Shown here: in pieces, positions 1 to 64,000 of the stretch
Layout of the letters: each line of letters opens with the position of its first letter
How positions within the stretch are numbered: position 1 is the stretch's first letter
Source: Acidobacteriales bacterium 59-55
GTDB lineage: Bacteria; Acidobacteriota; Terriglobia; Terriglobales; Acidobacteriaceae
DNA length: 64,000 bases
Assembly: GCA_001897435.1 (NCBI GenBank)
Contig: MKSV01000003.1
Coordinates: 651,250-715,249, forward strand
Direction of reading: 5' to 3'
The notes under the pieces: model-generated
Database searches by the model: none
Told to the model about the DNA's origin: nothing
What the model saw: the letters and a program-made list of their open reading frames with translations, nothing else
Program-made: the position numbers and the translations under genes

Positions 1-507
1 CTCCACGCCCGGCCCGTAGAAGTCCGGCAGCCGCAGCACCGTCCCTTGAATCTTGCCCGCAGCGTGCGCCGCGAGCACCAGGTCTTCCTGCTCCTTGCGC
101 ATTCTGCCCTTGAAGGTCGGCGGATTCCGCGGATGAGCTTCTGTCACCCGCTCCGTCACCGGCACGCCGTAGGGATACACGGTCCCGATCAGCACTAACC
201 GCTTCACGCCCTCTGCAACCGCGCCGTCGAGGGCCTGCCGCATCGTCCTCGGATGCAACTCGAAGTTGTCGTACGGAACCCCCACCAGATAGATCAGCGT
301 ATCCACGCCCCGCGCCGCCGCCCGCACCGAGAGCGCGTCTTCCGGGTCCCAGGTTACGATCTCCGCCCTGGGGTCGCCGCCGAAGCTCTCGGTCAGCCGC
401 TGCCGGTTGCGGCCCACCACACGGTACGGCAATCCCCTGCTGCGCAGCGCGTCTGCGATGCTTCTTCCGGTAGCTCCAGTCGCTCCAAATAAAGCAGTCT
501 TGCCCAT
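1..507 (-). CDS. NAD-dependent epimerase/dehydratase family protein (runs off window edge)
   Basis: Manual translation from ATG at 507: MGKTALFGATGATGRSIADAL (Rossmann GxxGxxG), later LRLPDFYGPG; absent from ORF track because no stop is inside the window. Confidence 0.8.
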   Translation of the reverse strand, partial: MGKTALFGATGATGRSIADALRSRGLPYRVVGRNRQRLTESFGGDPRAEIVTWDPEDALSVRAAARGVDTLIYLVGVPYDNFELHPRTMRQALDGAVAEGVKRLVLIGTVYPYGVPVTERVTEAHPRNPPTFKGRMRKEQEDLVLAAHAAGKIQGTVLRLPDFYGPGVE

Positions 508-723
508 CGGCTCTCCTCATTCGGCTGAAACGGACCATCGCGTCCGCATAAGTAAAAACTGCTATCTCTCGTTAATGTTTTTAGATGTCCTTCCCTGACA
601 ATCTGCTTCTGCAATTGACGGATTTTTGCCGGTGCGCAAACCTGCACCGCTCGATGGCAGCCCTTCAACGCCGGACGTACCCTGCCTGATCGTGAGATGC
701 GAGACTGGAATGCCCGCAGCCGC

Positions 724-2217
724 TTACTGAATCGGCCCGCTGGCAAAGGTCAACTGCGCCTCCGCGGCGATCACGCGATACAGCGCAAACTGCCGCGATC
801 CCTGCGACCGCAGCTCGAACAGCAGGCTCGCCCGGTTGCTCGCCTCCGCGTCCACCGCGTCGACGAACCTCATCTCCGGCGTCCGATCCAGGTGCGCAGC
901 ATCGGTCACGCTTTGCAGCGCCGGCTTGATGTTGCCCAGATCGTCAGCCTGCGCCACCACCGTCACATACCGCAGCGCCGCGCCGGTGCCCGCCGTATGC
1001 GCCGAGAAGATATACGTCGCCGCGCCGCCATAGCTCAACGTGTAGCCCTTCAACTGCGTATCGAGCAGAGCCACCACGGGCGCAACAGCAGCCTTCGCCG
1101 CACTGCGGTGCCCGGCTTTTTTTCCGCGCGCGTCTTTTTTCGCGACGGATTTTGCAGCAGCAACAGGAGAAGCCGGAATGGCCACATCAACATAGGCCGC
1201 CAGCTTCGCCCGCGCCATCTCTTCCATCTTCGCCAGCACCGACGCGCGCTCCGCCCCATCCACCCATGGACGGGCGAAGTCGTGCTGGTCGCGGTCCACC
1301 GCATCCGACACCGCCACCATCTGGCGCAGGTCCGCCGGCGTCCCCACCAGCTTCGGCAGTTCGGTCGCCGTCGACGAACCGGCGGGCTTGCCGTAGTGCA
1401 GGTTAGGTCGGTTCGGATCGTTATTCAGCGCCTCGACCGCGCCGTCGCCCTGCGACTCCGCCTCCACCTTGGCCTTCTTCGCCTCCTCGGGACTGCGCCG
1501 CTTCAGGGTCGGACGGTCGGGATCGTCCGCCGGATCGTTGCTGGCCTGATTCGACGCCTGACTTCCAGCCTGATTCGATGCCCCCGTCGTCGGAGCGGCA
1601 CTCCCGCCACCCGTCTCCGCGCTATGCCCCTTCAACGTAGGCCGATCAGGATCGCCCGCGGGCGCGCCGCCTTCTGCGGGCTTCGACTCTGTTGCCGTCG
1701 AATCTCCCGGCGAGGAGTCAGTCCCCCCGCGCTTGCCGAAGTGCGGCCGCGAGTTATCGCCTGAACTCACAATGACCGGCAGCGTCTTTGACGCCCGCAG
1801 TACGGGACCCCTCTTCGCCGCGACCGGCGGCTTGTAGCTGCCGTAACCCAGCCACGCGCCCCTACCCTCCCCGTCCGCCGTCTGTACCCGGCGCGCATAG
1901 GAGAGGTCGAGCAATCCCTTGCCGACCCCAGCCTTCTCCAGTTCATAGACGTTTCCCGTCTCCAGCGCGAACGGCACCGGCCGGGCCAGGTAGATTCCCG
2001 CGTCCTCCAGCTTCCCATTGATGTAGAGCGAGACCGGGATCAGTCGGCTGGCCGTCGGCTTGGCCATGTCTCCAGTCCACTCGTAGACGCCCACCGCCCG
2101 CACCACCTGCTGCGGTTTGGCGACCTTGTGCATCTGCCCCAGGGCCGACGGCCCCGCCAGAACCGCTCCGCAAATCATCACGCCGCACATTGCCACGCCA
2201 AGCCGGAGATCTTTCAT
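724..2217 (-). CDS. Secreted hypothetical protein with low-complexity linker and repeated DPDRPxL motifs
   Basis: Long ORF; likely start MKDLRLG followed by signal-peptide-like segment; no recognisable catalytic motif. Confidence 0.6.
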   Translation of the reverse strand: MKDLRLGVAMCGVMICGAVLAGPSALGQMHKVAKPQQVVRAVGVYEWTGDMAKPTASRLIPVSLYINGKLEDAGIYLARPVPFALETGNVYELEKAGVGKGLLDLSYARRVQTADGEGRGAWLGYGSYKPPVAAKRGPVLRASKTLPVIVSSGDNSRPHFGKRGGTDSSPGDSTATESKPAEGGAPAGDPDRPTLKGHSAETGGGSAAPTTGASNQAGSQASNQASNDPADDPDRPTLKRRSPEEAKKAKVEAESQGDGAVEALNNDPNRPNLHYGKPAGSSTATELPKLVGTPADLRQMVAVSDAVDRDQHDFARPWVDGAERASVLAKMEEMARAKLAAYVDVAIPASPVAAAKSVAKKDARGKKAGHRSAAKAAVAPVVALLDTQLKGYTLSYGGAATYIFSAHTAGTGAALRYVTVVAQADDLGNIKPALQSVTDAAHLDRTPEMRFVDAVDAEASNRASLLFELRSQGSRQFALYRVIAAEAQLTFASGPIQ

Positions 2218-2364
2218 ATGCCCCATTCGCACTTTTTTAGACGTTCGTGCCCCAGCCAAAGTCCCGGCCCGCCACCCTGGCACTCCCCTCGAACCCGTCG
2301 GCATGAGGAGAAAATCCGCGCCGTGCCCTCATTTAACCATGACAATCCCGCTACCATGGGAGCG

Positions 2365-3219
2365 ATGACGGAACCCATCCCCACCGCGCCGCCGCTGCTC
2401 GACATTCGCAGCCTCAACGTCGCCTTCGGCCCCCAGTCTGCGGTCTCCCAATCCGCAGTCAAAGACATCTCCTTTCATATCGATCCCGGCGAAACGCTGG
2501 GGCTGGTCGGCGAGTCCGGCTCTGGCAAGTCCGTCACCTCGCTGGCCATCCTGCGCCTGCTTCCTCCCTTCGCGCGCGTCACCGGAGAGATTACGCTTGG
2601 CGGCGAAGATCTGCTCGCGCTGCCGGAGGAGGCCATGCGCCGTCATCGCGGCAGCAGCATCGCCATGATCTTCCAGGAGCCGATGACCGCGCTCAATCCG
2701 TCGATGGCCGTCGGCGCGCAGATCGCCGAAGGACTCGTCGCGCACCATCCCGAGCTGTCCCGTAACTCCATCCGGCAGAAGGTGCTGGACGCCATGAACG
2801 AGGTCGGGCTGCCCGACGCCGAGCGCCGCTTCGGCGACTATCCCCACCAGTTTTCCGGCGGCCAGCGCCAGCGCATCCTCATCGCCATGGCGCTCATCAA
2901 CCGCCCCCGGCTGCTGATCGCCGACGAGCCCACCACCGCGCTCGACGTCACCGTCCAGGCCCAGATTCTGCGCCTGCTCAACGACCTGCGCCGAACTCAC
3001 AACCTCGCCATGCTCTTCATCTCGCACGATCTCGCTGTCGTCTCCGAAGTCGCCGACCGGGTCGCCGTCATGCAGCACGGCGAAATCGTCGAGCAAGCCC
3101 CGGCCGAGACTCTCTTCCGACACCCCCGGCATCCCTACACCCGCAGCCTGCTGGCCGCCGCGCCCACCATGCGTACGGACCGCGACCGCCCCCTGGCATC
3201 TCCAATCTCGATGGGATAA
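2365..3219 (+). CDS. Dipeptide/oligopeptide ABC transporter ATP-binding protein (orphan)
   Basis: Walker A GESGSGKS, signature FSGGQRQR, Walker [24 protein letters not shown]. Confidence 0.9.
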
Positions 3220-3310
3220 TCCATTCCCCAGAGTCAAACGTGCGCCCCCGCAAATGCGCTAAACTCGCTAAGCCTCGCTAAAACTACGGAAACTGGTCCA
3301 TCCCCGGCAA

Positions 3311-4060
3311 ATGCGCGCTCTCATCCTCTCCGACATCCACGCGAATCTCGAAGCCCTCACCGCCGTCCTCGACGCCGCCCGCTTCGACGTCCTGTGGAAC
3401 CTCGGGGACGTCGTCGGCTACGGAGCCAGCCCGAATCAAGTCGTTGATTTAATTCGGCCTAAGTCGCAGCTCACGGTTCGGGGCAATCACGACCGCGTCT
3501 GCTCCGGCCTGACCTCGGCGCTGGGCTTCAACCCCATCGCCCGCGCCGCCGCCCACTGGACCCACGACGAGCTGACTCCCGACAACCTCGGCTGGATCAA
3601 GAGGCTGCCACAGGGGCCAATCGAAGCCCCGGAAGCCGGCGTCACCTGCGCCCACGGCTCCCCGCTCAACGAGGACCAGTACATCCTCAACATGCGCGAC
3701 GCCTGGGCTCCGTTGCAACAGATGCCCACCAACATCACCTTCTTCGGGCACACCCACATTCAGGGGGGATTCTCGCAGCAGGGTCACGACTGGCACGAGT
3801 TGCGCCCACAGCTTCCGCGCAACAACGAGGCCGCGTCATGGTCGATGGCCATCGCGGACGGCAGCCGCCATCTCATCAATCCCGGCTCGGTCGGCCAGCC
3901 GCGCGACTACGACTGGCGCGCCGCCTTCGCCATCTACGACACCGAGGCCCGTGAGATCACCTTCCACCGCATCCCCTATGACATCACCGCCTCGCAGGGC
4001 CGCATCCTGATGGCCGGACTGCCCGAACGACTTGCCGCCCGCCTCACCGAAGGCCGCTAG
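3311..4060 (+). CDS. Metallophosphoesterase family protein
   Basis: SDIHAN, LGDVVGYG, RGNHD, HG, FGHTH, NPGSVGQPRD motifs. Confidence 0.9.
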   Translation: MRALILSDIHANLEALTAVLDAARFDVLWNLGDVVGYGASPNQVVDLIRPKSQLTVRGNHDRVCSGLTSALGFNPIARAAAHWTHDELTPDNLGWIKRLPQGPIEAPEAGVTCAHGSPLNEDQYILNMRDAWAPLQQMPTNITFFGHTHIQGGFSQQGHDWHELRPQLPRNNEAASWSMAIADGSRHLINPGSVGQPRDYDWRAAFAIYDTEAREITFHRIPYDITASQGRILMAGLPERLAARLTEGR

Positions 4061-4126
4061 GGCAGGTTCCCTACTCGGCGGTTATAGATTTTTGACCAAA
4101 GCAACAGGCACAGGCAAGAGCAAGGA

Positions 4127-4337
4127 AAATACAGGGGTCTCTCCACTACGGCCTGCGGCCTTCGGTCGAGATGACGTTTTGTGGTGTGGTCAACCGGGTG
4201 TCAACGAGTCCTGAGATATTTTCTCTGCTTCCGGAGCGCACCCTCCCTGCTCCCGAGAGCGAAAGAAGCACGTCATCTCGACCGGAGCAACGGACAGCTT
4301 TATCGTCCGTTGTGCAGCGGAGAGACCCCTGTATTTC
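4127..4337. repeat. REP-like family A pair (inverted copies 4127-4176 and 4269-4337)
   Basis: Termini CGTCATCTCGACC and GGAGAGACCCCTGTATTT, between convergent genes. Confidence 0.85.
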
Positions 4338-4383
4338 CGCTTTCCCTGCGGCGGCAAGCTCATACATCGCAGGGTAAAAGCCG

Positions 4384-6336
<1,953 letters not shown>

Positions 6337-6403
6337 CCCTTCTATTTTCGCACCGAACCCGTCAGAGCCGCCGCCCACGTGCCGATGCGGCTAATCGCAG
6401 TAC

Positions 6404-7681
6404 TTAATACTTCAGCTCTCCGATGTAAACGGTGAAGGCCGGGATCGTCATGGAATCGAGCGTCATCGGCCCCATTCCCTTGTCCGAGCGAATGACCGTG
6501 CGTAGAAAATTCCCCCTCAAATGCAGCTTCTGCATGTCGTCCTTGAGCGAGAGATGCACGGGCTGCGCCGACAGGTTGCAAATAACCACAAGCGGAGGAT
6601 TCTTCAGCGATGCCCCCTCCGGCCTGCGTACCCAGGCAAGGACATTCTGATCGTCGTGGTTGAGCATGATGCTCGGAGCCGAGCTGAGGGTCCGGTTGCT
6701 GTGATGGAGCGCGCTGAGTTGGCGGTACCAGTTGAGCAGCGAGGCGTGGTCGGACTCCTGCGCCGCCACGCTGACGGGATCGTTCGCGGGCGCGGGGTGA
6801 GCGGGCTTTCTGGCCCCGGCCGCAGCCGGAACAACCGGCGTACCCCACGGCATCGGAGCGTCGGAGGCAAGGCCAATCTCCTGGCCGTAGTAGATCAGCG
6901 AAGAGGCGCGATTGGTCAGCAGCGCGGCAGCAAGGACCTTCGCGATGTCGAAGTTGTGCCGGCCGTCGCCGAGACGGGCTGCGCTGCGAGCGATGCCGGG
7001 GCCGTCGGTGGCGAGCAGAAGCGAGTTCGGGTTGGACTGGATGGCCTCGATCACCGGGCGCAGCGCGGCGGCGCTCAACTGACTCACCTTGGCGAGGCTC
7101 GCATCGAGCAGAAGCTGTGGCTGCTGCCGTCCCGTGGCGGCGGGGTCGAGGTCGCCGATGATGATGCGCTCGCCGATGTAAGATCCGGCGATCTTGCGCA
7201 GCTCGTCGGCCTGCTGCGGATTGGCGATGCGGAAGCCCGCGAGGCCGCGGTTGAGCCACAGCCGAGCCAGGCTGTTGAGGTCGGTCCCGGCCGGAAGCGT
7301 GCCCAGGTCGAGCAGGATGCGCATGTTGCGGCTGCTCGCAGTGCGGCTCAGGTCGTCGAGATCGTCGAGCGTGCCGATGGCAGGATCGAGCGCCTGCGGA
7401 TGCGCCTCGTCCGGCTCGATATGCGTCAGCAGGATGGCGTCGGCACCGAGCGAGTGGATGTAGTCGAGCCGCTGGGCGATGCCCTTGAGCCCCTCGCTGC
7501 TGAAGCCGTGCGGGTCAATCTCGTAAACGATAGGGTGCTTCCACCACGCCTCGGACTTCTCTCCGAACCCCGCCCAGCCGGGACGAGCGAGCATCTGCGC
7601 AATCGCGGGGGCGGAGGCAGCGAAGGTGAGCAGGCAGGCGAGCGAGAGGACCAGCAGGGCTTTGATTCGGTTAATCGGCAT
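6404..7681 (-). CDS. Secreted GH13 (alpha-amylase family)-like protein, catalytic motifs degenerate
   Basis: WWKHPIVYEI, GLKGIAQRLDYIHSLGADAILL, IYYGQEIG, SLLNWYRQL; signal peptide. Confidence 0.75.
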   Translation of the reverse strand: MPINRIKALLVLSLACLLTFAASAPAIAQMLARPGWAGFGEKSEAWWKHPIVYEIDPHGFSSEGLKGIAQRLDYIHSLGADAILLTHIEPDEAHPQALDPAIGTLDDLDDLSRTASSRNMRILLDLGTLPAGTDLNSLARLWLNRGLAGFRIANPQQADELRKIAGSYIGERIIIGDLDPAATGRQQPQLLLDASLAKVSQLSAAALRPVIEAIQSNPNSLLLATDGPGIARSAARLGDGRHNFDIAKVLAAALLTNRASSLIYYGQEIGLASDAPMPWGTPVVPAAAGARKPAHPAPANDPVSVAAQESDHASLLNWYRQLSALHHSNRTLSSAPSIMLNHDDQNVLAWVRRPEGASLKNPPLVVICNLSAQPVHLSLKDDMQKLHLRGNFLRTVIRSDKGMGPMTLDSMTIPAFTVYIGELKY

Positions 7682-7831
7682 GTTAGAGAGATGCTACCGC
7701 GAGTGATTCTCCGCCACAAAAGCCCGGTGCGAGCGTAGCGGAAGGATTGCGGACCTTTGCATGGATATTTTGGCTATACTTTCGCGTGAATTGTTTCCCT
7801 TGAACGTTTCGCATGAACGAGGAGAGAACCT

Positions 7832-8557
7832 GTGAGCGTTAACCAGTCAGACCAGCCCTTGTACGCAATCGTGAGCAGCGCTCCGCCCGCCAGCATTAAC
7901 GACGTCATCGCGAAGATGGAGCAGATCGACGGCCTGCTCGCCGACAACGATGGGCTGAAGTGGTTCAACCGGCTCTACCTGATGGTGACGAAAGAGGTCG
8001 ATCTCCGCCCTCCCGCCGGCGGATGGAAGGACGCCGACTGGCTGCTGCGGCTCGACGTGGTCTTCGCGGGATTCTACTTCCGGGCCGTCGCGGGCGCGCT
8101 CGACGGCTCCACCGATACAGCCAGCTCGTGGAACGCGCTAATGGAAGTGCGCTTCAAGACCGGCATCGACCGCATCCAGTTCGCGCTGGCGGGGATGAAC
8201 GCGCACATCAACCACGACCTCGCGCTGGCGCTACTGGCGACCGACAGCGAGACGAATCTGACTCCCGGCTACAACAGCCCGCAGCACGTGGACTATCAGG
8301 CGGTCAACGATCTGCTGAACCGCGTGATGCCCAACGCACTCGAGATGCTGGCGGCCGGGATTCTGGGCATGGCCGCGCAGGATACGGGCAAGATCGGGCG
8401 AGTGCTCGCCTTCTGGAACATCTGCCGCGCGCGCGATCTGGCATGGAACTTCGCCGATCACCTGCGAGGCCTCGGCGGCATTGCGCGAATCGTGGCGCTG
8501 ACCGCGCAGGACCAGATGACCGGCGCGCTGGGCCGCGCTATCGTGATGGCCGTTTGA
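7832..8557 (+). CDS. DUF5995-like protein
   Basis: FNRLYLMVT...LDVVFA...GMNAHINHDL pattern; GAGGAG SD before GTG. Confidence 0.7.
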   Translation: MSVNQSDQPLYAIVSSAPPASINDVIAKMEQIDGLLADNDGLKWFNRLYLMVTKEVDLRPPAGGWKDADWLLRLDVVFAGFYFRAVAGALDGSTDTASSWNALMEVRFKTGIDRIQFALAGMNAHINHDLALALLATDSETNLTPGYNSPQHVDYQAVNDLLNRVMPNALEMLAAGILGMAAQDTGKIGRVLAFWNICRARDLAWNFADHLRGLGGIARIVALTAQDQMTGALGRAIVMAV

Positions 8558-8563
8558 CAGACC

Positions 8564-10087
<1,524 letters not shown>

Positions 10088-10103
10088 AGAGTTTCCTGAA
10101 AGC

Positions 10104-13010
10104 TTAGACGTCGTTGGTGCGGGCGAGCACTTCGGCGAGATGGCGTGGGCGTGCAGCGGTGTTCTGCGTGATCTGCTCCTGGCAACTGAAGCCGTCCGAG
10201 ACGATGATGGCTTCCTTGTTGCCGCGAACGGCGGGCAGCAGAACGCGTTCGCCCAGCGTCTGCGAGATCTCGTACTTGTCCTCTTCAAAGCCGAAGGGAC
10301 CGGCCATGCCGCAGCAGCCGGAGTCGAGCAGCCGGACCTCGGCTCCCGTGGCGCGGAGAATCTGCATCTCGTCCTTCATGCTCATGGTGGCGTGATGATG
10401 GCAGTGGCCGTGGACGATGATCTTTTTATCGATCTGCGGAGGGCGATAGCCGGGCGCGTGTTTGACGAGAAACTCGCTCAACAGCAGCGTCTGATTGCGC
10501 AGCTTCACGGCGCGAGGATCGTTGGGCAGCAGGTTCGTCAACTCGTCGCGGAAGACCGAGGCGCAGCTCGGCTCCAGCACCACGACCGGCGTTCCCGCGG
10601 CGAGTTGCGGAGCGAGCGCGTCGAGGATCTTCAGCAGATATTCCTTCGCCGTGTCCAGCATGCCGAAGTCGTAGAGCGGCCGGCCGCAGCAAAGATGCTG
10701 CGCGGGCAGGCCGACGCGGAAGCCGGCATCGCTGAGGACCGTATAAGCAGCACGCATCGTGGAAGGGTGAAAGTAGTTATTAAACGTGTCGGCCCAGAGA
10801 AAGACATCTTTGCCGTCCGCAGTCTGCTGCTTGCGCGGTTCGCGCGTGAACGCTTTAGCAAAGCGCGGCATGGTGCGCTTGCCATGGATGTGCAGCGTGG
10901 ACTTGATGAGATTGCGAACCAGCGGCGCGTTGTTGATGGCGTTGACCAGCCCCGGCGCAAGCGACGCGATCCGCGCCCAGCGGTCGATGCGTCCGAAGGC
11001 GTAGTGGAAGAGCGGGCGCGATGCGTGCTCGTAGTGGTGCGCGAGAAATTCGGCCTTGTAGGTGGCCATGTCCACGCTGGTGGGGCACTCGCTCTTGCAC
11101 GCCTTGCAGGAGAGGCAGAGGTCGAGCGACTCCCTGACCTGCTCATTCTTCCACTTGTCGTCGAGCACCTCGCCCTGCATCAGCTCCCACAGCAGATGGG
11201 CGCGGCCGCGTGTGGAATACAACTCTTCGCCCGTCGCCATGAAGCTGGGACACATGGCCCCGGCATCGCGCTTGCGGCACGCGCCGACGCCGACGCAGCG
11301 CAGAGTTGCCGCGGCAAACGAGCCGTTATTCTCGGCGAAGGCAAAGTGCGTCTTCGGCTGCCACGGCTTGTAGTCGGCGCCCAGGCGAAGGTCTTCGTGC
11401 GGCTGGCGCGGATCGACGAGATTGCCGGGATTGAGGCCGTTCTCCGGGTCCCACAGCCGCTTGAAGTCGGCGAAGGCTTGCATCAGTTCGGGCCCGTACA
11501 TCTTCGGCAGCAACGCGGCGCGCGACTGGCCGTCGCCGTGCTCGCCCGAGAGCGAGCCGCCGTGCGCCACCACAATATCCGCAGCTCGGTCGATGAACTG
11601 CCGGTACGCCAGAATGCCGGCCTCGGTCTCGAAGTCGAAGTTGAAGCGCATGTGAACGCAGCCCTGGCCGAAGTGGCCGTACATGGGGCTGGTGTAGTGA
11701 AACTCATCCATCAACGCGTAGAGCGCGCGCAGGTACGAGCCCTCCTTCGCCGGATCGACGGCGGCGTCTTCCCAGCCCTCCCAGTGCATCGGCTTGCCGG
11801 GAACGAAAGCGGTCGCGCCCAGGCCGGACTCGCGAATGTGCCAGACGCGATGCGCCTCATCCGCGGTGTAGATACGGAAGGACGGCCTGGCGGCAAGATC
11901 TCCCAGCGCGGCCCCAAGCGCTTCGGCCTGCCCGTCGGCTTCGGCCTGCGTCGCTCCGCCGAACTCGATCAGTAGAAAACCGCGTCCACCCGGCAGCAGC
12001 GCGAGGTCGTCGAGCAGCATGCTCTTCGCCCGCAGGGAGTCGAGCAGAATGCCGTCGACGCCCTCCAGCCCGATCGGCCTGTGTTCGAGAAGCTGTGGAA
12101 CATGGTCCGCCGCGATGAAGATATCCTCGAAGCCGATCCCCATCAACGTGCGAAACTGCGGGCTCTCCACCAGCCGCAGCGTGGCTCCCAGAATCACCGC
12201 GCAGGAGCCTTCGCTGCCCACGAGCGCGCGGGCCACGTTGAAGCCGTTCTCCGGCAGCAGCTCGTCGAGATTGAAGCCGGAGACGCGGCGCGGAATGCGC
12301 GGAAACTGCGCGCGAACCAGATTGGCATAGGTATCGCGGAGACGTTTCAACTCCGCATAAATACCGCCGACGCGGCCTCCCGCGGCGATCAACCGTTCAA
12401 GCTCTTCTTCGGTTGTCGCACCGACGGTCAAGCACGTGCCGTCGTACAGCAGAAGATCGAGCGACTCGATGTTGTCGACCGTCTTTCCGCCCATCAGCGC
12501 ATGGACGCCGCAGGAGTTGTTGCCGATCATGCCGCCGAGCGTGCAGCGGCTGTGCGTTGCCGGATCGGGAGCGAAGGTCAGTGCAAACTTCTCCGCCGCC
12601 TCGCGCACGCGATCGAGCACGATGCCGGGCTGCACATGGACGGTGCGCGCAACAGGATCGACTGCGCCCATCCCGTTCATGTACTTCGAAAAGTCAAGAA
12701 TGACGGCGGTGTTCGTGCATTGGCCGGAGACCGAGGTGCCGCCTCCGCGCGAGAGTACCGGCGCGCCCAGGCTGCGGCAGATGGCGACCGTGGCGATCAC
12801 ATCGTCCTCGTCCCTGGGAACGACAAGCCCGATGGGGACATGGCGATAGTTCGACGAGTCGGTGGAGTAGGCGGCCCTGGAAGCAGCGTCGAAACGAACC
12901 TCGCCACGAATCTTTTCACGCAGCCGCTTCTCCAGTTCGGCGGCGGCGGGGAATTGCTCATGAGAGCGGGCGTGAGAGCTGGGCAGAAGAGTAAAGGAAG
13001 ACGTGGACAT
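10104..13010 (-). CDS. FAD-linked oxidase with 4Fe-4S/CCG domains (YdiJ-like, candidate D-2-hydroxyglutarate dehydrogenase)
   Basis: RGGGTSVSGQ, TLGGMIGNNSCG, SLSGEHGDG, CVGVGACR, CLSCKACKSECP, CCGMAG. Confidence 0.85.
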   Translation of the reverse strand: MSTSSFTLLPSSHARSHEQFPAAAELEKRLREKIRGEVRFDAASRAAYSTDSSNYRHVPIGLVVPRDEDDVIATVAICRSLGAPVLSRGGGTSVSGQCTNTAVILDFSKYMNGMGAVDPVARTVHVQPGIVLDRVREAAEKFALTFAPDPATHSRCTLGGMIGNNSCGVHALMGGKTVDNIESLDLLLYDGTCLTVGATTEEELERLIAAGGRVGGIYAELKRLRDTYANLVRAQFPRIPRRVSGFNLDELLPENGFNVARALVGSEGSCAVILGATLRLVESPQFRTLMGIGFEDIFIAADHVPQLLEHRPIGLEGVDGILLDSLRAKSMLLDDLALLPGGRGFLLIEFGGATQAEADGQAEALGAALGDLAARPSFRIYTADEAHRVWHIRESGLGATAFVPGKPMHWEGWEDAAVDPAKEGSYLRALYALMDEFHYTSPMYGHFGQGCVHMRFNFDFETEAGILAYRQFIDRAADIVVAHGGSLSGEHGDGQSRAALLPKMYGPELMQAFADFKRLWDPENGLNPGNLVDPRQPHEDLRLGADYKPWQPKTHFAFAENNGSFAAATLRCVGVGACRKRDAGAMCPSFMATGEELYSTRGRAHLLWELMQGEVLDDKWKNEQVRESLDLCLSCKACKSECPTSVDMATYKAEFLAHHYEHASRPLFHYAFGRIDRWARIASLAPGLVNAINNAPLVRNLIKSTLHIHGKRTMPRFAKAFTREPRKQQTADGKDVFLWADTFNNYFHPSTMRAAYTVLSDAGFRVGLPAQHLCCGRPLYDFGMLDTAKEYLLKILDALAPQLAAGTPVVVLEPSCASVFRDELTNLLPNDPRAVKLRNQTLLLSEFLVKHAPGYRPPQIDKKIIVHGHCHHHATMSMKDEMQILRATGAEVRLLDSGCCGMAGPFGFEEDKYEISQTLGERVLLPAVRGNKEAIIVSDGFSCQEQITQNTAARPRHLAEVLARTNDV

Positions 13011-13066
13011 GAAGGCGACTGCTCTCCAAAAGACAGTAGCTCCATTTTAAAGCCCGAAAAGCGCGG

Positions 13067-14116
13067 CTACGATTTTTCCGGCGTTGACGGCTCTGCATTC
13101 CCGGTCATCTTGAAGATAGCCTGCGCATTCGAGCTGTCGAAGCTGAGGTCCAGAGCGCGTCTGCCGTCCTTCTCCGGCAGCGGAAGCCGGGTGATGAACT
13201 CGTAGAAGGAGCCGGGAACCTCGCGTTCTACAAGGCTTCCGTCGGCGGCGCGAAATTTCCTGATGACGCGGGCGGCGTGAAAGGCCGTCTGGCGAACGCG
13301 GCCCGACTGCGAGGTTTCGACCGTGTCCTTCATCGGCTGGCCCAGCATTTTTTGTTCAGCGGCAAGCCGGTCCACATCGGCAACGCGGTCGGTGGCGTGA
13401 TTAAAAGCATTTCCCTCGGTAGAGATCCAGGCCATCTCCGGCGATTCGGCGAGCAGAATCTCGTAGTCCGCAAGCGCCGCCTCCCGGTGCTGCCGACCGA
13501 AGCAGGAGACGAGCACAGGCAACAGCGTTGCTGCCTCCTCCACGCTGAGCAAGCGCGTCTCTTCGAGCTTCTTGAGTAAGTCGTCGGCCTGCGGCGTCAC
13601 CGGATCAACTGAGGTGGAAGTAACGCGCTGCACCGCCGCGAGAAACTCTGCGGAGAAGCGCTCCGGGTGCAGCTCGCTGATAAAGAACTGGGCGATCTCC
13701 TCGGGAAAATCGGATTGAGCATGGGAACGCCCGGTCATGCGCAGGCGTTCTAGCGGATACAGGCCATTGAGCGCGTAGCCGAGCGGACGCAGGATGCGCG
13801 TGATGGCCAGCTCTCCTACCGGCAGCGCTCCCATACCCGCCAGCGAAACTGTGCGGACCGCACCGTGATCGTGCATCACCGTTCTGCCCTCGTCGAGGCA
13901 GCGCTCGACGTAGAGCTTCGCCGCCGGGACGCGCGCGAGCAGGTCCTCGAAGAGCAGCATGTTCAGCGCCTGCGCGATGACGGCTCGCGATGCTCCAGGC
14001 CCCGCGTCTTCGGCAATTGCAGGATGGATGACCAGCACATTGAAGAGGCGATCGGCGCGGTCGGCGCCGGTGATCGCTTCGAGGGTCTGCCGCAGAACGC
14101 CATCTCTGGATTTCAT
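13067..14116 (-). CDS. DUF1338/HglS-like 2-oxoadipate dioxygenase/decarboxylase
   Basis: DHGAVRT, FISELH, WISTEGNAFNHATDR, SGRVRQTAF, VPGSFYEFITR. Confidence 0.78.
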   Translation of the reverse strand: MKSRDGVLRQTLEAITGADRADRLFNVLVIHPAIAEDAGPGASRAVIAQALNMLLFEDLLARVPAAKLYVERCLDEGRTVMHDHGAVRTVSLAGMGALPVGELAITRILRPLGYALNGLYPLERLRMTGRSHAQSDFPEEIAQFFISELHPERFSAEFLAAVQRVTSTSVDPVTPQADDLLKKLEETRLLSVEEAATLLPVLVSCFGRQHREAALADYEILLAESPEMAWISTEGNAFNHATDRVADVDRLAAEQKMLGQPMKDTVETSQSGRVRQTAFHAARVIRKFRAADGSLVEREVPGSFYEFITRLPLPEKDGRRALDLSFDSSNAQAIFKMTGNAEPSTPEKS

Positions 14117-14196
14117 GGTTCAACCTCCTGTCGCAAGGCTTAAATTACTCCAATGCCGGCACGTTGAGAACGAAGCTTCAGCAACCTATCTGTCAC

Positions 14197-14679
14197 TCAC
14201 TCCCGGCCGAACGCACCCTTGTAGACGTCGAACTCTGCTCCGGACTCCATTAAGTAGACCGACACGATATCGAAGCGAACCGGAATCTCCCGCCTCGGCC
14301 TCTCCGGAAATGCCCGCAGATAGGCACGCGCCATCCGGCGCAGCATCTCCTTCTTGTCGTCATCGACGGCGGCCTCGGCGGGCGACATCGCATCCCGGCC
14401 GGTCCGCGTCTTCACCTCGACGAAGCAAAGCCACTCGCCGTCCCATCCGATCAGGTCGACATCGCCGCGCAGCTTTGCGTTCTTCCATCGCCGCGCCACG
14501 ATGGTATATCCCAGCCCGCGCAGATGAAACAGAGCCTCGCGCTCTCCACGCAATCCGGTCGCAAGATGCTCCGCCGAGCGCGAACCGCGGCCCAGCCTTC
14601 TGCCCAGCGCGTCCATTCGTCCGAGCATCCACACCTGCATATCGATCGCGGCGGAACGGCCAACCAAAGCTCGCATCAT
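14197..14679 (-). CDS. YraN family (UPF0102) protein
   Basis: GERxA...LGYTIVARRW, DVDLIG, FVEVKTR, RFDIVSV. Confidence 0.88.
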   Translation of the reverse strand: MMRALVGRSAAIDMQVWMLGRMDALGRRLGRGSRSAEHLATGLRGEREALFHLRGLGYTIVARRWKNAKLRGDVDLIGWDGEWLCFVEVKTRTGRDAMSPAEAAVDDDKKEMLRRMARAYLRAFPERPRREIPVRFDIVSVYLMESGAEFDVYKGAFGRE

Positions 14680-14787
14680 CCCTCTTCCGTCTTTCCCTCA
14701 ACCATCAGTGCAGCGCTCCCAGTGTAAGGGCAGCCAAACCATCCTCTACGCGTTATCCTTCAACACAGCAGAAGAACGAGGCCGGAC

Positions 14788-15447
14788 ATGAACATCATCC
14801 TCTTTGGCGCGACCGGCATGGTGGGGCAGGGCGTGCTGCGCGAGTGCCTGCTCGACCCCGACGTCCGGCAGGTTCTCTCCATCGTGCGCAGCGCCACCGG
14901 CCGGCAACACGCGAAGCTCCGCGAACTCGTCCACACCGACTTCTTCGACTACACCGGCATCGAGCGCGAACTGACCGGCTACGACGCCTGCTTCTTCTCG
15001 CTCGGCATCACCTCCGCCGGCATGGCGGAACAGCAATACCATCACGTCACCTACGACCTCACGCTCGAGGCCGCCGAGACCCTCGCCCGGCTCAACCCCG
15101 GCATGACCTTCATCTACGTCTCCGGAGCAGGCACCGACAGCACCGAATCCGGCCGCAGCATGTGGGCGCGCGTCAAGGGCAAGACTGAAAACGCGCTCCT
15201 CAATCTCTCCTTCAAACGCGCTTATATGTTTCGCCCCGGCATCATCCAGCCGCTCGATGGCATTACCTCGAAGACGCGCTCCTACCGGATCTTCTACGCG
15301 CTCGGCAAGCCTCTGCTGCCCATTTTGCGAGCGATCTCGCCGCGCATGGTCACCACCACCCGGCAGATTGGCCACGCCATGCTTCATGTGGCAAAGCACG
15401 GATATCCCGCTTCAATCCTCGAATCCAGCGATATCAACAGCCTCTGA
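14788..15447 (+). CDS. NAD(P)-binding Rossmann-fold protein (epimerase-like)
   Basis: ILFGATGMVGQG, YDACFFSLG, YVSGAGTD, RVKGKTEN. Confidence 0.85.
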   Translation: MNIILFGATGMVGQGVLRECLLDPDVRQVLSIVRSATGRQHAKLRELVHTDFFDYTGIERELTGYDACFFSLGITSAGMAEQQYHHVTYDLTLEAAETLARLNPGMTFIYVSGAGTDSTESGRSMWARVKGKTENALLNLSFKRAYMFRPGIIQPLDGITSKTRSYRIFYALGKPLLPILRAISPRMVTTTRQIGHAMLHVAKHGYPASILESSDINSL

Positions 15448-17196
<1,749 letters not shown>

Positions 17197-17198
17197 TG

Positions 17199-17227
17199 AA
17201 TTGCGGGGCCTGAAGGCTCCGCAATTC
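17199..17227 (+). terminator. Hairpin downstream of pyrG
   Basis: GAATTGCGGGGCC-TGAA-GGCTCCGCAATTC directly after the stop. Confidence 0.55.
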
Positions 17228-17509
17228 GGACCCGATTCGACGGGGAGCGCAATATTTTTCATTTATTGAAGATGCAAAAAAATGCACCTTCAATGCGCGA
17301 AATCACCTTGCGCGGGCCGTCTTCCGAGCACCGATAGTCCTCTTCGGCGCAAAATCTGTCATTTTCCTCTGAATATCCCCACGGGTGCTATTGTTTGCAC
17401 TCCGAGTGGAATTCCATTACCCGTTGACACGCCGTTACTTGCCGGACGAGCCTAAGACTTGCAGCATTCGTTTTTAAGACAGTTTTTACAGGTCGGAAAG
17501 GCTCCATCC

Positions 17510-18025
17510 ATGCGCAAATTTCTCCTTGGTCTTACCCTCATCCTGGTCGCTCCTCTGGCGGCTTACGCGTCTCCTGTCAGCTACGATCTCGTACTGACCA
17601 ACGTGATCGGAAATATCTCCGGCGGCACCGGATCGTTCACCATCGACAACGCTCCCGACACCGCCCTCAATTCGGTCTCCACCTACCTGCAGAGCGACAA
17701 CTCGCTCAGCGCCATGTCCTTCCTGATCGACGGCACCAGCTTCTCGCTCGCCGATACCTTCGGAGGCACACTCGCCCAGTTCATCTCCGGCGACCTCAGT
17801 GACATCACCTACTTCGGCATCAACTCGACCTTCACCATCTCACTGGCCGCCAACGGACTCCAGTACCAGTTCTATAACGCAGCTAACGGCGACAACTCCA
17901 TCGGAACCGTCTCCGCCTCGCTCGCAGGCGGCGACACGGCAGTACCCGAGCCCAACAGCGTCCTGCTCTTCGGCACCGGCCTGCTGGCCTTCGCCGCAAT
18001 CGGCTCGCGCAAGCTGCTCGCCTGA
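17510..18025 (+). CDS. PEP-CTERM sorting domain protein
   Basis: Signal peptide; C-terminal VPEPNSVLLFGTGLLAFAAIGSRK. Confidence 0.9.
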   Translation: MRKFLLGLTLILVAPLAAYASPVSYDLVLTNVIGNISGGTGSFTIDNAPDTALNSVSTYLQSDNSLSAMSFLIDGTSFSLADTFGGTLAQFISGDLSDITYFGINSTFTISLAANGLQYQFYNAANGDNSIGTVSASLAGGDTAVPEPNSVLLFGTGLLAFAAIGSRKLLA

Positions 18026-18156
18026 AATCATTAAAGGAACATCCGGTCAGGCAAGCCTGCGTCACTCCGCAACGAGGGGCGCAGGCTTTTTCATGCGAGC
18101 AAGAGACCGTCCCATTGTCCCTGTCGCGGACGCCGTTTTGAGCCACCCCAACCCAC

Positions 18157-18250
18157 ACGTCATCTCGACCGGAGCGGCGGGGGCCCCGGCGAGTCCGCAC
18201 TTGACTCGCTGGGGTGCAAGCGAAGCGCAGTGGAGAGACCTCTGTATTTC
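18157..18250 (+). repeat. REP-like family A, long variant
   Basis: Family A termini with internal GGGGCCCCGGCGAGT...CTTGACTCGCTGGGG also seen at 54834-54924. Confidence 0.8.
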
Positions 18251-18297
18251 GCTCTTGTTGCGGAGCAGGTCACTCTGGCAACCGCGAAACAGCGTCG

Positions 18298-19800
18298 CTA
18301 CTTCCCCGCCGGGCACACGCACCCGGCGAATCCCTTCGCCGTATCCTGCGACATCCCGCACACGTACTGCGGCCACAGCGGCTTGATCAGCGACGAGCGA
18401 TCTCCCACTACAAAGTTCCTGATATAGGCCTGGCTCGCCGCCGTCGTTGCATCGGGATCGCGGCGAAACTCCCCTACCAGCTTGCCCAGCGCCACGGCCG
18501 AGACCGCCGCCGCATGGTAGGTCGCGCCGTAGTCGTACTCCTTCGACCACACCGTATCGACACCCGTCTTGTTCGAGGCAGCGAAGACGGCATAGTCCGC
18601 CAGCGTCGCCGACGCGGTGTTGACGCGCGCCACGGTAAAGGAAGGATTGTTGCCGTTCACCGGAGAGATGGATGCGACCATCTTCACCGCCACCGTGCCG
18701 CTCTTCGCCCCCTGCACGCCCCGGCCCGGACCCAGCAGCCGCAGCTCATCCATGTGCGTGTGGGCAAAGATCGCCAGCCGCACCACGTCGGCATACTCGG
18801 CCAGCACATCACCCAGGGCATCGGACGAGAGCGACATCGCGGGCGCGTCGCCGCCGCACACGTTGCTCATCTTCGCGAAGGTCGAATAGATATCCACCCC
18901 CGGCGGTATGTGCGCCATCACCCACACTCTCTGCTTATGCCGCCGCGCCTCGTCCAGTTGCGTGCGCAGCCACTTGATCTGCGCGATGGCGACTGACCGG
19001 TCCGGCTTGCCCCCGCAGGTCGCGTACTGCGTCAGCATGAAAAGATCGTCCAGCACGATCATCCGTGTCCGGCGCATCGGCGCGGCCATCCTCACGTTAT
19101 ACGATCCGCTGGCAGCGAAGTCCGCCAGCGCCTTCGCCCGTTCTTTCGAAGACATCGTCCCCGGCAGGCCCGCGGCGACATCCTTGCCCACCGCCGCCAG
19201 AAAATCGCTGCCGCCATCCAGCCGGTTGTCGCCGCAGCCCGAATCGTTGTTCCCCAGCGCGACGTATACCGGCACGCCGGGAAACGTCCGGCGCAGCTCC
19301 GCCGTCACGTAGGCAATCGTCTTTTCGACAAAGGCGGTGTAGTCGCTCTGCGTCTTGCCCGAAGCCAGCGCCGCGAACCGGCAGGGAAAGTTATGCACCA
19401 CCAGATCCCCGCTCACGGTGATAAACCGCGCGTCCGGCGCCTCCTTCCGGGCCGCCGTCAGGCTCGACTGCAACAGTGCGTACGAGCTGTCGACGCCGCG
19501 CGCGCCGCACCGCTGCTGCAACGCGGCAAACGCCGTCGCCTGGTCCGGCGACGGCGGCTCCGCGAGAATCGCGTTCCACTCACTCGCCGGAGCATCGACC
19601 AGCCGCGCCGCCTTGGCGGGATCGTGAAACGGGTCGAAGTGAATATCGCTCACCAGCAGCGCCGGAACCGTACGCCGCGCCGCCGTATGGGCCGTCTGAC
19701 TGGCCTGTTCTGTCTGACTCGCGGCGGGCCTCGTCGTCACGCCGCAAAGCAACAGCGCCACCGAGAGACAGGCAACTCGCAAGACAATCAAACTCTTCAT
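18298..19800 (-). CDS. Secreted acid sphingomyelinase-like metallophosphoesterase
   Basis: SDIHFD, SGDLVVH, LGNNDS, HIPPG, FAHTH; signal peptide from MKSLIVLR. Confidence 0.8.
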   Translation of the reverse strand: MKSLIVLRVACLSVALLLCGVTTRPAASQTEQASQTAHTAARRTVPALLVSDIHFDPFHDPAKAARLVDAPASEWNAILAEPPSPDQATAFAALQQRCGARGVDSSYALLQSSLTAARKEAPDARFITVSGDLVVHNFPCRFAALASGKTQSDYTAFVEKTIAYVTAELRRTFPGVPVYVALGNNDSGCGDNRLDGGSDFLAAVGKDVAAGLPGTMSSKERAKALADFAASGSYNVRMAAPMRRTRMIVLDDLFMLTQYATCGGKPDRSVAIAQIKWLRTQLDEARRHKQRVWVMAHIPPGVDIYSTFAKMSNVCGGDAPAMSLSSDALGDVLAEYADVVRLAIFAHTHMDELRLLGPGRGVQGAKSGTVAVKMVASISPVNGNNPSFTVARVNTASATLADYAVFAASNKTGVDTVWSKEYDYGATYHAAAVSAVALGKLVGEFRRDPDATTAASQAYIRNFVVGDRSSLIKPLWPQYVCGMSQDTAKGFAGCVCPAGK

Positions 19801-19863
19801 CCCCGCTCCTCCACGTCTCCTGTGAAGAATAAGACATCCTCTCTCTATCGGCAGCGCAAAGAA

Positions 19864-19956
19864 CACGTCATCTCGACCGAAGGCCGCACAGCATCACGCC
19901 CACAAATGCACGTCATCTCGACCGGAGCGAAGCGCAGTGGAGAGACCCCTGTATTT
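19864..19956 (+). repeat. REP-like family A (partial plus full copy)
   Basis: Two CGTCATCTCGACC heads, one GGAGAGACCCCTGTATTT tail. Confidence 0.8.
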
Positions 19957-20006
19957 CACCATCCATCGCCACGGCAAGCCCCCTATCCATCGCGAAGAGC
20001 GTCCCG

Positions 20007-21536
20007 CTACTGCACCATCGCATCGAACGTGCCCGTCTCCACCACGCCGCCATGCTTCATCTGAATAAAGATGCGGTACCGCCCCGCCGAAGGAAAGCCA
20101 TAGGGAAACTCCACCACGTTCGACATCGGCGCGGAGTGCATCGGCATCTCCATCGCCGTGTGGTCCGGCATACCCGTCATCGCCCCGCCGGCCGCCCCGC
20201 TCTTGTCCGCCATCATCATCGCCGCCATCGCCGCCGAGCCCTCCGGATGCGTATGCGCGAAGACCGTCCCATCCGTCTTGACGAAGGCCGCGTGGCCCGC
20301 CATGCCCAGGTACGGCTGCATCTCCGTCGCCGGCTTGCCGTGGCCATCCATCAACCGAAAGCGAAAGGCATAGGCGGTATGCGCAGTGATCGTCGTGGGC
20401 CGGTCCCACACCATCACGTAGCCGTCCGGCAGCGTGTACGAACTGCCCAGCATCCCCTCACTCAGCGGAGCAGGTCTCCCCTCCGCACCCTCGCTGTCCA
20501 GCGGAACACCCGCCATCCCCGCCGGTATCTTCACGCTGGCGACCAGCGTCTCGGGAAAGCCGTTGCGATGAACCACGTCGCCATAGAGGTGATACTCGCC
20601 CTCAGGCATCGAGGGCAGCGCCACGCGAAACTCGCCCTTGCCCGCCAACACCGGGTGCAGATGGAAGACAGCGTCCATCTCCGGCCAGCGAATGACGTAG
20701 AGATGCATCAGATGCCCGTGGTCGGGCAGAAAGTCGTCGTTCGAGCGCGAGTGGCCGCCCCTCTCATCGGGATTCGCCTTCGAGGAGATCACGTTCAACT
20801 GAAGCTGATTGCCCTCGAGCACCGGCTCCATCGTCAGCGGACGAAAGACCCCAGCCGCATAGTCTGCCGCATCCACCTGCCACCACTTCGCGCCGCCCCA
20901 TACCAGCACCCCCATCAGCACCAGGCTCGCCGCCGAGGCAACCAGCGCGCGCCGCCTCAGGGCAGCCGAGGCCGTCGCTCCCGGAGCCAGGCGGGCGTCC
21001 CTCACCGCCGCCGCCACCATGCCCGCCATGCCGATCAGCAGAAACAGCCCCAGCATTCCCAGCGTGATGCCGAGGCTGCGATGCATCGTCATCGTCGACA
21101 ACGCAGCCGCCGGAACCGGCACTGCCGCCGTGTATTGTCCGCTCGCGCCCGACACCGCGAAGCGCACCTCCCACGAGCCCGACGCCATCAGCCACAGATT
21201 GCCGGTAAAGAACGCCGGATCGCTCGCCGACCGCTTCATCACATCGGGCGTCGGCGGATGGTTGGCGGCATCTCCCGTCATCGGCACCGGCGTTACCGTC
21301 ATTCCATCGACGGCGGCTCCGCTCGACCGCACCTCGATGCCCGCCACGCCCGGAATCACGGTCGGCGTGCGCACCGTGACAAAGAGCTTGTACGGCCCCG
21401 CGCTCACCTGCTCGAAGACGTCCTTGCTGCCCACATGCGCCTGCGCTACCTGCGGAGCCGCCAGCACGCCGAGCAGAAAAATCAACAGTGCCCAGCGCAC
21501 AGGAACCAACCTAACCCGGGACAAACCGATCCTCAT
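20007..21536 (-). CDS. His/Met-rich exported membrane-anchored protein, PmoB-like topology (putative copper-binding)
   Basis: Signal peptide ending AQA-H34, soluble domain, two TM helices, soluble domain with DHGHLMH, FHLHP, GHAAF...AHTHP and Met-rich stretch; ATGA overlap with upstream gene. Confidence 0.7.
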   Translation of the reverse strand: MRIGLSRVRLVPVRWALLIFLLGVLAAPQVAQAHVGSKDVFEQVSAGPYKLFVTVRTPTVIPGVAGIEVRSSGAAVDGMTVTPVPMTGDAANHPPTPDVMKRSASDPAFFTGNLWLMASGSWEVRFAVSGASGQYTAAVPVPAAALSTMTMHRSLGITLGMLGLFLLIGMAGMVAAAVRDARLAPGATASAALRRRALVASAASLVLMGVLVWGGAKWWQVDAADYAAGVFRPLTMEPVLEGNQLQLNVISSKANPDERGGHSRSNDDFLPDHGHLMHLYVIRWPEMDAVFHLHPVLAGKGEFRVALPSMPEGEYHLYGDVVHRNGFPETLVASVKIPAGMAGVPLDSEGAEGRPAPLSEGMLGSSYTLPDGYVMVWDRPTTITAHTAYAFRFRLMDGHGKPATEMQPYLGMAGHAAFVKTDGTVFAHTHPEGSAAMAAMMMADKSGAAGGAMTGMPDHTAMEMPMHSAPMSNVVEFPYGFPSAGRYRIFIQMKHGGVVETGTFDAMVQ

Positions 21537-22726
21537 CGCTGCACGCCCCTCATCCAGCGGCCGAAGCGCAGCCCCACCCATGTGCCGACCGAACCGTAAA
21601 CGGCTGCGCGCAACAAGCCCTCCCAGAGTGCGGCCCCATGATCGGGATGGAAGAAGATTCGCATCCGGTCGATCCCGTTGGGCCGCGAGTTGTAGTCGAA
21701 ATAAATCGTGCCGAAGAACCGGTTCTCCGATGCCTTCGAGAGCAGAAACGAAGCGAACGGCCACTCCACCACGGTCAGCACCGCGATAAAGACCGCACCC
21801 GACACCGCCGCCACCTGCCACGGCTTCCACGCCCGCGTCCGCTGCCACAGCAGATCGAGCGCCAGCGCCGGCACGATGATCAGGATGGGGAACTTCGCCG
21901 GAACCATGTGCGTCACCGGAAAGAAGACCGGCCCCAGCTTCGGCTCGGCGGGAAACAGCGGCAGAATCAGGATCTCGCCGATAACGAAGAGCATATAAAC
22001 CGTCGCCGCCCAGGTCGCCGCCCAGCGATGCCGCGAAGCCGCCAACAGCACCGCGAAGACCAGCGGCAGCGCGATGCCCATGGCGACATAGGCGCTCACC
22101 TGGTGCAGCTTCACATCCCACGTGTACTCCATCAGAAAGAACATCTGCCCGCCGACGATCAGGCCGCCAAGGTACAGAAACAGCCGCTGCAGCGCCCGGA
22201 AGCTGCGCTCGCCGCTCCCGCCCGCGTCCGCCGCACGGTTCATCGCCGCCAGAATCAGGAACAGCATGCCCACGCCCACCGCGCGGATGCCCAGGATCAG
22301 CAGCGTATGCGGCGGGCTCACGATCTTCACATCGAGGCCATAGGCCGCGTGCCACCAGTTATCGAACGGAGCCGAGGTCAGCATCGCGATGCCGCCCCAC
22401 GCCGCGATAAACGCCCCCAGTGGCGCGCGAAATCCGAGCACGTTCACCGAGGCAGCCTTCTTTTCGGCGGATCGCCCAAAGGTCGTCGCAAAGATCAGGT
22501 AGCCGCAGATCACCGCCGCCAGCACGCCGCACGCATAGATGGCCATGTGCGCCGGGGTCCAGAAGGTATCGCGCCCGATGGAGCGATGCCACGACACATC
22601 CCACGCGCCGCCCACCGAGGCCGACGTCACCGCCAGCACGCCGCCCCAGACGTACCACGGAACAGTACCCGAAGCCGCCTGCCCCGTCCCTTGCCCCATC
22701 GATGCGGATACCGCCGGACTCGCCAT
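21533..22726 (-). CDS. Polytopic membrane protein, PmoC/AmoC-like N-half fused to PmoA/AmoA-like C-half
   Basis: WDVSWHRSIGRDTFWTPAH (D43,H47,H60) and FDNWWHAAYGLDVKIVSPPH (D122,H126,H140); C-half WAAT..LFVIGE, FFPVTHMVP, IVPALALDLL, EWPF. Confidence 0.65.
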   Translation of the reverse strand: MASPAVSASMGQGTGQAASGTVPWYVWGGVLAVTSASVGGAWDVSWHRSIGRDTFWTPAHMAIYACGVLAAVICGYLIFATTFGRSAEKKAASVNVLGFRAPLGAFIAAWGGIAMLTSAPFDNWWHAAYGLDVKIVSPPHTLLILGIRAVGVGMLFLILAAMNRAADAGGSGERSFRALQRLFLYLGGLIVGGQMFFLMEYTWDVKLHQVSAYVAMGIALPLVFAVLLAASRHRWAATWAATVYMLFVIGEILILPLFPAEPKLGPVFFPVTHMVPAKFPILIIVPALALDLLWQRTRAWKPWQVAAVSGAVFIAVLTVVEWPFASFLLSKASENRFFGTIYFDYNSRPNGIDRMRIFFHPDHGAALWEGLLRAAVYGSVGTWVGLRFGRWMRGVQR

Positions 22727-22874
22727 CGTCCCCTCTCCTGAATAATCTATGGCCTAACCTGAGAGACATCCTCTCGAAGCTCTGCTTACCTCTCCATTAC
22801 GCGCTTCTATCGCAATATGTTCAGCCAGATCAAAGGCGCCATCTTGAAACTCCAGCCGTCTCAAAACTCAAAGG

Positions 22875-22941
22875 ACGTCATCTCGACCCAAGCAACGGAC
22901 AGCCCTATCGTCCGTTGCGCAGCGGAGAGACCCCTGTATTT
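22875..22941 (+). repeat. REP-like family A
   Basis: Family A termini with AACGGAC...GTCCGTT inner hairpin as at 4269. Confidence 0.8.
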
Positions 22942-23142
22942 CTCCTTCGTTCCCGCCCTGCCGCTCTTCCAGCCAAATCCATATCCGGCATGGCATCTTC
23001 TCAACCGCCTTGTAAAACCATCGTCCCCGCTATGCTATACCGCCAATATCCCATCCATATCCAGCCTTTTGCCCCGCTTCGTGGCATCATGGATGCAGCC
23101 GAGCTTGCACACCGCATCCGATCTACCGCATCTCATTTACTT

Positions 23143-23790
23143 ATGACGACTCAATACAATTCAGGCCGCGGCTCTTCCGGAACTTTCGTTGCCTTCCTCC
23201 TCGCCCTGATTCTGGGAGCCGTGGGCATGGTGTTCTTCCTTCGCCACGCCAACACCGGCATCCTCGCGCGCGTCGCCAACGTCATCACCGGCCGCACCAC
23301 GACTACCTTCGATACCTCCGTTCCCACCGTCGTCCAGAAGATCCAGCGCCTCAGCCGCATCGAAACCGTCGTTTACTCGCTCGACACCGTCATCGAAGGC
23401 TCGAAGTCGAGCGCCGTCCTGCCCGACCTGCTCGCCGGCGACCGCATCCTGCTGATCGTCCACGGCCAGTCCATCGCCGGCATCGACCTCTCCAAGCTCC
23501 GCTCCGAGGACGTCCGCATCAACGGCAAGTCCATCCGCGTCACCTTGCCCGCCTCCGAACTCTTCGTCACCTCGATCGACAACCAGCGCACCCGCGTCTA
23601 CGCCCGTTCCACCGGCCTGCTCACCTCGCCGGACCAGAATCTCGAATCCGAGACCCGCGCCCGCGCTCAGGCCCAGTTGCAGAAGGAAGCCCTCAGCGAT
23701 GGCATCCTCGACGCCGCCCGCAAGAACGCCCGCGACACCGTCGCCACCCTGCTCCACGGTCTCGGCTTCGAACACGTCGAGGTGATGTGA
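23143..23790 (+). CDS. DUF4230 domain protein
   Basis: N-terminal TM, VVQKIQRLSRIET, G..IAGIDLSKL, VTLPASE, GILDAARKNA. Confidence 0.78.
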   Translation: MTTQYNSGRGSSGTFVAFLLALILGAVGMVFFLRHANTGILARVANVITGRTTTTFDTSVPTVVQKIQRLSRIETVVYSLDTVIEGSKSSAVLPDLLAGDRILLIVHGQSIAGIDLSKLRSEDVRINGKSIRVTLPASELFVTSIDNQRTRVYARSTGLLTSPDQNLESETRARAQAQLQKEALSDGILDAARKNARDTVATLLHGLGFEHVEVM

Positions 23791-23901
23791 TCCGGAGGTA
23801 ACCTGAATGGAACCGGAATGTAACCATCTGCATTCATCGCTGTCGATTCCATCGAAAGACCCTCTCCCATCAGCGCCGAACCTGCGCTATCATCACACTG
23901 T

Positions 23902-24198
23902 ATGAGGTTCTGTTCGCGCTCCCGCGGCTCCGGCAAAAATACCGGGGAGATTTCTGTCTCCACGGCCGAAGTTCCCAGCGCTGCAATCTCCAGTACACAC
24001 GAAGCCTGCGCGGAAGAATCTGAATCGGTCCTCTTCAAGACCATCGGCTGGATCTCCGCCGGCCTCGGAGCCGTTGCCCTGGGTCTCTTCGTAGGCCGCG
24101 AACTGCGCATCCGCTACAAGTTCAACCGCCGCACCCCCTACGACTTCTACGCCCACTCCGGCGACGAAGACGACGTGGACTTCGGCCTCGGCATCTAG
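23902..24198 (+). CDS. Small single-TM hypothetical protein (start uncertain)
   Basis: IGWISAGLGAVALGLFVGRELRIRYKFNRRTPYDFY with host-like codon usage in 3' part. Confidence 0.5.
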   Translation: MRFCSRSRGSGKNTGEISVSTAEVPSAAISSTHEACAEESESVLFKTIGWISAGLGAVALGLFVGRELRIRYKFNRRTPYDFYAHSGDEDDVDFGLGI

Positions 24199-24255
24199 CC
24201 AAAGCAACCTGCCCCTTAAATGTTTCGTCCCGGCATTTGGTTCTGGACTGACCCT

Positions 24256-25128
24256 ATGCGCCTATTGATAACGCTCCTTGCCGCACTGACACTTTCCGCT
24301 CTCACCGAAGCGCAACAGGCTTCGCCGCCATCGGCGACCGGTGTGAACACTGCGATACACCGCTATCTCGGCTTCGACCGCAACGGATATCCCGGCGACG
24401 ACGCGCTGCCCGCGCTGCGCCGCCACTTCGCCTTCGCCGGATACTGGCTCAACAACCCGCCGGGAGCCTCCGGGAACGGTTGGCAGGGCAAACGCGAACT
24501 CCTGCGGCGGCAGGGCTTCGGCTTCCTCGTCCTGTTCAATGGCAGGCTCGACGCCGAGATCGTCAAGGCGCAGAAGTCCGGCACCGCGCCCGGTCTACTC
24601 GGGAAAAACGACGCTGCCGCCGCCATTGCCGCCGCCCGCCGCGAGAGCTTCCCACCCGGCACCATCCTCTTTCTCGATCAGGAGGAGGGAGGGCGTCTGC
24701 TCCCCGGGCAGGCTGCCTACCTCTTCGCCTGGACCGAGGCCGTCACGGACTCCGGCTATCGTTCCGGCGTCTACGCCAGCGGCCAGACGGTCGACGAGGG
24801 CCACGGTCACACCATTACTACCGCCGAGGACATTCGCAGCCACGTCGCGTCTCAGCATCTGCACCCCATCGCCCTTTGGGTGGCGCAGGATGCCTGTCCG
24901 CCTTCAAACGGCTGCGTTTTGCAGGCTCCGGCGCTCGCGGCCAGCGGAACGCCGGACGCGCTGGCGTGGCAATTTGCCCAGTCGCCACGCCGCAAGGCCA
25001 TCACCGCCGCCTGCGCTCGTAGCTATGCCGCCGACGGCAACTGCTATGCTCCTGATCTGCCGGGCCTGTTTCTCGATCTCGACGTCGCCGCTTCGCCCGA
25101 CCCTTCCAACGGGCGCGGTAACCAGTGA
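24256..25128 (+). CDS. DUF1906 / glycoside hydrolase-like secreted protein
   Basis: LGFDRNGYPG, FAGYWL, LFLDQEEG, SGVYAS, WQFAQS; signal peptide. Confidence 0.7.
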   Translation: MRLLITLLAALTLSALTEAQQASPPSATGVNTAIHRYLGFDRNGYPGDDALPALRRHFAFAGYWLNNPPGASGNGWQGKRELLRRQGFGFLVLFNGRLDAEIVKAQKSGTAPGLLGKNDAAAAIAAARRESFPPGTILFLDQEEGGRLLPGQAAYLFAWTEAVTDSGYRSGVYASGQTVDEGHGHTITTAEDIRSHVASQHLHPIALWVAQDACPPSNGCVLQAPALAASGTPDALAWQFAQSPRRKAITAACARSYAADGNCYAPDLPGLFLDLDVAASPDPSNGRGNQ

Positions 25129-25243
25129 AGCCAGGTTTCTCCGGTTACATTTGAGCTTATGTAACCAGAGAAGTGCATTGTCTCCAGTTACAGTGCTGTG
25201 GGCCGCGGTTTGCCCACCCTTCCAGCGAAGCCTACAATGAAAC

Positions 25244-26692
<1,449 letters not shown>

Positions 26693-26837
26693 TCGGGCCA
26701 CGGTACACGGCGTCATTGCAGGTACGCACGTTATTTTTAGGCGTTGATGCGGGTCGCGGGTACGGGGCAGTGATTTTTCTGATTTTTTTTATATCCCATG
26801 GAATCGAGCCCATGCGCACCGTATCAGGAGGTACAGA

Positions 26838-27146
26838 ATGGCAGTGGAACGCGAAAAATTTTATGAGTGCGAGGTGAAGCGGCGGCGGCTGAAGGCCGCC
26901 GGCGGGTATGAGCCGTTTTGGAAGGTGAAGACGATTGCCGATGCGCTGATCGACAACGACACCGAGTTCCGCTGCAAGTTCTGCGGCGGGCCGCTGAAGG
27001 TCTTTCATCGCAGCGGGGAGAATGCGCCGCCGCCGCACGTCGAGCACAAGCTGAGGAGCGACGCGGAGTACTGCTCGGCGGGGCTCTACTTTCTGAAGGC
27101 AACCGATGGGCGCGAAGCGCGCATGTCGCAGGCTCCGGTTCATTAA
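26838..27146 (+). CDS. Small Cys/His (Zn-ribbon-like) hypothetical protein
   Basis: AGGAGG SD; FRCKFCGG...PHVEH...YCS. Confidence 0.7.
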   Translation: MAVEREKFYECEVKRRRLKAAGGYEPFWKVKTIADALIDNDTEFRCKFCGGPLKVFHRSGENAPPPHVEHKLRSDAEYCSAGLYFLKATDGREARMSQAPVH

Positions 27147-27175
27147 GGGAGATCGCCCCGGCCTTTGTATAGACC

Positions 27176-27386
27176 GGGTGCCCCATGTCCCGATTTTGGG
27201 ACATGGGTTTCTCCGCGATGTACAAGTGCAGGAGCAGAGACGAAATACAGGGGTCTCTCCACTGCGGCGGCAACAACGCCGCCTTCGGTCGAGATGACGT
27301 TTGATTGGGGTGGTTGGGAAGAGGTTGAAGGGTGGGTAGAAGTTTACTTTCCCACCCATCGCATGAAGCGCGATGGATGGGCACCC
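27176..27386. repeat. Composite repeat: inverted family B palindromes flanking a family A copy
   Basis: GGGTGCCCCATGTCCC...GGGACATGGG at 27176; family A 27243-27299; CCCATCGC..GCGATGGATGGGCACCC ending 27386. Confidence 0.75.
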
Positions 27387-27476
27387 GGCCGTTTGCGGTG
27401 TGGAGAGAACCCGCGAGGTGTTTGTTAGAGTCGTGGTTGAAAAGACTTTGCTTATTTATTTTTAGAGGATCCGAAC

Positions 27477-28868
27477 GTGCAAGCTGAACAGACCGCCGCC
27501 GACCTGAAGACCCTCGCCTCCGACGTTGTTGCCAAGGCACTGAAGGCAGGCGCGACCGATGCCGAAGCCGTCGTCTACGAGGGCGACGAGTTCTCCGCGC
27601 TGGTGCGACTGGGCCAGGTGGAGACGCTGAAGGAGTCGGGCTCGCGGGCTATCGGGCTGCGTGTCTTTGTCGCCTCGGGAAAGGCGCAGCGGACGGCGAG
27701 CACCTCGTCTTCCGACTTCTCGGTAGAGTCAATTAAGAGACTGGTCGACGGCGCGATCACGCTGGCGAAGATCACCAGCGAAGATCCCTTCGCCGGGCTG
27801 CCGGAGAGGGAGGATTTCGGGAAGATCGACGCCGATCAGCACCTCTACTTCGACGACGTCAACCAGATGCCTCCGGCAGAGCGGATCGAGACGGCGCGGC
27901 GGGTCGAGGCGGCGGCGATGGGCTTCGACACGCGCATCCAGAACTCGGGCGGCGGCGACTTCGACACGGCGACCTCGCACAAGATTCTCGTGAATTCGCG
28001 CGGCTTCGCGGGAGAGTATCGCCGCTCCTACTGCGGCTTCTCGGCCATGCCGATCGCGGTCGACGAGAAGGGCGGGATGCAGCGCAACTATTGGTATTCG
28101 GTGGCGCGGACGGCGGCGAAGCTCGAATCTCCGGAAGAGATCGGCCACGAGGCGGCGCGGCGCACGCTGGCGCGGCTGGGAGCGCGGCAGGCGAAGACGC
28201 AGAAGGCTCCGGTGGTGTTTTCGCCGGAGATTGCGCGGTCGATCGTCGGCAACATCTTCGAGGCGGCTAACGGCGACTCAATCTACCGCAACGCCAGCTT
28301 CTTCTGCGATCAGCTTGGGGAGCAGGTGGCAGGCGAGAACATCACCGTCGTCGACGACGGAACGCTGATGCTGGATGGCATCGGTGGCTTCGGCACCTCT
28401 CCGTTTGACGGCGAGGGGCTGCCGACGCGGCGGACGGTGCTGGTGGAGAAGGGCGTGCTGAAGAACTACGCTCTGAACACCTATACGGCGCGCAAGCTGG
28501 GGATGAAGTCGACAGGCAACGCCTCGCGCGGGCTGGCGGGCAATCCCGGCATCGGCGCGGGGAACTTTTACCTGGAGCCGGGGACGCTGACGCCGGCAGA
28601 GCTGATCGGGGATGTGAAGAACGGCCTGTACGTGACCGAGACGATGGGCTTCGGCGTGAACCTTGTCACGGGCGATTATTCGCAGGGCGCGAGCGGCATG
28701 TGGATCGAGAACGGCGAACTGGCGTATCCGGTCGAAGAGATCACGATTGCTGGCAATCTGAAGGACATGTACAAGAACATCGTCGCCATCGGCAACGATC
28801 TGGTCTTTCGCGGGGCGAGCGCGGCTCCGACGATCCGGGTCGAGGGGATGATGATCGCGGGTAGTTAA
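27477..28868 (+). CDS. pmbA: TldE/PmbA family protein
   Basis: APVVFSPE, SPFDGEGLPTRR, GNASR, GVNLVTGDYSQGASG, PVEEITIAGNL; no HExxH. Confidence 0.93.
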   Translation: MQAEQTAADLKTLASDVVAKALKAGATDAEAVVYEGDEFSALVRLGQVETLKESGSRAIGLRVFVASGKAQRTASTSSSDFSVESIKRLVDGAITLAKITSEDPFAGLPEREDFGKIDADQHLYFDDVNQMPPAERIETARRVEAAAMGFDTRIQNSGGGDFDTATSHKILVNSRGFAGEYRRSYCGFSAMPIAVDEKGGMQRNYWYSVARTAAKLESPEEIGHEAARRTLARLGARQAKTQKAPVVFSPEIARSIVGNIFEAANGDSIYRNASFFCDQLGEQVAGENITVVDDGTLMLDGIGGFGTSPFDGEGLPTRRTVLVEKGVLKNYALNTYTARKLGMKSTGNASRGLAGNPGIGAGNFYLEPGTLTPAELIGDVKNGLYVTETMGFGVNLVTGDYSQGASGMWIENGELAYPVEEITIAGNLKDMYKNIVAIGNDLVFRGASAAPTIRVEGMMIAGS

Positions 28869-29045
28869 TGCACCCGCAAATGCCGGGACTTAGCAGCTAA
28901 GACCATGAACCCGACCACCCCTGTATTTCGCCTTGCACCCTCTGCTGCCTCTTCCATCTGTAACCGATAATCGCCCAATAAAGCTCCATTTCGGCCAGCA
29001 CGCAGTTCTGCTTTCGTACCTCTTCTGATTTACCATTTAAAGGCA

Positions 29046-30059
29046 ATGGCAAAATCTGCGTTTCTCTTCCCCGGACAGGGCTCGCAATCGGTCGGCATGG
29101 GCAGAGATCTCTACGAAAGCTTCCCTGCCGCCCGCGCTGTCTTCGACGAGGCCGACGAAGCCCTCGGCTTCTCTCTCTCCAGCCTCATCTTCGAAGGCCC
29201 GGAAGACCAGCTCAAGCTTACCGAGCACACCCAGCCCGCCATCCTCACCGTCTCGGTCGCCGCCGCCCGCGTCCTCGCGGAAAAGGGCATCGTTCCCGAC
29301 TTCGCCGCCGGCCACTCGCTCGGCGAATACTCCGCCCACGTCGCCGCCGGAACCCTCAGCTTCGCCGACGCTGTCCGCGCCGTCCGCAGCCGCGGCCGCT
29401 ACATGCAGCAGGCCGTCCCTCCGGGCGAAGGCGCCATGGCCGCCATCCTCGGCCTCTCCGCCGACCTCATCAACGACATCTGCGCCCAGGTCTCCGACGA
29501 CCTCACCCCGCTGCCCAACGCCAGCATCACCAGCCCAGCGGCGCAGGCCTTCTCGCCCAACAGCGCCGTCGTCTCCCCGGCCAATCTCAACTCGCCCAAT
29601 CAGACCGTCATCTCCGGAGCCACGGACGCCGTCCATCGCGTCGCCGACCTGTGCAAGCAGGCCGGAGCCAAACGCGCCGTCATGCTCGCCGTCAGCGCCC
29701 CCTTCCACTGCGCGCTCATGGAGCCCGCGCAGAAGGCGCTCGCTACCGACCTTGAAGCCCTGGTCTTCAACGATCCGCGGTTTCCCATCGCCGCCAACGT
29801 CGACGCCCGCCTCGTCACCCGTCGCGCCGAGGCCCGCGACTGCCTCATCCGCCAGGTCACCGCGCCCGTCCGCTGGGTCGAGTGCATCCAGCTTCTTGCC
29901 GACCACGACGTCACCCACTTCATCGAGGTCGGCCCCGGCAAGGTTCTCACCGGCCTCATGCGCCAGATTCCTGATGCGCAGGATCGCCACCGCACCACGC
30001 TCCACGTCGAGGACACCGCGTCGCTCGAAAAATTCACCGAGGCATTCGTCGCCTCCTAA
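29046..30059 (+). CDS. fabD: Malonyl-CoA:ACP transacylase
   Basis: AFLFPGQGSQ, TQPAIL, AGHSLGEY, VSAPFHC, EVGPGKVL. Confidence 0.96.
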   Translation: MAKSAFLFPGQGSQSVGMGRDLYESFPAARAVFDEADEALGFSLSSLIFEGPEDQLKLTEHTQPAILTVSVAAARVLAEKGIVPDFAAGHSLGEYSAHVAAGTLSFADAVRAVRSRGRYMQQAVPPGEGAMAAILGLSADLINDICAQVSDDLTPLPNASITSPAAQAFSPNSAVVSPANLNSPNQTVISGATDAVHRVADLCKQAGAKRAVMLAVSAPFHCALMEPAQKALATDLEALVFNDPRFPIAANVDARLVTRRAEARDCLIRQVTAPVRWVECIQLLADHDVTHFIEVGPGKVLTGLMRQIPDAQDRHRTTLHVEDTASLEKFTEAFVAS

Positions 30060-30112
30060 CCCGTCAGCCAAGCCGAGCATCAGGGCCGCCACAAATTCGC
30101 CAGAGGATTGCA

Positions 30113-30601
30113 ATGCAGCTCAACGATATCGTCGAAAACTTTACCCTGCAGAACCAGGACGGTGAGACCGTCAATCTCACCGACTTCTCCGATAAGCCCG
30201 TCGTTCTCTTCTTCTACCCCCGCGCCAACACCTCCGGGTGCACCATCGAAGCCTGCGGCTTCCGCGACGCCTTCCAGAAGCTCCAGGAGGCCGGCGCCGT
30301 CGTCCTCGGCATCTCCCGCGACGACGTCAAGGGGCAGAAGAACTTCCAGCGCAAGTACAACCTCCCCTACGACCTGCTCGCCGACCCCGACATGACGCTC
30401 ATCAACCGCTACGATCTGCTCCGTCCCAAGAGCATGTACGGCAAGCTGGTCAAGGGCGTCGAGCGCACCACCTTCATCGTCAGCCCCGACACCGGCTCCG
30501 GCCAGCGCCTGCTGCATATCTTTCCCAAGGTGCAGCCCCATGAGCACGCCGAAGAGGTCCTGGCGATCCTCCAGCAGGAGCACGCCCACGCCCACCACTA
30601 G
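30113..30601 (+). CDS. bcp: Peroxiredoxin (Bcp)
   Basis: FFYPRANTSGCTIEACGFRD, LLADPD, ERTTFI. Confidence 0.9.
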   Translation: MQLNDIVENFTLQNQDGETVNLTDFSDKPVVLFFYPRANTSGCTIEACGFRDAFQKLQEAGAVVLGISRDDVKGQKNFQRKYNLPYDLLADPDMTLINRYDLLRPKSMYGKLVKGVERTTFIVSPDTGSGQRLLHIFPKVQPHEHAEEVLAILQQEHAHAHH

Positions 30602-30660
30602 AGCCCACGCGAACGTCTCCGGGGAGCGCCGGAGCAGGGCATCTTCGCCACCACTGGCAT

Positions 30661-30727
30661 ACGTCATCTCGACCGGAGCAGCAGACAGCTTCATCGTCTG
30701 CTGCGCAGCGGAGAGACCCCTGTATTT
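30661..30727 (+). repeat. REP-like family A
   Basis: Family A termini with inner hairpin. Confidence 0.8.
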
Positions 30728-30843
30728 GCCTTTCGCCTTTCATTGGACCGGCAAAGCCTTATACCATCCGTAAAGTCGCTAAGCCCTCGGCGACGTGCCG
30801 ACGTCGGCCTCTAACGGCAAAGAGAGCAGGGGGAGGTCCAACG

Positions 30844-31569
30844 ATGACATCCGTGCAACTGGCCGCCGCCGCCGTCCTCTCCACCGCCGCCGCTGCCGGA
30901 GGCCTCGCCTACGCGGCGCTCTGGCCGCAGTCACAGCTCTTCGGCCGCGTGCTCGTCGCCGGCTCCAATCCCGCCGAGATCGCCCTCACCTACGACGACG
31001 GTCCCAACGACGACGCCACCGAGCACCTCCTCGAAGTCCTCGCCCGCCACGAAGTCCACGCCACCTTCTTCCTCATTGGAAGCTTCGCTCGCCAGCGGCC
31101 ATCGCTGGCGCGAGCGATCGCCGACGCCGGACACGTCATCGGCAACCACACCATGACCCACCCGTGGCTCTCGTGGCAGACCGCGTCGCGCATCCGCGAA
31201 GAACTGGCCGGATGCAATGCCGTGCTCGAAGATATTCTCGGCGCGCCCGTACGCTTCTTCCGCCCGCCCCACGGAGCCCGCCGCCCCATCGTCCTCCGCA
31301 CCGCCCGCGAGCTGGGCCTGACCGCCGTGCAGTGGAACATCACTGCCTTCGACTGGAACCCCATCGGCACGGAGAAGATCCTCGCCAACGTCACACGGGG
31401 CATCGCTCACAATCGAAAGCGCGGACGCGCCTCGAACGTCCTTATGCACGACGGCGGCCACCTCGGCCTGGGTCAGCCGCGCCTGCCGACCGTAGAAGCT
31501 ACCCGCCGCCTGCTGGAGCAGCAGGCCCCCACCCAGACAAAGTTCGTCACCGTCGCCGACTGGGCCTGA
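30844..31569 (+). CDS. Polysaccharide deacetylase (NodB-like)
   Basis: LTYDDGP, GNHTMTHP, FRPPHG, VLMHDG. Confidence 0.92.
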   Translation: MTSVQLAAAAVLSTAAAAGGLAYAALWPQSQLFGRVLVAGSNPAEIALTYDDGPNDDATEHLLEVLARHEVHATFFLIGSFARQRPSLARAIADAGHVIGNHTMTHPWLSWQTASRIREELAGCNAVLEDILGAPVRFFRPPHGARRPIVLRTARELGLTAVQWNITAFDWNPIGTEKILANVTRGIAHNRKRGRASNVLMHDGGHLGLGQPRLPTVEATRRLLEQQAPTQTKFVTVADWA

Positions 31570-31603
31570 CGCATCTTCCCTGCACTTTTTGAGCGGTCAA
31601 ATC

Positions 31604-31651
31604 CACGTCATCTCGACCGAAGCGAAGCGCAGTGGAGAGACCCCTGTATTT
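31604..31651 (+). repeat. REP-like family A
   Basis: Minimal copy with GCGAAGCGCAG core. Confidence 0.8.
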
Positions 31652-31708
31652 CGCTCGACCTGCGCACCAATCTTCATGCAGCCGATCTTCATGCAGCCGA
31701 TCTCAAAT

Positions 31709-33007
31709 CTACGCAAACGCCGACCGCGCCGCTGCCAGCGTCCTCTCCACCTCGGCCGCGCCATGCGCCGTCGAGACGAACGCCGCCTCGAACTGGCTCG
31801 GCGGCAGCCATACCCCCGCCTCCATCATGGCCCGATGAAATTGCCCAAAGGCCGCAGTGTCTGACGCGGACGCGGAAGCAAAATCCGTAACCGCCCCCGC
31901 TGTAAAAAACCAGGTAAACATCGACCCCACGCGGTTGATGGTCAGCGCCACTCCCGCCTCGCGGGCGATCCCGGCAACCCCATCCGCAATCGCCGCCGTC
32001 GTCTTCTCCAGCGCCGGATAGATCACATCTTCACGCGCCATCAACTCCTGCAAGGTAGCGATCCCCGCCGCCATGGCCAACGGATTGCCGCTTAGCGTCC
32101 CCGCCTGGTAGACCGGTCCCAGAGGCGCGAGGAAGTCCATCACGTCGGCGCGGCCGCCAAACGCCCCGCAGGGCAGCCCGCCGCCGATGATCTTGCCCAG
32201 CGTGGTCAGGTCGGGCCGGATGCCATAGAGCTGCTGCGCCCCGCCCAGCGACAGCCGAAAACCGGTCATCACCTCGTCCAGAATCAGCAGCGCCCCATGT
32301 TCGGTCGTCAGCGCCCGCAATTCCTCCAGATAGCCCGCCGCCGGAGGAATCGTACCGGCGTTGCCCACCACCGGCTCCACGATCACGCAGGCGATCGCGC
32401 CGGGATAGGCGGCAAAGGCCTGCTGCACCGCCTCCAGGTCATTAAAGGGCAGCGCCAGCGTGTGCTGCGCCGTCTCCGCCGGAACTCCCGCCGAGCCGGG
32501 AATGCCCAGCGTCGCCACGCCCGAGCCCGCCTTCACCAGCATGGCGTCGGAGTGGCCGTGGTAGCAGCCCTCGAACTTGATGACGAAGTTGCGCCCGGTA
32601 AATCCCCGCGCCAGCCGTATGGCCGACATGCAGGCCTCGGTGCCGGAGCTGACGAAGCGCAGCTTTTCGACAGAGGGAAAACACTTCGTCACCAGTTCGG
32701 CGAGGTCGGCCTCGGCGGCGATCGACGCTCCAAAGCTCGCGCCCCGCGCCGCCGCCTGCTGAATTGCCTCGACCGCCGCCGGAAACGCGTGCCCCAGGAT
32801 CATCGGGCCCCACGAGCCGAAGTAGTCGAGATAGCGGTTGCCGTCGGCGTCGAACAGGTACGCGCCCTCGGCACGCTCGACAAACGGAGGCTCGCCGCCG
32901 ACCGCGCGAAAAGCCCGCACCGGCGAATCGACGCCGCCGGGAAGAAGCCTTTCGGCGCGTTGCTGCAACTGGCGGGAACGGTGATGGGGGCTATCGGAAA
33001 CTGGCAT
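31709..33007 (-). CDS. hemL: Glutamate-1-semialdehyde 2,1-aminomutase
   Basis: [46 protein letters not shown]. Confidence 0.97.
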
Positions 33008-33140
33008 TTCTTTTAGTATAGAAGTCTCGGCGGAAACTCCCGCCAAGCGCGGCTATCATTGTTATGCGGGCCCCGTTCTCCATCCTGCTAGACTGAAATT
33101 CTTCTTTCCTCAAACGATAATGACCTAATGGAGCGCCACT

Positions 33141-34331
33141 TTGCCGGATGAGACCATCGCCATGCATGCCCCAGACTTAACCGACCCAGAGCACCACGCG
33201 GAGTCGCCCCTCCGCACCGCAGCCGATCAGGAGAACAAGGTCGCCCGCAAAAAGTCCGGCGGCAACTCCGAGCCCGCGGTCAAGCGCGTCTCCACCGCCA
33301 AGAAGGGCATCAGCTACGCCGACGCCGGGGTCGACATCACCAGCGCCGACCGCAGCAAGCAGCGCATCAAGATGCTGGCGCGCAAGACCTTCAACCGCCA
33401 TGTGCTCTCGGAGATCGGCGGCTTCGGCGGCCTGTTCGCGCTCGATCTCGAAAAATTTCCCAACCCCGTCCTGGTCTCTTCGGCCGACGGCGTCGGCACC
33501 AAGCTCAAGGTCGCCTTCGAGCTGGGCATCCACCACACCGTAGGCCAGGACCTCGTCAACCACTGCGTCAACGACATCGCCGTGCAGGGCGCCACGCCGC
33601 TCTTCTTTCTCGATTACCTGGCCACCGGCAAGCTCGACAACGAGATCATCGAGACCGTCGTGCAGGGCATCAGCGAGGCCTGCCGCGCCAACGGCTGCGC
33701 CCTGATCGGCGGCGAGACGGCGCAGATGCCCGGCTTCTACGCCGACGGCGAGTACGACCTCGCCGGCACCATCATCGGCGCGGTCAACCGCGACCGCATC
33801 ATTACCGGCGAAACCATCCAGGTCGGTGACGTCCTCCTCGGCCTGCCCTCGAACGGCCTGCACACCAACGGCTACTCGCTGGCGCGCAAGCTGCTCTTCG
33901 AGGTGGCAAAGTATCACCCCGACCACTACGTCAACGAGTTGAAGGACAAGGCCGGTGCGGCGCTGATGCGCACCCACCGCAGCTACTTCGCCATCATCAA
34001 GAAGCTCACCACCGCCGACGTCGTCAGCGGCATGGCCCACATCACCGGCGGCGGCATCACCGAGAATCTGCCCCGCATCCTGCCCAAGGGCATGGGCGCG
34101 GTCGTCGATCTCGCCTCATGGCATGTGCCGCCCCTGTTCGAGCATCTGCAGGCGCTCGGCAGCGTGGACCGCGACGAGATGTTCCGCACCTTCAACATGG
34201 GCATCGGCCTGATCGCCGTCATACCCGCCGAGAAGCTCAAGAAGGCGAAGGCCATCCTCAACCGCGCCAACGAGCGCCACTGCGTGATCGGACGCGTCGT
34301 CCGCGGCGAGCGCAAGGTCAGCTACAGCTAG
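33141..34331 (+). CDS. purM: Phosphoribosylformylglycinamidine cyclo-ligase
   Basis: YADAGVDI, DGVGTKL, GGETAQMPG, SNGLHTNGYSL, AHITGGG; true start may be a little downstream. Confidence 0.96.
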   Translation: MPDETIAMHAPDLTDPEHHAESPLRTAADQENKVARKKSGGNSEPAVKRVSTAKKGISYADAGVDITSADRSKQRIKMLARKTFNRHVLSEIGGFGGLFALDLEKFPNPVLVSSADGVGTKLKVAFELGIHHTVGQDLVNHCVNDIAVQGATPLFFLDYLATGKLDNEIIETVVQGISEACRANGCALIGGETAQMPGFYADGEYDLAGTIIGAVNRDRIITGETIQVGDVLLGLPSNGLHTNGYSLARKLLFEVAKYHPDHYVNELKDKAGAALMRTHRSYFAIIKKLTTADVVSGMAHITGGGITENLPRILPKGMGAVVDLASWHVPPLFEHLQALGSVDRDEMFRTFNMGIGLIAVIPAEKLKKAKAILNRANERHCVIGRVVRGERKVSYS

Positions 34332-34430
34332 GTGGTCCGCAAACGCGATGGGCGGCATCCAACAGACAGGGCCTCTCTCCGGGACAAGGGCAGAGCGGTC
34401 TCAGGCGGCATCATCGAAAGAGGAGAGCAA

Positions 34431-35039
34431 GTGAAGCGGCTTGGAATTCTGCTGTCGGGGCGAGGGTCGAACTTTCTGGCAATCGCGAAGGCGATCCGCG
34501 AACAGCGGCTGCTGGGAGCCAGGATCGCCGTTGTGCTCTCGAACCGCGAAGACGCCGCCGGTCTCGACGCCGCGCGCGATCTGAAGATTCCCGCCTTCTG
34601 CATCCCTTCGGCCGGACACAAGCGCCGCGAGCACGACGCCGAGGTGATGGCGCGCCTGCACCAGCACCGCGTCGACCTGATCTGCCTGGCCGGCTACATG
34701 CGCGTCATTACGGAAGAGTTCGTGCGCGCCTTCCCCAACCGCATCCTCAACATCCACCCCTCGCTGCTGCCGTCCTTTCCCGGACTCGACGCGCAGCGGC
34801 AGGCGCTCGAATACGGAGCCAAGGTCGCCGGTTGCACCGTCCACTTCGTCGACGAGGCGGTCGACCACGGGGTCATCATCCTGCAAAAGGCCGTCCCCAT
34901 CAAAGAGGACGACACCGTCGAAACCCTCTCGGCCCGCCTCCTGCAACAGGAGCACGCCATCTACCCCGAGGCCATCGCCCGCGTCCTCAGCGGCGACTAC
35001 GTGATCGAAGACCGCCGCTACGTCCGCCGCGACAAGTAG
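34431..35039 (+). CDS. purN: Phosphoribosylglycinamide formyltransferase
   Basis: LLSGRGSN, LAGYMR, NIHPSLLP, GCTVHFV. Confidence 0.96.
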   Translation: MKRLGILLSGRGSNFLAIAKAIREQRLLGARIAVVLSNREDAAGLDAARDLKIPAFCIPSAGHKRREHDAEVMARLHQHRVDLICLAGYMRVITEEFVRAFPNRILNIHPSLLPSFPGLDAQRQALEYGAKVAGCTVHFVDEAVDHGVIILQKAVPIKEDDTVETLSARLLQQEHAIYPEAIARVLSGDYVIEDRRYVRRDK

Positions 35040-35048
35040 CCACAAATA

Positions 35049-35090
35049 CACGTCATCTCGACCGAAGCAACGGAGAGACCCCTGTATTTC
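35049..35090 (+). repeat. REP-like family A (short)
   Basis: Family A termini. Confidence 0.75.
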
Positions 35091-35139
35091 GCCGCTCCCG
35101 CAGCGCCAAACCATCGCAGCAACCGCGAAAACTCGAGAA

Positions 35140-35210
35140 AAAGCAGTTGGCGTAGAGTCTGCCGAGCCCTTTGTTTGCCATCTCCGAAGGGAATCTGCGG
35201 TTGCCTTCCT
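35140..35210 (+). repeat. Repeat family C, shared with 47881-47985
   Basis: GCAGTTGG(C/T)GTAGAGTCTGCCGA...TTTGTTTG...CCGAAGGGAATCTGCGGTTGCCTTCC at both loci. Confidence 0.7.
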
Positions 35211-35232
35211 CTACACCGATAGCAAATCGGCT

Positions 35233-36450
35233 CTACGCCCGCTGCCCCATCTGCCGCTGCTGATCCTTCGCGTCGCTCAGCGTCACCTTCACATCCATCC
35301 GCTTCCGTCCGCGGAAGATCGTGAGCGTCACCACATCGCCCGCGCGATGCGAGTTCATCGCGGCGGAGAGGTCCTGCGCGTTGGCGATGTCCTGCCCATC
35401 CATGCCAACGATCAGATCACCCCCAAGCATGACGGGGATATTGCCCATGTACGCTCTCTGGTTGCCGCCGCGCAGACCGGCGCGATCCGCCGCGCCCCCC
35501 GGAATCACCTGGTCGATCAGGATGCCGTAGTCCGACGGCAGCCCCAGCTGCTGGGCGATATCGGGACCGATCGGCAGGGTCACAATGTCGAGCGACGGCC
35601 GCCGCACATACCCGTACTTCTCAAAGTCGCTCAGCACCGCCTTCGCCGTATTGATGGGAATGGCAAACCCTACGCCCGAGCTCTGGTCCGCGCCGTTGCT
35701 TGCGATCATCGTTGTAATCCCGATCACCTCGCCGCGCGAGTTCAACAGCGGTCCTCCCGAGTTTCCCGGATTGACGGCGGCGTCCGTCTGAATGGCGTCT
35801 TCAATCGGGTTCTGCTCCGGCCCGCGAACGGAGCGGATGGCCGAGATGATGCCCCGCGTCATCGTGCCCTGCAACCCGAAGGGATTGCCGATGGCATAAA
35901 CCCTCTGCCCCACGGTCAGTCCGCGCGAATCCGCCAGCACCGCCGGCACCAGGTCGGTCGCATTGTCGATCTTCAGCAGCGCCAGGTCGTGGCCCTTGTC
36001 CACGGCGAGTACCTTGGCCTTGTAGGTGTGCTTGTTCGAGAGCTTCACCTCCACCCGCTGCGCGTTGTTGATGACGTGATTGTTGGTCAGAATCAGGCCG
36101 TCCTTGTTCAGGATGAAGCCCGACCCCTGCCCCTGCTGCGGAACCGGCCCATAGAAGAAGTCGAAGGCAACGGCGGTCGAGGTGATGTTGACCACCGACG
36201 GCAGCGCCTTCTTGTAGACGGCGATGTTCTGCTGCTCCTCGGTGTCGAAGGCGGGCGCGGCAGAGGCCTGTGTCAGTTCGAGCGTGCCCATCGGCCCGGT
36301 CACCGTGGCCGGAGCCGCGCCGGGCGTGGCAGCGGTCGAGAAGACACGATGCACCCACGGCGCAAATGTTCCCGTCGGCGCGAAGTGCGTCGTCAGATAG
36401 TAGAAGCCGGTAAGCAATAAAAGAACCAGAACAACGGGACGCAGTTTCAT
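35233..36450 (-). CDS. HtrA/DegP-like trypsin protease with PDZ domain
   Basis: GSGFI, TNNH, DLALL, TDAAVNPGNSGGPL, one PDZ domain. Confidence 0.93.
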   Translation of the reverse strand: MKLRPVVLVLLLLTGFYYLTTHFAPTGTFAPWVHRVFSTAATPGAAPATVTGPMGTLELTQASAAPAFDTEEQQNIAVYKKALPSVVNITSTAVAFDFFYGPVPQQGQGSGFILNKDGLILTNNHVINNAQRVEVKLSNKHTYKAKVLAVDKGHDLALLKIDNATDLVPAVLADSRGLTVGQRVYAIGNPFGLQGTMTRGIISAIRSVRGPEQNPIEDAIQTDAAVNPGNSGGPLLNSRGEVIGITTMIASNGADQSSGVGFAIPINTAKAVLSDFEKYGYVRRPSLDIVTLPIGPDIAQQLGLPSDYGILIDQVIPGGAADRAGLRGGNQRAYMGNIPVMLGGDLIVGMDGQDIANAQDLSAAMNSHRAGDVVTLTIFRGRKRMDVKVTLSDAKDQQRQMGQRA

Positions 36451-36607
36451 GGTTTAGACCCTTGTATCCTTTTGAGCGAACCGGCAGGTCCGCCTCCCCT
36501 GTAATTGTAGCGAGATGCCCGCCCTCCCGGTAAAATCCCACCCCGGAAAGACTGCCAAACACGTCACAGCATGCGTCGCTCACAACAATCCATCCCTTGG
36601 ACTCTGT

Positions 36608-37306
36608 CTACCGCGCCGCGCTCCGCAGAATCGGCCACAGTTGATCGACCTGCCACTCCAGCTCCGTGATAGCGCCATCGTTGGTCAGCACATAGTCGCA
36701 GGCGGCAGCCTTCTGATCGTCCGGAATCAGTTGCGCCAGCCGCCGCGCAGCCTCGGCCTCAAGCTCCGCCCTCTGCGCCTCCGATATCTCGCCGTCTCCG
36801 GCAGAGCGGCGAACGAAACGAGCGATCTTCATCTCCTCGGGAGCCGTCACCAGGATCAGCCGGTCGAAGCGCTCCCGCCAGTCCGCAACCGCGCCGTGAA
36901 CCGCCTGTCCCCGCGCGGCCTCGTCGCGAACGGCCTCGTCCCGTGCCGCCTCAAAGATCAGCGCCGACTCCACCATCACCACCGCCGCCGGATGCCGCCG
37001 CGCAATCTCCTCGATCCGCTCTCGCTGCCGCGCAATCACCGCCGGATGCACCATCGCGTTCAACTCATCGACGCGTCCCTCGGCAAAGGCGATGCGGGCC
37101 AGCGCCGAGCGGTCGAGCCGCCCGTCGGCGAGCACCACCTCGCCACCGAAGCGCGCGACGATCTGCGCATGGACCGGCCCGCCCGGCTCCATCAACTCTC
37201 GGCCCATGACGTCGGAGTGAAGCACCTTGGCGCCGTGGGCGCGAAACAACTCCGCCACCGTCGACTTGCCGCTCCCCAACCCGCCTGTAAGGCCGACACG
37301 CAACAT
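36608..37306 (-). CDS. coaE: Dephospho-CoA kinase
   Basis: VGLTGGLGSGKSTV, LDRSAL, MVHPAV. Confidence 0.93.
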   Translation of the reverse strand: MLRVGLTGGLGSGKSTVAELFRAHGAKVLHSDVMGRELMEPGGPVHAQIVARFGGEVVLADGRLDRSALARIAFAEGRVDELNAMVHPAVIARQRERIEEIARRHPAAVVMVESALIFEAARDEAVRDEAARGQAVHGAVADWRERFDRLILVTAPEEMKIARFVRRSAGDGEISEAQRAELEAEAARRLAQLIPDDQKAAACDYVLTNDGAITELEWQVDQLWPILRSAAR

Positions 37307-37363
37307 AGTGCTTCAGTCCTTCTTCCCGTTCTTCACTCGTCTTCGCTGAAATCCGCTTTGAGT

Positions 37364-37495
37364 CACGTCATCTCGACCGAAGGCCCGCAGGGCCGCAACT
37401 CACGTCATCTCGACCAAAAGCCCATCCACAAATGCACGCCATCTCGACCGAAGGCGGCGCTTTTGCCGCCGCAGTGGCAGAGACCCCTGTATTTC
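37364..37495 (+). repeat. REP-like family A cluster (three heads, one tail)
   Basis: CGTCATCTCGACC x3 then GAGACCCCTGTATTTC. Confidence 0.8.
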
Positions 37496-37578
37496 GTCTT
37501 TGCTCTTACTTGCCCGCCCTCACCGGCACAAAGCGATACCAGGACTTCAATTGTTAACAGATCCTTCGATCTACTTTC

Positions 37579-38517
37579 TTAGCCTTCCTTCAACGAGATG
37601 CCGCGCCGCAGCTTCGCCGCCGTCACCGTATTCTTCATCAGCATGGCGATCGTCAGCGCGCCCACGCCGCCTGGAACCGGAGTATACGCGCCCGCAATCG
37701 CAAATGCAGCGGGATCGATGTCACCCACCACCACCGAGCCGCGCTTGGCAAACGAAGCCGCGCGCTTGGCGTCGCCGGGAAAGAATCGCTCCACCTCGGC
37801 CGCATCGGTCACGCGATTGATGCCGACGTCGATCAGCGTCGCGCCCGGCTTAACCATCTCCGCCGTCACATATCCCGGACGCCCGATCGCCGCCACCAGC
37901 AGGTCCGCCCCGCGCGTGATGCCCGGCAGATCGACCGTCTTGCTGTGGCAGATCGTCACCGTCGCCGAGGCGTTCAGCAGCATCATCGCCGCGGGTTTGC
38001 CCACGATGTCCGAGCGGCCCACCACCACGGCGTTCTGCCCCGAGATCGGCAGGTCGCTGCGCTTCAGAATCTCGATGATCCCGGCCGGCGTGCACGGCGC
38101 CAGCCCCGGCTGCCCGCTCTGCAACCGGCCCGCGTTGACGGGATGAAAGCCATCGACGTCCTTGTCCGGCGACACCGCCTCCAGCAGCCGCTTGGTATCG
38201 ACGTGCTTCGGCAGCGGCAACTGGATCAGGATGCCGTCAATGTCCTCGCGCGCGTTCAGCTCCGCCACCAGCGCCAGCATCTCGTCAGTCGTGATGCTCT
38301 CGGGCGGCGTCAGCATCTCGCTGTAAATGCCAAGCTCGCCGCAGGTCTTCACCTTGCTGCGAACGTAGATCTGCGAGGCCGGAACCTCGCCAACGAGAAT
38401 AACGGCGAGTCCCGGGGTGATTCCCCGCGCCGCAAGCTCTTTGACCTCAACCGCGACCTCGTCCTTGATCTGACCGGCAATCGCGACGCCATCTAAAATT
38501 CGTGGAGTATTTTTCAT
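37579..38517 (-). CDS. folD: Methylenetetrahydrofolate dehydrogenase/cyclohydrolase
   Basis: GILIQLPLP, KDVDGFHP, PCTP, GRSDIVGKP, TPVPGGVG. Confidence 0.96.
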   Translation of the reverse strand: MKNTPRILDGVAIAGQIKDEVAVEVKELAARGITPGLAVILVGEVPASQIYVRSKVKTCGELGIYSEMLTPPESITTDEMLALVAELNAREDIDGILIQLPLPKHVDTKRLLEAVSPDKDVDGFHPVNAGRLQSGQPGLAPCTPAGIIEILKRSDLPISGQNAVVVGRSDIVGKPAAMMLLNASATVTICHSKTVDLPGITRGADLLVAAIGRPGYVTAEMVKPGATLIDVGINRVTDAAEVERFFPGDAKRAASFAKRGSVVVGDIDPAAFAIAGAYTPVPGGVGALTIAMLMKNTVTAAKLRRGISLKEG

Positions 38518-38577
38518 CTCCTTCATGGTATCGCGCCGCACCTCAAACCCGTCTCAACCGCAGCCATCCTCAAACAA

Positions 38578-38657
38578 ACGTCATCTCGACCCGGAGCCCC
38601 CCTCAAAGAAACGTCATCTCGACCGGAGCGAAGCGCAGTGGAGAGACCCCTGTATTT
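38578..38657 (+). repeat. REP-like family A (two heads)
   Basis: Family A termini. Confidence 0.8.
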
Positions 38658-38731
38658 TGTATTTGCCTTTCCTCCGCACTCTCTCCAAACGCACCACCGC
38701 CGCTCTTCCCCGAGGCTCTAATATAGAGACC

Positions 38732-38914
38732 ATGAGCCCCCGCCCCCTCACGGCAGATGACCTTCGCTGGCTGGCCTGCCCGATCTGCCGCCTTCCCCTC
38801 GAGCTTCAGATCGACGCTGTGCTCTGCACCGGCTGCGCCCGCCGCTACCCTATCGTGGACGGCCTCCCCGTCCTGCTCGCCGAGCGAGCCATCCGGAGCA
38901 GCTCTCCTGTCTAA
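38732..38914 (+). CDS. Trm112 family protein
   Basis: LACPICRLPL...CTGCARRYPIVDGLPVLL. Confidence 0.85.
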   Translation: MSPRPLTADDLRWLACPICRLPLELQIDAVLCTGCARRYPIVDGLPVLLAERAIRSSSPV

Positions 38915-39089
38915 CCCGCACAATCAAGGGAACTTTGTACGGCAATCCAGCGTAGAACCAGTGTGGCCGCGCAGTAGCGCCGCAATTGATTCCGCGTCCT
39001 CTGTAACCTCAGCCCTGCTGGAGCATCTTATCTAGCAGGTTCCAGCGGCTTGACGAAATTTGAGAGAGGATTTGAGAAAGGAGAAGACC

Positions 39090-39341
39090 ATGACAGACAT
39101 CCAGAAGACCCAGATGGTTGAACAGTTTCCGGCAGCCGATCTCAATGGCCTTCGCGAAGAGATACGCAAGTCGAGCGTCGATGGCTGGCAGTCGGCCGCG
39201 CTCATCAGCAGCTTCCTCTCCGGACGCGGCTACGGCGTCTCCACCGACGCCGCGCGCATCGCCGCGTCGCGCATCGAATCTGTCGGCTGTTCGCTCGAAT
39301 CCATGCAGGAAGAGCTGGAAAAGCTCGCGCTGGTCATGTAG
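39090..39341 (+). CDS. Small hypothetical protein
   Basis: AAGGAG SD, 83-aa ORF followed by terminator. Confidence 0.7.
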   Translation: MTDIQKTQMVEQFPAADLNGLREEIRKSSVDGWQSAALISSFLSGRGYGVSTDAARIAASRIESVGCSLESMQEELEKLALVM

Positions 39342-39364
39342 GCAAACCCGTTCCGAAGAGATTT

Positions 39365-39396
39365 ATCAAAAGCGCCCGCAACGGGCGCTTTTGATT
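39365..39396. terminator. Rho-independent terminator (bidirectional shape)
   Basis: ATCAAAAGCGCCCG-CAA-CGGGCGCTTTTGAT. Confidence 0.8.
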
Positions 39397-39426
39397 TACC
39401 TCGATATCTCCTCCAAAATTCAAACG

Positions 39427-39490
39427 CACGTCATCTCGACCGAAGGCGTGCAGTTTTGTCGCGCGCCGCAGCGGAAAGCCCCTTGTATTT
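39427..39490 (+). repeat. REP-like family A (diverged)
   Basis: CGTCATCTCGACC head, CCCTTGTATTT tail. Confidence 0.7.
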
Positions 39491-39718
39491 CGCCTCTATC
39501 GCAGCGCCAGCCTTCCTTAGTTTATGGTTGAATCATGCCGTCCCTTTGAAGGTCCGCATGAGGCTGGCCATCACTGTTTTAGCAGGTGACCGCAGAGGTG
39601 TCCAAAGAAAAGTGGACACCTCTCGGTTTTACTATCGCGTTGGGCGCTCTTGGCTGCATCGCTTCTTGGGATGCGAGCGGGCCACCGGGGTTGTCTCTGC
39701 CCACGGCAGCCCCGGTTT

Positions 39719-39922
39719 TTATTCGTCGCCAGGCAGAGCGTAGCGGGTGTAGGACACTTCGCCGCGAGCGCCACAGGCAGGACAGCGGTTCAGGCATGTA
39801 CTCGGATTGCGCGGCTTCCAACCGTGATGGCACAGCCCGCACGTAGCACGGAGCCGCCGCGCCAAGGACACCTCTGTTTCAAGCAGCGCCGACAGTTGGG
39901 CCGACGAGATGTACACCTTCAT
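39719..39922 (-). CDS. Small Zn-ribbon protein (element cargo, 67 aa)
   Basis: AAGGTG SD then MKVYISS...TCGLCHHGWKPRNPSTCLNRCPACG. Confidence 0.6.
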   Translation of the reverse strand: MKVYISSAQLSALLETEVSLARRLRATCGLCHHGWKPRNPSTCLNRCPACGARGEVSYTRYALPGDE

Positions 39923-40902
39923 CACCTTCTCTTTCACCGAAACACCTCCTGTACACAGGACTACCACCAAAAAGCAGAGCGCCCCACCAAGGCCGAGCCA
40001 AGCTCCGGGGCTACCCGGCACCCCAGCCGACGCGGGCGAGTACCCGCGTGAGGCATGGGCGGCAGTACCAGCCCCGTGGGATGAGCGAGCGGAAGTACAC
40101 CAGCGCCGAGCGCTGATGGCAATGTGGGCAAGTGGCGACGATGCGATGAGACGACATGATGAACCCCCCCTAGGGCTGATTGCCCGGTATGGTTTCCCCC
40201 ACTGCATGGAGTCAAGGCGGGCGGCTTTATCGCCCCCGCGTGAGCGGCGCGGAGCGGCCTTGACCCATGCGGCATAGTGGGGGAACCGGGCAACAGCCTT
40301 TATCCGGGGGCAGGGCGAAGCCGTGAGGCCCCCTTGCGGGGCCGAAGCTGTTGCCGTTGCTGTTGCCGTTGCCTTTGCCTTTGCTGTTGCTTTGCGGCGG
40401 GGCGAAGCCGCGTAGCGGCGAGGTTGGTTTTTGCCGCGAAGCGGGCCGGAGCGGGGCTTTGCGGCGCGGAGGCCCCCGCCGAAGGCGGGAGGGCGACGCC
40501 GGGCCGCGCGGGGCGAGCGAAGCGGGGGCGTGGTGGGCCGCGCGGCACGGCGGGAGGCGTAGCCGGGAGCGAACGCCGTACTGTGGCGTGAGCGGAGGCC
40601 CAGCCGACGCCGGGACCGGCTGCGGGGCGAAGCGCAGCGGAGCAGTGCTGCGCGAGAGCGCAGAGCATGGCGCGTGACGCGGGCACTATCGCGGCGCGTG
40701 ACGTGCGGCACCGGGGCAGGGGACCCGCCGCAGCCGGACAGCCTGCCCGGGCCGCGCGGACGAAGCGCAGCGGAGGAGCACGACCGGGCACACAGATTGC
40801 CTGTAAACATCCGGGGCTTCCAGACCATCGGAGTTGCAAGACACTGCCGCTCCGGGTGCGCGGTCGAGCCGCGCCAGCCTCAGAAGCGTCCAGATGCACG
40901 AA

Positions 40903-40922
40903 GGCCCCGGTTGTCCGGGGCC
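40903..40922 (-). terminator. Hairpin ending the element's minus-strand operon
   Basis: GGCCCCGG-ACAA-CCGGGGCC-TTCGT on the minus strand, just after the 36-aa ORF. Confidence 0.55.
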
Positions 40923-40937
40923 TTGAGTGTGGGAGGG

Positions 40938-41048
40938 CTACTTGTGCCGCTTGGGTGCTGTTGGGCGCTTGACCTTGGGCGTGTGAACTTTGGGCCGGTT
41001 GACCTTGGGCGCGTGAATCACTGGCCGCTTTGCTCCTTGTTTGCTCAT
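40938..41048 (-). CDS. 36-aa Lys/Pro-rich basic peptide (element cargo)
   Basis: AAAGGAAG SD; MSKQGAKRPVIHAPKVNRPKVHTPKVKRPTAPKRHK. Confidence 0.5.
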   Translation of the reverse strand: MSKQGAKRPVIHAPKVNRPKVHTPKVKRPTAPKRHK

Positions 41049-41073
41049 TGCTATTGCTTCCTTTCCGGGCGCG

Positions 41074-41292
41074 TCAGCGTCCTGCTGCGACCGCGTGAAG
41101 CGCGGTAGGTTGAGTGGGTGCCTTGGCCTGGCGCGGGTGTGTCCAGTCCGGGGCGTGGTTGTGGTGCATCGCTGGCACGACGGCGATGGGCTTGGACGGC
41201 TTTTTTTCGTGGGGCCAGATGGCCGCCGCGACCTCATCGCCGACGACGCAGAAGCACGTCATGCAGCCAGGCACGAAGCCGACGACGCGCAC
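41074..41292 (-). CDS. Possible 72-aa hypothetical protein (element cargo)
   Basis: GTG overlapping the upstream stop (TAGTG); fills the gap in the operon. Confidence 0.35.
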   Translation of the reverse strand: MRVVGFVPGCMTCFCVVGDEVAAAIWPHEKKPSKPIAVVPAMHHNHAPDWTHPRQAKAPTQPTALHAVAAGR

Positions 41293-41582
41293 TAGCGGCG
41301 CTCCGGCGCGTCCGCTGCGGTGATCCAGAGCCGGGCCGCCTTCACCAGTTGCTGCGACTCTCTGATTGTGATGAGGTGAAGCTCGATGCCGCGCACCACG
41401 GTTGCGAGATACGCTTGCACGGACACCCGGCTCTCCAAGATGGGCATGTTCATGCGATAGGCGACTCGCGCCGCTTCGTTGGCGGCCCGCTGATCGCCGC
41501 CACATTCTACGATGCAGCGGCAGGCCTGGGCCGCCGCCTTCACTGCGAGGTGGACAGCCTCCGCGATGGTTGGTTCGTTCAT
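41292..41582 (-). CDS. 96-aa helical hypothetical protein (element cargo)
   Basis: ATGA overlap with integrase stop; GGAGG SD. Confidence 0.7.
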   Translation of the reverse strand: MNEPTIAEAVHLAVKAAAQACRCIVECGGDQRAANEAARVAYRMNMPILESRVSVQAYLATVVRGIELHLITIRESQQLVKAARLWITAADAPERR

Positions 41583-42585
41583 TGGATTGCCTCCGTGTGT
41601 GGGTTGAGTTTGGCGAGTTCGAGGATGGATGGCTCGACCGGCGTGGCGTGGTGGTCGAGGTAGATGAGCGTTGTTTGCAGGTCTTTGTGTCCGAGGACCG
41701 CTTGCACTTTACGGAGGTCGCGCGTCAGGTCGTAGACGCGCGCCGCCGTGGTGCGGCGTAGATCGTGCGAGGTGAGTTGCTTGGTGATCCCACACTCTTT
41801 GCGCAGTTTGTTGAAAGCGAGACTGAGTGACGATGCGGTGTTGTGACCGCGCGGACTCATCTGCGAGACGTAGGAGGTGATGCGGTCCGTTGTGTAGAGC
41901 GCGAACATTGCCGCGAGTTCGGCCGTGACTGGCAGCGTGAGCCGGTTCTGGTACTTGGTGGAGAAGGTAATCTCCCGGCGCTCGGAGTCGTAGTTGTTTG
42001 GACAGATGGCCGCCGCCGTGCTCTTTCGCAGGGCGAGGTCCGAACACAAGAGGATGTAGCAGCGCAGATGCAGCGGCGCGCGGCGCAGCAGCATCTCTCG
42101 CTCTTTGCCGGTGGCAGTGATGGCGCGCGGCGATGGACGTGTGACCTTGGGCACGTCGGCGAGCAGCGTATAGCTTGCGCCGTGCCGCTCGACCAGCCAG
42201 CGGATGATTTTCTTGAGGCACTGCGCGCGCTTGTAGCGAGTGTCGGCCGCGAGTTTTTGATACATCGCAGCGGCGCTCAGTACATCGGCTCGGCTGAGGT
42301 CGCGTACCTGCGTGTATCCTGCCGAGGCTATGAGGTACTTTGCCGAGGAGCCGGTGTGCGTGTGCCAGACGCCGCGCGCTTCGTTTTGACACGCGAACCA
42401 CGCCGTAAGCTCGGCGAGGACGACTCGCGCGACTGTCGGACCCCGCCTTTCCGTTTTGGGCGCGCCGCGCTCTTTCGCTCCTCTTCGTACTGCCGTGCAT
42501 CGTCTTCCGTTGTGAATGCCTTGCGGCGACGAACGCCGCGCCGGTCGCGCCAATCTGCATAGAAGCGATTGTCTTTCTGGTACAT
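41579..42585 (-). CDS. Tyrosine recombinase/integrase, two frames joined by predicted -1 frameshift (about 335 aa)
   Basis: Frame A (42585-42328) Arm-like MYQKDNRFYADWRDRRGVRRRKAF with GAGGTG SD; frame B LALRKS, HDLRRT, LGH, TTLIY catalytic set. Confidence 0.85.
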
Positions 42586-42648
42586 GGACACCTCTGGACA
42601 CCTGAGCGGCGCTGTGCAGCCGCGCCTCCCTTGGTTTATCGTCAGTTC

Positions 42649-45627
42649 ATGCCGTCCCTTTGGACCCCTCCTAATTGGCCACAGCGCCTTGCCGAACTTC
42701 AAGCCCCTACCGGAGACCTGAAAGAAGCCCCTTTACGACGTGATGTGCGTTCCCTCGGCGCCCTCCTCGGAGGCGTCCTGCGCGAGCAGGCGGGCGATGC
42801 CCTCTACGACGCCGTCGAAGCCCTCCGCCGCACCGCCATCGCCCGACGCGAGGCCGACGCCCGAGGCGACTCCAAAGCCGCCGCCGCGCACCTCGAAGAG
42901 GCTCTGGAGCGCGTCGCCGCGCTCGATCTCCCTTCCGCCTATCGCCTCGCCCGCGCCTTTGGCTTCTACTTCGAGCTCATCAACCTCGCCGAGACCAATC
43001 ACCGCAAGCGCCGCCGCCTGGCCATCCAGCTCGATCCCAACGCCGCCCCACAGCGCGGCGACCTGCGCGGAACCCTCCGCCGCCTGCGCGAGGCCGGCCT
43101 CGACGCCGCCCAGGCCTACGATCTGCTCCGCCGCATCTGCATCACGCCCGTCTTCACCGCGCACCCCACCGAGGTCGCCCGGCGCTCGGTCATGTTCAAG
43201 CGCCGCCGCATATCCGACCTGCTCGAACAGCTCGACCGCATCCCGGTGCCGAACGCCCATCTCGAATCGCTCGAGCGCGACCTCACCGCCGAGATCACCG
43301 CGCTCTGGCAGACCGACGACGTGCGCAGCGCCCGCCCCACCGTCCGTGACGAGATGCGCATGGCCCTCGACTACTACGAGACCAGCCTCTTCGACACCCT
43401 GCCCGTGCTCTACTCCGAGGTCGCCGCCGCGCTCGCCGAAGAGTACCCCGAATCCGCGGGTGAAAGCTCTGTTAAGGGCACGGCTTCAGCCCTGCCGGAA
43501 GCCACAACCAATAAAGGGGCTTTAGCCCCCGAGGGACACCCCCGCGCCATCTCCGATCTGCCCCAACTCGTCAGCTTCGGCTCCTGGATCGGCGGCGACC
43601 GCGACGGCAATCCCTTCGTCATCGCCGATGTCACCCGCGACGCCCTGGCCCTGGCGCAGAACCTTCTGCTCAACCACTACCGCCGCCGCCTGCAGAACGT
43701 CTTCGAGCAGCTCGGCAGCTCCGTCCAGCAGGTACCCGTCTCCGCCGCGGTCACCGCGCAGCTCGACCTCTACCTCGACCGTCTGCGCTCCGCCGGCCAG
43801 ACCACGCTCGAAGAGCGCTTCCCCCACGAGCGCCTCCGTTTGCTCATCGCCTGCATCATGATGCGGCTGGGAGCGACCCCGCAGTCCGGCCTGCCGCTTC
43901 CCTCCGAGCCCGCACTCACCCCCTACACCCGCGCCGCCGACCTGCTCGCCGACCTTGCACTGCTGCGCGGCAGCCTCGCCGAAAACCACGGCCACCGCCT
44001 GGCGCAGATGCTCATCGACCCGCTGCTGATCGAGGTCCGCACCTACGGCCTTCACCTCCAAACGCTCGACATCCGCCAGCACGCCCGTTTTCACTCCGCC
44101 GCCATCGCCGAAATTCTGGGCGAAGCATCACGGGAGGCGGGATCACAAACCCTCCAGCTCCCCCCAGCCCTCAGCCCGCAGACCACCGAGGTCCTCAACA
44201 CCTTCCGCGCCATCGCCGAGCTCAAGCAGGCCTACGCGCCCGAGTCCATCCAGCAGTACGTCATCAGCGGCGCAACCTCGGCCACCGACATCCTCGACGT
44301 GCTCCAGCTCGCCCGCCTCGGCGGCGTCAAGGTCGAGGGCGACCCCGGCCTTGGCGACCCCGGCCTGCAACCCGTCCCGCTCTTCGAGTACATCGAAGAC
44401 CTGCAGAACGCGCCCGCCGTCATGCGCCGGCTCTGGACCAGCGAAGCCTACAGGCCCCTGCTCGAAAGCTGGAACTACCGCCAGGAGGTCATGCTCGGCT
44501 ACTCCGACTCGAACAAGGACGGCGGCATGATCTCAAGCACCTGGGAGATCTACAAAGCTCACCGCGCCCTGCACCAGGTCGCCCGCGAGTGCGGCGTCCA
44601 TCTGCGCCTCTTCCACGGCCGCGGCGGCACCGTGGGCCGCGGCGGCGGCCCCACGCATCGCGCCATCTTCGCCCAGCCCATCGACAGCTTCACCGGCGAG
44701 CTTCGCCTCACCGAACAAGGCGAAGTCCTCAACTGGAAATACTCCGACGTCGTCCTCGCCGAGCGCAATCTGGAGTTGATGATCGCCGCCTCGCTCGACG
44801 CCATCGCCCGCCCGGACGCAAAGATCCAGGCCGCACAACCAGCAACCGGCAATCAACAACCAGCAACCGGCAACCAGCAACCAAATCCCGCCCCCCACCT
44901 CACCGGCGAGATTCTCCCCGAATGGGAGGCCGCGCTCGACGAGCTTTCGGCCACCTCCCGCGCCTTCTACCGCAAACACATCATCGACAACCCGGACACC
45001 TTCACCTACTTCGAGCAGTCCACGCCGGTCGCCGAACTCGAGCACGCCCGCCTCGGCTCCCGCCCCTCCAAGCGCAGCAAGAAGAAGTCCATGGACGACC
45101 TCCGCGCCATCCCCTGGGTCTTCGGCTGGATGCAGTCCCGCCAGCTCGTTCCCGCATACTTCGGCGTCGGCCACGCCCTCGAACTCTTCGTCAAGGAGCA
45201 CACCGATGGCCTCGCCCTGCTCCAGACCATGACCCGCTCCTTCCCGCTCTTTCTCGACATCGTCCGCAACGTCGAGATGGCGCTGGCCAAGGCCGACTTC
45301 GGCATCGCCCGCCTCTATGCCTCGCTGGTCGAGGACGCCGCCCTGCGCGACCGCGTCTTCACCACCCTCGAAGCAGAGTTCGACCTCACCCTGCGCATGA
45401 TCCTCGCCATCACCGGGCAGAAGGCGCTGCTCGAGACCAACCCCGTGCTCGAACGCTCCATCCGCCTGCGCAATCCCTACGTCGATCCCATGTCGCTGAT
45501 CCAGGTCGAGCTGATCCGCCGCAAGCGCGCCTTAATGGCCGCAGGCAAGCCCGACTCGCCCGAGCTGAACCGCGCCATCTCGGCCACCATCAACGGCATC
45601 AGCTCCGGCCTCCGCAACACCGGCTGA
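42649..45627 (+). CDS. ppc: Phosphoenolpyruvate carboxylase
   Basis: VFTAHPTE, SWIGGDRDGNP, QEVMLGYSDSNKDGG, FHGRGGTVGRGGGP, LRAIPWVFGW, LRNPY, GLRNTG. Confidence 0.97.
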   Translation: MPSLWTPPNWPQRLAELQAPTGDLKEAPLRRDVRSLGALLGGVLREQAGDALYDAVEALRRTAIARREADARGDSKAAAAHLEEALERVAALDLPSAYRLARAFGFYFELINLAETNHRKRRRLAIQLDPNAAPQRGDLRGTLRRLREAGLDAAQAYDLLRRICITPVFTAHPTEVARRSVMFKRRRISDLLEQLDRIPVPNAHLESLERDLTAEITALWQTDDVRSARPTVRDEMRMALDYYETSLFDTLPVLYSEVAAALAEEYPESAGESSVKGTASALPEATTNKGALAPEGHPRAISDLPQLVSFGSWIGGDRDGNPFVIADVTRDALALAQNLLLNHYRRRLQNVFEQLGSSVQQVPVSAAVTAQLDLYLDRLRSAGQTTLEERFPHERLRLLIACIMMRLGATPQSGLPLPSEPALTPYTRAADLLADLALLRGSLAENHGHRLAQMLIDPLLIEVRTYGLHLQTLDIRQHARFHSAAIAEILGEASREAGSQTLQLPPALSPQTTEVLNTFRAIAELKQAYAPESIQQYVISGATSATDILDVLQLARLGGVKVEGDPGLGDPGLQPVPLFEYIEDLQNAPAVMRRLWTSEAYRPLLESWNYRQEVMLGYSDSNKDGGMISSTWEIYKAHRALHQVARECGVHLRLFHGRGGTVGRGGGPTHRAIFAQPIDSFTGELRLTEQGEVLNWKYSDVVLAERNLELMIAASLDAIARPDAKIQAAQPATGNQQPATGNQQPNPAPHLTGEILPEWEAALDELSATSRAFYRKHIIDNPDTFTYFEQSTPVAELEHARLGSRPSKRSKKKSMDDLRAIPWVFGWMQSRQLVPAYFGVGHALELFVKEHTDGLALLQTMTRSFPLFLDIVRNVEMALAKADFGIARLYASLVEDAALRDRVFTTLEAEFDLTLRMILAITGQKALLETNPVLERSIRLRNPYVDPMSLIQVELIRRKRALMAAGKPDSPELNRAISATINGISSGLRNTG
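43473..43534 (+). repeat. Palindromic REP-like element lying in frame inside ppc
   Basis: GGCACGGC-TTCA-GCCCTGCC and GGGGCT-TT-AGCCCC hairpins; related intergenic copy at about 57905-57972. Confidence 0.65.
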
Positions 45628-45674
45628 TAAGGCATTCTCAGGCTCCCTGAAGCAAAACTGCCAGTACCCAAACT

Positions 45675-45756
45675 CACGTCATCTCAACCGGAGTCGCACC
45701 TCGAACGCACGTCATCTCGACCGAAGCGAAGCGCAGTGGAGAGACCCCTGTATTTC
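45675..45756 (+). repeat. REP-like family A (two heads)
   Basis: Family A termini. Confidence 0.8.
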
Positions 45757-45830
45757 GCCTCCGATGGCAGCAACATCTCCACAACGAAGACAAAATACAC
45801 CCCAGCCCCACACAGGATCGCAATCGAAGC

Positions 45831-45945
45831 GGGTGCCCCATGTCCCGATTCTGGGACATGGGTCTCAACTGTAGAAAAGCTACCGAAGGAAAAGCACGGC
45901 CCTACGCAGGAACCCCATGTCCGAAGATCCGGACATGGGGCACCC
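45831..45945. repeat. Family B inverted palindrome doublet (REPIN-like)
   Basis: GGGTGCCCCATGTCCC..GGGACATGGG ... CCCCATGTCC..GGACATGGGGCACCC. Confidence 0.75.
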
Positions 45946-45968
45946 AAAGCCGTAGCGGAAACAAAAGC

Positions 45969-47735
45969 CTAGAACGGATTCAGCTTCTTCAGTCCCTTCT
46001 TCTTCTTGTGCTTGCTCGAAGACTCGACATCGTTGTCGAACTCGGGCTTGACCTTCTTCTTGCTGTTCGGATCGCCAACCTGCGCCGCGGCCTGGGTTCC
46101 GGGCTTGATGTCGTTGACCGCATCGGGAGCGTCGCCGGCCTTCTCCACCGGCGGCAGCGGCGTAGCATTCTCCGGACCCACCGCCTTCAACCCGCCGTTC
46201 GCATCGGCCGGAGCAGGAGCCGCAGAGGGCGTCAGAATCTCCACGCCCATCGAGTGCGACGAGGTCGCGCCCGAACGCGTCGTCCCGCTTGAAACCGTCG
46301 TATCCACCGCCGAGTTCGTGTTCGTGCCCGCGGCCGCCGTCGGTACATCGTGGAACGCCAGCGGTGCAGCCGGAGCAACCGGTGCGGCAGGAGCAGGGGC
46401 CGGTGCGGGAGCAGCAGCAGCCGTCGCCGGTTCAGCCGCCTTCGCCGCAGCCGCGTCCGCCGCCGCGGCCGCCTCGGGATGCATCGAGGTATTGAAGTCG
46501 TTGATGATCTTGCGCGTAATGTCCGGTGCCAGCGTCGGCTTCGGGTCCACCAGCGAAGGCTCGCCGATATGCGCCGCCATCACCGTATCCGGCTTGTGCA
46601 TCACCAGCAGCATCGCCCGGTCCTTCAGGTTGTAGCCGGAGCGGCTGTTCTCAAGCGCCGTGCTCGCCGCCACCTGCTCGGGCGTAGGCGTCGGAATCGG
46701 CACGTTCATCGCCGCCAGCCGGTCGCGCGCGTCCTCGACGTGCGGCGAGGCCGAGTACTGCAGCACTACCTTGCGATAGGCCGCCGCCGCCTGGCCGTCA
46801 TAGATCTGTTCCAGCCGCGCCTTGGCCGCCTCCGGCAGCCGGATCGAACGCACGTACGTCGCCTCGGCCGCGTACGCGTCGCCCAGCCCCACCAGCACAT
46901 CGTCCATGTGGCTGTACTCGGGGTACGTGTCCACCACCGTCTGTAGCCGCGCAATCGTCGCCGGCCAGTTGTGCGAGTGGGTCGCGTAGAAGTTGCCGAT
47001 CTCGGCCTCGCGCGCCGCCAGCACCTCCTGCACCTCGCGCAGCCGCTGCTTGGCCTGCGGCACCAGCGGAGACTCCGGGAACTGTTGCAGCATCAGCCGG
47101 TACTCTTCCTCGGCATGGGTGGCCTTGGTGTAGTCGCGGTCCGGCTTGTCCATCTGCCGGAAGTAAATGTCGCCCACGCGCATCTGCGCCTCGGCCGCTT
47201 CGGGAACGTTGGGGAAGAAGGTGATGAAGTCCTTGTACTCGCTCTCGGCCTGCATCAGCGCCGCCGTGCCGCCCTCCTTGTACCAACTGTCGGCGATCGC
47301 CAGCTTCGCCCGCATCTGGTACTGCGAATCCGGATAGGTGTTCAGCAGCGTCTGCAAGGTCAACCGCGCCACGTCGAAGTGGCCCTTCTTGGTCGCCTTC
47401 ACCGCCTTGTCGTACAGCTCCTTGTCGGGCAGCTTGGAGTCGGCCTCGGCCAGCGGGGCCATCTTCTGCCGTCGCCGCATCTCCTTCTTTGTGTCCTTGG
47501 ATTGGACAACCTTCTCTTCCTTCTTGTCCTTCTTCGAGTCCGACAGCGTCACGGTCTCCTGCTGCTGCCCGTTGGCGTCGGTCGTCGTCTGCGATGAGCC
47601 TGTCACCTGCGCCGATGCGATCGCCGAAGTCGAGATCAAGGACGTCAGCAACACTGCGACCGCCGCTCCGGCCAACGCGCCGGCCCTCAGGCTCGGAAAA
47701 AAGGAATGCCTTGTAAAAAGAGAACGATTATCCAT
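45969..47735 (-). CDS. bamD: Outer membrane protein assembly factor BamD with long Ala/Pro-rich tail
   Basis: TPR pattern: LLNTYPDSQYQMRAKLAIADSWY, FITFFPN, LMLQQFPES, LREVQEVLAAREAEIGNFY. Confidence 0.85.
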   Translation of the reverse strand: MDNRSLFTRHSFFPSLRAGALAGAAVAVLLTSLISTSAIASAQVTGSSQTTTDANGQQQETVTLSDSKKDKKEEKVVQSKDTKKEMRRRQKMAPLAEADSKLPDKELYDKAVKATKKGHFDVARLTLQTLLNTYPDSQYQMRAKLAIADSWYKEGGTAALMQAESEYKDFITFFPNVPEAAEAQMRVGDIYFRQMDKPDRDYTKATHAEEEYRLMLQQFPESPLVPQAKQRLREVQEVLAAREAEIGNFYATHSHNWPATIARLQTVVDTYPEYSHMDDVLVGLGDAYAAEATYVRSIRLPEAAKARLEQIYDGQAAAAYRKVVLQYSASPHVEDARDRLAAMNVPIPTPTPEQVAASTALENSRSGYNLKDRAMLLVMHKPDTVMAAHIGEPSLVDPKPTLAPDITRKIINDFNTSMHPEAAAAADAAAAKAAEPATAAAAPAPAPAPAAPVAPAAPLAFHDVPTAAAGTNTNSAVDTTVSSGTTRSGATSSHSMGVEILTPSAAPAPADANGGLKAVGPENATPLPPVEKAGDAPDAVNDIKPGTQAAAQVGDPNSKKKVKPEFDNDVESSSKHKKKKGLKKLNPF

Positions 47736-47880
47736 ACAGCGATGTACCCCATAAGCCTCGCGCCACGACGCACAGGCTGCGTTCCATTCTAGTCTTTCCG
47801 GCCGGTCCTGTCGTTCACCGCCGGACCCCCCAGCCGCCTTTTTCCGGCCTAGAATCTGTTTCAAAACCCCTTGGCCGCAA

Positions 47881-48085
47881 AATAGCAGTTGGTGTAGAGT
47901 CTGCCGACCCCTTTGTTTGTCATTCCCTTTGCCTGCCGACCCCTTTGTTTGTCATTCCCGAAGGGAATCTGCGGTTGCCTTCCTCCACACCAACAGCAAA
48001 TCTGCTTTAGCCACGTCATGTCGACCGAAGCATAGAGCACGTCATCTCGACCGAAGCGAAGCGCAGTGGAGAGACCCCTGTATTT
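47881..48085 (+). repeat. Family C repeat (47881-47985) followed by family A copies (48012-48085)
   Basis: Shared sequence with 35140-35210; family A termini. Confidence 0.72.
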
Positions 48086-48121
48086 TGCCTTTTCGCGCCG
48101 GGCCTCTATCCCACCTCCAAA

Positions 48122-48931
48122 TCAGCCCTTTTTTCGACGATCGCCCTTCGAACGTCCCTTATCTTTCACCGATTTCTCTTTCGCGCCATGCTTATGTCCG
48201 GCATGTCCTGAATGTCCGCCGCTCGGCGCCGCCGCCCGGGCCAGCTTCAAAAACGAGCGCGCATTCTTCTCCGTTTTGCCAGATTCCCTGTTTCCAGATT
48301 CCCTGTTTCCAGATTCCCCGTTTCGAGATTCAAAGATCGCCGATCCGGCCACCAGCATCTCCGCTCCTGCTTCGACGACCGCCGCCACCGTATCGTGAGC
48401 GACGCCGCCATCCACCTCGATGCGGAAGTTCAGCCCCATCTCCTCGCGCACCGCCGCCAGGTAGGCGATCTTTTCGAGCGCCAGCGGCAGAAACTGCTGC
48501 CCGCCGAAGCCCGGATTGACGCTCATCACCAGCACATAGTGCACCATCGGCAGCACTTCGATCAGCGTATCGACCGGCGTCGCCGGATTAATGACGACCC
48601 CCGGCTTCATGCCATGGTCCGCGATCAGTTGCAGTGTCCGATGCAGATGGCGGCAAACCTCCTGCTGCACGCTCACCATATCCGCGCCCGCCTCGGCAAA
48701 CGCCGGGATGAAGGCGTCGGGATCTTCGATCATCAGATGGCAATCCAGCGGCAGCTTCGTCACCGGCCGCAGCGCCTTCACCATGGGCGGCCCGAAGGTA
48801 ATGTTCGGCACAAAGTGTCCGTCCATCACATCCACGTGGACGATGGTTCCGCCGCCCCGCTCCGCCGCCGCCACCTCGTCGGCCAGATGCGCAAAATCGG
48901 ATGCCAGTATCGAAAACGCCAGCTCTATCAA
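48122..48931 (-). CDS. rpe: Ribulose-phosphate 3-epimerase with repeat-expanded C-terminus
   Basis: SILASDF, HVDVMDGHFVPNITFG, VMSVNPGFGGQ, IEVDGG, LVAGSAIF; TTG start. Confidence 0.95.
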   Translation of the reverse strand: MIELAFSILASDFAHLADEVAAAERGGGTIVHVDVMDGHFVPNITFGPPMVKALRPVTKLPLDCHLMIEDPDAFIPAFAEAGADMVSVQQEVCRHLHRTLQLIADHGMKPGVVINPATPVDTLIEVLPMVHYVLVMSVNPGFGGQQFLPLALEKIAYLAAVREEMGLNFRIEVDGGVAHDTVAAVVEAGAEMLVAGSAIFESRNGESGNRESGNRESGKTEKNARSFLKLARAAAPSGGHSGHAGHKHGAKEKSVKDKGRSKGDRRKKG

Positions 48932-49033
48932 AAGGTCTCGCTCCTGCCTGTGAGTTTACCAGCGCCGTTCAAAGGACGGTGGCCCCATCGCAACATAACT
49001 CTGATCGTATTGTTTCCAGGTTGCTCTATGTTT

Positions 49034-49079
49034 TATAAACAATTTTGCTTATACTGCTTTATAAACAACTTTGTTTATA
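49034..49079. promoter_or_regulatory. Two 20-bp palindromic operators upstream of hicA
   Basis: TATAAACAATTTTGCTTATA (49034-49053) and TATAAACAACTTTGTTTATA (49060-49079). Confidence 0.7.
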
Positions 49080-49089
49080 CTCATGGTCC

Positions 49090-49266
49090 ATGAAGAGTAG
49101 TGAGTTCAAGCGTTGGCTCGCGGAGCAGGGCGCGACCTTCAAAACCGGCAAGGGCTCGCATCTCAAAGTCACCCTGAACGGCAGGCAATCGGTCCTCCCC
49201 ATGCACAACAAGGAACTCGGCACAGGCCTCGTACAGGCAATCAAAAAGCAGTTGGGACTCAAGTAG
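49090..49266 (+). CDS. hicA: HicA family toxin
   Basis: MKSSEFKRWL..QG..F..GKGSH...LPMH..ELG.GL..AIKKQLG. Confidence 0.92.
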   Translation: MKSSEFKRWLAEQGATFKTGKGSHLKVTLNGRQSVLPMHNKELGTGLVQAIKKQLGLK

Positions 49267-49275
49267 GAGACGGCC

Positions 49276-49704
49276 ATGCGATATCCATTCAAGATGCGGC
49301 GGGACGGCAGATATTTTCTCGTGACCTTCCCCGACCTTCCCGAAGCCATCACGCAGGGTGAAAGCGAAGCGGAAGCTCTCACGGCAGCCAGAGACGCCCT
49401 CGAAACCGCTCTGGACTTCTATTTCGAAGGTGGTCGAATCGTTCCCGGCCCCTCTGCTCTCAAACGCGGACAACGATTTGTCGAACTGCCGGTCAGCCTT
49501 TCGGCCAAAGTCCTGCTCCTCAACGAAATGTTGCGGCAGAAGATTCGCCCGGCTGAGCTGGCGCGGAGGCTGCATACCATTCCGCAGGAGGTCAACCGGC
49601 TCATCAATCTACACCACACCTCGAAGATCGACCGAATTGCCGAGGCGATGAAGGTCCTCGGCAAGAATCTGCACATCAGCGCCACAAGAGACGAAGCCGC
49701 CTGA
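49276..49704 (+). CDS. hicB: HicB family antitoxin with C-terminal HTH
   Basis: VTFPDLPEAITQG, AELARRL...QEVNRLINL. Confidence 0.9.
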   Translation: MRYPFKMRRDGRYFLVTFPDLPEAITQGESEAEALTAARDALETALDFYFEGGRIVPGPSALKRGQRFVELPVSLSAKVLLLNEMLRQKIRPAELARRLHTIPQEVNRLINLHHTSKIDRIAEAMKVLGKNLHISATRDEAA

Positions 49705-49754
49705 AGAGCGATATTTGGCAGTCATCATGCGGCGGATATGTTGGCGCCGGGTGC

Positions 49755-49847
49755 GGGTGCCCCATATCCCGCTTCTGAGACATGGGCTCTCTCCCCGACC
49801 TCAACCGCCCGGGTGCCCCATCCATCGCGCTTCATGCGATGGGTGGG
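49755..49847 (+). repeat. Family B palindromes (two copies)
   Basis: GGGTGCCCCAT heads with hairpin bodies matching 27176 and 27351-27386. Confidence 0.72.
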
Positions 49848-49858
49848 AAAGCAAATTT

Positions 49859-51241
49859 TTACCCGTCTTTCCTCTCCCGCTTCCCCACCACAGGCACCAC
49901 CCGCTCCACCTCACCCCGGCCCTCGTGCAGAATCCGCACGGCAGCCTCCTTGGCCAAATCCCGCCCGGTCTCCGCCATCGCCTTCGGCTCGCCCAGCACC
50001 ATCCGCGCCGCGCCGCGCAGAATCCTCCGCACCGGCCAGCCTCCGTCCGCGTTCGGCAGAAAGATCTCTCCCACCCGCTGCTTCTCCGGTCTGTAGTACC
50101 ACCGCCGCAGCAAAGAAAGATGATCGCTCAGCACGGCCAGATCAGGAGCCGGGTTGCCCGCCGCACCCACCTTCGCCTTCAGCCTCTCGATCACCGCCCT
50201 GGCCCTCTCCTCCGGTGAATCGTCCGGCGCAACAGCCGCCCCCTCCAGCGGAACCGCCTGCAACATCAGCGGCTGCGCAAACAGCGAACTGCCCACGCTG
50301 GTCTGCTCCTTCACCGCCCGCACCCCCAGCGTCGACAGCCGCTCCGGGCCCGCGATGTAGCCCCCTTCAAGCAGAAACACCGCGGCATTTTCGCCCTCAT
50401 CGTCTTCCTGCGCCGCCTTCTGCACGATCACCGCCTCCAACTCCGGCACCGGACGCACCAGCCAGTCCGCCAGCGCCGCCGCGGCCTTCACCTTCTGCCA
50501 CTGCGCATGAAGCGCCGCTGCCCGCTCGAACTCCATCTCCGCCGAGGCCCGCTCGCGCTCCGCCCCGACCTCGGCCAGCAGGCTCTCGCCGCCTGTCTCG
50601 AAGAACGCCTTCACCCGTCCCGCCTCCGCCGCATATTCGTCCGGCGAACAGGCTTGCTTGCACGGCTCCATGCACTTCTTCATCTCGCCGTAGACGCAGC
50701 CCGGATGCCCCGGATACGGCTCCAGATCCTCCCAGCACCGGCGCAGCTTGAACAGGTCCAGCACCGCGTCTGCGTACCGCTCCGCCGCCGTCCGCGAAGG
50801 AAACGGCCCATAGAGATGGGCCAGGCCGCGCCGGGTCAAACGGTTGGTCGTGTACAGCCGCGGATGCGCGTTCTCCATCGTCAGCCGCAGAAAATACGGC
50901 GTGTGCAGCTTCAGCCGCCGCCGTGCCGCCGCATAGCCGAACTCAGCTGCCGCCGCGTGATAGAGCGTCAGCGCAGATTCGAACTCCGACCCGGTCACGC
51001 TGTACTCGATACGCGCGACCTTCTCCCGCAGGTTCAGCCGCCGCGACTGCGACTCCGGCGGCGCCAGCAGCCGCCGCATGCGCCGCCGCAGGTCCGCCGT
51101 CCGCGTCAGATACGGCTCGTCGCCCTCACGCGCGCCGCATAGCGCAAAGACGCCCGGCAGCGCCGGAACCGCGCGCAGAATCTCCTCCGCCCGCTCCGGC
51201 AGAAAATCGGCGACATGATCGAAATGGAAGCTCACCGCCAC
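49859..51241 (-). CDS. UvrC/Cho-like protein (GIY-YIG-like, Cys cluster, UVR domain; no RNaseH/HhH C-terminus recognised)
   Basis: PALPGVF, EKVARIEYSVTGSEFESAL, YGPFPS, CVYGEMKKCMEPC, ASAEMEFERAA. Confidence 0.72.
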   Translation of the reverse strand: MAVSFHFDHVADFLPERAEEILRAVPALPGVFALCGAREGDEPYLTRTADLRRRMRRLLAPPESQSRRLNLREKVARIEYSVTGSEFESALTLYHAAAAEFGYAAARRRLKLHTPYFLRLTMENAHPRLYTTNRLTRRGLAHLYGPFPSRTAAERYADAVLDLFKLRRCWEDLEPYPGHPGCVYGEMKKCMEPCKQACSPDEYAAEAGRVKAFFETGGESLLAEVGAERERASAEMEFERAAALHAQWQKVKAAAALADWLVRPVPELEAVIVQKAAQEDDEGENAAVFLLEGGYIAGPERLSTLGVRAVKEQTSVGSSLFAQPLMLQAVPLEGAAVAPDDSPEERARAVIERLKAKVGAAGNPAPDLAVLSDHLSLLRRWYYRPEKQRVGEIFLPNADGGWPVRRILRGAARMVLGEPKAMAETGRDLAKEAAVRILHEGRGEVERVVPVVGKRERKDG

Positions 51242-51580
51242 ACCCGGATTGTAGATTCTCTGCGTCGATTCGTTCCCGCCCGCTTTCGCCGCTGCGGCCG
51301 CTCGCGCCTATTTTCCTATTGATCCTAAAACGCTTCAGCAAGCTGCTCATTCATCCAGAAGGCTGCTAACCCATTGATTAATACCATGTTACATAGAATC
51401 CAAACGGGAATTGGCTTTCCCAGAAGTGTGCAAACTTTGACACCTTCAGGACGAAACTATTGTGGATTTCGCCTTAGACACACTCGAAACAAAAAGGTTA
51501 GCGGTTACTCCCCTTTGGAACCGAAAGTGCTTTCAGCAATCGAGTACGCCAGCAAACCATCTTCAGGAAGGAACAACTTC

Positions 51581-52231
51581 ATGTCCATGCGCCTGACCAA
51601 AGTACTTATCGCAGCCTTGGCTCTCTCCGTCTCCTCGGCCGTCTGCCGGGCAGATAACTTCTCTTTCACCGGCAACTTCAGCGACATCAACGAAGTCCAG
51701 CTCTTCACCTTCTCCGTCGGAGCGACCTCGACCGTCACCCTCCGCACCTACGGCTACGCCGGCGGAACCAACTCAGCCGGTCAGCTCATCGCCGAAGGCG
51801 GCTTCGATCCAATCCTCGCCCTCTTCCAGGGAACCGGCCCCACCGCCATCCAGATCGGCCAGAACGACGACGGCGGCTGCGGCTTCGTTCCTTCGGACTC
51901 CGTCAGCGGAGAGTGCTGGGACACGTATCTCCAGCTCACCAATCTCGCCGCCGGCGATTACACCGTCTCCATTCAGGACTACGCGAACTTTGCCAACGGC
52001 CCCACTTTGGGCGACGGCTTTAGCGGCGGCGCTCTGACCGGCGGCACCTTCATCGACTTCGACGGTCATAACCGCGACAGCCATTGGGCCTTCGACGTCC
52101 TGGGCGTCGAGTCGGCCGGCAACCCCACGCAGCCGCCCACCTCGCCCGTCCCGGAGCCGTCTTCGATCGCGCTTCTGGGCACCGGCCTCGCCGGGCTCGT
52201 CACCGGCGTTCGCCGCCGCATGAGCGCCTGA
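51581..52231 (+). CDS. PEP-CTERM protein (DVUA0089-like domain)
   Basis: Signal peptide; GGFDPILALF...QNDD; VPEPSSIALLGTGLAGL..RRR. Confidence 0.85.
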   Translation: MSMRLTKVLIAALALSVSSAVCRADNFSFTGNFSDINEVQLFTFSVGATSTVTLRTYGYAGGTNSAGQLIAEGGFDPILALFQGTGPTAIQIGQNDDGGCGFVPSDSVSGECWDTYLQLTNLAAGDYTVSIQDYANFANGPTLGDGFSGGALTGGTFIDFDGHNRDSHWAFDVLGVESAGNPTQPPTSPVPEPSSIALLGTGLAGLVTGVRRRMSA

Positions 52232-52335
52232 CCCGGCTCTCACGCCTCACCGCAAAGCAGACCCCTGCCCCCGGATAAATGCCGGAGACAGGGGTTTTCC
52301 TATTCCCAAAGCAGTCGCTCGACCCACCTCGAAAG

Positions 52336-52393
52336 CACGTCATCTCGACCGGAGCGACGGACAACTTCATCGTCCGGCGCGCAGCGGAGAGAC
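52336..52393 (+). repeat. REP-like family A (tail truncated)
   Basis: Head and GGAGAGAC. Confidence 0.7.
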
Positions 52394-52590
52394 ATTGGAT
52401 TCAAGATCGAAGTGCAACTTTGTCTCATTTTTGCCCTGTATTGCGCCGGTGTCTCGCCTCTATCTTGATTCAGGCGGCGAGATGGCTTTCTGAACAGACT
52501 GTTAGTGCATCGCGGAAAGTCTTAACGGAACCGGCTGCGACCTATGCTACCTTGCAAGGGATACCCTGGATACGCTCTGGAGGAGGTCCT

Positions 52591-53127
52591 ATGGCTGCAA
52601 ACGAGATAGACCCCCAATACCCGGTCGGCAGGTTCCAGAGGCCGGAGACGATCACGGCGGATGACCGCGAGGAGGCGATCGCGACGCTGGCCGAGTTGCC
52701 GGAGACGCTGCGTAACGCCGTCGACGGGCTGGACATCGCGCAACTGGAGACGCCCTACCGCGAGGGCGGGTGGACGGTGCTGCAGGTGGTGCACCACGTG
52801 GCCGACAGCCATATGAACGCCTTCGTCCGGCTGCGGCTCGCGCTGACCGAGGACTGGCCGACGATCAAGCCCTATGACGAGAAGGCCTGGGCAAGGCTGC
52901 GCGATGCGACGGCGGCCCCGGCGGAGTGGTCGCTGGAGCTGATCGAGAGCCTGCACGCGCGCTGGGTGCTGCTGCTGCAATCGCTCGACGAACAGCAGTG
53001 GAAGCGCGGCTTTCACCACCCGGAGAACGGGCCGGCGACGGTGGAGGCGACGACGCTGATGTATGCGTGGCACTCGCGTCACCATGTGGCGCACATTACG
53101 CGCCTGCGCATGCAAAGAGGCTGGTAG
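52591..53127 (+). CDS. YfiT/DinB family thiol transferase-like protein
   Basis: YPVGRF, TPYREGGWTVLQVVHHVADSH, YAWHSRHHVAHI; GGAGG SD. Confidence 0.9.
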   Translation: MAANEIDPQYPVGRFQRPETITADDREEAIATLAELPETLRNAVDGLDIAQLETPYREGGWTVLQVVHHVADSHMNAFVRLRLALTEDWPTIKPYDEKAWARLRDATAAPAEWSLELIESLHARWVLLLQSLDEQQWKRGFHHPENGPATVEATTLMYAWHSRHHVAHITRLRMQRGW

Positions 53128-53149
53128 GCATCCCTATGAAGGTGGCCGC

Positions 53150-54790
53150 GTGAAGGCGAAGCTGCCGCGCCGCGTCTCGGCGACGAAGCCTGAGCCCGAG
53201 CAGACTGTCGAAGAGATTGCCGCCGCGGTCGGCGAAGTTGCCGCAGCGATCGAGGCGTTTCTCGCCGAGCATCCCGGGGCGGTGGTGCTCGAAGACGGTA
53301 GAGTGCTCTTCGACATGCACGAGGCGAAGTACTCCCTGTCGACGGAGCATGGACGATGCACGCTGCACCTGTGGAGCGAGGAGCGCAATCTGGTGCGGCG
53401 GGTGGGCGCGGCGGCGCTGAGAAACGGCGTGCTGCGGCTCAGTACCTATCGCTTCGGGCAGACGAAGGCGCAGACGCTGGAGCTGACCGCGGATAAGGAC
53501 CGGCGCACGCCTTCGACCCGGGAGGCGACGCGGGTGAGGTATCTGCGCGTACTGGAGCGGGCGCTGGAGCGGAGCTTTCCCGGCTGGACACCGGATGGGC
53601 TGCGCACGGCGAGAGATCTCGAAAAGAGCTTTGGCCCGGCCTATGCGCGGGGATCGCTCGTCGAGGGGCAGAAGGCGTGGGCGGTCATCGCGGTCAACGA
53701 AGAAGAGACGCAGGCGACCATCGACGGCATCCTGACGCTGGGCATTCTGTGGCTGCATCACTGTCGCGAGTCCGGAGGCGGCCGTAGAGTCTACCACGGA
53801 TTGCGGTTAATTGTTCCACGTGGAACATCCTTGATTACCCTCTCGCGGATGGCCTGGCTGAACGCCGACGCCGCGCAGTGGGAGCTGTGGGAGATGGACC
53901 AGGCGACCGAGGCGTTGACCCGGCGCGATGCCGCCGACCACGGCAACCTGACCACGCGGCTGATGCACGCGCCCAACGAGGCAGCGGCGCGGGAGCGCTT
54001 TGCGGAGGCGGCGGCCCGCGTGATGGATCTGGTGCCGGAACCGATGCGCGAGCTGGTCGAGCAGAGGATTCGCACCGGCACGGAGATGGCGTTTCTTCTG
54101 CACGGGTTGGAGTTTGCGCGGATCAGGATGGGGTACGCGGGCAACTCGTTCAACAGCGCTCAGGAGATCACCTTCGGCGCGGGAGCCAACGAGACCCCGC
54201 TTGCCGTGGAGAACGAAGACGAGCTGCGGGAGCTGGTGACGCGGCTGTTTGCGCGCAGGACGGCGGGCGGCGACGGGCGCGATCCGCTCTACCGCATGCA
54301 GCCGGAGCGGTGGCTGGAGAGCGTGCTGCGGAGGGAGGTCGAGGTGCTCGACGAGCACCTTGACGCGGCGCATGTCTACACGCAGGTACCGGCCTTTGCG
54401 GCGGCGGACCGGGGGATGCTCGACCTGCTGGGCGTGACGGATGAGGGTCGGCTGGCGGTGATCGAGCTGAAGGCCGACGAGGACCTGCACCTCGCGCTGC
54501 AGGGGCTGGACTACTGGGTGCGGGTGCGATGGCACCACATGCAGCATCCCGACCAGGCGACCGGGCTGGGGGAGTTTCAGCGGCGCGGATACTTCGGCGG
54601 CGTGCGGCTGGCCGCGGAGGCGCCGAAACTTTATCTCGTCGCCCCGGCGCTGAGGGTGCATCCGGCGACGGAGACGGTGCTGCGGTACCTGTCGCCACGA
54701 GTGGAGTGGACGCTGGTAGCGCTCGACGAGCGCTGGCGGGAGAAGGTGAAGGCGGTGTGGCGGAAGCGGAGCCGCGCAGTTGCAAAGTAA
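53150..54790 (+). CDS. Hypothetical protein with C-terminal PD-(D/E)xK (NucS/EndoMS-like) nuclease motif
   Basis: LDLLGVTDEGRLAVIELKADEDLHLALQGLDYW. Confidence 0.6.
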   Translation: MKAKLPRRVSATKPEPEQTVEEIAAAVGEVAAAIEAFLAEHPGAVVLEDGRVLFDMHEAKYSLSTEHGRCTLHLWSEERNLVRRVGAAALRNGVLRLSTYRFGQTKAQTLELTADKDRRTPSTREATRVRYLRVLERALERSFPGWTPDGLRTARDLEKSFGPAYARGSLVEGQKAWAVIAVNEEETQATIDGILTLGILWLHHCRESGGGRRVYHGLRLIVPRGTSLITLSRMAWLNADAAQWELWEMDQATEALTRRDAADHGNLTTRLMHAPNEAAARERFAEAAARVMDLVPEPMRELVEQRIRTGTEMAFLLHGLEFARIRMGYAGNSFNSAQEITFGAGANETPLAVENEDELRELVTRLFARRTAGGDGRDPLYRMQPERWLESVLRREVEVLDEHLDAAHVYTQVPAFAAADRGMLDLLGVTDEGRLAVIELKADEDLHLALQGLDYWVRVRWHHMQHPDQATGLGEFQRRGYFGGVRLAAEAPKLYLVAPALRVHPATETVLRYLSPRVEWTLVALDERWREKVKAVWRKRSRAVAK

Positions 54791-54833
54791 GGCTTCGGAA
54801 ACAAGGTTGGGACTGGACTACCTGACCCTGACA

Positions 54834-54924
54834 AAATACAGGGGTCTCTCCACTGCGCTTCGCTTGCACCCCAGCGAGTCAAGTGCACTCGCCGGGGACC
54901 CCGCGCTCCGGTCGAGATGACGTG
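54834..54924 (-). repeat. REP-like family A, long variant
   Basis: Near reverse complement of 18157-18250. Confidence 0.8.
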
Positions 54925-54996
54925 CATTCGTCGATGAGGCGGGCGCGAGGCTATAAAATAAAACTAGTAGCTGGACAGATAGGAAACGACTCCGCA

Positions 54997-55344
54997 ATGC
55001 CGCTCTACGAATACGAATGCACTGCCTGCCATCGCCATACTGAAAAGATCCAGAAGTTCTCCGACCCCGAGATCACGGTCTGCCCGCACTGCGGCGGCAC
55101 GCTCGAGCGCGTCCTCTCCGCGCCCGCAATCTCCTTCAAGGGCGGCGGATGGTATGCCGACGGCTACGGCAACGCCAAGCCGAAGTCGACCGGCGCAAGC
55201 GATACCAAGAGCGATACCAAGAGCGCCGCGTCCGGTTCGGGTTCCAGCTCGGAATCCAGCGCGGCCCCTGCCTCCGCACCGGCGGCTACGGCTGCACCTG
55301 CCGCCGCGACAGCTCCGGCGGCGGCCTCTTCCGACAAGAAGTAA
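54997..55344 (+). CDS. FmdB family zinc-ribbon protein
   Basis: MPLYEYECTAC...CPHCGG..ERVLS..AISFKGGGWY. Confidence 0.92.
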   Translation: MPLYEYECTACHRHTEKIQKFSDPEITVCPHCGGTLERVLSAPAISFKGGGWYADGYGNAKPKSTGASDTKSDTKSAASGSGSSSESSAAPASAPAATAAPAAATAPAAASSDKK

Positions 55345-55353
55345 CCGAGAGAG

Positions 55354-55701
55354 CTACTCCTGCGGCAACATTCGGATGAGTTCCTGCTCTCCGTTGAGCA
55401 GGTAATACGCAATGAACTTCATGGGCTCGGTTGCAGACGCATTATCGAAGCGTGCGATGACGGCGTTCGCCGGCTCGTAAAAGGCGGAGCCGGCGGCCAG
55501 CGTATGCGGCTCTGCTTCCTCTTCTCGTTGAAATAAGGCCGTCCCTTCAGCGATGTACCCCACCACCGGACAAGGGTGCGAATGCCGCCCGGTCTGCTGA
55601 CTGGGGTGGAAGACAATCTCGCGAACGTCGACATGCGTCACGGTGCGGCTGCCGAGCATCGCATCCAGCAAAGGCCTTCTTCGAATTGCATCTTCTGCCA
55701 T
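55354..55701 (-). CDS. Cupin domain protein
   Basis: HSHPCPVVGYIAEG, GSAFYEP. Confidence 0.8.
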   Translation of the reverse strand: MAEDAIRRRPLLDAMLGSRTVTHVDVREIVFHPSQQTGRHSHPCPVVGYIAEGTALFQREEEAEPHTLAAGSAFYEPANAVIARFDNASATEPMKFIAYYLLNGEQELIRMLPQE

Positions 55702-55822
55702 GCCCTTTGGATTGCGGCGCTCAGCCTCCGGATTCAGCGGCGATCAAGTTTTCTAAGATGGTCTTAAGTATTCCGGGATGCTCTCTGTTTATTTTTTCAG
55801 GATGCTCTCTGTTTATTTTTCT

Positions 55823-56149
55823 TTAGCTCTTCTTCCTTGGCACCTTCGCGCCGGATTTGCGCGCCTCGGAGAGGCCGATGGCGATGGCCTGCTTGCGGCT
55901 GGTGACCTTCCTGCCGCTACCGCTCTTGAGCTTGCCCTGCTTCATGGCCTTCATCTCGCGCTCGACGCTCTTGCCGGCGGCCTTGCCGTACTTCGGGCTT
56001 GAGGTGCGCTTCTTCGCGGCTGTCTTTTTGGTTGCGGCTTTTTTGCTTGCGGCTTTTTTGGCTGAAGATTTTTTGGTCGTGGACTTTTTGGTAGATCTCT
56101 TTATCGATTTTTTTGCCGGGGATTTCTTTGCTGCCTTTTTCGTTGTCAT
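55823..56149 (-). CDS. Lys-rich histone-like protein with DUF6496-like C-terminus
   Basis: KKAA repeats; VEREMKAMKQGKLKSGSGRKVTSRKQAIAIGLSEARK. Confidence 0.8.
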   Translation of the reverse strand: MTTKKAAKKSPAKKSIKRSTKKSTTKKSSAKKAASKKAATKKTAAKKRTSSPKYGKAAGKSVEREMKAMKQGKLKSGSGRKVTSRKQAIAIGLSEARKSGAKVPRKKS

Positions 56150-56235
56150 AAGATTCTCCCTGTTTCTAAGAGTCTTGAATTGCGTCGATCGTTGCACGCA
56201 CCCTCATCGAGGGTTTGCCCGGTGAAGCAACAGGA

Positions 56236-56303
56236 AAATACAGGGGTCTCTCCACTGCGCGGCGGACGGTGAAGCTGTCCGCCGCTGCGGTCGAGATGAC
56301 GTG
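56236..56303 (-). repeat. REP-like family A
   Basis: Family A termini, reverse orientation. Confidence 0.8.
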
Positions 56304-56337
56304 AGTTTGTGGCGGGTAGTCCTTCGGTCGGAATGTT

Positions 56338-57861
56338 TCAGCGGGAGCGTCTGCGTCTCACCACGATGATTCCCAACAGCAGTGCAACCACCGATACGCC
56401 CAGCACCCGCGTTGTCATCTTTCTTATCCACGACGGCGTGCGTTCGAGCGAGCCGTCGCGCCATGCGGTCTGGACGGCGACGAGATCGGCGGTGAGGCCG
56501 GGGATGGTGATCGCGTTTAAATTCGTCGTGGGCAGCGAGCCGAAGATGCGTTCGGGCTCGGGCAGCTTGCCCGCGCGGTCCTTGGGGATGGCCTTGATGA
56601 GCGCGTTGATCTCGGCGTCGCGGGGATCGTCGAAGTAGATGGCTTCGGCGGTGTTGGGAAAGAGCGTGGCGTGGCCGGTCATCTTTTTCTCGATGGCGGC
56701 GATGCCGTCCTGGCAGACGCCGAGGGCGTAGTAGCCGCCGAAGGGAAGCGAGGGATGCGACCGGTGTTCGTGCATGTAGGCGACCGTCATCAGGCCGGCG
56801 AGCCGTGTGACCTCGACGGCGTCGCCGTTGCGGTACGCGTGCGCGCGGCGCCCCAGCACCCAGGGCTGGTCGAGCGTGTCCATGGTGCGGAACTCGGCCT
56901 TGCCGTCGATGCCGAAGTACCAACTGACGTCGGCGTTGATCTTCGGTCCGCGAATCTGCCACTCGTACTCGGCGTGGCTGACGGGGACGAGCAGCGTTCG
57001 CCTGGTGTCGGGAATGGCGATCTGCGAGCTGACCCAGAAGGGCATCATCACATCCTGGCCCTTGTAGTGGAAGTGGCCGAAGTTGGCGAAGTAGCGCGCG
57101 TCCCAGACGGTGACGGTGTGGCCTGAGTCCATCAGCGACTGGATCAGCGCGGCAGGCGTGATTGCCTGTCGGCCGTCAAGCTCGGCGGTCGCCGTGGCTG
57201 CGCCTCCGAGCGCATTGAGGCTGAGGCGATTGAGCAGGTCGGCGAGGCGCTGGCTCTCGGCGTGGAGCGGGGCGAGCGCGGGGTTGGCGTCGTCGCCGCG
57301 CACGACACCCTCGCCCATCGCGCTGACGATGCCTTCGGTGCTGAAGCCGGGGAGCGTCGATGGGCGGTCGAGCGAGATGGTGTGCGGCTGTTCGAGCGTG
57401 TAGCTGCCGAGGTCGATGAAGGGCGCGGCCTCGGCGGTGGTGATGGGGGCTTCGGGAGTGGGAGCGACGGGCGTCGTATCTTTTTTAACTACGACTTTTT
57501 TATCGACTTCTTTTTTAGCGACAACATGGCTGACGACGCGGACGGTGGGGTTGATCTCCTGCATGGTCCAGCCGGGGAAGCGGTCGAGGCCCTGCCAGTC
57601 CTTGCCGAGGATCAGCTCGCGGAGGTGCTTCATCAGGGCGGGCGTCAGCAGGGCGGGGCCTTTTTTGCCGTCCTTGTCCAGTTCGGCGAGCAGGGCGTCG
57701 GTGAAGCCGGGCGTGGCCGAGAGTTCGCGCATCATCTGGGACAGCATGATGGTATTGGCGGGCATAGGCTCCTCCGGCACGACGTAGGGCGCATCGCCGC
57801 GGCAACCGATCAGGAGGGCCAGAGCGATGGCGGAGACGATGCGGGTTGCGGGCGTGTGCAT
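56338..57861 (-). CDS. Hypothetical putative lipoprotein with C-terminal TM anchor
   Basis: ALLIG-C lipobox; C-terminal VLGVSVVALLLGIIVV-RRRR. Confidence 0.6.
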   Translation of the reverse strand: MHTPATRIVSAIALALLIGCRGDAPYVVPEEPMPANTIMLSQMMRELSATPGFTDALLAELDKDGKKGPALLTPALMKHLRELILGKDWQGLDRFPGWTMQEINPTVRVVSHVVAKKEVDKKVVVKKDTTPVAPTPEAPITTAEAAPFIDLGSYTLEQPHTISLDRPSTLPGFSTEGIVSAMGEGVVRGDDANPALAPLHAESQRLADLLNRLSLNALGGAATATAELDGRQAITPAALIQSLMDSGHTVTVWDARYFANFGHFHYKGQDVMMPFWVSSQIAIPDTRRTLLVPVSHAEYEWQIRGPKINADVSWYFGIDGKAEFRTMDTLDQPWVLGRRAHAYRNGDAVEVTRLAGLMTVAYMHEHRSHPSLPFGGYYALGVCQDGIAAIEKKMTGHATLFPNTAEAIYFDDPRDAEINALIKAIPKDRAGKLPEPERIFGSLPTTNLNAITIPGLTADLVAVQTAWRDGSLERTPSWIRKMTTRVLGVSVVALLLGIIVVRRRRSR

Positions 57862-57904
57862 TCGCCCATTAAACCTCAAGTGGGCGCGGCGGGGAGAGAG
57901 AGCA

Positions 57905-58200
57905 TGCCCCAGGGGCTAAAGCCCCTGATTTTTGAGCAGGGATAGAGGGCCAAGGCTGAAGCCTTGGCGTACCCAGAAGCAAGGACAACGGCAACGGCTA
58001 CGGCTACTGCTACGGCTACGGCTACGGCTACTGTGATCGCAAGGGCAACGGCAACGGCGAAATACAGGGGTCTCTCCACTGCGCTGCGCGATGAAGCCGC
58101 GCAGCTTCGGTCGAGATGACGTGAGTTCCGGGCGAGACGATGTGAGTTTGGGCGAGATGACGTGAGCTTGGGGCGAGACGTGAGCTTGGGGCGAGACGTG
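57905..58200. repeat. Composite repeat: GGGGCTAAAGCCCC-type palindromes, hexamer run, family A copy, degenerate tandem heads
   Basis: 57905-57972 hairpins; ACGGCT/ACGGCA run; family A 58060-58123; GGCGAGA(TGA)CGTGAG tandem to 58200. Confidence 0.7.
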
Positions 58201-58234
58201 GATTCGGGGTTTGATCGATGCGTTACAGCGCGGG

Positions 58235-59713
58235 TTAGCTGTCGAGTTTTTTGACGACCAGCTCGTTGAGCAGGGCGGGGTTGGCCTGGCCTTTGGAGAG
58301 ACGCATGACCTGGCCGACGAAGAAGGCCGAGACGGTCTTTTTGCCACCGCGATACTGCTCGACCTGTTTGGGGTTGGCGGCGATGACCTCGTCGATCATC
58401 TTTTCGATGGCCGAGGCGTCGGAGATCTGCTGCGGCTTCTCGCGCTCGTAGACGGCGGCGAAGTCCTCGTTCTTCTCGAAGCAGGTATCGAGGAGCTGCT
58501 TGAGCATCTTGCTGGAGAGTTCGCCGGACTCGGCCAGATCGGCGGCGAGGACGATGCCGTCCATGGAGACGGGCGACTGATCGAGCTCGAGGTTGGCGAG
58601 GCGGAGACGCATGGTCAACTCGCTGGTGAGCAGAGCGGCGACGCGCTTGGGGCTCTTCGCTTTCTTTGCCGCCGCTTCGAACTTGTCGGCGAAGGCGCGG
58701 GTGGCGGTGAGGGTGGCGGCGTCCTGATCGCTGATCTCGTAGTCGGCGATCATGCGGGCGCGGCGAGCTTCGGGCAGCTCGGGCAGGTTTTTGAGAATCT
58801 CGGCCTGCCATGCGGCTCCGACGACCAGCGGCGGAAGGTCGGGCTCGGGGAAGTAGCGGTAGTCGTGGGCCTGCTCCTTCGAGCGCATGGAGAACGTCCG
58901 GCCCTCGGCGTTGTTCCACAGGCGCGACTCCTGCACGACGCGGCCGCCGTCTTCGAGCACACCGATCTGGCGCTCGATCTCGTACTCGACCGCGGCGCGG
59001 ATGTATCTAAAACTATTGACGTTTTTGACCTCGGCCTTGGTGCCGAACTCCTTTGCGTCCTTGAGCATGACGCTGACGTTGGCGTCGCAGCGCAGCGAGC
59101 CCTCTTCCATGTTGCAGTCGCTGACGCCGGTGTAGAGGAGGATCTCTTTGAGTTTGGTGAGGTACTCGAAGACCTCGTCGGCGGTGCGCAGGTCGGGCTC
59201 GCTGACGATCTCGACCAGCGGCGTGCCGCAGCGGTTGAGGTCGATGTAGGTCTTCGAGACGGAGTCGGCAAAGCCGTCGTGAACGCTCTTGCCGGCGTCC
59301 TCTTCCATGTGCAGGCGGGTGACGCCGATGCGTTTGGGCTTGCCCGAGGCGTCGGGAACATCGATCCATCCGTTTTCGGCGATGGGCTTGTCGAACTGCG
59401 AGATCTGGTAGCCCTTGGGCGAATCGGGATAAAAGTAGTTCTTGCGGGAAAAGATACTGGTCTCGCGGATCTCGCAGTTGATCGCCTTTGCCGCCAGCAC
59501 CGCGAACTCGACGGCCTTGCGGTTGAGCACAGGCAGAGCGCCGGGCAGGCCGAGGCAGGTGGGGCAAACGTGGGTGTTGGGTTCGCCGCCGTACTGGTTG
59601 ACGCAGCCGCAGAAGGCCTTCGACGCGGTCAGGAGCTGGACGTGGACCTCCAGCCCGATGACAGGCTGATACTTGGCTAGAATCTCGGGCGAAAGCGCGG
59701 TGGCTGTGGACAT
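58235..59713 (-). CDS. gatB: Asp/Glu-tRNA amidotransferase subunit B
   Basis: VIGLEVHVQL, RKNYFYPD, HMEEDAGK, DLNRCGTPLVEIVSEPD, YRYFPEPDL. Confidence 0.98.
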   Translation of the reverse strand: MSTATALSPEILAKYQPVIGLEVHVQLLTASKAFCGCVNQYGGEPNTHVCPTCLGLPGALPVLNRKAVEFAVLAAKAINCEIRETSIFSRKNYFYPDSPKGYQISQFDKPIAENGWIDVPDASGKPKRIGVTRLHMEEDAGKSVHDGFADSVSKTYIDLNRCGTPLVEIVSEPDLRTADEVFEYLTKLKEILLYTGVSDCNMEEGSLRCDANVSVMLKDAKEFGTKAEVKNVNSFRYIRAAVEYEIERQIGVLEDGGRVVQESRLWNNAEGRTFSMRSKEQAHDYRYFPEPDLPPLVVGAAWQAEILKNLPELPEARRARMIADYEISDQDAATLTATRAFADKFEAAAKKAKSPKRVAALLTSELTMRLRLANLELDQSPVSMDGIVLAADLAESGELSSKMLKQLLDTCFEKNEDFAAVYEREKPQQISDASAIEKMIDEVIAANPKQVEQYRGGKKTVSAFFVGQVMRLSKGQANPALLNELVVKKLDS

Positions 59714-59931
59714 GATTTAGTTGATTCTACCAAGCCCGACGCGGCGGGCTTGCTTTTTGCCGTTGCGGCAGACCGGCTTTTTGCATCTCATATGGCGACT
59801 CTCCGCAAACCGAGGACGCCCTGAAGTTCTATTCGCGAGCCTCACAGCGGAGATGAATGGCGGAGATGAATTCTGAGTCGTAGCGCGCGCGAGGTCATCC
59901 AAAACACACAAATCAAGTTGAAAGGATTTTT

Positions 59932-60978
59932 ATGTCCGAGACCACGAATGCCGCAGCGACCAGACAGACCGCGCAAACAGCGGCGACAGCGAAGATCGTC
60001 CGATTTCACACCGTAGGCGGGCCCGAGGTGTTGCAGTTCGATGAGCTGCCCTTGCCGGAGCCGGCGGCGGGCGAGGTTCGCCTGCGCGTCAAGGCGATCG
60101 GGCTGAATCGCGCTGAAGCGTTGTTCCGGCAGGATCAATATCTGGTGAAGCCGATTCTTCCCGCGAAGCTGGGCTACGAAGCCTCGGGCACGGTGGAAGC
60201 GGTTGGGCCGGGCGTCGATGATGCGTGGCTGGGCAAGACGGTGAGCACCGTGCCCTCCTTCCCTGCCGACAAATATGGCGTCTATGGCGAGGTGGCCATC
60301 GTTCCGGCGAGCGCCATCGCCGAGTATCCGGCGAAACTTTCACCCGAAGAGGGCACCTCGATCTGGATGCAGTACGTGACGGCGTACGGCGGTCTGGTTC
60401 TGCATGGAAAGATTGCAAAGGGTGACTTCGTGATCCTCACCGCCGCCAGCAGCAGCGTGGGGCTGGCCGCCATCGAGATGGTGAAGGCCGAGGGCGCGAT
60501 CAGTATCGCCACCACGCGGACCGCGGCGAAGAAGGCCGAGCTGCTGTCGTTCGGAGCCGATCACGTTATCGTCACCGACGAAGAGGACCTGGTTGCGCGA
60601 GTGAACGAGATTACCGGGGGCAAGGGCGCGCGCGTGATCTTCGACCCGGTCGCGGGCAAGGGCCTTGAAACGCTGGCGCAGGCGGCGAGCGCGGGCGGCA
60701 TCCTTATTGAGTACGGATCGCTCGGCGGCGCAGGCGGCACACCGTTTCCGCTGGTCACTGCGCTGCTCAAAGGGCTGGAGATTCGCGGCTATACGCTGTT
60801 TGAGCTCTATGCCTCGCCCGACGACTTCAGCAAGGCGAAGCAGTATGTCTATGACCATCTCGCCTCGGGGCAGTTCAAGCCGCGCATCGACAAGGTGTTT
60901 CCGTTCGCCGAGATTGCGGAGGCGCATCGGTACATGGAATCGAACCAGCAGATCGGGAAGATCGTGGTTACCGTATAG
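59932..60978 (+). CDS. MDR family NADPH:quinone oxidoreductase-like protein
   Basis: AIGLNRAE, LGYEASG, TAASSSVGLAAI, AHRYMESNQQIGKIV. Confidence 0.88.
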   Translation: MSETTNAAATRQTAQTAATAKIVRFHTVGGPEVLQFDELPLPEPAAGEVRLRVKAIGLNRAEALFRQDQYLVKPILPAKLGYEASGTVEAVGPGVDDAWLGKTVSTVPSFPADKYGVYGEVAIVPASAIAEYPAKLSPEEGTSIWMQYVTAYGGLVLHGKIAKGDFVILTAASSSVGLAAIEMVKAEGAISIATTRTAAKKAELLSFGADHVIVTDEEDLVARVNEITGGKGARVIFDPVAGKGLETLAQAASAGGILIEYGSLGGAGGTPFPLVTALLKGLEIRGYTLFELYASPDDFSKAKQYVYDHLASGQFKPRIDKVFPFAEIAEAHRYMESNQQIGKIVVTV

Positions 60979-61040
60979 AAAAATTGACGAGGACTACTTC
61001 GGGAGATGATCCGTTCCGGGATACGAAGTGATAAAGGCGC

Positions 61041-61136
61041 AATACAGGGGTCTCTCCACTGCGCTTCGCTTCGGTCGAGATGACGTGCTTTTGTTGCGCC
61101 GCGCGATGAGGCCGCACGGCTGCGGTCGAGATGACG
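61041..61136 (-). repeat. REP-like family A (full copy plus extra head)
   Basis: AATACAGGGGTCTCTCC...GGTCGAGATGACG twice. Confidence 0.8.
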
Positions 61137-61253
61137 TCCGTTGCTGAACGGCTTCCACGGGCGGATGGAAGCCACGGTGGAAACCCACGTCCCAGAGGCG
61201 GGACGGGTGGCACCGGTTTTGTGCGCGGGGTGGAATCTGCCCGCCCCGTTCGT

Positions 61254-62261
61254 CTACGGATTCCGGATGTCGGGCGCTTCCTTGTTGTGGTTCAGGATCA
61301 GATCCACGTTGGTCCGGTCGACCAGCGCGACCCCGGTATCGACGAATGCCGGGAACGGAGAGAAGGGATCGAGATCGTAGTTGGCCGCGAGCGGCTTGAC
61401 CGGGTAGTGGTGTACCTCGTCGAGCGCCTTCAGGCCGAGCAGGGCCATCGTGTATGGTTTCTGCGAGATGGTGGAATCGATGACGCCGCTCTTGACCAGC
61501 TTCAGGGTGGCGTCGTCGACGTCCATGGCCACAAGCAGGTGTCCGGAGGCCTGCGCGTTGACGCGGCGGAAGGCTTCGCCGACGTCCTTGCCCGCGGAGG
61601 CTTCGAGGCAGATCATGGCATCGATCTTGTCGGCGCCGGTGCGGGTGAGGTACTGCTGCGCCTTGTCCATGGCGACGCCGGAGTCGCCCTTCATGTCGAA
61701 GACTTCGACGACCTTGATTCCGGGATATTTCGTAAAGACGTCCTTGTAGCCCTTGAGGCGATCCTCCAGATTCGGCTGCCCGGCTATGGTGAAGAAGGCC
61801 ACGTTGCCCTTGCCGTTCAATTGCGCCGCCACCCGCTCGCCGCCCAGCCGGCCGGCCTGCACATTGTTGGTCCCGATAAAGTAGAGGCGATGGCTGGCGG
61901 GCGCATCCGAGTCGAAGGTGATGACGGGAATTCCCGCCGCTACCGCGGCATCGATCTCCGGCGTCATCAACGCCTCGTTGGCGACGGAGACGAGAATGCC
62001 GGCGGGCTTGAGTGCAGCCGCGTCGTGAAATGCCTTAACCTCGCCGACGGGGTCGAAGTTGTCGGGTCCGAGCATCTCGGCGGTGACTCCATACTGCCCC
62101 GCGGCCTTGGCAAAGCCCGCAGCCGCCGTCTGCCAGTAAGGCAGCTTGATATTGGTGGCAATCAGATAGTAATGCTCGCTTGTGCTGTGACGGCTGCATC
62201 CTGCCAGAAGAGGAAGCAGCCCCAGGAATACCAGCCCAACCCATTTCCTCAAAATGCTCAT
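61254..62261 (-). CDS. Sugar ABC transporter substrate-binding lipoprotein (RbsB-type, orphan)
   Basis: LLAG-C lipobox, PYWQ..AGF, GIPVITFDSD, FIGTNN..AG, ISQKPY.M. Confidence 0.88.
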   Translation of the reverse strand: MSILRKWVGLVFLGLLPLLAGCSRHSTSEHYYLIATNIKLPYWQTAAAGFAKAAGQYGVTAEMLGPDNFDPVGEVKAFHDAAALKPAGILVSVANEALMTPEIDAAVAAGIPVITFDSDAPASHRLYFIGTNNVQAGRLGGERVAAQLNGKGNVAFFTIAGQPNLEDRLKGYKDVFTKYPGIKVVEVFDMKGDSGVAMDKAQQYLTRTGADKIDAMICLEASAGKDVGEAFRRVNAQASGHLLVAMDVDDATLKLVKSGVIDSTISQKPYTMALLGLKALDEVHHYPVKPLAANYDLDPFSPFPAFVDTGVALVDRTNVDLILNHNKEAPDIRNP

Positions 62262-62405
62262 CGTCTACCTCCAGCAGAGAACTGCCGTTCGACGCATCGC
62301 ACTCCGCCCAATTCGGCAGCCGCGCAGGTTATTTTCCCGCGGGTGCCAGATACTACTCCTAACCCGGCAACTCTGGCACGGCAATTCAACTAGAATCGAA
62401 GCAGC

Positions 62406-64000
62406 ATGGTTCTGCCCTTCGTCCGCGAGATGCTCGCGGACCTTGAACACTCTGATGCCTTCGAACGCGTACGCCGCCACCTGAGCGGGGGTACGGGGCG
62501 CAGACGTGTCTCTGGACTGACCGCCACGGCGCGCGCGCTGTATCTGCCGCTGTTCGTTCGCGCCGCCCATGCGCCGTGCGTCGTGATCGTTTCGGACAAC
62601 AAGGCCGCCGAGGCGCTGCACGCGGCGGTGCTGAGCGCCTGCGAGCTGACGGGCGCGCTGGACGCCGCGCAGGTGCTGCGACTGCCCGCGCATGACGTTC
62701 TCCCGTTTGAAAATCTTTCGCCGCATCTTGAGATTCAGGAGACGCGCGCCGGTGCGCTGTGGAAGATTGCCACCGGTGCGGCGCAACTGGTAATCGCGCC
62801 GGTCGAGGCGGCCTGCATGAGGCTGTTCGGCCGCGACTTCTACCGGGCGCTGGCGCTGCACCTCAAGACCGGCGAAGAGTACATGCCCGATATGCTGGTC
62901 GAGCACCTGCTCTCGGTGGGCTACGCTCAGGTCGATGTGGTGGAGATGCCGGGACAGGTGACGCTGCGCGGCGGCATCGTCGACGTATACGGCCCTGAGA
63001 TGGAGCGGCCGGTGCGCATCGACTTCTTCGGTGACGAGATCGAGTCGATCCGCAGGTTCGACCCGGAGACGCAGCGCTCGTCCTCTCCGCTAGATGAAGT
63101 GCTGCTGCTGCCGCTGACCGAGATTCCGGTGACGGAGAAGGTGCTGACTGCGATCAATGCGCGGCTGACGCGCAGCGGAGCGGCGGGCGCTGCGCTCGAA
63201 GGCGGCGAGGAGCCGGTGGAGTTGCAGACCCACGTTGCGACGCGCACCGACGAGGCGACCGTCTTTCCCGGGTGGGAGTTCTTCGCGCCAGTGGCCGGGG
63301 CGACGCATACGCTGCTCGATCTGCTGCCCGCCAAGGGAATACAGCCGCGGGTCTTTATAGAAGAGCCGGCGATGGTGAAGAACCAGGGCGAGCGCTGGTG
63401 GAATAAGGTCGAGCAGAGGCATGAGCGGTCGGGCATCGGCAACCTGGTGCGGCCGGAGGACATCTACCTTTCGCCGTGGGATCTCGATGATCGGCTGCGA
63501 AGATTTTGCGGCTGCGAGCTGGACCAACTGGGCGCGGTCGATGTGCTGGATGCCGACCGCAGCGATCTTTCGGAAGTAGAGTTTGCCACGCGGCCGACAC
63601 AGCGCTTTCACGGCAGCATCCCGGCGCTGATCGATCAGCTTAACGTTTTGATGAAGCAGGACGCGCGCATCCTGCTGACGGCTCCGAACCAGGGTGAAGT
63701 GGAACGGCTTGCGGGGCTGCTGCAGGAGTATCAGCTTCCCTATCGTCTGGGGTCGCGGACGGATCAGCATGGCGCGACGGTCTACTCCGAGGCCAGCCAT
63801 CTGGACAGCGAGCTGCGCACGCCGGTGATTGTGAAGACCGTCATCGCGGCGGGCGTGCAGGTGCTGGACCTCGACCGGACGACGGCGCGGCAGATCGTCA
63901 TCTTCGGAGCGCAGGATCTTTCAGACGACGCCGATGTGAGCGCGCGGCCGGTGCGGCGCGGCCGATCGAAGGCGGCGGCCTTCATCTCCGACTTCCGCGA
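62406..64000 (+). CDS. mfd: Transcription-repair coupling factor, 5' part
   Basis: Manual translation MVLPFVREML...LPAHDVLPFENLSPH...GYAQVDVVEMPGQVTLRGGIVDVY...RIDFFGDEIESIRRFDPETQRS (UvrB-homology N-terminus); open to window end. Confidence 0.85.
   Translation, partial: MVLPFVREMLADLEHSDAFERVRRHLSGGTGRRRVSGLTATARALYLPLFVRAAHAPCVVIVSDNKAAEALHAAVLSACELTGALDAAQVLRLPAHDVLPFENLSPHLEIQETRAGALWKIATGAAQLVIAPVEAACMRLFGRDFYRALALHLKTGEEYMPDMLVEHLLSVGYAQVDVVEMPGQVTLRGGIVDVYGPEMERPVRIDFFGDEIESIRRFDPETQRSSSPLDEVLLLPLTEIPVTEKVLTAINARLTRSGAAGAALEGGEEPVELQTHVATRTDEATVFPGWEFFAPVAGATHTLLDLLPAKGIQPRVFIEEPAMVKNQGERWWNKVEQRHERSGIGNLVRPEDIYLSPWDLDDRLRRFCGCELDQLGAVDVLDADRSDLSEVEFATRPTQRFHGSIPALIDQLNVLMKQDARILLTAPNQGEVERLAGLLQEYQLPYRLGSRTDQHGATVYSEASHLDSELRTPVIVKTVIAAGVQVLDLDRTTARQIVIFGAQDLSDDADVSARPVRRGRSKAAAFISDFR

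What the first reader, a model, noticed from the sequence alone, without database searches (positions are those of the whole stretch)
20007..21536. Partner protein: predicted mature N-terminal His34 and His/Met-rich second domain
The signal peptide ends AQA|HVGSKD, so His34 becomes residue 1. PmoB matures to His33, a CuB ligand, and N-terminal His is also the copper brace of LPMOs and CopC (established). After two TM helices come DHGHLMH, FHLHP, GHAAF, AHTHP and AAMAAMMM..MPDHTAMEMPMH, which are typical Cu(I)/Cu(II) ligand patterns. The HxH motifs lie in the second soluble domain, unlike PmoB, so the wiring differs. It may deliver copper or electrons to the membrane subunit (inference).
Basis: partly seen in the sequence, partly recalled or inferred. 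Interest (0 to 1): 0.75.

Follow-up and report, generated by a model that had tools for sequence, protein, structure and literature searches.

The report
Membrane-anchored copper-binding partner of PmoC-like protein
This gene encodes an unnamed periplasmic, membrane-tethered protein that starts with a conserved histidine and carries two conserved three-histidine sites; it most likely handles copper for the neighbouring membrane protein, which distantly resembles the C subunit of methane/ammonia monooxygenase.

Summary
ORF 20007-21536 (-) encodes a 509-aa protein whose ATG overlaps the stop of the upstream membrane gene (ATGA).

- **Conservation:** in 105 diverse homologues (30-64% identity), His34 is kept in 97% and always follows a small -1 residue of a variable signal peptide. 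H273, H278, H292, H294, H415, H428, H430 and M412 are kept in 98-100%.
- **Structure:** the AlphaFold2 model (pLDDT 91.6) shows a beta-sandwich, a two-helix hairpin, then two more beta-sandwiches.
  - The "second domain" is two duplicated domains, each with an H...HxH site.
  - The Met/His loop is conserved in composition only.
  - The N-terminal domain resembles the YtkA-like copper protein CrdA.
  - No PmoB homology is detectable; only the topology matches.
  - There is no Cys, so a blue-copper electron carrier is unlikely.
- **Support for copper:** soluble relatives of the tandem His domains are fused to CusF, HMBD or cupredoxin domains, and one sits in a Cus-like efflux operon. None of them starts with His.
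- **The neighbour:** its fold matches only pMMO/AMO subunit C with high probability, though the E-values are weak.

Best reading: a copper capture and relay subunit for a PmoC-like partner. No metal binding has been shown. The family has no Pfam model and I found no paper on it.

The parts
20007..21536 (-). Whole gene for the 509-aa partner protein (P0001), including the stop codon at 20007-20009
   Evidence: More than 3700 homologues by word-index search; 2555 cluster representatives at E<=0.001.
21438..21536 (-). Sec-type signal peptide, residues 1-33, ending AQA
   Evidence: Basic n-region, hydrophobic helix 11-26 in the model. Position -1 is Ala or Gly in 103 of 105 homologues. Cleavage is inferred, not tested.
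21435..21437 (-). His34 codon (CAT), the predicted first residue of the mature protein
   Evidence: His in 102 of 105 homologues, within the motif H-[VIL]-G-S-P-D. Also present in both paralogues of this genome.
21099..21437 (-). Domain 1 (residues 34-146): periplasmic beta-sandwich, distantly YtkA/CrdA-like, with conserved W115 and M117
   Evidence: Strands 40-143 in the model. The family profile hits H. pylori CrdA at E 7.7e-4. Foldseek matches CrdA 9ll2_A with TM 0.69. The matched CrdA segment is Pfam YtkA at E 3.5e-17.
20856..21080 (-). Transmembrane hairpin (helices 153-180 and 191-227) with an Arg-rich cytoplasmic turn and the conserved W218-W219 pair
20502..20855 (-). Domain 2 (residues 228-345): beta-sandwich carrying D272, H273, M277, H278, H292, H294 and D320
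   Evidence: These His are conserved at 98-99%. Homologous to domain 3 (hhalign probability 89.6%, E 1.9e-6). All His align with the CusF-HMBD-fused relative.
20010..20501 (-). Domain 3 (residues 346-509): beta-sandwich carrying Y409, M412, H415, D422, H428, H430 and M437
   Evidence: M412 is 100% conserved and the His 98-99%. Duplicate of domain 2. Relatives give weak YtkA hits.
20118..20243 (-). Variable Met/His-rich loop inside domain 3 (residues 432-473)
   Evidence: Length 24-62 aa. Met is 8.3% here against 2.6% elsewhere; 61 of 105 homologues have at least 3 Met. pLDDT 52-65.
21533..22726 (-). Upstream, translationally coupled gene for a 397-aa, 10-helix membrane protein (P0002), PmoC/AmoC-like, with invariant D43/H47/H60 and D122/H126/H140
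   Evidence: AlphaFold2 pLDDT 93. Foldseek gives high probability only to pMMO/AMO C chains.

Best explanation
P0001 is the periplasm-facing, membrane-anchored metal-binding subunit of a two-protein complex with the PmoC-like membrane protein encoded just upstream.

After Sec export and cleavage at AQA|H, the free amino group and imidazole of His34 sit at the tip of a YtkA/CrdA-like beta-sandwich. There they form a histidine-brace-type Cu(II) site, possibly a mono-His brace helped by W115 and M117.

A two-helix hairpin anchors the protein next to the partner. Two duplicated YtkA-like domains follow. Each offers one His from one strand plus an HxH on the next; domain 2 adds D272/H273, and domain 3 adds M412/M437 and a floppy Met-rich loop typical of Cu(I) capture.

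Copper is passed between these sites and the two Asp/His/His triads. By topology, those triads lie at the periplasmic ends of helices 1-4 of the partner.

What is shown:
- conservation of the ligand candidates;
- the domain architecture and the internal duplication;
- strict gene coupling;
- relatives fused to copper domains;
- the PmoC-like fold of the partner.

What is inferred:
- signal peptide cleavage;
- copper as the metal;
- physical contact with the partner;
- the direction and purpose of transfer (loading a catalytic site, or transport).
For: 1. His34 directly after the signal peptide in 102 of 105 homologues; seven further His and M412 at 98-100%.
2. Confident model with a beta-sandwich, a 2-TM hairpin and two beta-sandwiches.
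3. Domain 1 matches the copper protein CrdA, a YtkA-like protein, by profile (E 7.7e-4) and by fold (TM 0.69).
4. Domains 2 and 3 are duplicates whose His residues align.
5. The family profile finds soluble relatives of domains 2-3 (E 5e-30 to 1e-18). They are fused to CusF_Ec+HMBD, HMBD, Cupredoxin_1 or YtkA domains. One lies inside a YtkA-HlyD/DUF305/RND (Cus-like) operon. BLASTP of P0001 against the CusF-HMBD protein gives E 3e-13 with all seven His aligned.
6. None of these five soluble relatives starts with His after its signal peptide, and none has a P0002-like neighbour. The N-terminal His and the hairpin therefore go together with the PmoC-like partner.
7. The partner gene lies directly upstream in all three paralogous pairs of this genome and in about 76 of 80 genome loci. 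It is also upstream in remote homologues at 32-35% identity, with a 4-bp overlap. No third gene is conserved.
8. The partner keeps both PmoC triads invariantly. Its model matches only pMMO/AMO C chains with high Foldseek probability.
9. One degenerate member (P0212) has lost H34, W115, M117 and most His of both sites together.
Against: - No metal-binding, cleavage or interaction data exist.
- P0001 itself hits no Pfam or NCBIfam model, not even YtkA at E<=5.
- Model coordinates could not be inspected, so the distances between His34, the His3 sites and the partner are unknown. The model also contains the uncleaved signal peptide, and residues 29-33 have pLDDT below 50.
- Copper is inferred from fusions in distant relatives; His3 sites can also bind Zn, Ni or Fe.
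- The PmoC link of the partner is weak by sequence. Single-sequence E-values are about 0.002-0.006. A narrow family profile lost the hit. hhalign aligned only a 21-residue motif at 50% probability. The best Foldseek E-value is 0.024.
- No copper genes are near any of the three loci in this genome.
Confidence: 0.55

Rival explanations
1. P0001 is a true functional equivalent of PmoB in a minimal two-subunit copper membrane monooxygenase. His34 and/or the His3 sites hold redox-active copper that activates O2 or passes electrons to the PmoC-like active site. The complex would oxidise an unknown hydrophobic substrate.
For: - Same topology as PmoB: signal peptide, N-terminal His domain, two TM helices, C-terminal beta domains.
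- The partner keeps both PmoC metal triads and has a PmoC-like fold.
- Two beta-sandwich domains with a His3 site and a His2+Met-type site recall PHM/DBH CuH/CuM (my own knowledge, not tested).
- One HMBD-fused relative is flanked by cytochrome c genes with weak Cu2_monoox_C hits.
Against: - No PmoB homology by Pfam, profile or fold.
- Domain 1 has no second conserved His, so there is no PmoB-type HxH.
- No Cys, so no blue-copper or CuA electron-transfer centre.
- The closest relatives of domains 2-3 are fused to chaperone-type Cu(I) domains and sit in an efflux context.
- Distribution is patchy within the genus, and one copy lies next to integrase/ParA genes.
- No reductase or downstream pathway genes are conserved nearby.
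Confidence: 0.2
2. The protein binds a different metal (Zn, Ni, Fe or Co), or several metals. It would serve uptake, sensing or sequestration of that metal together with the membrane partner.
For: - His3 and N-terminal His sites are not copper-specific. N-terminal-His proteins that bind Ni, and others attached to permeases, are described in PMC12537917.
- The PmoC site holds Zn in some crystal structures (my own knowledge).
Against: - Fusions of the His-domain module are with CusF, HMBD, cupredoxin and YtkA domains, all Cu/Ag-associated.
- The Met-rich loop with MxM and MPGM patterns favours Cu(I).
- Domain 1 resembles the copper protein CrdA.
Confidence: 0.13
3. The conserved His residues are structural or belong to a non-metal function (for example proton or substrate gating). 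The protein would be only a scaffold for the membrane partner.
For: No direct metal data exist. The beta-sandwich domains give generic Ig-like fold matches.
Against: - Eight His, with Met and Asp next to them, are conserved at 95-100% against a 30% background.
- They are lost together in one degenerate member.
- The His domains are fused to metal-binding domains in relatives.
Confidence: 0.07

Closest known systems
PmoB/AmoB, subunit B of copper membrane monooxygenases (Pfam PF04744)
   Same: - A signal peptide cleaved to leave an N-terminal His.
- A periplasmic beta domain, then two TM helices, then a periplasmic beta domain.
- Encoded next to a PmoC-type gene.
   Different: - No detectable sequence or fold homology.
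- Domain 1 has no HxH; the HxH motifs lie in two extra C-terminal domains.
- The domains are YtkA/Ig-like rather than cupredoxin.
- There is no separate pmoA gene.
YtkA-like domain proteins (Pfam PF13115): H. pylori CrdA (PDB 9LL2); B. subtilis YtkA, reported to act in metal loading of cytochrome c oxidase (cited in bioRxiv 10.1101/2025.05.23.655588)
   Same: - Small periplasmic or extracellular beta-sandwich used for copper handling.
- Domain 1 matches CrdA by profile and by fold.
- Domains 2 and 3 of relatives give weak YtkA hits.
   Different: - P0001 does not reach any Pfam YtkA score.
- CrdA has no His at all (PMC9182242).
- P0001 has three such domains, a TM hairpin, an N-terminal His and His3 sites.
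YcnI (DUF1775) and YcnJ (CopC-CopD-YtkA) of B. subtilis, and CopC/CopD pairs
   Same: - An extracytoplasmic domain with an N-terminal His, tethered to the membrane, working with a His-bearing polytopic membrane protein.
- YcnI uses a mono-His brace with a conserved Trp; P0001 likewise has a conserved H34 and W115.
   Different: - No Pfam hit to CopC, DUF1775 or CopD.
- The membrane partner is PmoC-like, not CopD.
- The geometry of H34 and W115 was not tested.
Unnamed soluble proteins with the same tandem seven-His module, fused to CusF_Ec, HMBD (PF19335), Cupredoxin_1 or YtkA (loci L092-L096)
   Same: Homologous domains 2-3 with all seven His aligned (profile E 5e-30 to 1e-18).
   Different: - They are soluble or lipoproteins without the TM hairpin.
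- They have no N-terminal His and no PmoC-like neighbour.
- As far as I could find, they are themselves uncharacterised.

Membership tests
PmoB/AmoB (PF04744 Monooxygenase_B) | Sequence match to the family model or to solved PmoB/AmoB chains | tested here: not met
   No Pfam hit at E<=1. phmmer and the family-profile hmmsearch against PDB sequences gave no PmoB/AmoB hit at E<=10.
PmoB/AmoB (PF04744 Monooxygenase_B) | N-terminal His of the mature protein plus an HxH in the same N-terminal domain (CuB: His33, His137, His139) | tested here: not met
   The N-terminal His is present and 97% conserved. Domain 1 has no other conserved His; H93 is only 7% conserved.
PmoB/AmoB (PF04744 Monooxygenase_B) | Cupredoxin - 2 TM helices - cupredoxin architecture | tested here: inconclusive
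   The topology is the same. Foldseek gives Ig-like arrays and CrdA, with no PmoB in the top 50. There are two C-terminal domains rather than one.
YtkA-like (PF13115) | Match to the Pfam model above its cut-off | tested here: not met
   P0001 and its three separate domains give no YtkA hit at E<=5.
YtkA-like (PF13115) | Remote homology or fold similarity to a bona fide member | tested here: met
   The family profile matches CrdA at E 7.7e-4. Foldseek matches 9ll2_A at E 4.5e-5, TM 0.69. The matched CrdA segment is YtkA at E 3.5e-17. The soluble relative L096 has YtkA above the cut-off in the domain-1 position.
CopC (PF04234) | Pfam match, and a His brace formed by His1 plus a second His in the same domain | tested here: not met
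   No Pfam hit. Domain 1 has no second conserved His.
YcnI / DUF1775 (PF07987) | Pfam match; mono-His brace with a conserved Trp | tested here: inconclusive
   No Pfam hit. H34 and W115 are both 97% conserved, but their proximity could not be measured.
Type-1 (blue) copper or CuA electron-transfer proteins | A Cys ligand | tested here: not met
   P0001 has no Cys, and no alignment column has more than 15% Cys.
Histidine-brace copper proteins in general (LPMO, CopC, PmoB CuB) | Copper chelated by the amino group and imidazole of residue 1 | not testable with these tools
   This needs N-terminal sequencing plus EPR or a crystal structure. Only the conservation of His at the predicted +1 position is shown.
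PmoC/AmoC (PF04896), for the partner P0002 | Family model match, both metal triads, and the fold | tested here: inconclusive
   Sequence hits are below threshold: E 0.002-0.006 and 17-20 bits, against cut-offs of 26.7 to 319 bits. The triads D43/H47/H60 and D122/H126/H140 are invariant. Foldseek gives high probability only to pMMO/AMO C chains, best E 0.024 and TM 0.55. A narrow family profile lost the hit.

The most novel reading that the evidence does not exclude
The pair is a minimal, two-gene relative of the copper membrane monooxygenases, widespread in soil heterotrophs (Acidobacteriota, Gemmatimonadota, Bacteroidota). In it, a non-homologous protein built from YtkA-like domains has taken the place of PmoB, including the N-terminal His and the TM hairpin. 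It would then be either an independent solution or an ancestral state of pMMO/AMO. It would also be a culturable, methane-independent system for asking what the PmoC copper sites and the N-terminal His subunit each do.
Probability: 0.2. Interest if true: 0.9.

Novelty: new variant of a known kind. Interest (0 to 1): 0.62.

Why it matters
Which copper site of pMMO/AMO does the chemistry, and what PmoB's N-terminal-His site is for, are long-running questions.

This is a large family without a name: more than 2500 clusters at 50% identity. It pairs a membrane protein that keeps both PmoC triads with a partner of PmoB-like topology but of different origin. That makes it a natural comparison system in culturable, non-methanotrophic soil bacteria.

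Separately, the tandem seven-His module (domains 2-3) is an unannotated domain family. It recurs next to CusF, HMBD and cupredoxin domains, so it is probably a missing piece of periplasmic copper handling.

If the protein only relays copper, the finding adds a new chaperone architecture. If the pair is an enzyme, it would widen the known range of copper membrane oxygenases.

Tried and rejected
- **Pfam and NCBIfam:** scans of P0001, of its separate domains and of 18 diverse or longer homologues found no family and no informative fusions.
- **PDB sequence search:** phmmer with P0001 found nothing.
- **Foldseek on the whole model:** mostly generic multi-Ig hits.
- **Partner against PmoC:** a narrow family profile (A2) against PDB lost the PmoC hit. 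hhalign of A2 against a PmoC fragment aligned only 21 residues.
- **Gene context:** in the window, and around the two paralogues, there are no copper genes and no conserved third gene.
- **Literature:** searches for PmoC-like or AmoC-like families, CuMMO in these phyla, and HMBD/YtkA found no description of this family. The APE1/PCC1 paper that mentions PF19335 is unrelated.
- **Phylum tally:** the alignment-based genome search probably undercounts. It found no match in the three same-genus genomes it sampled, while a single-protein query on a different, larger sample of the genus found strong matches in about half. I therefore do not rely on the 15/151 figure.
- **ORF filter:** my first GC3-based filter failed on the lower-GC contig. 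I replaced it with the ORF listing.
- **The 782-aa ORF 20007-22355:** rejected as a high-GC artefact that overlaps P0002 in another frame. All homologues start at the signal peptide.
Full report
**Observation**

The minus-strand ORF 20007-21536 encodes a 509-aa protein, P0001. Its ATG (21536-21534) overlaps the TGA of the upstream gene 21533-22726, which encodes P0002 (397 aa), in an ATGA arrangement. The longer ORF 20007-22355 listed by the ORF finder is a high-GC artefact that overlaps P0002 out of frame. All homologues begin at the signal peptide.

- AQA|HVGSKD; His34 is the CAT codon at 21437-21435
- DHGHLMH (272-278)
- FHLHP (291-295)
- GHAAF (414-418)
- AHTHP (427-431)
- the Met/His stretch 435-467

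**Is it more than chance?**

The family is large. A word-index search gave more than 3700 hits. An exhaustive HMMER search of 1.84 billion cluster representatives gave 2555 at E<=0.001 and 478 at E<=1e-30.

I aligned 105 full-length representatives with 30-64% identity to P0001 and 30% mean column identity (A1).
- Of the 19 His in P0001, eight are kept in 97-99% of sequences: H34, H273, H278, H292, H294, H415, H428, H430. The others are at 67% or less; H275 is 35%, and the loop His are at most 10%.
- Also conserved are M412 (100%), M117 (95%), W115 (97%), D272, D320, D422, Y409, M277 (87%), M437 (80%) and the W218-W219 pair.
- The residues before His34 vary in sequence and length (7-44 residues, some gene calls being N-terminally cut) but look like signal peptides. 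The -1 residue is Ala in 90 and Gly in 13 of 105, and the motif H-[VIL]-G-S-P-D follows.
- Both paralogues in this genome read ...SGYA|HVGSPDVY.

A mature N-terminal His is therefore a defining family feature. Cleavage itself remains an inference.

The Met/His stretch is different in kind. It is a loop of 24-62 residues with no conserved sequence and low model confidence. It is enriched in Met across the family (8.3% against 2.6%) and often carries MxM, MPGM or HxxH patterns.

**Anatomy**

AlphaFold2 with A1 gave a confident model, pLDDT 91.6 and pTM 0.87:
- signal helix 11-26
- beta-sandwich domain 1 (strands 40-143)
- two long helices, 153-180 and 191-227, joined by an Arg-rich turn; the turn is cytoplasmic by the positive-inside rule, so both soluble parts are periplasmic
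- beta-sandwich domain 2 (235-337)
- beta-sandwich domain 3 (351-508)

hhalign of the two sub-alignments gives 89.6% probability and E 1.9e-6. It aligns PDHGxLMH...FxHLHP with PYxGMxGH...FxHxHP, so H278 pairs with H415 and H292/H294 with H428/H430.

P0001 has no Cys, and the family has no conserved Cys column.

**What the domains are**

No Pfam or NCBIfam model matches P0001, its separated domains or 18 other family members.

The family profile matches one solved protein, the H. pylori copper-resistance protein CrdA (9LL2), at E 7.7e-4 over the second half of domain 1. CrdA is also the only single-domain Foldseek match of the model (E 4.5e-5, TM 0.69 on the target). The remaining matches are generic multi-Ig arrays. 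The matched CrdA segment is a YtkA-like domain (PF13115, E 3.5e-17).

PmoB/AmoB does not appear in the Pfam scan, in the PDB sequence searches at E<=10, or in the top 50 fold matches. P0001 therefore resembles PmoB only in topology.

**Relatives that point to copper**

A scan of 151 genomes of the same phylum with the A1 profile found weaker hits (E 5e-30 to 1e-18) that cover only domains 2-3. I fetched five of them. All are soluble or lipoprotein forms:

| Locus | Architecture | Context or support |
|---|---|---|
| L093 | CusF_Ec + HMBD + D2 + D3 | CusF E 6.8e-14, HMBD E 2.3e-10 |
| L094 | HMBD + D2 + D3 | flanked by two cytochrome c genes with weak Cu2_monoox_C hits |
| L095 | HMBD + D2 + D3 | |
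| L092 | D2 + D3 + Cupredoxin_1 | Cupredoxin_1 E 2.4e-17; inside a YtkA-HlyD / DUF305 / RND efflux operon |
| L096 | YtkA + D2 + D3 | YtkA above its cut-off |

BLASTP of P0001 against the L093 protein gives E 3e-13, with all seven His aligned. Several of these D2 and D3 copies give weak YtkA hits, E 0.0016-0.0084.

None of the five begins with His after its signal peptide. None has a TM hairpin or a P0002-like neighbour. The N-terminal His and the hairpin are therefore specific to the form that is coupled to the PmoC-like protein. This is the strongest new support for a copper role. It also suggests that His34 acts together with the membrane partner.

**The partner and the coupling**

P0002 gives sub-threshold hits to AmoC/PmoC models and to solved PmoC/AmoC chains, E 0.002-0.006. 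In these alignments D43/H47/H60 and D122/H126/H140 fall on the CuC and CuD ligands. All six residues are invariant in 63 homologues down to 36% identity.

Sequence evidence beyond the motifs is thin. A narrow family profile lost the hit, and hhalign aligned only 21 residues.

The AlphaFold2 model (pLDDT 93, pTM 0.90, ten helices) matches pMMO/AMO C chains and nothing else with high Foldseek probability:
- 9cl2_Ca: probability 1.00, TM 0.55, E 0.024
- 9cl1_Ca
- 9leg_C
- 7s4m_C: rmsd 3.4 A over 141 columns, 23% identity

By loop charge, the N-terminus is cytoplasmic and both triads lie at the periplasmic ends of helices 1-4, facing the side where P0001's domains sit. This is my inference.

The gene pair is strictly conserved:
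- all three copies in this genome
- about 76 of 80 genome loci
- remote homologues at 32-35% identity, with the same 4-bp overlap

No third gene is conserved.

The pair occurs in Acidobacteriota, Gemmatimonadota and Bacteroidota. It is patchy within the genus of this genome, with strong matches in about half of the genomes sampled. The genome is Edaphobacter-like, judged from its TldD and PmbA clusters. The two other copies lie in a duplicated block, one of them next to integrase and ParA genes.

**Mechanism**

The best-supported reading is that P0001 is the periplasmic, membrane-tethered copper-binding subunit of a complex with P0002.
- His34 forms a His-brace-type site on a YtkA/CrdA-like domain.
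- Two homologous His3 sites, with Asp or Met next to them, and a Met-rich loop hold further copper.
- Copper moves between these sites and the partner's triads.

I put this at about 0.55. Whether the transfer loads a catalytic site or serves transport cannot be decided here.

One degenerate family member (P0212) has lost H34, W115, M117 and most His of both sites together. That fits a single functional unit, but it is one case only.

Rivals:
- **A redox-active, PmoB-like catalytic subunit (0.2).** It is favoured by the topology and the PmoC-like partner. It is weakened by the lack of homology, the lack of Cys and the chaperone-type relatives.
- **Another metal (0.13).**
- **A non-metal scaffold (0.07).**

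**Known relatives and novelty**

Functionally, the nearest described systems are:
- PmoB
- YtkA-like copper proteins, namely CrdA (PMC9182242) and B. subtilis YtkA, which is cited as acting in metal loading of cytochrome c oxidase (bioRxiv 10.1101/2025.05.23.655588)
- the YcnI/YcnJ and CopC/CopD pairs, in which an N-terminal-His domain works with a His-bearing membrane protein (bioRxiv 10.1101/2025.05.23.655588)
- N-terminal-His "anglerase" domains attached to permeases (PMC12537917)

P0001 fails the sequence tests for PmoB, CopC and DUF1775. It is only a remote relative of YtkA.

I found no paper describing this family or the tandem seven-His module. I class it as a new variant of a known kind: a periplasmic copper-handling protein in a new architecture with a new partner.

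**Limits**

- Model coordinates could not be inspected.
- No multimer prediction was possible.
- No experiment supports metal binding.

Earlier notes from this scan on this stretch and on two homologous pairs reached similar readings. I treated them as leads only.

Noticed in passing
L092:5130-6479, L093:4495-5877, L094:5309-6382, L095:5409-6488, L096:4974-6218: An unannotated tandem domain module carries seven conserved His (H..MH, HxHP, then GH, HxHP). It recurs in soluble periplasmic proteins fused to CusF_Ec, HMBD, Cupredoxin_1 or YtkA. It has no Pfam model and looks like an undescribed copper-handling domain family in its own right.
   Followed up: partly
L094:4006-5388 (+) and L094:6376-7773 (-): The HMBD-D2-D3 gene is flanked by two genes for proteins with cytochrome c motifs (CxxCH) and, in one of them, a weak Cu2_monoox_C (PHM/DBH-like) hit. 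These may be periplasmic copper monooxygenase-like proteins served by the chaperone-like gene.
   Followed up: no
G000 contig C7: 412299-414946 and 1541572-1544219 (loci L090, L091): Two further copies of the gene pair lie here. The P0001-like proteins are about 83% identical to each other and 51-52% to the window copy. They sit in a duplicated block together with a 94%-identical unknown lipoprotein (554/571 aa) and an alpha/beta hydrolase. One block lies next to integrase and ParA-like genes, and the region is about 53% GC against 64% in the window.
   Followed up: partly
window 21533-22726 (-): Beyond the PmoC-like core (residues 24-164), P0002 has about 230 more residues with six helices and invariant H208, D291 and the PLFPAxPKLGP motif. 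Foldseek also gave a weak match (probability 0.41) to a second pMMO chain, 9cl2_Ba. Whether this half is PmoA-like is not settled.
   Followed up: partly
L088:345-1505: In a marine metagenome contig the P0002 homologue is split into two ORFs exactly between the WWHNA and SPPH motifs. This is either a frameshift (assembly error) or a pseudogene.
   Followed up: no
protein P0212 (ENA contig, no DNA available): This family member has replaced H34, W115, M117, H273, H292, H415, H428 and H430 all at once while keeping the fold and the upstream partner gene. It looks like a degenerate, probably metal-free, copy.
   Followed up: partly
window 18298-19866 (-): A secreted 522-aa calcineurin-like metallophosphoesterase lies just downstream on the same strand. 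It is not conserved next to the pair in other genomes.
   Followed up: yes
window 17459-18025 (+), 23101-23790 (+), 24220-25128 (+): Neighbouring genes are a PEP-CTERM protein, a DUF4230 protein and an Rv2525c-like glycoside-hydrolase-like protein. None is linked to the pair except in the closest relative, L007.
   Followed up: yes

Follow-up and report, generated by a model that had tools for sequence, protein, structure and literature searches.

The start codon of ppc, which encodes PEP carboxylase, carries a 3.1-kb mobile element in a Granulicella (soil Acidobacteria), raising the question of what this segment is and how it came to lie there with the coding sequence of ppc intact. We analyzed the 64-kb stretch of DNA that contains the locus (hereafter the window) together with related genomes and metagenomes. 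The features discussed below are collected in Table 1.

Insertion at the ppc start codon

A preliminary description had proposed that a perfect 16-bp direct repeat, containing the ppc ATG and codons MPSL, bounds 3114 bp. We confirmed this: TCATGCCGTCCCTTTG occurs twice in the window, with a start-to-start spacing of 3114 bp, against a chance expectation of 0.03 even when two mismatches are allowed. The right copy includes the ATG and codons MPSL of ppc, and the left copy is an orphaned stub, ATGCCGTCCCTTTGA, in which the same codons are followed by TGA. The repeat extends imperfectly to 39 nt, with 82% identity, defining attL and attR. The left side of attL is the upstream region native to ppc and has a -10-like TATGGT; in the leader copy of attR, TATCGT stands 6 nt from the ATG, as the native box does, and ppc is now preceded by element DNA upstream of about -25.

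In the closest relative, G006, whose ppc is 86% identical, the two flanks lie ~100 bp apart and the empty site reads attL-left joined to attR-right, showing that the 3114-bp segment is an insertion. The native ppc upstream region is also found in 10 further relatives (11 including G006), so that the 3.1 kb is not ancestral sequence, an option that had been left to comparison with relatives. Integrase homologues next to ppc, likewise proposed as something to look for, do exist, since a related element occupies the same ppc site in a second species, G015. In its own genome the element is single copy. In the 64-kb window as a whole, ARAGORN detected neither tRNA nor tmRNA genes, and the element is therefore not at a tRNA target, in agreement with the earlier view that it had entered at the start of a protein gene. 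Taken together, these results show that the insertion arose by recombination of an element site with a chromosomal site of ~39 bp, which spans the ppc -10 box, the start codon and the first four codons, and that the crossover took place inside the 16-bp identical core. Because the element has its own copy of the ppc leader, ppc retains a -10-like box, the native spacing and an intact frame; the gene appears to be leaderless.

Table 1. Positions of element and target features in the window
Feature	Position	Strand	Remarks
attL	39510..39548	.	39-nt imperfect repeat; perfect 16-bp core 39533-39548
MPSL-stop stub ATGCCGTCCCTTTGA	39535-39549		at attL
Inverted arm-type site pair	39594..39623	.	GGACACCT 39596-39603 (-) and 39614-39621 (+)
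Zn67, 67-aa CxxC...CxxC zinc-ribbon ORF	39719..39922	-	
Arm-type site	39866..39873	+	third GGACACCT on attL side
Zn48, 48-aa zinc-ribbon gene	40011..40157	-	
Conserved non-coding stretch upstream of Zn48	40158..40300	.	73% identity to G015
GC-rich non-coding block	40300..40900	.	73-81% GC
Candidate 36-aa very basic peptide (MSKQGAKRPV...)	40938..41048	-	putative coding
Candidate 62-aa Cys-rich ORF	41074..41262	-	
orfX, 96 aa	41292..41582	-	ATG overlaps integrase TGA (ATGA)
Integrase, -1 frame: core-binding and catalytic domains	41579..42460	-	
Integrase, zero frame	42328..42585	-	ATG at 42585; 44-codon arm-binding-type N-domain
Stem-loop	42413..42447	-	begins 6 nt after heptamer
Slippery heptamer C_CCA_AAA	42454..42460	-	X_XXY_YYZ phase in zero frame
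Two direct GGACACCT sites	42586..42603	.	integrase strand reads AGGTGTCC twice
attR	42624..42662	.	element-borne ppc leader copy and 16-bp core 42647-42662
ppc (PEP carboxylase)	42649..45627	+	coding sequence intact

An integrase in two reading frames

When every ORF on both strands was searched against Pfam and PHROGs, a phage-type integrase (PF00589, 1.3e-17) was the sole domain recognised. The integrase reported earlier is split over two frames. The -1 frame holds the complete R...K...HxxR...H...Y catalytic set, and R187, K211, H274, R277, H300 and Y309 are invariant across the integrase alignment. Read without a frameshift, the zero frame gives an 85-aa product, whose N-domain is modeled by AlphaFold as three beta strands followed by one alpha helix (pLDDT 88). 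This domain had no Pfam match, and a Foldseek comparison with known arm-binding domains returned nothing significant, the N-domain of Tn916 Int ranking 31st (E = 5.8). We infer that the recombinase is a heterobivalent tyrosine integrase binding both the core and the GGACACCT arm repeats at the two ends. Five of the seven GGACACCT matches in the window fall inside the element, near both ends, where 1.24 matches would be expected in the whole 64 kb. The direct pair, read as AGGTGTCC on the integrase strand, lies directly 5′ of the integrase ATG, overlapping its Shine-Dalgarno sequence, and is kept upstream of the ATG in 11 of 11 genus-scan homologues and in many, not all, distant ones. The + strand of the inverted pair reads as a hairpin followed by a T-run, a terminator-like arrangement that is kept in the G015 element.

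A -1 split was scored in 94 of 102 distinct family integrases, and four out of four scored as “in frame” turned out on inspection to be -1 split as well; in practically every member, the arm-binding domain is offset by -1 from the remainder of the protein. An in-phase X_XXY_YYZ heptamer is present near codon 42 in 85 of the 94 (CCCAAAA in 73 of these 85), the canonical heptamer being absent from the other nine. Spaced 5–6 nt downstream of the heptamer, an equivalent of the stem-loop covaries in 25 relatives: the 9-bp stem has compensatory changes at seven pairs, with 27 compensated cells compared with 10 ± 2.5 in shuffles (27 was reached in 0 of 500 shuffles), and 80% of stem cells are paired, compared with 39–62% in a control in which the partner was slid. 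Taken by itself, the stem-loop of our element is not more stable than shuffled sequence. The pattern across the family predicts that the integrase can be produced solely via a conserved -1 ribosomal frameshift.

In the mechanism that we propose, ribosomes would initiate at the zero-frame ATG and make the arm-binding domain, and at C_CCA_AAA, aided by the stem-loop 6 nt downstream, a fraction would slip by -1 to yield full-length integrase, while ribosomes that do not slip would yield a short arm-binding protein. If this zero-frame product behaves as OrfA does in IS3 elements, it could have a regulatory role: it would compete for the arm sites lying across the integrase start and thereby determine how much integrase is made and in which direction recombination runs.

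Gene content and element family

Immediately after the integrase comes orfX, whose overlap with the integrase stop takes the form ATGA, GTGA or TTGA in 35 of 37 cases. We found orfX in at least 30 elements, and in public data its product is represented by at least 915 protein clusters, every one labeled hypothetical. AlphaFold models it as a four-helix bundle (pLDDT 94.7), and comparisons with PDB sequences, Pfam and Foldseek-PDB gave no informative match and no known family. orfX is a core gene across the element family. Its translation would be coupled to the integrase stop, and the layout, which recalls the integrase-overlapping gene of PICMI satellites, suggests that it probably acts in excision or integration.

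As the preliminary description had noted, no Rep, relaxase, primase or capsid gene is recognisable: the element had no match to any of these in Pfam or PHROGs, and neither it nor 10 accessory ORFs of relatives yielded a domain for replication, transfer or packaging. As to assignment to the IMEs, a relaxase domain was not found and an oriT is not recognisable from sequence alone. The single Zn-ribbon ORF first reported proved to be two. Zn67 shares the motif W.PRNP...NRCP.CG.RG.VSY with the G015 element; Zn48, judging by its differences from G015 (4/5/18 by codon position), is under purifying selection, and differences in the conserved stretch upstream of it are without codon-position bias. The candidate 36-aa peptide keeps its start and ribosome-binding region in G015, and by HMM comparison (E = 0.004) the 62-aa ORF is a diverged homologue of a CPxCC ORF located next after orfX in nine family members. 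The non-coding block, which contains a run of CAAC(A/C)G-type hexamers at about 40345-40393, is GC-rich as first described, but on either strand it folds no better than shuffled sequence (z = -0.37 and -0.05), so that its description as “structured” is unsupported by the fold test. Scans of the element gave sub-threshold chance matches only in Rfam, no sigma70 promoter, and three terminator-like sites, not above chance, one of which is the arm-site hairpin.

The earlier suggestion of a new class of minimal integrative element gained support at the family level, with ~100 distinct relatives of ~3 kb found elsewhere, in Acidobacteriaceae genomes and in peat or soil metagenomes. Within the genus the distribution is patchy, only 10 of 121 species genomes having the family integrase. 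Using direct repeats of 14–55 nt (threshold, at least 14 nt), we delimited 16 elements of 2816–4516 bp, which lie at either end (5′ or 3′) of protein genes or in tRNA-Met (one 5′ half, one 3′ end), tRNA-Arg and tRNA-Pro. In Granulicella rosea DSM 18704, two tandem copies, 100% identical, occupy the start codon of a trpG/pabA-like gene, with three occurrences of a 21-bp repeat. The conserved core consists of the tyrosine integrase, the ATGA-coupled four-helix orfX, GTGTCC-type arm repeats at the ends and the GC-rich non-coding block, which is present in 18 of 19 delimited relatives and shows the hexamer run in three distant members. Nowhere among the members examined was a gene for replication, transfer or packaging recognisable, and the accessory proteins of relatives are sigma70-r4-like HTH proteins or AbiJ-type cargo only. 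The viral contigs of IMG/VR contained distant integrases only and no family member, so that the family is not directly tied to phage particles, though this negative result carries little weight. None of 80 metagenome loci is a circular contig, and those orfX-bearing contigs of ~3.1–3.8 kb that were compared at the DNA level are fragments or integrated copies. One metagenome contig looks circularly permuted relative to another, by gene sizes and spacing alone.

Based on these data, we consider it likely that a non-autonomous, site-specific integrative element, one of a large Acidobacteriaceae family, is integrated here as the 3114-bp segment. Spread between cells would then require a helper, either a phage or a conjugative element, or an unrecognised route; the term “helper-dependent satellite” is drawn from the absence of recognisable replication and transfer genes. 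The element is neither a one-off nor a decayed remnant. Descent from a larger prophage or ICE that has lost its mobility, to which the small size, the absence of transfer genes and an integrase seen by the gene caller as “frameshifted” might point, is scarcely credible: at least 16 independent elements at different targets, their repeats intact, share the size of 2.8–4.5 kb and the int-orfX layout, the apparent frameshift of the integrase occurs throughout the family together with a signal for it, the catalytic set is complete, the two G. rosea copies in a type strain are identical, and Zn48 bears the marks of purifying selection. The same frameshift might be dispensed with altogether if the zero-frame ORF were a separate, Xis-like arm-binding gene and the integrase started within the -1 frame, which in our element is open upstream of the heptamer, and the nine members without a canonical heptamer would fit such an arrangement. 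We hold it to be quite improbable, given that the 85 members keep the heptamer correctly phased at one codon position while integrase identities among genome relatives go down to 32–47%, that the covarying stem keeps the canonical spacing, that several homologues have stops in the -1 frame upstream of the junction, and that conserved residues (G.TVA) start directly after the shift site; known arm-binding domains, moreover, are generally a covalent part of the integrase (PMC8138268).

A self-sufficient small replicon, that is, an integrating plasmid or very small virus, is an unlikely alternative that bears on the need for a helper. In such a replicon the GC-rich block and its hexamer run would serve as the origin, activated either by proteins of the host or by an unannotated small protein, allowing replication without a helper. 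The recurrence of this block and of the run in distant members, the perfect tandem dimers of G. rosea, the apparent circular permutation of one metagenome contig pair (from gene sizes and spacing alone) and the presence of orfX and small Zn-ribbon proteins without assigned function are all consistent with it, but no Rep, primase, helicase or capsid signature appears across the family, neither circular contigs (80 metagenome loci) nor viral-contig matches (IMG/VR) were found, and the block is not unusually structured.

Known systems and significance

The closest parallel to this non-autonomous element is offered by the phage-inducible chromosomal minimalist islands (PICMI) of Vibrionaceae, which are integrated in fis, contain six genes including AlpA and a primase as defining markers, have a gene, iolg, that overlaps the integrase stop by ATGA and is required for excision, and are packaged as concatemers (PMC10803314). 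Both are very small integrative elements in a protein-coding gene, free of capsid-remodeling genes, in which the integrase is followed by an ATGA-overlapping gene of unassigned function (iolg; here orfX), the two being likened by layout; the PICMI concatemers may be set beside the tandem copies of G. rosea. In contrast to PICMI, neither AlpA nor primase was found in our element or in the relatives examined, and the present family is ~3 kb, belongs to another phylum and has an integrase apparently dependent on a -1 frameshift. More generally, the regulator, primase/replicase and packaging or capsid-redirection genes that mark phage satellites (P4-like, PICI, PLE, PICMI) were not found in our element with Pfam or PHROGs.

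The integrase resembles lambda Int and Tn916 Int in its R-K-H-R-H-Y set and in arm motifs repeated at both ends, and its N-domain, going by the AlphaFold model, may share their N-terminal three strands and helix, but it differs in having the putative arm-binding domain in another reading frame. In this respect it is closer to OrfA/OrfAB of the IS3 family (IS911, IS150), where an X_XXY_YYZ heptamer and a downstream stem-loop likewise join an N-terminal DNA-binding domain to a catalytic domain and the unshifted product is a short DNA-binding protein, although the IS3 enzymes are DDE transposases rather than tyrosine recombinases. The short product of IS911 has been shown to have a regulatory role. 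As in genomic islands at tRNA genes, the element restores the displaced end of its target gene, but its family's targets include gene start codons, and the integrase is divergent from the target gene, so that the promoter region and not the 3′ end is replaced. Phage 21 and e14, full prophages or large remnants, insert within the coding sequence of icd and replace its 3′ end. Site-specific insertion in a coding sequence and an element-borne copy that keeps the gene functional are common to both situations; the ppc insertion differs in affecting the 5′ end, start codon and promoter region, and in an element of only 3 kb.

The elements apparently constitute a large, undescribed family of ~3 kb. 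On balance, we favor the broader view that widespread, undescribed “micro” integrative elements of this size inhabit soil Acidobacteriaceae, with a frameshift-only integrase, start-codon insertion with promoter swap and possibly a new route of spread. A conserved -1 frameshift in a tyrosine integrase is not mentioned in the recoding surveys or the tyrosine-recombinase classification consulted here (PMC3711429, PMC5009743, PMC8138268); if true, this would be the first recoding case among tyrosine integrases, it would imply an IS3-like control that sets a short arm-binding protein against the full-length enzyme, and it would account for the possible annotation of such genes as pseudogenes or truncated genes. 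Members would target leaderless genes at their start codons and substitute their own promoter region, placing putative integrase-binding sites next to ppc, a central metabolic gene, and next to the trpG/pabA-like gene in G. rosea. For elements so small, the intercellular route may itself be undescribed. The gene set for chromosomal integration would be very small, comprising an integrase, a coupled four-helix protein, arm sites and a non-coding block, and is kept in the 19 delimited copies examined, such that the least that a hitch-hiking element needs could be tested in the culturable Granulicella rosea DSM 18704 and Terracidiphilus gabretensis S55.

Insertion at the start of ppc

The preliminary description had placed a 3.1-kb element between perfect 16-bp direct repeats at the start of a protein-coding gene, ppc (PEP carboxylase), rather than at a tRNA gene. 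We found the 16-mer, TCATGCCGTCCCTTTG, twice in the window and nowhere else in it, even with two mismatches allowed (0.03 expected); the right copy holds the ppc ATG, and the 64-kb window contains no tRNA gene. Upstream of the perfect core, a further 23 bases repeat imperfectly, such that 39510-39548 and 42624-42662 share 82% identity. The element is present in one copy in its 4.9-Mb genome.

Ancestral sequence and insertion predict different loci in relatives, and we searched 40 of them with a 5.2-kb query spanning the locus. In the closest, G006, whose ppc is 86% identical, the gap from the left flank to ppc is ~100 bp vs 3.2 kb in our genome, and the junction sequence, GTTTATGGTTGAGTTATGCCGTCCCTTTGGACCCC, is made up of the attL left half and the attR right half (attL and attR are the left and right element-chromosome junctions, attR lying at the ppc start). 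Ten more relatives keep the native ppc upstream region. In another relative, G015, the left flank at ppc matches ours (folD, a Trm112-like ORF and a small ORF) and is followed by the same core and a related element, 78-87% identical to ours over the arm region and a 300-bp block, on a contig that stops short of the integrase. The sequence is hence, as the preliminary description had assumed, an insertion rather than ancestral DNA, and it has kin elsewhere, at ppc in G015 and at other targets in genomes and metagenomes.

The motif GGACACCT, a predicted target of the integrase N-domain (arm site), occurs seven times in the 64-kb window vs 1.24 expected, five of them inside the element. The pair 5′ of the integrase ATG is kept in 11 of 11 homologues from the genus scan and in many, not all, distant ones, and the motif varies among elements in step with the integrase, reading TGTGTCC at both ends of the G058 element. 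In 11 relatives, a conserved -10-like box (CATAAT, TATGGT or TATCGT) ends 6 nt before the ppc ATG and no Shine-Dalgarno precedes it, suggesting that the ppc mRNA may be leaderless. The attR arm of the element provides TATCGT, native in the relative G007, at the same spacing, and the ppc -10 box and coding sequence therefore survive. Upstream of about -25, ppc is preceded by element DNA, including the predicted integrase-binding pair, and at attL the native promoter, now displaced, points towards an arm-site hairpin and then a T-run.

Features of the element at ppc (window coordinates) and family members delimited by direct repeats
Feature	Position or length	Strand	Repeat, target or content
Left repeat copy	39533-39548		reads ATG CCG TCC CTT TGA
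Arm sites, inverted pair	48-73 nt inside attL
Arm site, single	39866
Heptamer	42460-42454	minus
Stem-loop	42447-42413	minus
Arm sites, direct pair	42586-42603		abuts integrase ATG
Right repeat copy	42647-42662		holds ppc start, ATG at 42649, MPSLWTPPNW...
G132 element	3047 bp		53-nt repeat, 5′ half of tRNA-Met; integrase divergent
G058 element	3035 bp		55-nt repeat, tRNA-Arg 3′ end
G129 element	3030 bp		tRNA-Pro
G091 element	3889 bp		tRNA-Met 3′ end
Eleven other elements	2816-4516 bp		14-43-nt repeats, ends of protein genes

The locus also bears an interspersed repeat of 60-120 nt, with copies at 38552-38674 and 39420-39497, some frames of which translate as ...VISTEG..., and dozens of 82-98% identical copies occur in our genome and across the genus (Granulicella). 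One copy, missing at that spot in G006, separates the upstream ORF from the ppc promoter. Within ppc, alignments to relatives are interrupted at 43455-43541 (~86 nt in our genome vs ~16 nt in G006). The additional sequence (~43470-43541) has matches among repeat copies at different places in other Granulicella genomes and has the appearance of an in-frame insertion of a repeat.

Distribution, targets and gene content of the family

Integrase homologues are found in 10 of the 121 species genomes of the genus and, in a collection of species-representative genomes, at 38 loci in Granulicella, Edaphobacter, Terracidiphilus, Occallatibacter, a Solibacteraceae MAG and others. Relatives are also encoded on at least 258 metagenome stretches, most of them of peat or soil origin. 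At 3′-end targets (L057, L080) the last codons are replaced by an element-borne copy, and at a 5′-end target (L063) a HAD-type hydrolase receives new first codons from the element. The G132 insertion (L040, 202-277 and 3272-3324), with its divergent layout at the 5′ half of tRNA-Met, shows the rarer orientation for tRNA-gene islands.

Granulicella rosea DSM 18704, a cultured type strain in which experiments are feasible, has two copies of a 3527-bp family element in tandem, 100% identical to each other (NZ_FZOU01000005.1, ~49200-56274; L053 / L219-L220). The three copies of their 21-bp repeat, TTGTCGAGGACGAAGACCATG, correspond to the start codon and six codons of a trpG/pabA-like gene (MVFVLDNYDSFTYNLVQY), from which the integrase diverges in the same geometry as at ppc; here too the -10 box and coding sequence are kept and element DNA lies beyond them. 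These perfect tandem copies, together with the patchy distribution, argue for recent activity.

Iterated profile searches recovered orfX, the gene after the integrase, from at least 30 elements; in 35 of 37, the integrase stop and the orfX start overlap in an ATGA, GTGA or TTGA. AlphaFold predicts a four-helix bundle (pLDDT 94.7), without a match in Pfam, PDB sequences or Foldseek; at least 915 clusters in public protein data contain it, each labelled "hypothetical." The family core further includes GTGTCC-type repeats adjoining both element ends and, in 18 of 19 elements, a GC-rich block (at least 72% GC across 300-600 bp), and a run of CAACNG hexamers recurs in three distant members. Beyond this core, the content varies. 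In our element and that of G015 it consists of two zinc ribbons, one of 48 aa, clearly coding (differences per codon position 4/5/18), and one of 67 aa; a candidate basic peptide of 36 aa; and, in diverged form, the Cys-rich ORF that nine members carry behind orfX (E = 0.004). Some relatives encode small sigma70-region-4-like HTH proteins, and a 4.5-kb member (L079, MAG CAWBSV010000021.1) encodes a 312-aa AbiJ_NTD4 + DUF7014 protein of abortive-infection type (element coordinates 2319-3257, minus strand), so these tiny elements are able to carry defence-type cargo.

None of the ORFs tested in our element and its relatives gave a relaxase, primase or capsid domain, or one for replication or packaging, in agreement with the preliminary reading of the gene content; judged from this lack, movement between cells would need a helper or an unrecognised route. 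We found no circular contig among 80 metagenome loci and no family member in IMG/VR viral contigs. In L235 and a 3815-bp JGI contig, the element genes are the same and their order is circularly permuted, a hint, with identical gene sizes and spacing as the sole criteria, of a circular form or tandem array. Another contig (L139, JGI26532J50257_10015779, 2762 bp), 100% identical to 40597-43358 in the integrated form, breaks inside the GC-rich block, suggesting that this block hampers assembly.

A split integrase with a predicted -1 frameshift signal

A Shine-Dalgarno-led ATG at 42585 opens the zero frame of the integrase, MYQKDNRFYADWRDRRGVRRRKAF..., which ends after 85 codons; for its 44-residue N-terminal unit, the AlphaFold model (pLDDT 88) shows three beta strands followed by one alpha helix. 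The -1 frame encodes the core-binding and catalytic domains (PF00589, with R, K, HxxR, H and Y complete), an arrangement also seen in homologues at just 31-47% identity. Of the 102 distinct full-length members compared, 94 scored as -1 split, and in 85 of these 94 a correctly phased X_XXY_YYZ heptamer lies near codon 42 (CCCAAAA in 73, GGGAAAA in 5, AAAAAAA in 4 and one instance each of three other forms). Four members scored automatically as in frame proved on inspection to be -1 split, two with CCCAAAA and two with an A_AAG or A_AAA tetramer, and no genuinely in-frame member was found among the 102. A 9-bp stem follows 5-6 nt 3′ of the heptamer, with two-sided changes in seven of nine pairs across 25 relatives. 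Its covariation amounts to 27 compensated cells vs 10 +/- 2.5 in shuffles, none of 500 reaching 27, and 80% of cells pair, falling to 39-62% if the partner is shifted by 1-3 columns.

Sequencing error as the cause of the split is ruled out by its presence in ~100 independent assemblies. The four A's of our heptamer are fewer than transcriptional slippage in IS elements requires. On these comparisons, the integrase split is a putative frameshift signal, with a predicted fused product reading ...SAARPK-TERRGPTVARVV....

Relation to described elements

Among described systems, PICMI comes closest; it is a minimal satellite inserted in a protein gene, in which a gene overlapping the integrase stop by ATGA is needed for excision (PMC10803314). 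Our element shares the protein-gene target and the ATGA-overlapping gene after the integrase, but the defining AlpA and primase are absent from our element and the relatives examined, and membership in PICMI therefore fails. The predicted working mode of the integrase is like that of the heterobivalent lambda- and Tn916-type integrases, and its proposed expression resembles that of IS3 OrfA/OrfAB. Frameshifting in integrases is unmentioned in two large recoding surveys and a tyrosine-recombinase classification (PMC3711429, PMC5009743, PMC8138268), and a full-text literature search was likewise empty; the predicted recoding in a tyrosine integrase is one family feature for which this literature gives no description. 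We regard the element at ppc as a real mobile element of a large family of ~3-kb elements, apparently undescribed, and it is at the level of this family that the earlier proposal of a minimal integrative element of a new kind stands.

What the first reader, a model, noticed from the sequence alone, without database searches (positions are those of the whole stretch)
42328..42585. Integrase apparently made by programmed -1 ribosomal frameshifting
The SD-led frame (42585-42328, 85 aa) encodes an Arm-like domain, while the core-binding and catalytic domains are in the -1 frame. At the domain boundary is an in-phase slippery heptamer C-CCA-AAA (42460-42454), a 6-nt spacer, and a stem-loop GGCGGGG..CGAC/GUCG..CCUCGCC (42447-42413). 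This is the canonical -1 PRF layout. Slippage gives a 335-aa integrase (...ARPK-TERRGPTVARVVLAEL). IS1/IS3 transposases use this logic (established), but it is unusual for tyrosine integrases. The short Arm-only product could compete for arm sites as a repressor or directionality factor (inference).
Basis: partly seen in the sequence, partly recalled or inferred. Interest (0 to 1): 0.8.

Follow-up and report, generated by a model that had tools for sequence, protein, structure and literature searches.

The report
Frameshift-made integrase of mini integrative elements
The integrase of a 3.1-kb mobile element in this soil acidobacterium is split between two reading frames at a slippery sequence followed by an RNA hairpin. 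The same split is kept in about 50 distant relatives, so the enzyme is almost certainly made by programmed -1 ribosomal frameshifting, which I could not find reported for this class of recombinase.

Summary
An 85-codon frame (42585-42328, minus strand) encodes a 44-residue N-terminal domain. The core-binding and catalytic domains of a tyrosine integrase lie in the -1 frame. C_CCA_AAA (42460-42454) sits in phase at the boundary, with a stem-loop 6 nt downstream.

It is not an indel or a sequencing error. Fifty of 53 homologous loci from other Acidobacteriota (27-53% identity) show the -1 switch outright. The other three have it too, plus a second indel further down. Forty-nine carry an in-phase X_XXA_AAN-type heptamer at codons 38-55, against about 0.02 expected per locus. 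The downstream stem shows compensatory changes in 8 of 9 pairs. Thirty-eight of 49 loci have no start codon that could open the integrase frame. In 1.84 billion proteins the N-domain occurs only in short ORFs.

The fused 335-residue product folds confidently (pLDDT 87) as a three-domain, lambda-Int-like integrase with all catalytic residues. The junction lies in a disordered linker.

The elements are 2.7-4.1 kb and are flanked by different direct repeats. A congeneric genome has the empty site.

Best reading: programmed -1 frameshifting yields a short arm-domain protein and the full integrase, as in IS1 and IS3 but on a tyrosine recombinase. This is a new variant of a known kind. No experiment or read check was possible.

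The parts
42454..42585 (-). Frame-0 coding part: the 44-residue N-terminal domain (beta-beta-beta-alpha), a candidate arm-type DNA-binding domain. It ends with the P and K codons of the heptamer.
   Evidence: Translation. AF2 gives E2-4, E7-13, E19-24, H27-40 with pLDDT 91-97. A10, D11, W12, R13, D14, G17, R19 and A30 are invariant in 47 sequences.
42328..42453 (-). Frame-0 tail read when the ribosome does not shift: 41 Arg/Ser-rich codons and the stop. It is not conserved.
   Evidence: Across loci the tail after the site is 7-140 codons long, median 53. The ten longest N-domain ORFs of the top 150 in metagenomes have no Pfam domain.
42454..42460 (-). Slippery heptamer C_CCA_AAA in the X_XXY_YYZ phase of frame 0.
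   Evidence: The same heptamer is at codon 41-44 in 34 loci; AAAAAAA in 7, CCCAAAC in 3, AAAAAAC in 3. CCA-AAA is used in 34 of 34, against 13% expected from codon use elsewhere in the genes. V_VV.A_AA.R motifs are in the efficient class in E. coli (PMC4066793).
42448..42453 (-). 6-nt spacer (CGGAAA) between the heptamer and the stem.
   Evidence: The spacer is 5 nt in the main group of homologues.
42413..42447 (-). Stimulatory stem-loop: GGCGGGG / CCUCGCC (7 bp, one G-U) enclosing an inner 4-bp helix.
   Evidence: Folds (-18.4 kcal/mol, best 8% of windows in the gene). In 34 aligned loci the family stem has 84% of cells paired against 71% when shuffled. Eight of 9 pairs show compensatory change (0 of 500 shuffles). 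Slid controls give 40-60% paired.
41579..42454 (-). -1 frame part: linker, four-helix core-binding domain and tyrosine-recombinase catalytic domain, stop codon included.
   Evidence: PF00589. R187, K211, H274, R277, H300 and Y309 are invariant. AF2 and Foldseek match IntI4, Tn1549 Int, XerA and full-length lambda Int.
42585..42602 (-). Two direct GGTGTCCA repeats 10 bp apart, overlapping the SD and the ATG of the integrase. Candidate arm-type or operator sites.
   Evidence: GTGTCC occurs 1.6 times per 84 nt upstream of the ATG in 52 loci, against 0.12 background, often in pairs 10 bp apart.
39597..39620 (.). Inverted pair of GGTGTCCA motifs near the other end of the element.
42624..42662 (.). 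Right attachment repeat. It is perfect over 42647-42662 (TCATGCCGTCCCTTTG) and contains the ATG of ppc.
39510..39548 (.). Left attachment repeat, perfect over 39533-39548. The element spans 3114 bp.
   Evidence: A congeneric genome has the empty site: G311:C41:16100-16688 matches the joined flanks contiguously.
41292..41582 (-). 96-codon ORF overlapping the integrase stop (ATGA). Function unknown.
   Evidence: No Pfam hit. Weak similarity in 3 other elements.

Best explanation
The integrase of a 3.1-kb integrative element inserted at the start codon of ppc is decoded by programmed -1 ribosomal frameshifting.

How it works:
- Ribosomes start at the ATG at 42585 and translate the 44-residue N-terminal domain.
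- At C_CCA_AAA, held up by the stem-loop 6 nt downstream, a fraction of ribosomes slip back one base.
- Those ribosomes continue through a flexible linker into the core-binding and catalytic domains. The product is a 335-residue, three-domain, lambda-Int-like tyrosine integrase.
- Ribosomes that do not slip make an 85-residue protein: the N-domain plus a non-conserved tail.

Shown here:
- The layout in the window.
- Conservation of the layout over a deeply diverged family of about 50 genomic loci and hundreds of metagenomic clusters.
- Covariation in the stem.
- Absence of start codons for the integrase frame.
- An intact catalytic set.
- A confident fold of the fused product.
- Mobility of the elements.

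Inferred:
- That the shift is ribosomal and not made during transcription.
- Its efficiency.
- That the N-domain binds the GGTGTCC repeats at both element ends and over the int ribosome-binding site.
- That the short product therefore acts as an autorepressor or as a competitor at arm sites, setting integrase dose or directionality, as OrfA and InsA do in IS3 and IS1.
For: 1. Frame split. Fifty of 53 loci with both parts have N in frame 0 and CB plus catalytic in -1. The other three also switch at the heptamer and carry a second indel. The set includes isolate genomes (Occallatibacter savannae AB23, Paracidobacterium acidisoli 4G-K13, Terracidiphilus gabretensis S55, strain dw_441) and both Illumina and nanopore MAGs.

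2. Heptamer. Forty-nine of 53 loci have an in-phase heptamer at codons 38-55, against a background of 0.001 per codon. The heptamer type changes at least 5 times on the tree. The 43 family heptamers on the tree are all X_XXA_AAN; off the tree, two loci (L074, L079) carry A_AAC_CCN instead.

3. Stem-loop. Eighty-four per cent of cells are paired. Eight of 9 pairs show compensatory changes and the covariation score is 0.272 against 0.101 (0 of 500 shuffles). Slid controls are far lower. The compensatory changes alter the amino acids encoded on both arms: Gly-Ala-Gly with Leu-Arg-Ala, Gly-Glu-Arg with Leu-Leu-Ala, Gly-Val-Gly with Leu-Asn-Ala. One pair is G-U in 31 of 34 sequences, which fits sense-strand RNA and not a DNA palindrome. 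The site windows fold at -16.7 against -10.4 kcal/mol for other windows of the same genes, median percentile 0.06.

4. No independent start. Thirty-eight of 49 loci have no ATG, GTG or TTG in the -1 frame between its upstream stop and 12 codons past the site. The starts in the other 11 lack an SD, apart from one GTG 121 codons upstream of the int ATG in L079.

5. Fused products. They are 319-388 aa (one outlier of 475) with R-K-HxxR-H-Y invariant. AF2 gives pLDDT 87.3 and pTM 0.72, with the junction in the only low-confidence linker, residues 44-50. Full-length lambda Int aligns over 356 columns.

6. Wider collections. The N-domain profile finds 497 clusters in 1.84 billion proteins. The best 150 are all 47-303 aa, and the ten longest of them tested (191-270 aa) lack PF00589.

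7. Mobility. Direct repeats of 15-55 bp, each of different sequence, flank units of 2.7-4.1 kb. The window's element has an empty site in a congeneric genome.

8. Motif class. C_CC.A_AA.A and A_AA.A_AA.A belong to the efficient V_VV.A_AA.R class in E. coli (PMC4066793).
Against: - There is no experimental or read-level evidence.
- On the window alone the hairpin is no better than shuffles. Its stem is shorter than the family consensus and offset by 1 nt.
- Four loci in the 53-locus set (L038, L066 from an isolate, L067, L080), and L005 from the family scan, lack a canonical heptamer. L005, L038 and L066 keep an A_AAG tetramer five codons upstream.
- A7-type members could shift by RNA polymerase slippage instead.
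- Loci are phylogenetically related, so counts are not independent events.
- The stem was defined by eye on the same sequences used to count pairs.
- The fold search of the isolated N-domain was not significant.
Confidence: 0.85

Rival explanations
1. Programmed transcriptional realignment. RNA polymerase adds one A in the A-run, and a subset of mRNAs then encodes the fused integrase in one frame.
For: Thirteen loci have runs of 6-7 A (AAAAAAA, AAAAAAC). The literature notes that poly-A motifs in mobile elements can serve both mechanisms (PMC3711429; PMC4066793).
Against: The window and 33 other loci have only CCCAAAA, a run of 4 A. From general knowledge, that is far below the lengths known to give useful slippage. 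The conserved, covarying hairpin 5-6 nt downstream and the strict codon phase of the heptamer are features of ribosomal shifting, not of polymerase slippage.
Confidence: 0.06
2. Two separate proteins. A small N-domain DNA-binding protein is made, and an N-terminally shorter integrase starts on its own in the -1 frame, by coupling or at a non-canonical start codon. No fusion is made.
For: Xer-type and Brujita-type recombinases work without an arm domain (hits). Gene callers annotate the two ORFs separately. Solo N-domain ORFs exist.
Against: - Thirty-eight of 49 loci have no ATG, GTG or TTG in the -1 frame before the conserved G-x-T-[VIL]-A start of the core-binding domain. Where a start exists it lacks an SD, apart from one far upstream in L079.
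- Frame-0 stops lie 7-140 codons downstream, with no stop-start overlap pattern.
- The conserved heptamer and hairpin would have no explanation.
- A true single-frame relative (L008) and eight more distant integrases carry the N-domain fused in frame.
Confidence: 0.05
3. An inactivating 1-bp indel or a sequencing error in this genome, or a family of dead integrases mobilised in trans.
For: The shift lies in a short homopolymer. Earlier notes of this scan found other split integrases to be ordinary mutations. A few copies do carry extra indels (L062, L076, L079, P0009).
Against: - The split is at the same position in about 50 loci at 27-53% identity, from isolates and from Illumina and nanopore assemblies.
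- Both halves are otherwise open and conserved, with all catalytic residues.
- The heptamer and stem are under selection.
- Each element has its own att repeat, so each needs its own specificity.
Confidence: 0.02

Closest known systems
IS3- and IS1-family transposase expression (OrfA / OrfAB, InsA / InsAB') by -1 programmed ribosomal frameshifting
   Same: - A mobile-element recombinase split into an upstream DNA-binding ORF and a downstream catalytic ORF in the -1 frame.
- A_AAA_AAN or X_XXA_AAN heptamers and a downstream stem-loop.
- Two products that share the DNA-binding N-terminus.
- The expected consequence is low, fixed dosing of the recombinase and a short competitor or repressor.
   Different: The enzyme here is a tyrosine site-specific recombinase with R-K-HxxR-H-Y, not a DDE transposase. 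The element integrates by att x att recombination and is flanked by 15-55 bp repeats of target sequence, not by terminal inverted repeats with target duplications. The upstream ORF is a beta-beta-beta-alpha domain, not an HTH or zinc-finger OrfA.
Lambda-type (arm-binding) tyrosine integrases: lambda Int, Tn916/Tn1549 Int
   Same: - Three-domain order: N-terminal small DNA-binding domain, four-helix core-binding domain, catalytic domain.
- Structural match of the whole model to full-length lambda Int (1z1b) and to Tn1549 Int.
- Repeated short motifs near both element ends, distinct from the core att repeat.
   Different: Those integrases are encoded in a single frame and use a separate Xis/RDF for directionality. 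Here the N-domain is in another frame, and no recognisable excisionase gene was found in the 3.1-kb element. Arm binding was not tested, and the fold match of the N-domain alone was not significant.
+1 frameshift-dependent activator FseA of ICEMlSymR7A (PMC4755241), and the +1 frameshift in the tyrosine recombinase gene of Euplotes Tec2 transposons (recalled from memory; the paper was not among those retrieved)
   Same: Recoding is used to gate the mobility of an integrative element (FseA). Separately, a tyrosine recombinase needs a frameshift for expression (Tec2).
   Different: FseA is a transcriptional activator, not the integrase, and its shift is +1. Tec2 is eukaryotic, also +1, and belongs to the genome-wide frameshifting habit of Euplotes. 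Neither has a heptamer plus hairpin at a domain boundary.

Membership tests
-1 programmed ribosomal frameshift cassette | Two overlapping ORFs, with the downstream one in the -1 frame and open across the overlap. | tested here: met
   Fifty of 53 homologous loci show it outright. The other three also switch at the heptamer.
-1 programmed ribosomal frameshift cassette | An X_XXY_YYZ heptamer in the phase of the upstream frame inside the overlap. | tested here: met
   C_CCA_AAA at 42460-42454. Present in 49 of 53 loci, against 0.018 expected per 18-codon window.
-1 programmed ribosomal frameshift cassette | A stimulatory RNA structure 5-9 nt downstream that is conserved through compensatory change. 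| tested here: met
   Spacer of 6 nt in the window and 5 nt in most loci. Eight of 9 pairs show change on both sides, 0 of 500 shuffles. Native-window percentile 0.06. A pseudoknot extension was tested and is weak, 60% paired.
-1 programmed ribosomal frameshift cassette | The downstream frame has no initiation of its own. | tested here: met
   Thirty-eight of 49 loci lack any ATG, GTG or TTG in the relevant stretch. The window has only a GTG 5 codons upstream of the frame-0 ATG and a TTG at codon 11. No SD-like motif is visible upstream of either (by eye).
-1 programmed ribosomal frameshift cassette | The transframe protein is detected and depends on the heptamer and the structure. | not testable with these tools
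   Needs a reporter assay or mass spectrometry.
Tyrosine recombinase (Phage_integrase, PF00589) | Catalytic R...K...HxxR...H/W...Y. | tested here: met
   PF00589 at E 1.3e-17. R187, K211, H274, R277, H300 and Y309 are invariant in two alignments.
Lambda-type integrase with arm-binding domain | An N-terminal three-stranded sheet plus helix domain ahead of the core-binding domain. | tested here: inconclusive
   AF2 topology is beta-beta-beta-alpha with pLDDT above 90. Full-length lambda Int aligns over 356 columns. Foldseek of the domain alone gives no significant hit; the Tn916 Int N-domain is at rank 43 with E 6. No Pfam family matches.
Lambda-type integrase with arm-binding domain | Repeated arm-type sites near both ends of the element, distinct from the core. 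| tested here: met
   Four GGTGTCCA motifs lie within 100 bp of the two ends. GTGTCC is enriched 13-fold upstream of int in 52 loci, although their att cores differ. Binding was not tested.
Integrative element (site-specific) | Flanking direct repeats of target sequence, and an empty site in relatives. | tested here: met
   A 16-bp perfect repeat 3114 bp apart. The joined flanks are contiguous in G311.
IS3/IS1 insertion sequences | A DDE transposase and terminal inverted repeats. | tested here: not met
   The catalytic domain is a tyrosine recombinase. The ends are direct att repeats. Only the expression logic is shared.
Programmed transcriptional realignment | A long homopolymer (about 7 or more) at the shift site. 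| tested here: not met
   The window has A4. Only 7 of 53 loci have A7.

The most novel reading that the evidence does not exclude
The frameshift is the element's whole control circuit. The short arm-domain protein is made by most ribosomes. It occupies the GGTGTCC repeats over the int ribosome-binding site and at both element arms. In that way it would act at once as an autorepressor and as a built-in directionality or copy-control factor. A 3-kb element with no separate excisionase could then decide between integration and excision through frameshift efficiency alone. This would extend the OrfA/OrfAB principle from transposases to site-specific integrases. The solo N-domain ORFs beside housekeeping genes could be domesticated or residual regulators of this kind.
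Probability: 0.3. Interest if true: 0.88.

Novelty: new variant of a known kind. Interest (0 to 1): 0.8.

Why it matters
- **A new class for bacterial recoding.** Catalogues are dominated by IS transposases, phage tail chaperones, dnaX and prfB. I found no report of a tyrosine integrase made by -1 frameshifting. The large 2016 review of frameshifting does not mention integrase or recombinase in the part held, and six full-text searches found nothing. One caveat: an earlier unchecked note of this scan (e1-1950031) describes an A8-run slip at the start of an IS integrase in Bacteroidota. It is a different layout.
- **A natural domain separation.** The family splits arm binding from catalysis, so it offers a system to test what an arm-domain-only protein does to integration and excision.
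- **Annotation.** Current pipelines call these genes as a hypothetical small ORF plus an N-terminally wrong or truncated integrase, or would flag them as pseudogenes. Hundreds of active mini integrative elements in soil Acidobacteriota are therefore misread.
- **A compact test system.** The covarying hairpin and the alternating C_CCA_AAA and A_AAA_AAA sites give a natural series for studying frameshift efficiency in a high-G+C phylum.

Tried and rejected
- **Shuffle test of the window's hairpin alone.** z = 0.01. Uninformative in 63% G+C DNA, so I replaced it with native-window and covariation tests.
- **RNAalifold on the MAFFT alignment.** It returned no structure. Several rows are out of register by 1-3 nt. 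The named-structure count was used instead.
- **H-type pseudoknot (loop GCCC with downstream GGGC).** Only 60% of cells pair. Not claimed.
- **Upstream SD-like stimulator.** AAGGA lies 9 nt upstream of the heptamer in 26 of 46 loci, against 3 of 46 in a control window. It coincides with conserved Gln-Lys-Glu codons, and the window lacks it at that distance. Left open.
- **SSV-type split integrase for the N-only copies.** The idea was an attP inside int at the frameshift site. No C-part lies near them, and complete elements have att upstream of int. Rejected.
- **P0009 as a single-frame homologue.** It keeps the heptamer and the -1-frame motif and has a second 1-nt shift near codon 88. It is a damaged copy, not a fusion.
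- **Fold search of the 44-residue N-domain.** No significant hit.
- **Structure prediction with fused homologues.** Solved by aligning unfused N and C fragments to the fused window protein.
- **Cargo genes.** Only int and, weakly, the 96-codon ORF are shared between elements.
Full report
**What is in the window.**

On the minus strand an ATG at 42585 opens an 85-codon frame: MYQKDNRFYADWRDRRGVRRRKAFTTEDDARQYEEERKSAARPK, followed by an Arg/Ser-rich tail that stops at 42328. GAGGTG lies inside a GGTGTCC repeat just upstream of the ATG.

The frame one base back is open from upstream of that ATG down to 41579. It carries the Phage_integrase domain (PF00589, E 1.3e-17; Xer and integron-integrase models).

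Where the two readings change from meaningful to meaningless, the sequence is GCG CGC CCA AAA CGG. That is C_CCA_AAA at 42460-42454 in the X_XXY_YYZ phase of the first frame. A 6-nt spacer follows. Then GGCGGGG (42447-42441) pairs with CCUCGCC (42419-42413) around an inner 4-bp helix.

A -1 slip gives a 335-residue protein with the junction ...SAARPK-TERRGPTVARVVLAEL....

**Is it an accident of this genome?**

The own genome has one copy. I scanned 300 genomes of the same family. I then scanned 185,579 species genomes with a profile of the fused proteins. The second scan gave 64 loci, all Acidobacteriota. They include four isolates and both Illumina and nanopore MAGs.

- Of 53 loci that hold both parts, 50 have the N-terminal part in one frame and the rest in the -1 frame.
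- The three exceptions (L062, L076, L079, all nanopore MAGs) also switch to -1 at a heptamer and then have a second indel further on.
- Nine loci from the family scan, which partly duplicate these, behave the same way.
- Identity to the window protein is 27-53%. On a maximum-likelihood tree the terminal branches have a median of 0.48 changes per site.

A recent indel or a sequencing error is excluded.

**The shift site.**

- Forty-nine of 53 loci have an in-phase X_XXY_YYZ heptamer between codons 38 and 55: CCCAAAA 34, AAAAAAA 7, CCCAAAC 3, AAAAAAC 3, AAACCCT 1 and AAACCCC 1.
- Elsewhere in the same genes the in-phase rate is 14 in 13,804 positions, or 0.018 expected per 18-codon window.
- Pro-Lys at the site is always CCA-AAA in the 34 CCCAAAA loci. 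Elsewhere in those genes CCA is 26% of Pro codons and AAA is 50% of Lys codons.
- On the tree the heptamer type changes at least five times. The 43 family heptamers on the tree all stay within X_XXA_AAN; off the tree, two loci (L074, L079) carry A_AAC_CCN instead.
- In E. coli, V_VV.A_AA.R heptamers are among the most efficient, and C_CC.A_AA.A is listed as shift-prone even without a stimulator (PMC4066793).
- Four loci in this set lack a heptamer. Two of them (L038, L066), and L005 from the family scan, keep CAA_AAG five codons upstream. A_AAG is the best tetramer in that study.

**The hairpin.**

In most loci the heptamer is followed by 5 nt and a 9-bp stem, GGCGCGGGG ... CUCCGCGCC, with a loop of about 18 nt.

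Counted on 34 aligned sequences:

| Measure | Observed | Control |
|---|---|---|
| Cells paired | 84% | 71% after shuffling (0 of 500 as high) |
| Pairs with change on both sides | 8 of 9 | mean 3.7 (0 of 500) |
| Covariation score | 0.272 | 0.101 |
| Cells paired with the 3' arm slid 1-3 columns | - | 40-60% |

- The variants GGCGAGAGG/CCUACUCGCC, GGCGUUGGG/CUCAACGCC and GGCACGG/CCGUGCC change the encoded amino acids on both arms. Selection on the protein does not explain the pairing.
- One pair is G-U in 31 of 34 sequences. That fits an RNA helix on the sense strand and not a DNA palindrome.
- The 48 nt that begin 3 nt after the heptamer fold at a mean of -16.7 kcal/mol, against -10.4 for other windows of the same genes. 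The median percentile is 0.06. The window itself gives -18.4 against -11.0, percentile 0.08.
- The shuffle test on the window alone (z = 0.01) is uninformative at this G+C content.
- A pseudoknot extension was not supported.
- An upstream SD-like AAGGA is frequent but confounded with conserved codons.

**Can the integrase frame start on its own?**

In 38 of 49 loci there is no ATG, GTG or TTG in the -1 frame between its last upstream stop and 12 codons past the site. That stretch lies before the conserved G-x-T-[VIL]-A motif that opens the core-binding domain. In the other 11 loci the start codons mostly lie upstream of the frame-0 ATG. They lack an SD, apart from one GTG 121 codons upstream in L079.

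The frame-0 stop lies 7-140 codons after the site, with no stop-start overlap pattern. Independent initiation or coupling is therefore unlikely.

**Is the fused protein the functional form?**

- The fused products are 319-388 residues (one outlier of 475). R187, K211, H274, R277, H300 and Y309 are invariant.
- The AlphaFold2 alignment joined the fused window protein with unfused N and C fragments from 41 loci. The model has pLDDT 87.3 and pTM 0.72.
- Its parts are a beta-beta-beta-alpha N-domain (residues 2-40, pLDDT 91-97), a linker at 41-51, a four-helix core-binding domain and the catalytic domain.
- Residues 44-50 of the linker fall below pLDDT 50. The frameshift junction lies exactly there.
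- Foldseek finds IntI4, Brujita Int, XerA, Tn1549 Int and full-length lambda Int. The last aligns over 356 columns with TM 0.57.
- The sequence profile aligns to lambda Int from its residue 72. That leaves the N-domain where lambda's arm domain sits.
- One true single-frame relative exists (L008, 30% identity). Eight more distant integrases in the family's genomes align from residue 5-41 to about residue 316 in a single frame. So the three-domain polypeptide is the normal architecture.
- P0009 looked like a single-frame homologue. It is a damaged copy with a second shift.
- In 1.84 billion representative proteins the N-domain profile finds 497 clusters. The best 150 are all 47-303 residues. 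The ten longest of them that I scanned (191-270 residues) have no integrase domain.

**The element.**

- A 16-bp perfect direct repeat lies at 39533-39548 and 42647-42662, inside 39-nt copies that are 82% alike. It bounds 3114 bp and contains the ATG of ppc.
- The joined flanks are contiguous in a congeneric genome (G311, 74% identity over 594 nt). The element is therefore an insertion.
- At least 15 other loci have flanking repeats of 15-55 bp. Each repeat has a different sequence, one is a tRNA 3' end, and the units are 2.7-4.1 kb. This is a family of mini integrative elements with diversified core specificities, which argues that their integrases work.
- GGTGTCCA occurs four times in the element, all within 100 bp of its ends. 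Two copies 10 bp apart overlap the SD and the ATG of int.
- GTGTCC is enriched 13-fold upstream of int in 52 loci, although their att cores differ. That is what conserved arm-type sites read by the conserved N-domain would look like. Binding was not tested, and the isolated N-domain gave no significant fold match.

**Mechanism and rivals.**

Best reading (confidence 0.85): -1 programmed ribosomal frameshifting yields a short N-domain protein and the full integrase in a fixed ratio.

- Transcriptional slippage (0.06) is possible for the A7 members. It is unlikely for the A4 of the window and of most loci, and it would not need a phased heptamer or a hairpin.
- Two separate proteins (0.05) conflicts with the lack of start codons.
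- A mutation, a sequencing error or a dead family (0.02) conflicts with the conservation.

The regulatory role of the short product is inference by analogy with IS1 and IS3. It could repress int at the sites over its RBS, or compete at the arms.

**Comparison and novelty.**

The logic is that of IS3 OrfA/OrfAB and IS1 InsA/InsAB'. The enzyme, however, is a lambda-type tyrosine integrase and the element moves by att recombination. It is therefore not a member of those families.

Six full-text searches and three targeted reads found no report of frameshift-dependent bacterial tyrosine integrases. The nearest themes are the +1 frameshift in the ICEMlSymR7A activator FseA (PMC4755241), and, from memory, the +1 frameshift in the Euplotes Tec2 recombinase. 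An earlier unchecked note of this scan describes an A8-run slip at the start of an IS integrase in Bacteroidota. That is a different layout. I class this finding as a new variant of a known kind.

**Limits.**

- No experiment was possible.
- The loci are related, so counts are not independent events.
- The stem was defined on the same sequences on which it was counted.

Noticed in passing
window 39420-39495: A stretch of about 70 nt in the left flank of the element (...ACGCACGTCATCTCGACCGAAGGCGTGCAGTTTTGTCGCGCGCCGCAGCGG...) recurs at 80-90% identity in dozens of places. It is found in the own genome and in three congeneric genomes (G184, G311, G315). It looks like a REP- or MITE-like dispersed repeat.
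   Followed up: no
L029:1498-1620, L030:1498-1620, L085:3001-3120, L088:2995-3120, L092:3001-3105: These are ORFs that hold only the N-domain, several of them with GTGTCC-type motifs upstream. They sit directly 5' of housekeeping genes (deoC, cutA, a pyruvate-dehydrogenase E1-like gene, purE) and read into them. No integrase C-part lies nearby. They could be decay remnants at old integration sites or free-standing arm-domain genes.
   Followed up: partly
window 39510-39548 and 42624-42662: The similarity between the two att regions extends 23 nt beyond the perfect 16-bp core, 82% over 39 nt. The element therefore carries a look-alike of the ppc leader. After insertion, ppc is preceded by element-borne leader sequence.
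   Followed up: no
window 40300-40800: A block of 70-78% G+C inside the element is full of short direct repeats (GGCGAAGCCG-like, GCCGTTGCTGTT x3). It has no ORF conserved in other elements.
   Followed up: no
L039:2865-2920 (Acidobacteriaceae bacterium dw_441): A family member in the window's own genus is flanked by a 55-bp direct repeat that looks like the 3' end of a tRNA gene (...GGTTCGATCCCTGCC...CCA). Target choice in the family therefore ranges from tRNA genes to the 5' ends of protein genes.
   Followed up: no
L062, L076, L079, L096 (P0009): Four copies keep the heptamer and the -1 switch but carry a second 1-nt frame change 45-140 codons further on. Three are from nanopore MAGs. The fourth (P0009) is reported on two records, a JGI and a Logan assembly; I read only the JGI one (L096). 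They are decaying copies or homopolymer errors.
   Followed up: partly
window 42462-42480 and homologous loci: An SD-like AAGGA lies 9 nt upstream of the heptamer in 26 of 46 loci, against 3 of 46 in a control window. It coincides with conserved Gln-Lys-Glu codons. The window has GAGGAG 17 nt upstream instead. It may be a third frameshift stimulator, as in dnaX.
   Followed up: partly
window 41579-41582: The integrase stop overlaps the start of a 96-codon ORF (ATGA). That ORF has no family match and only weak similarity in three other elements.
   Followed up: partly
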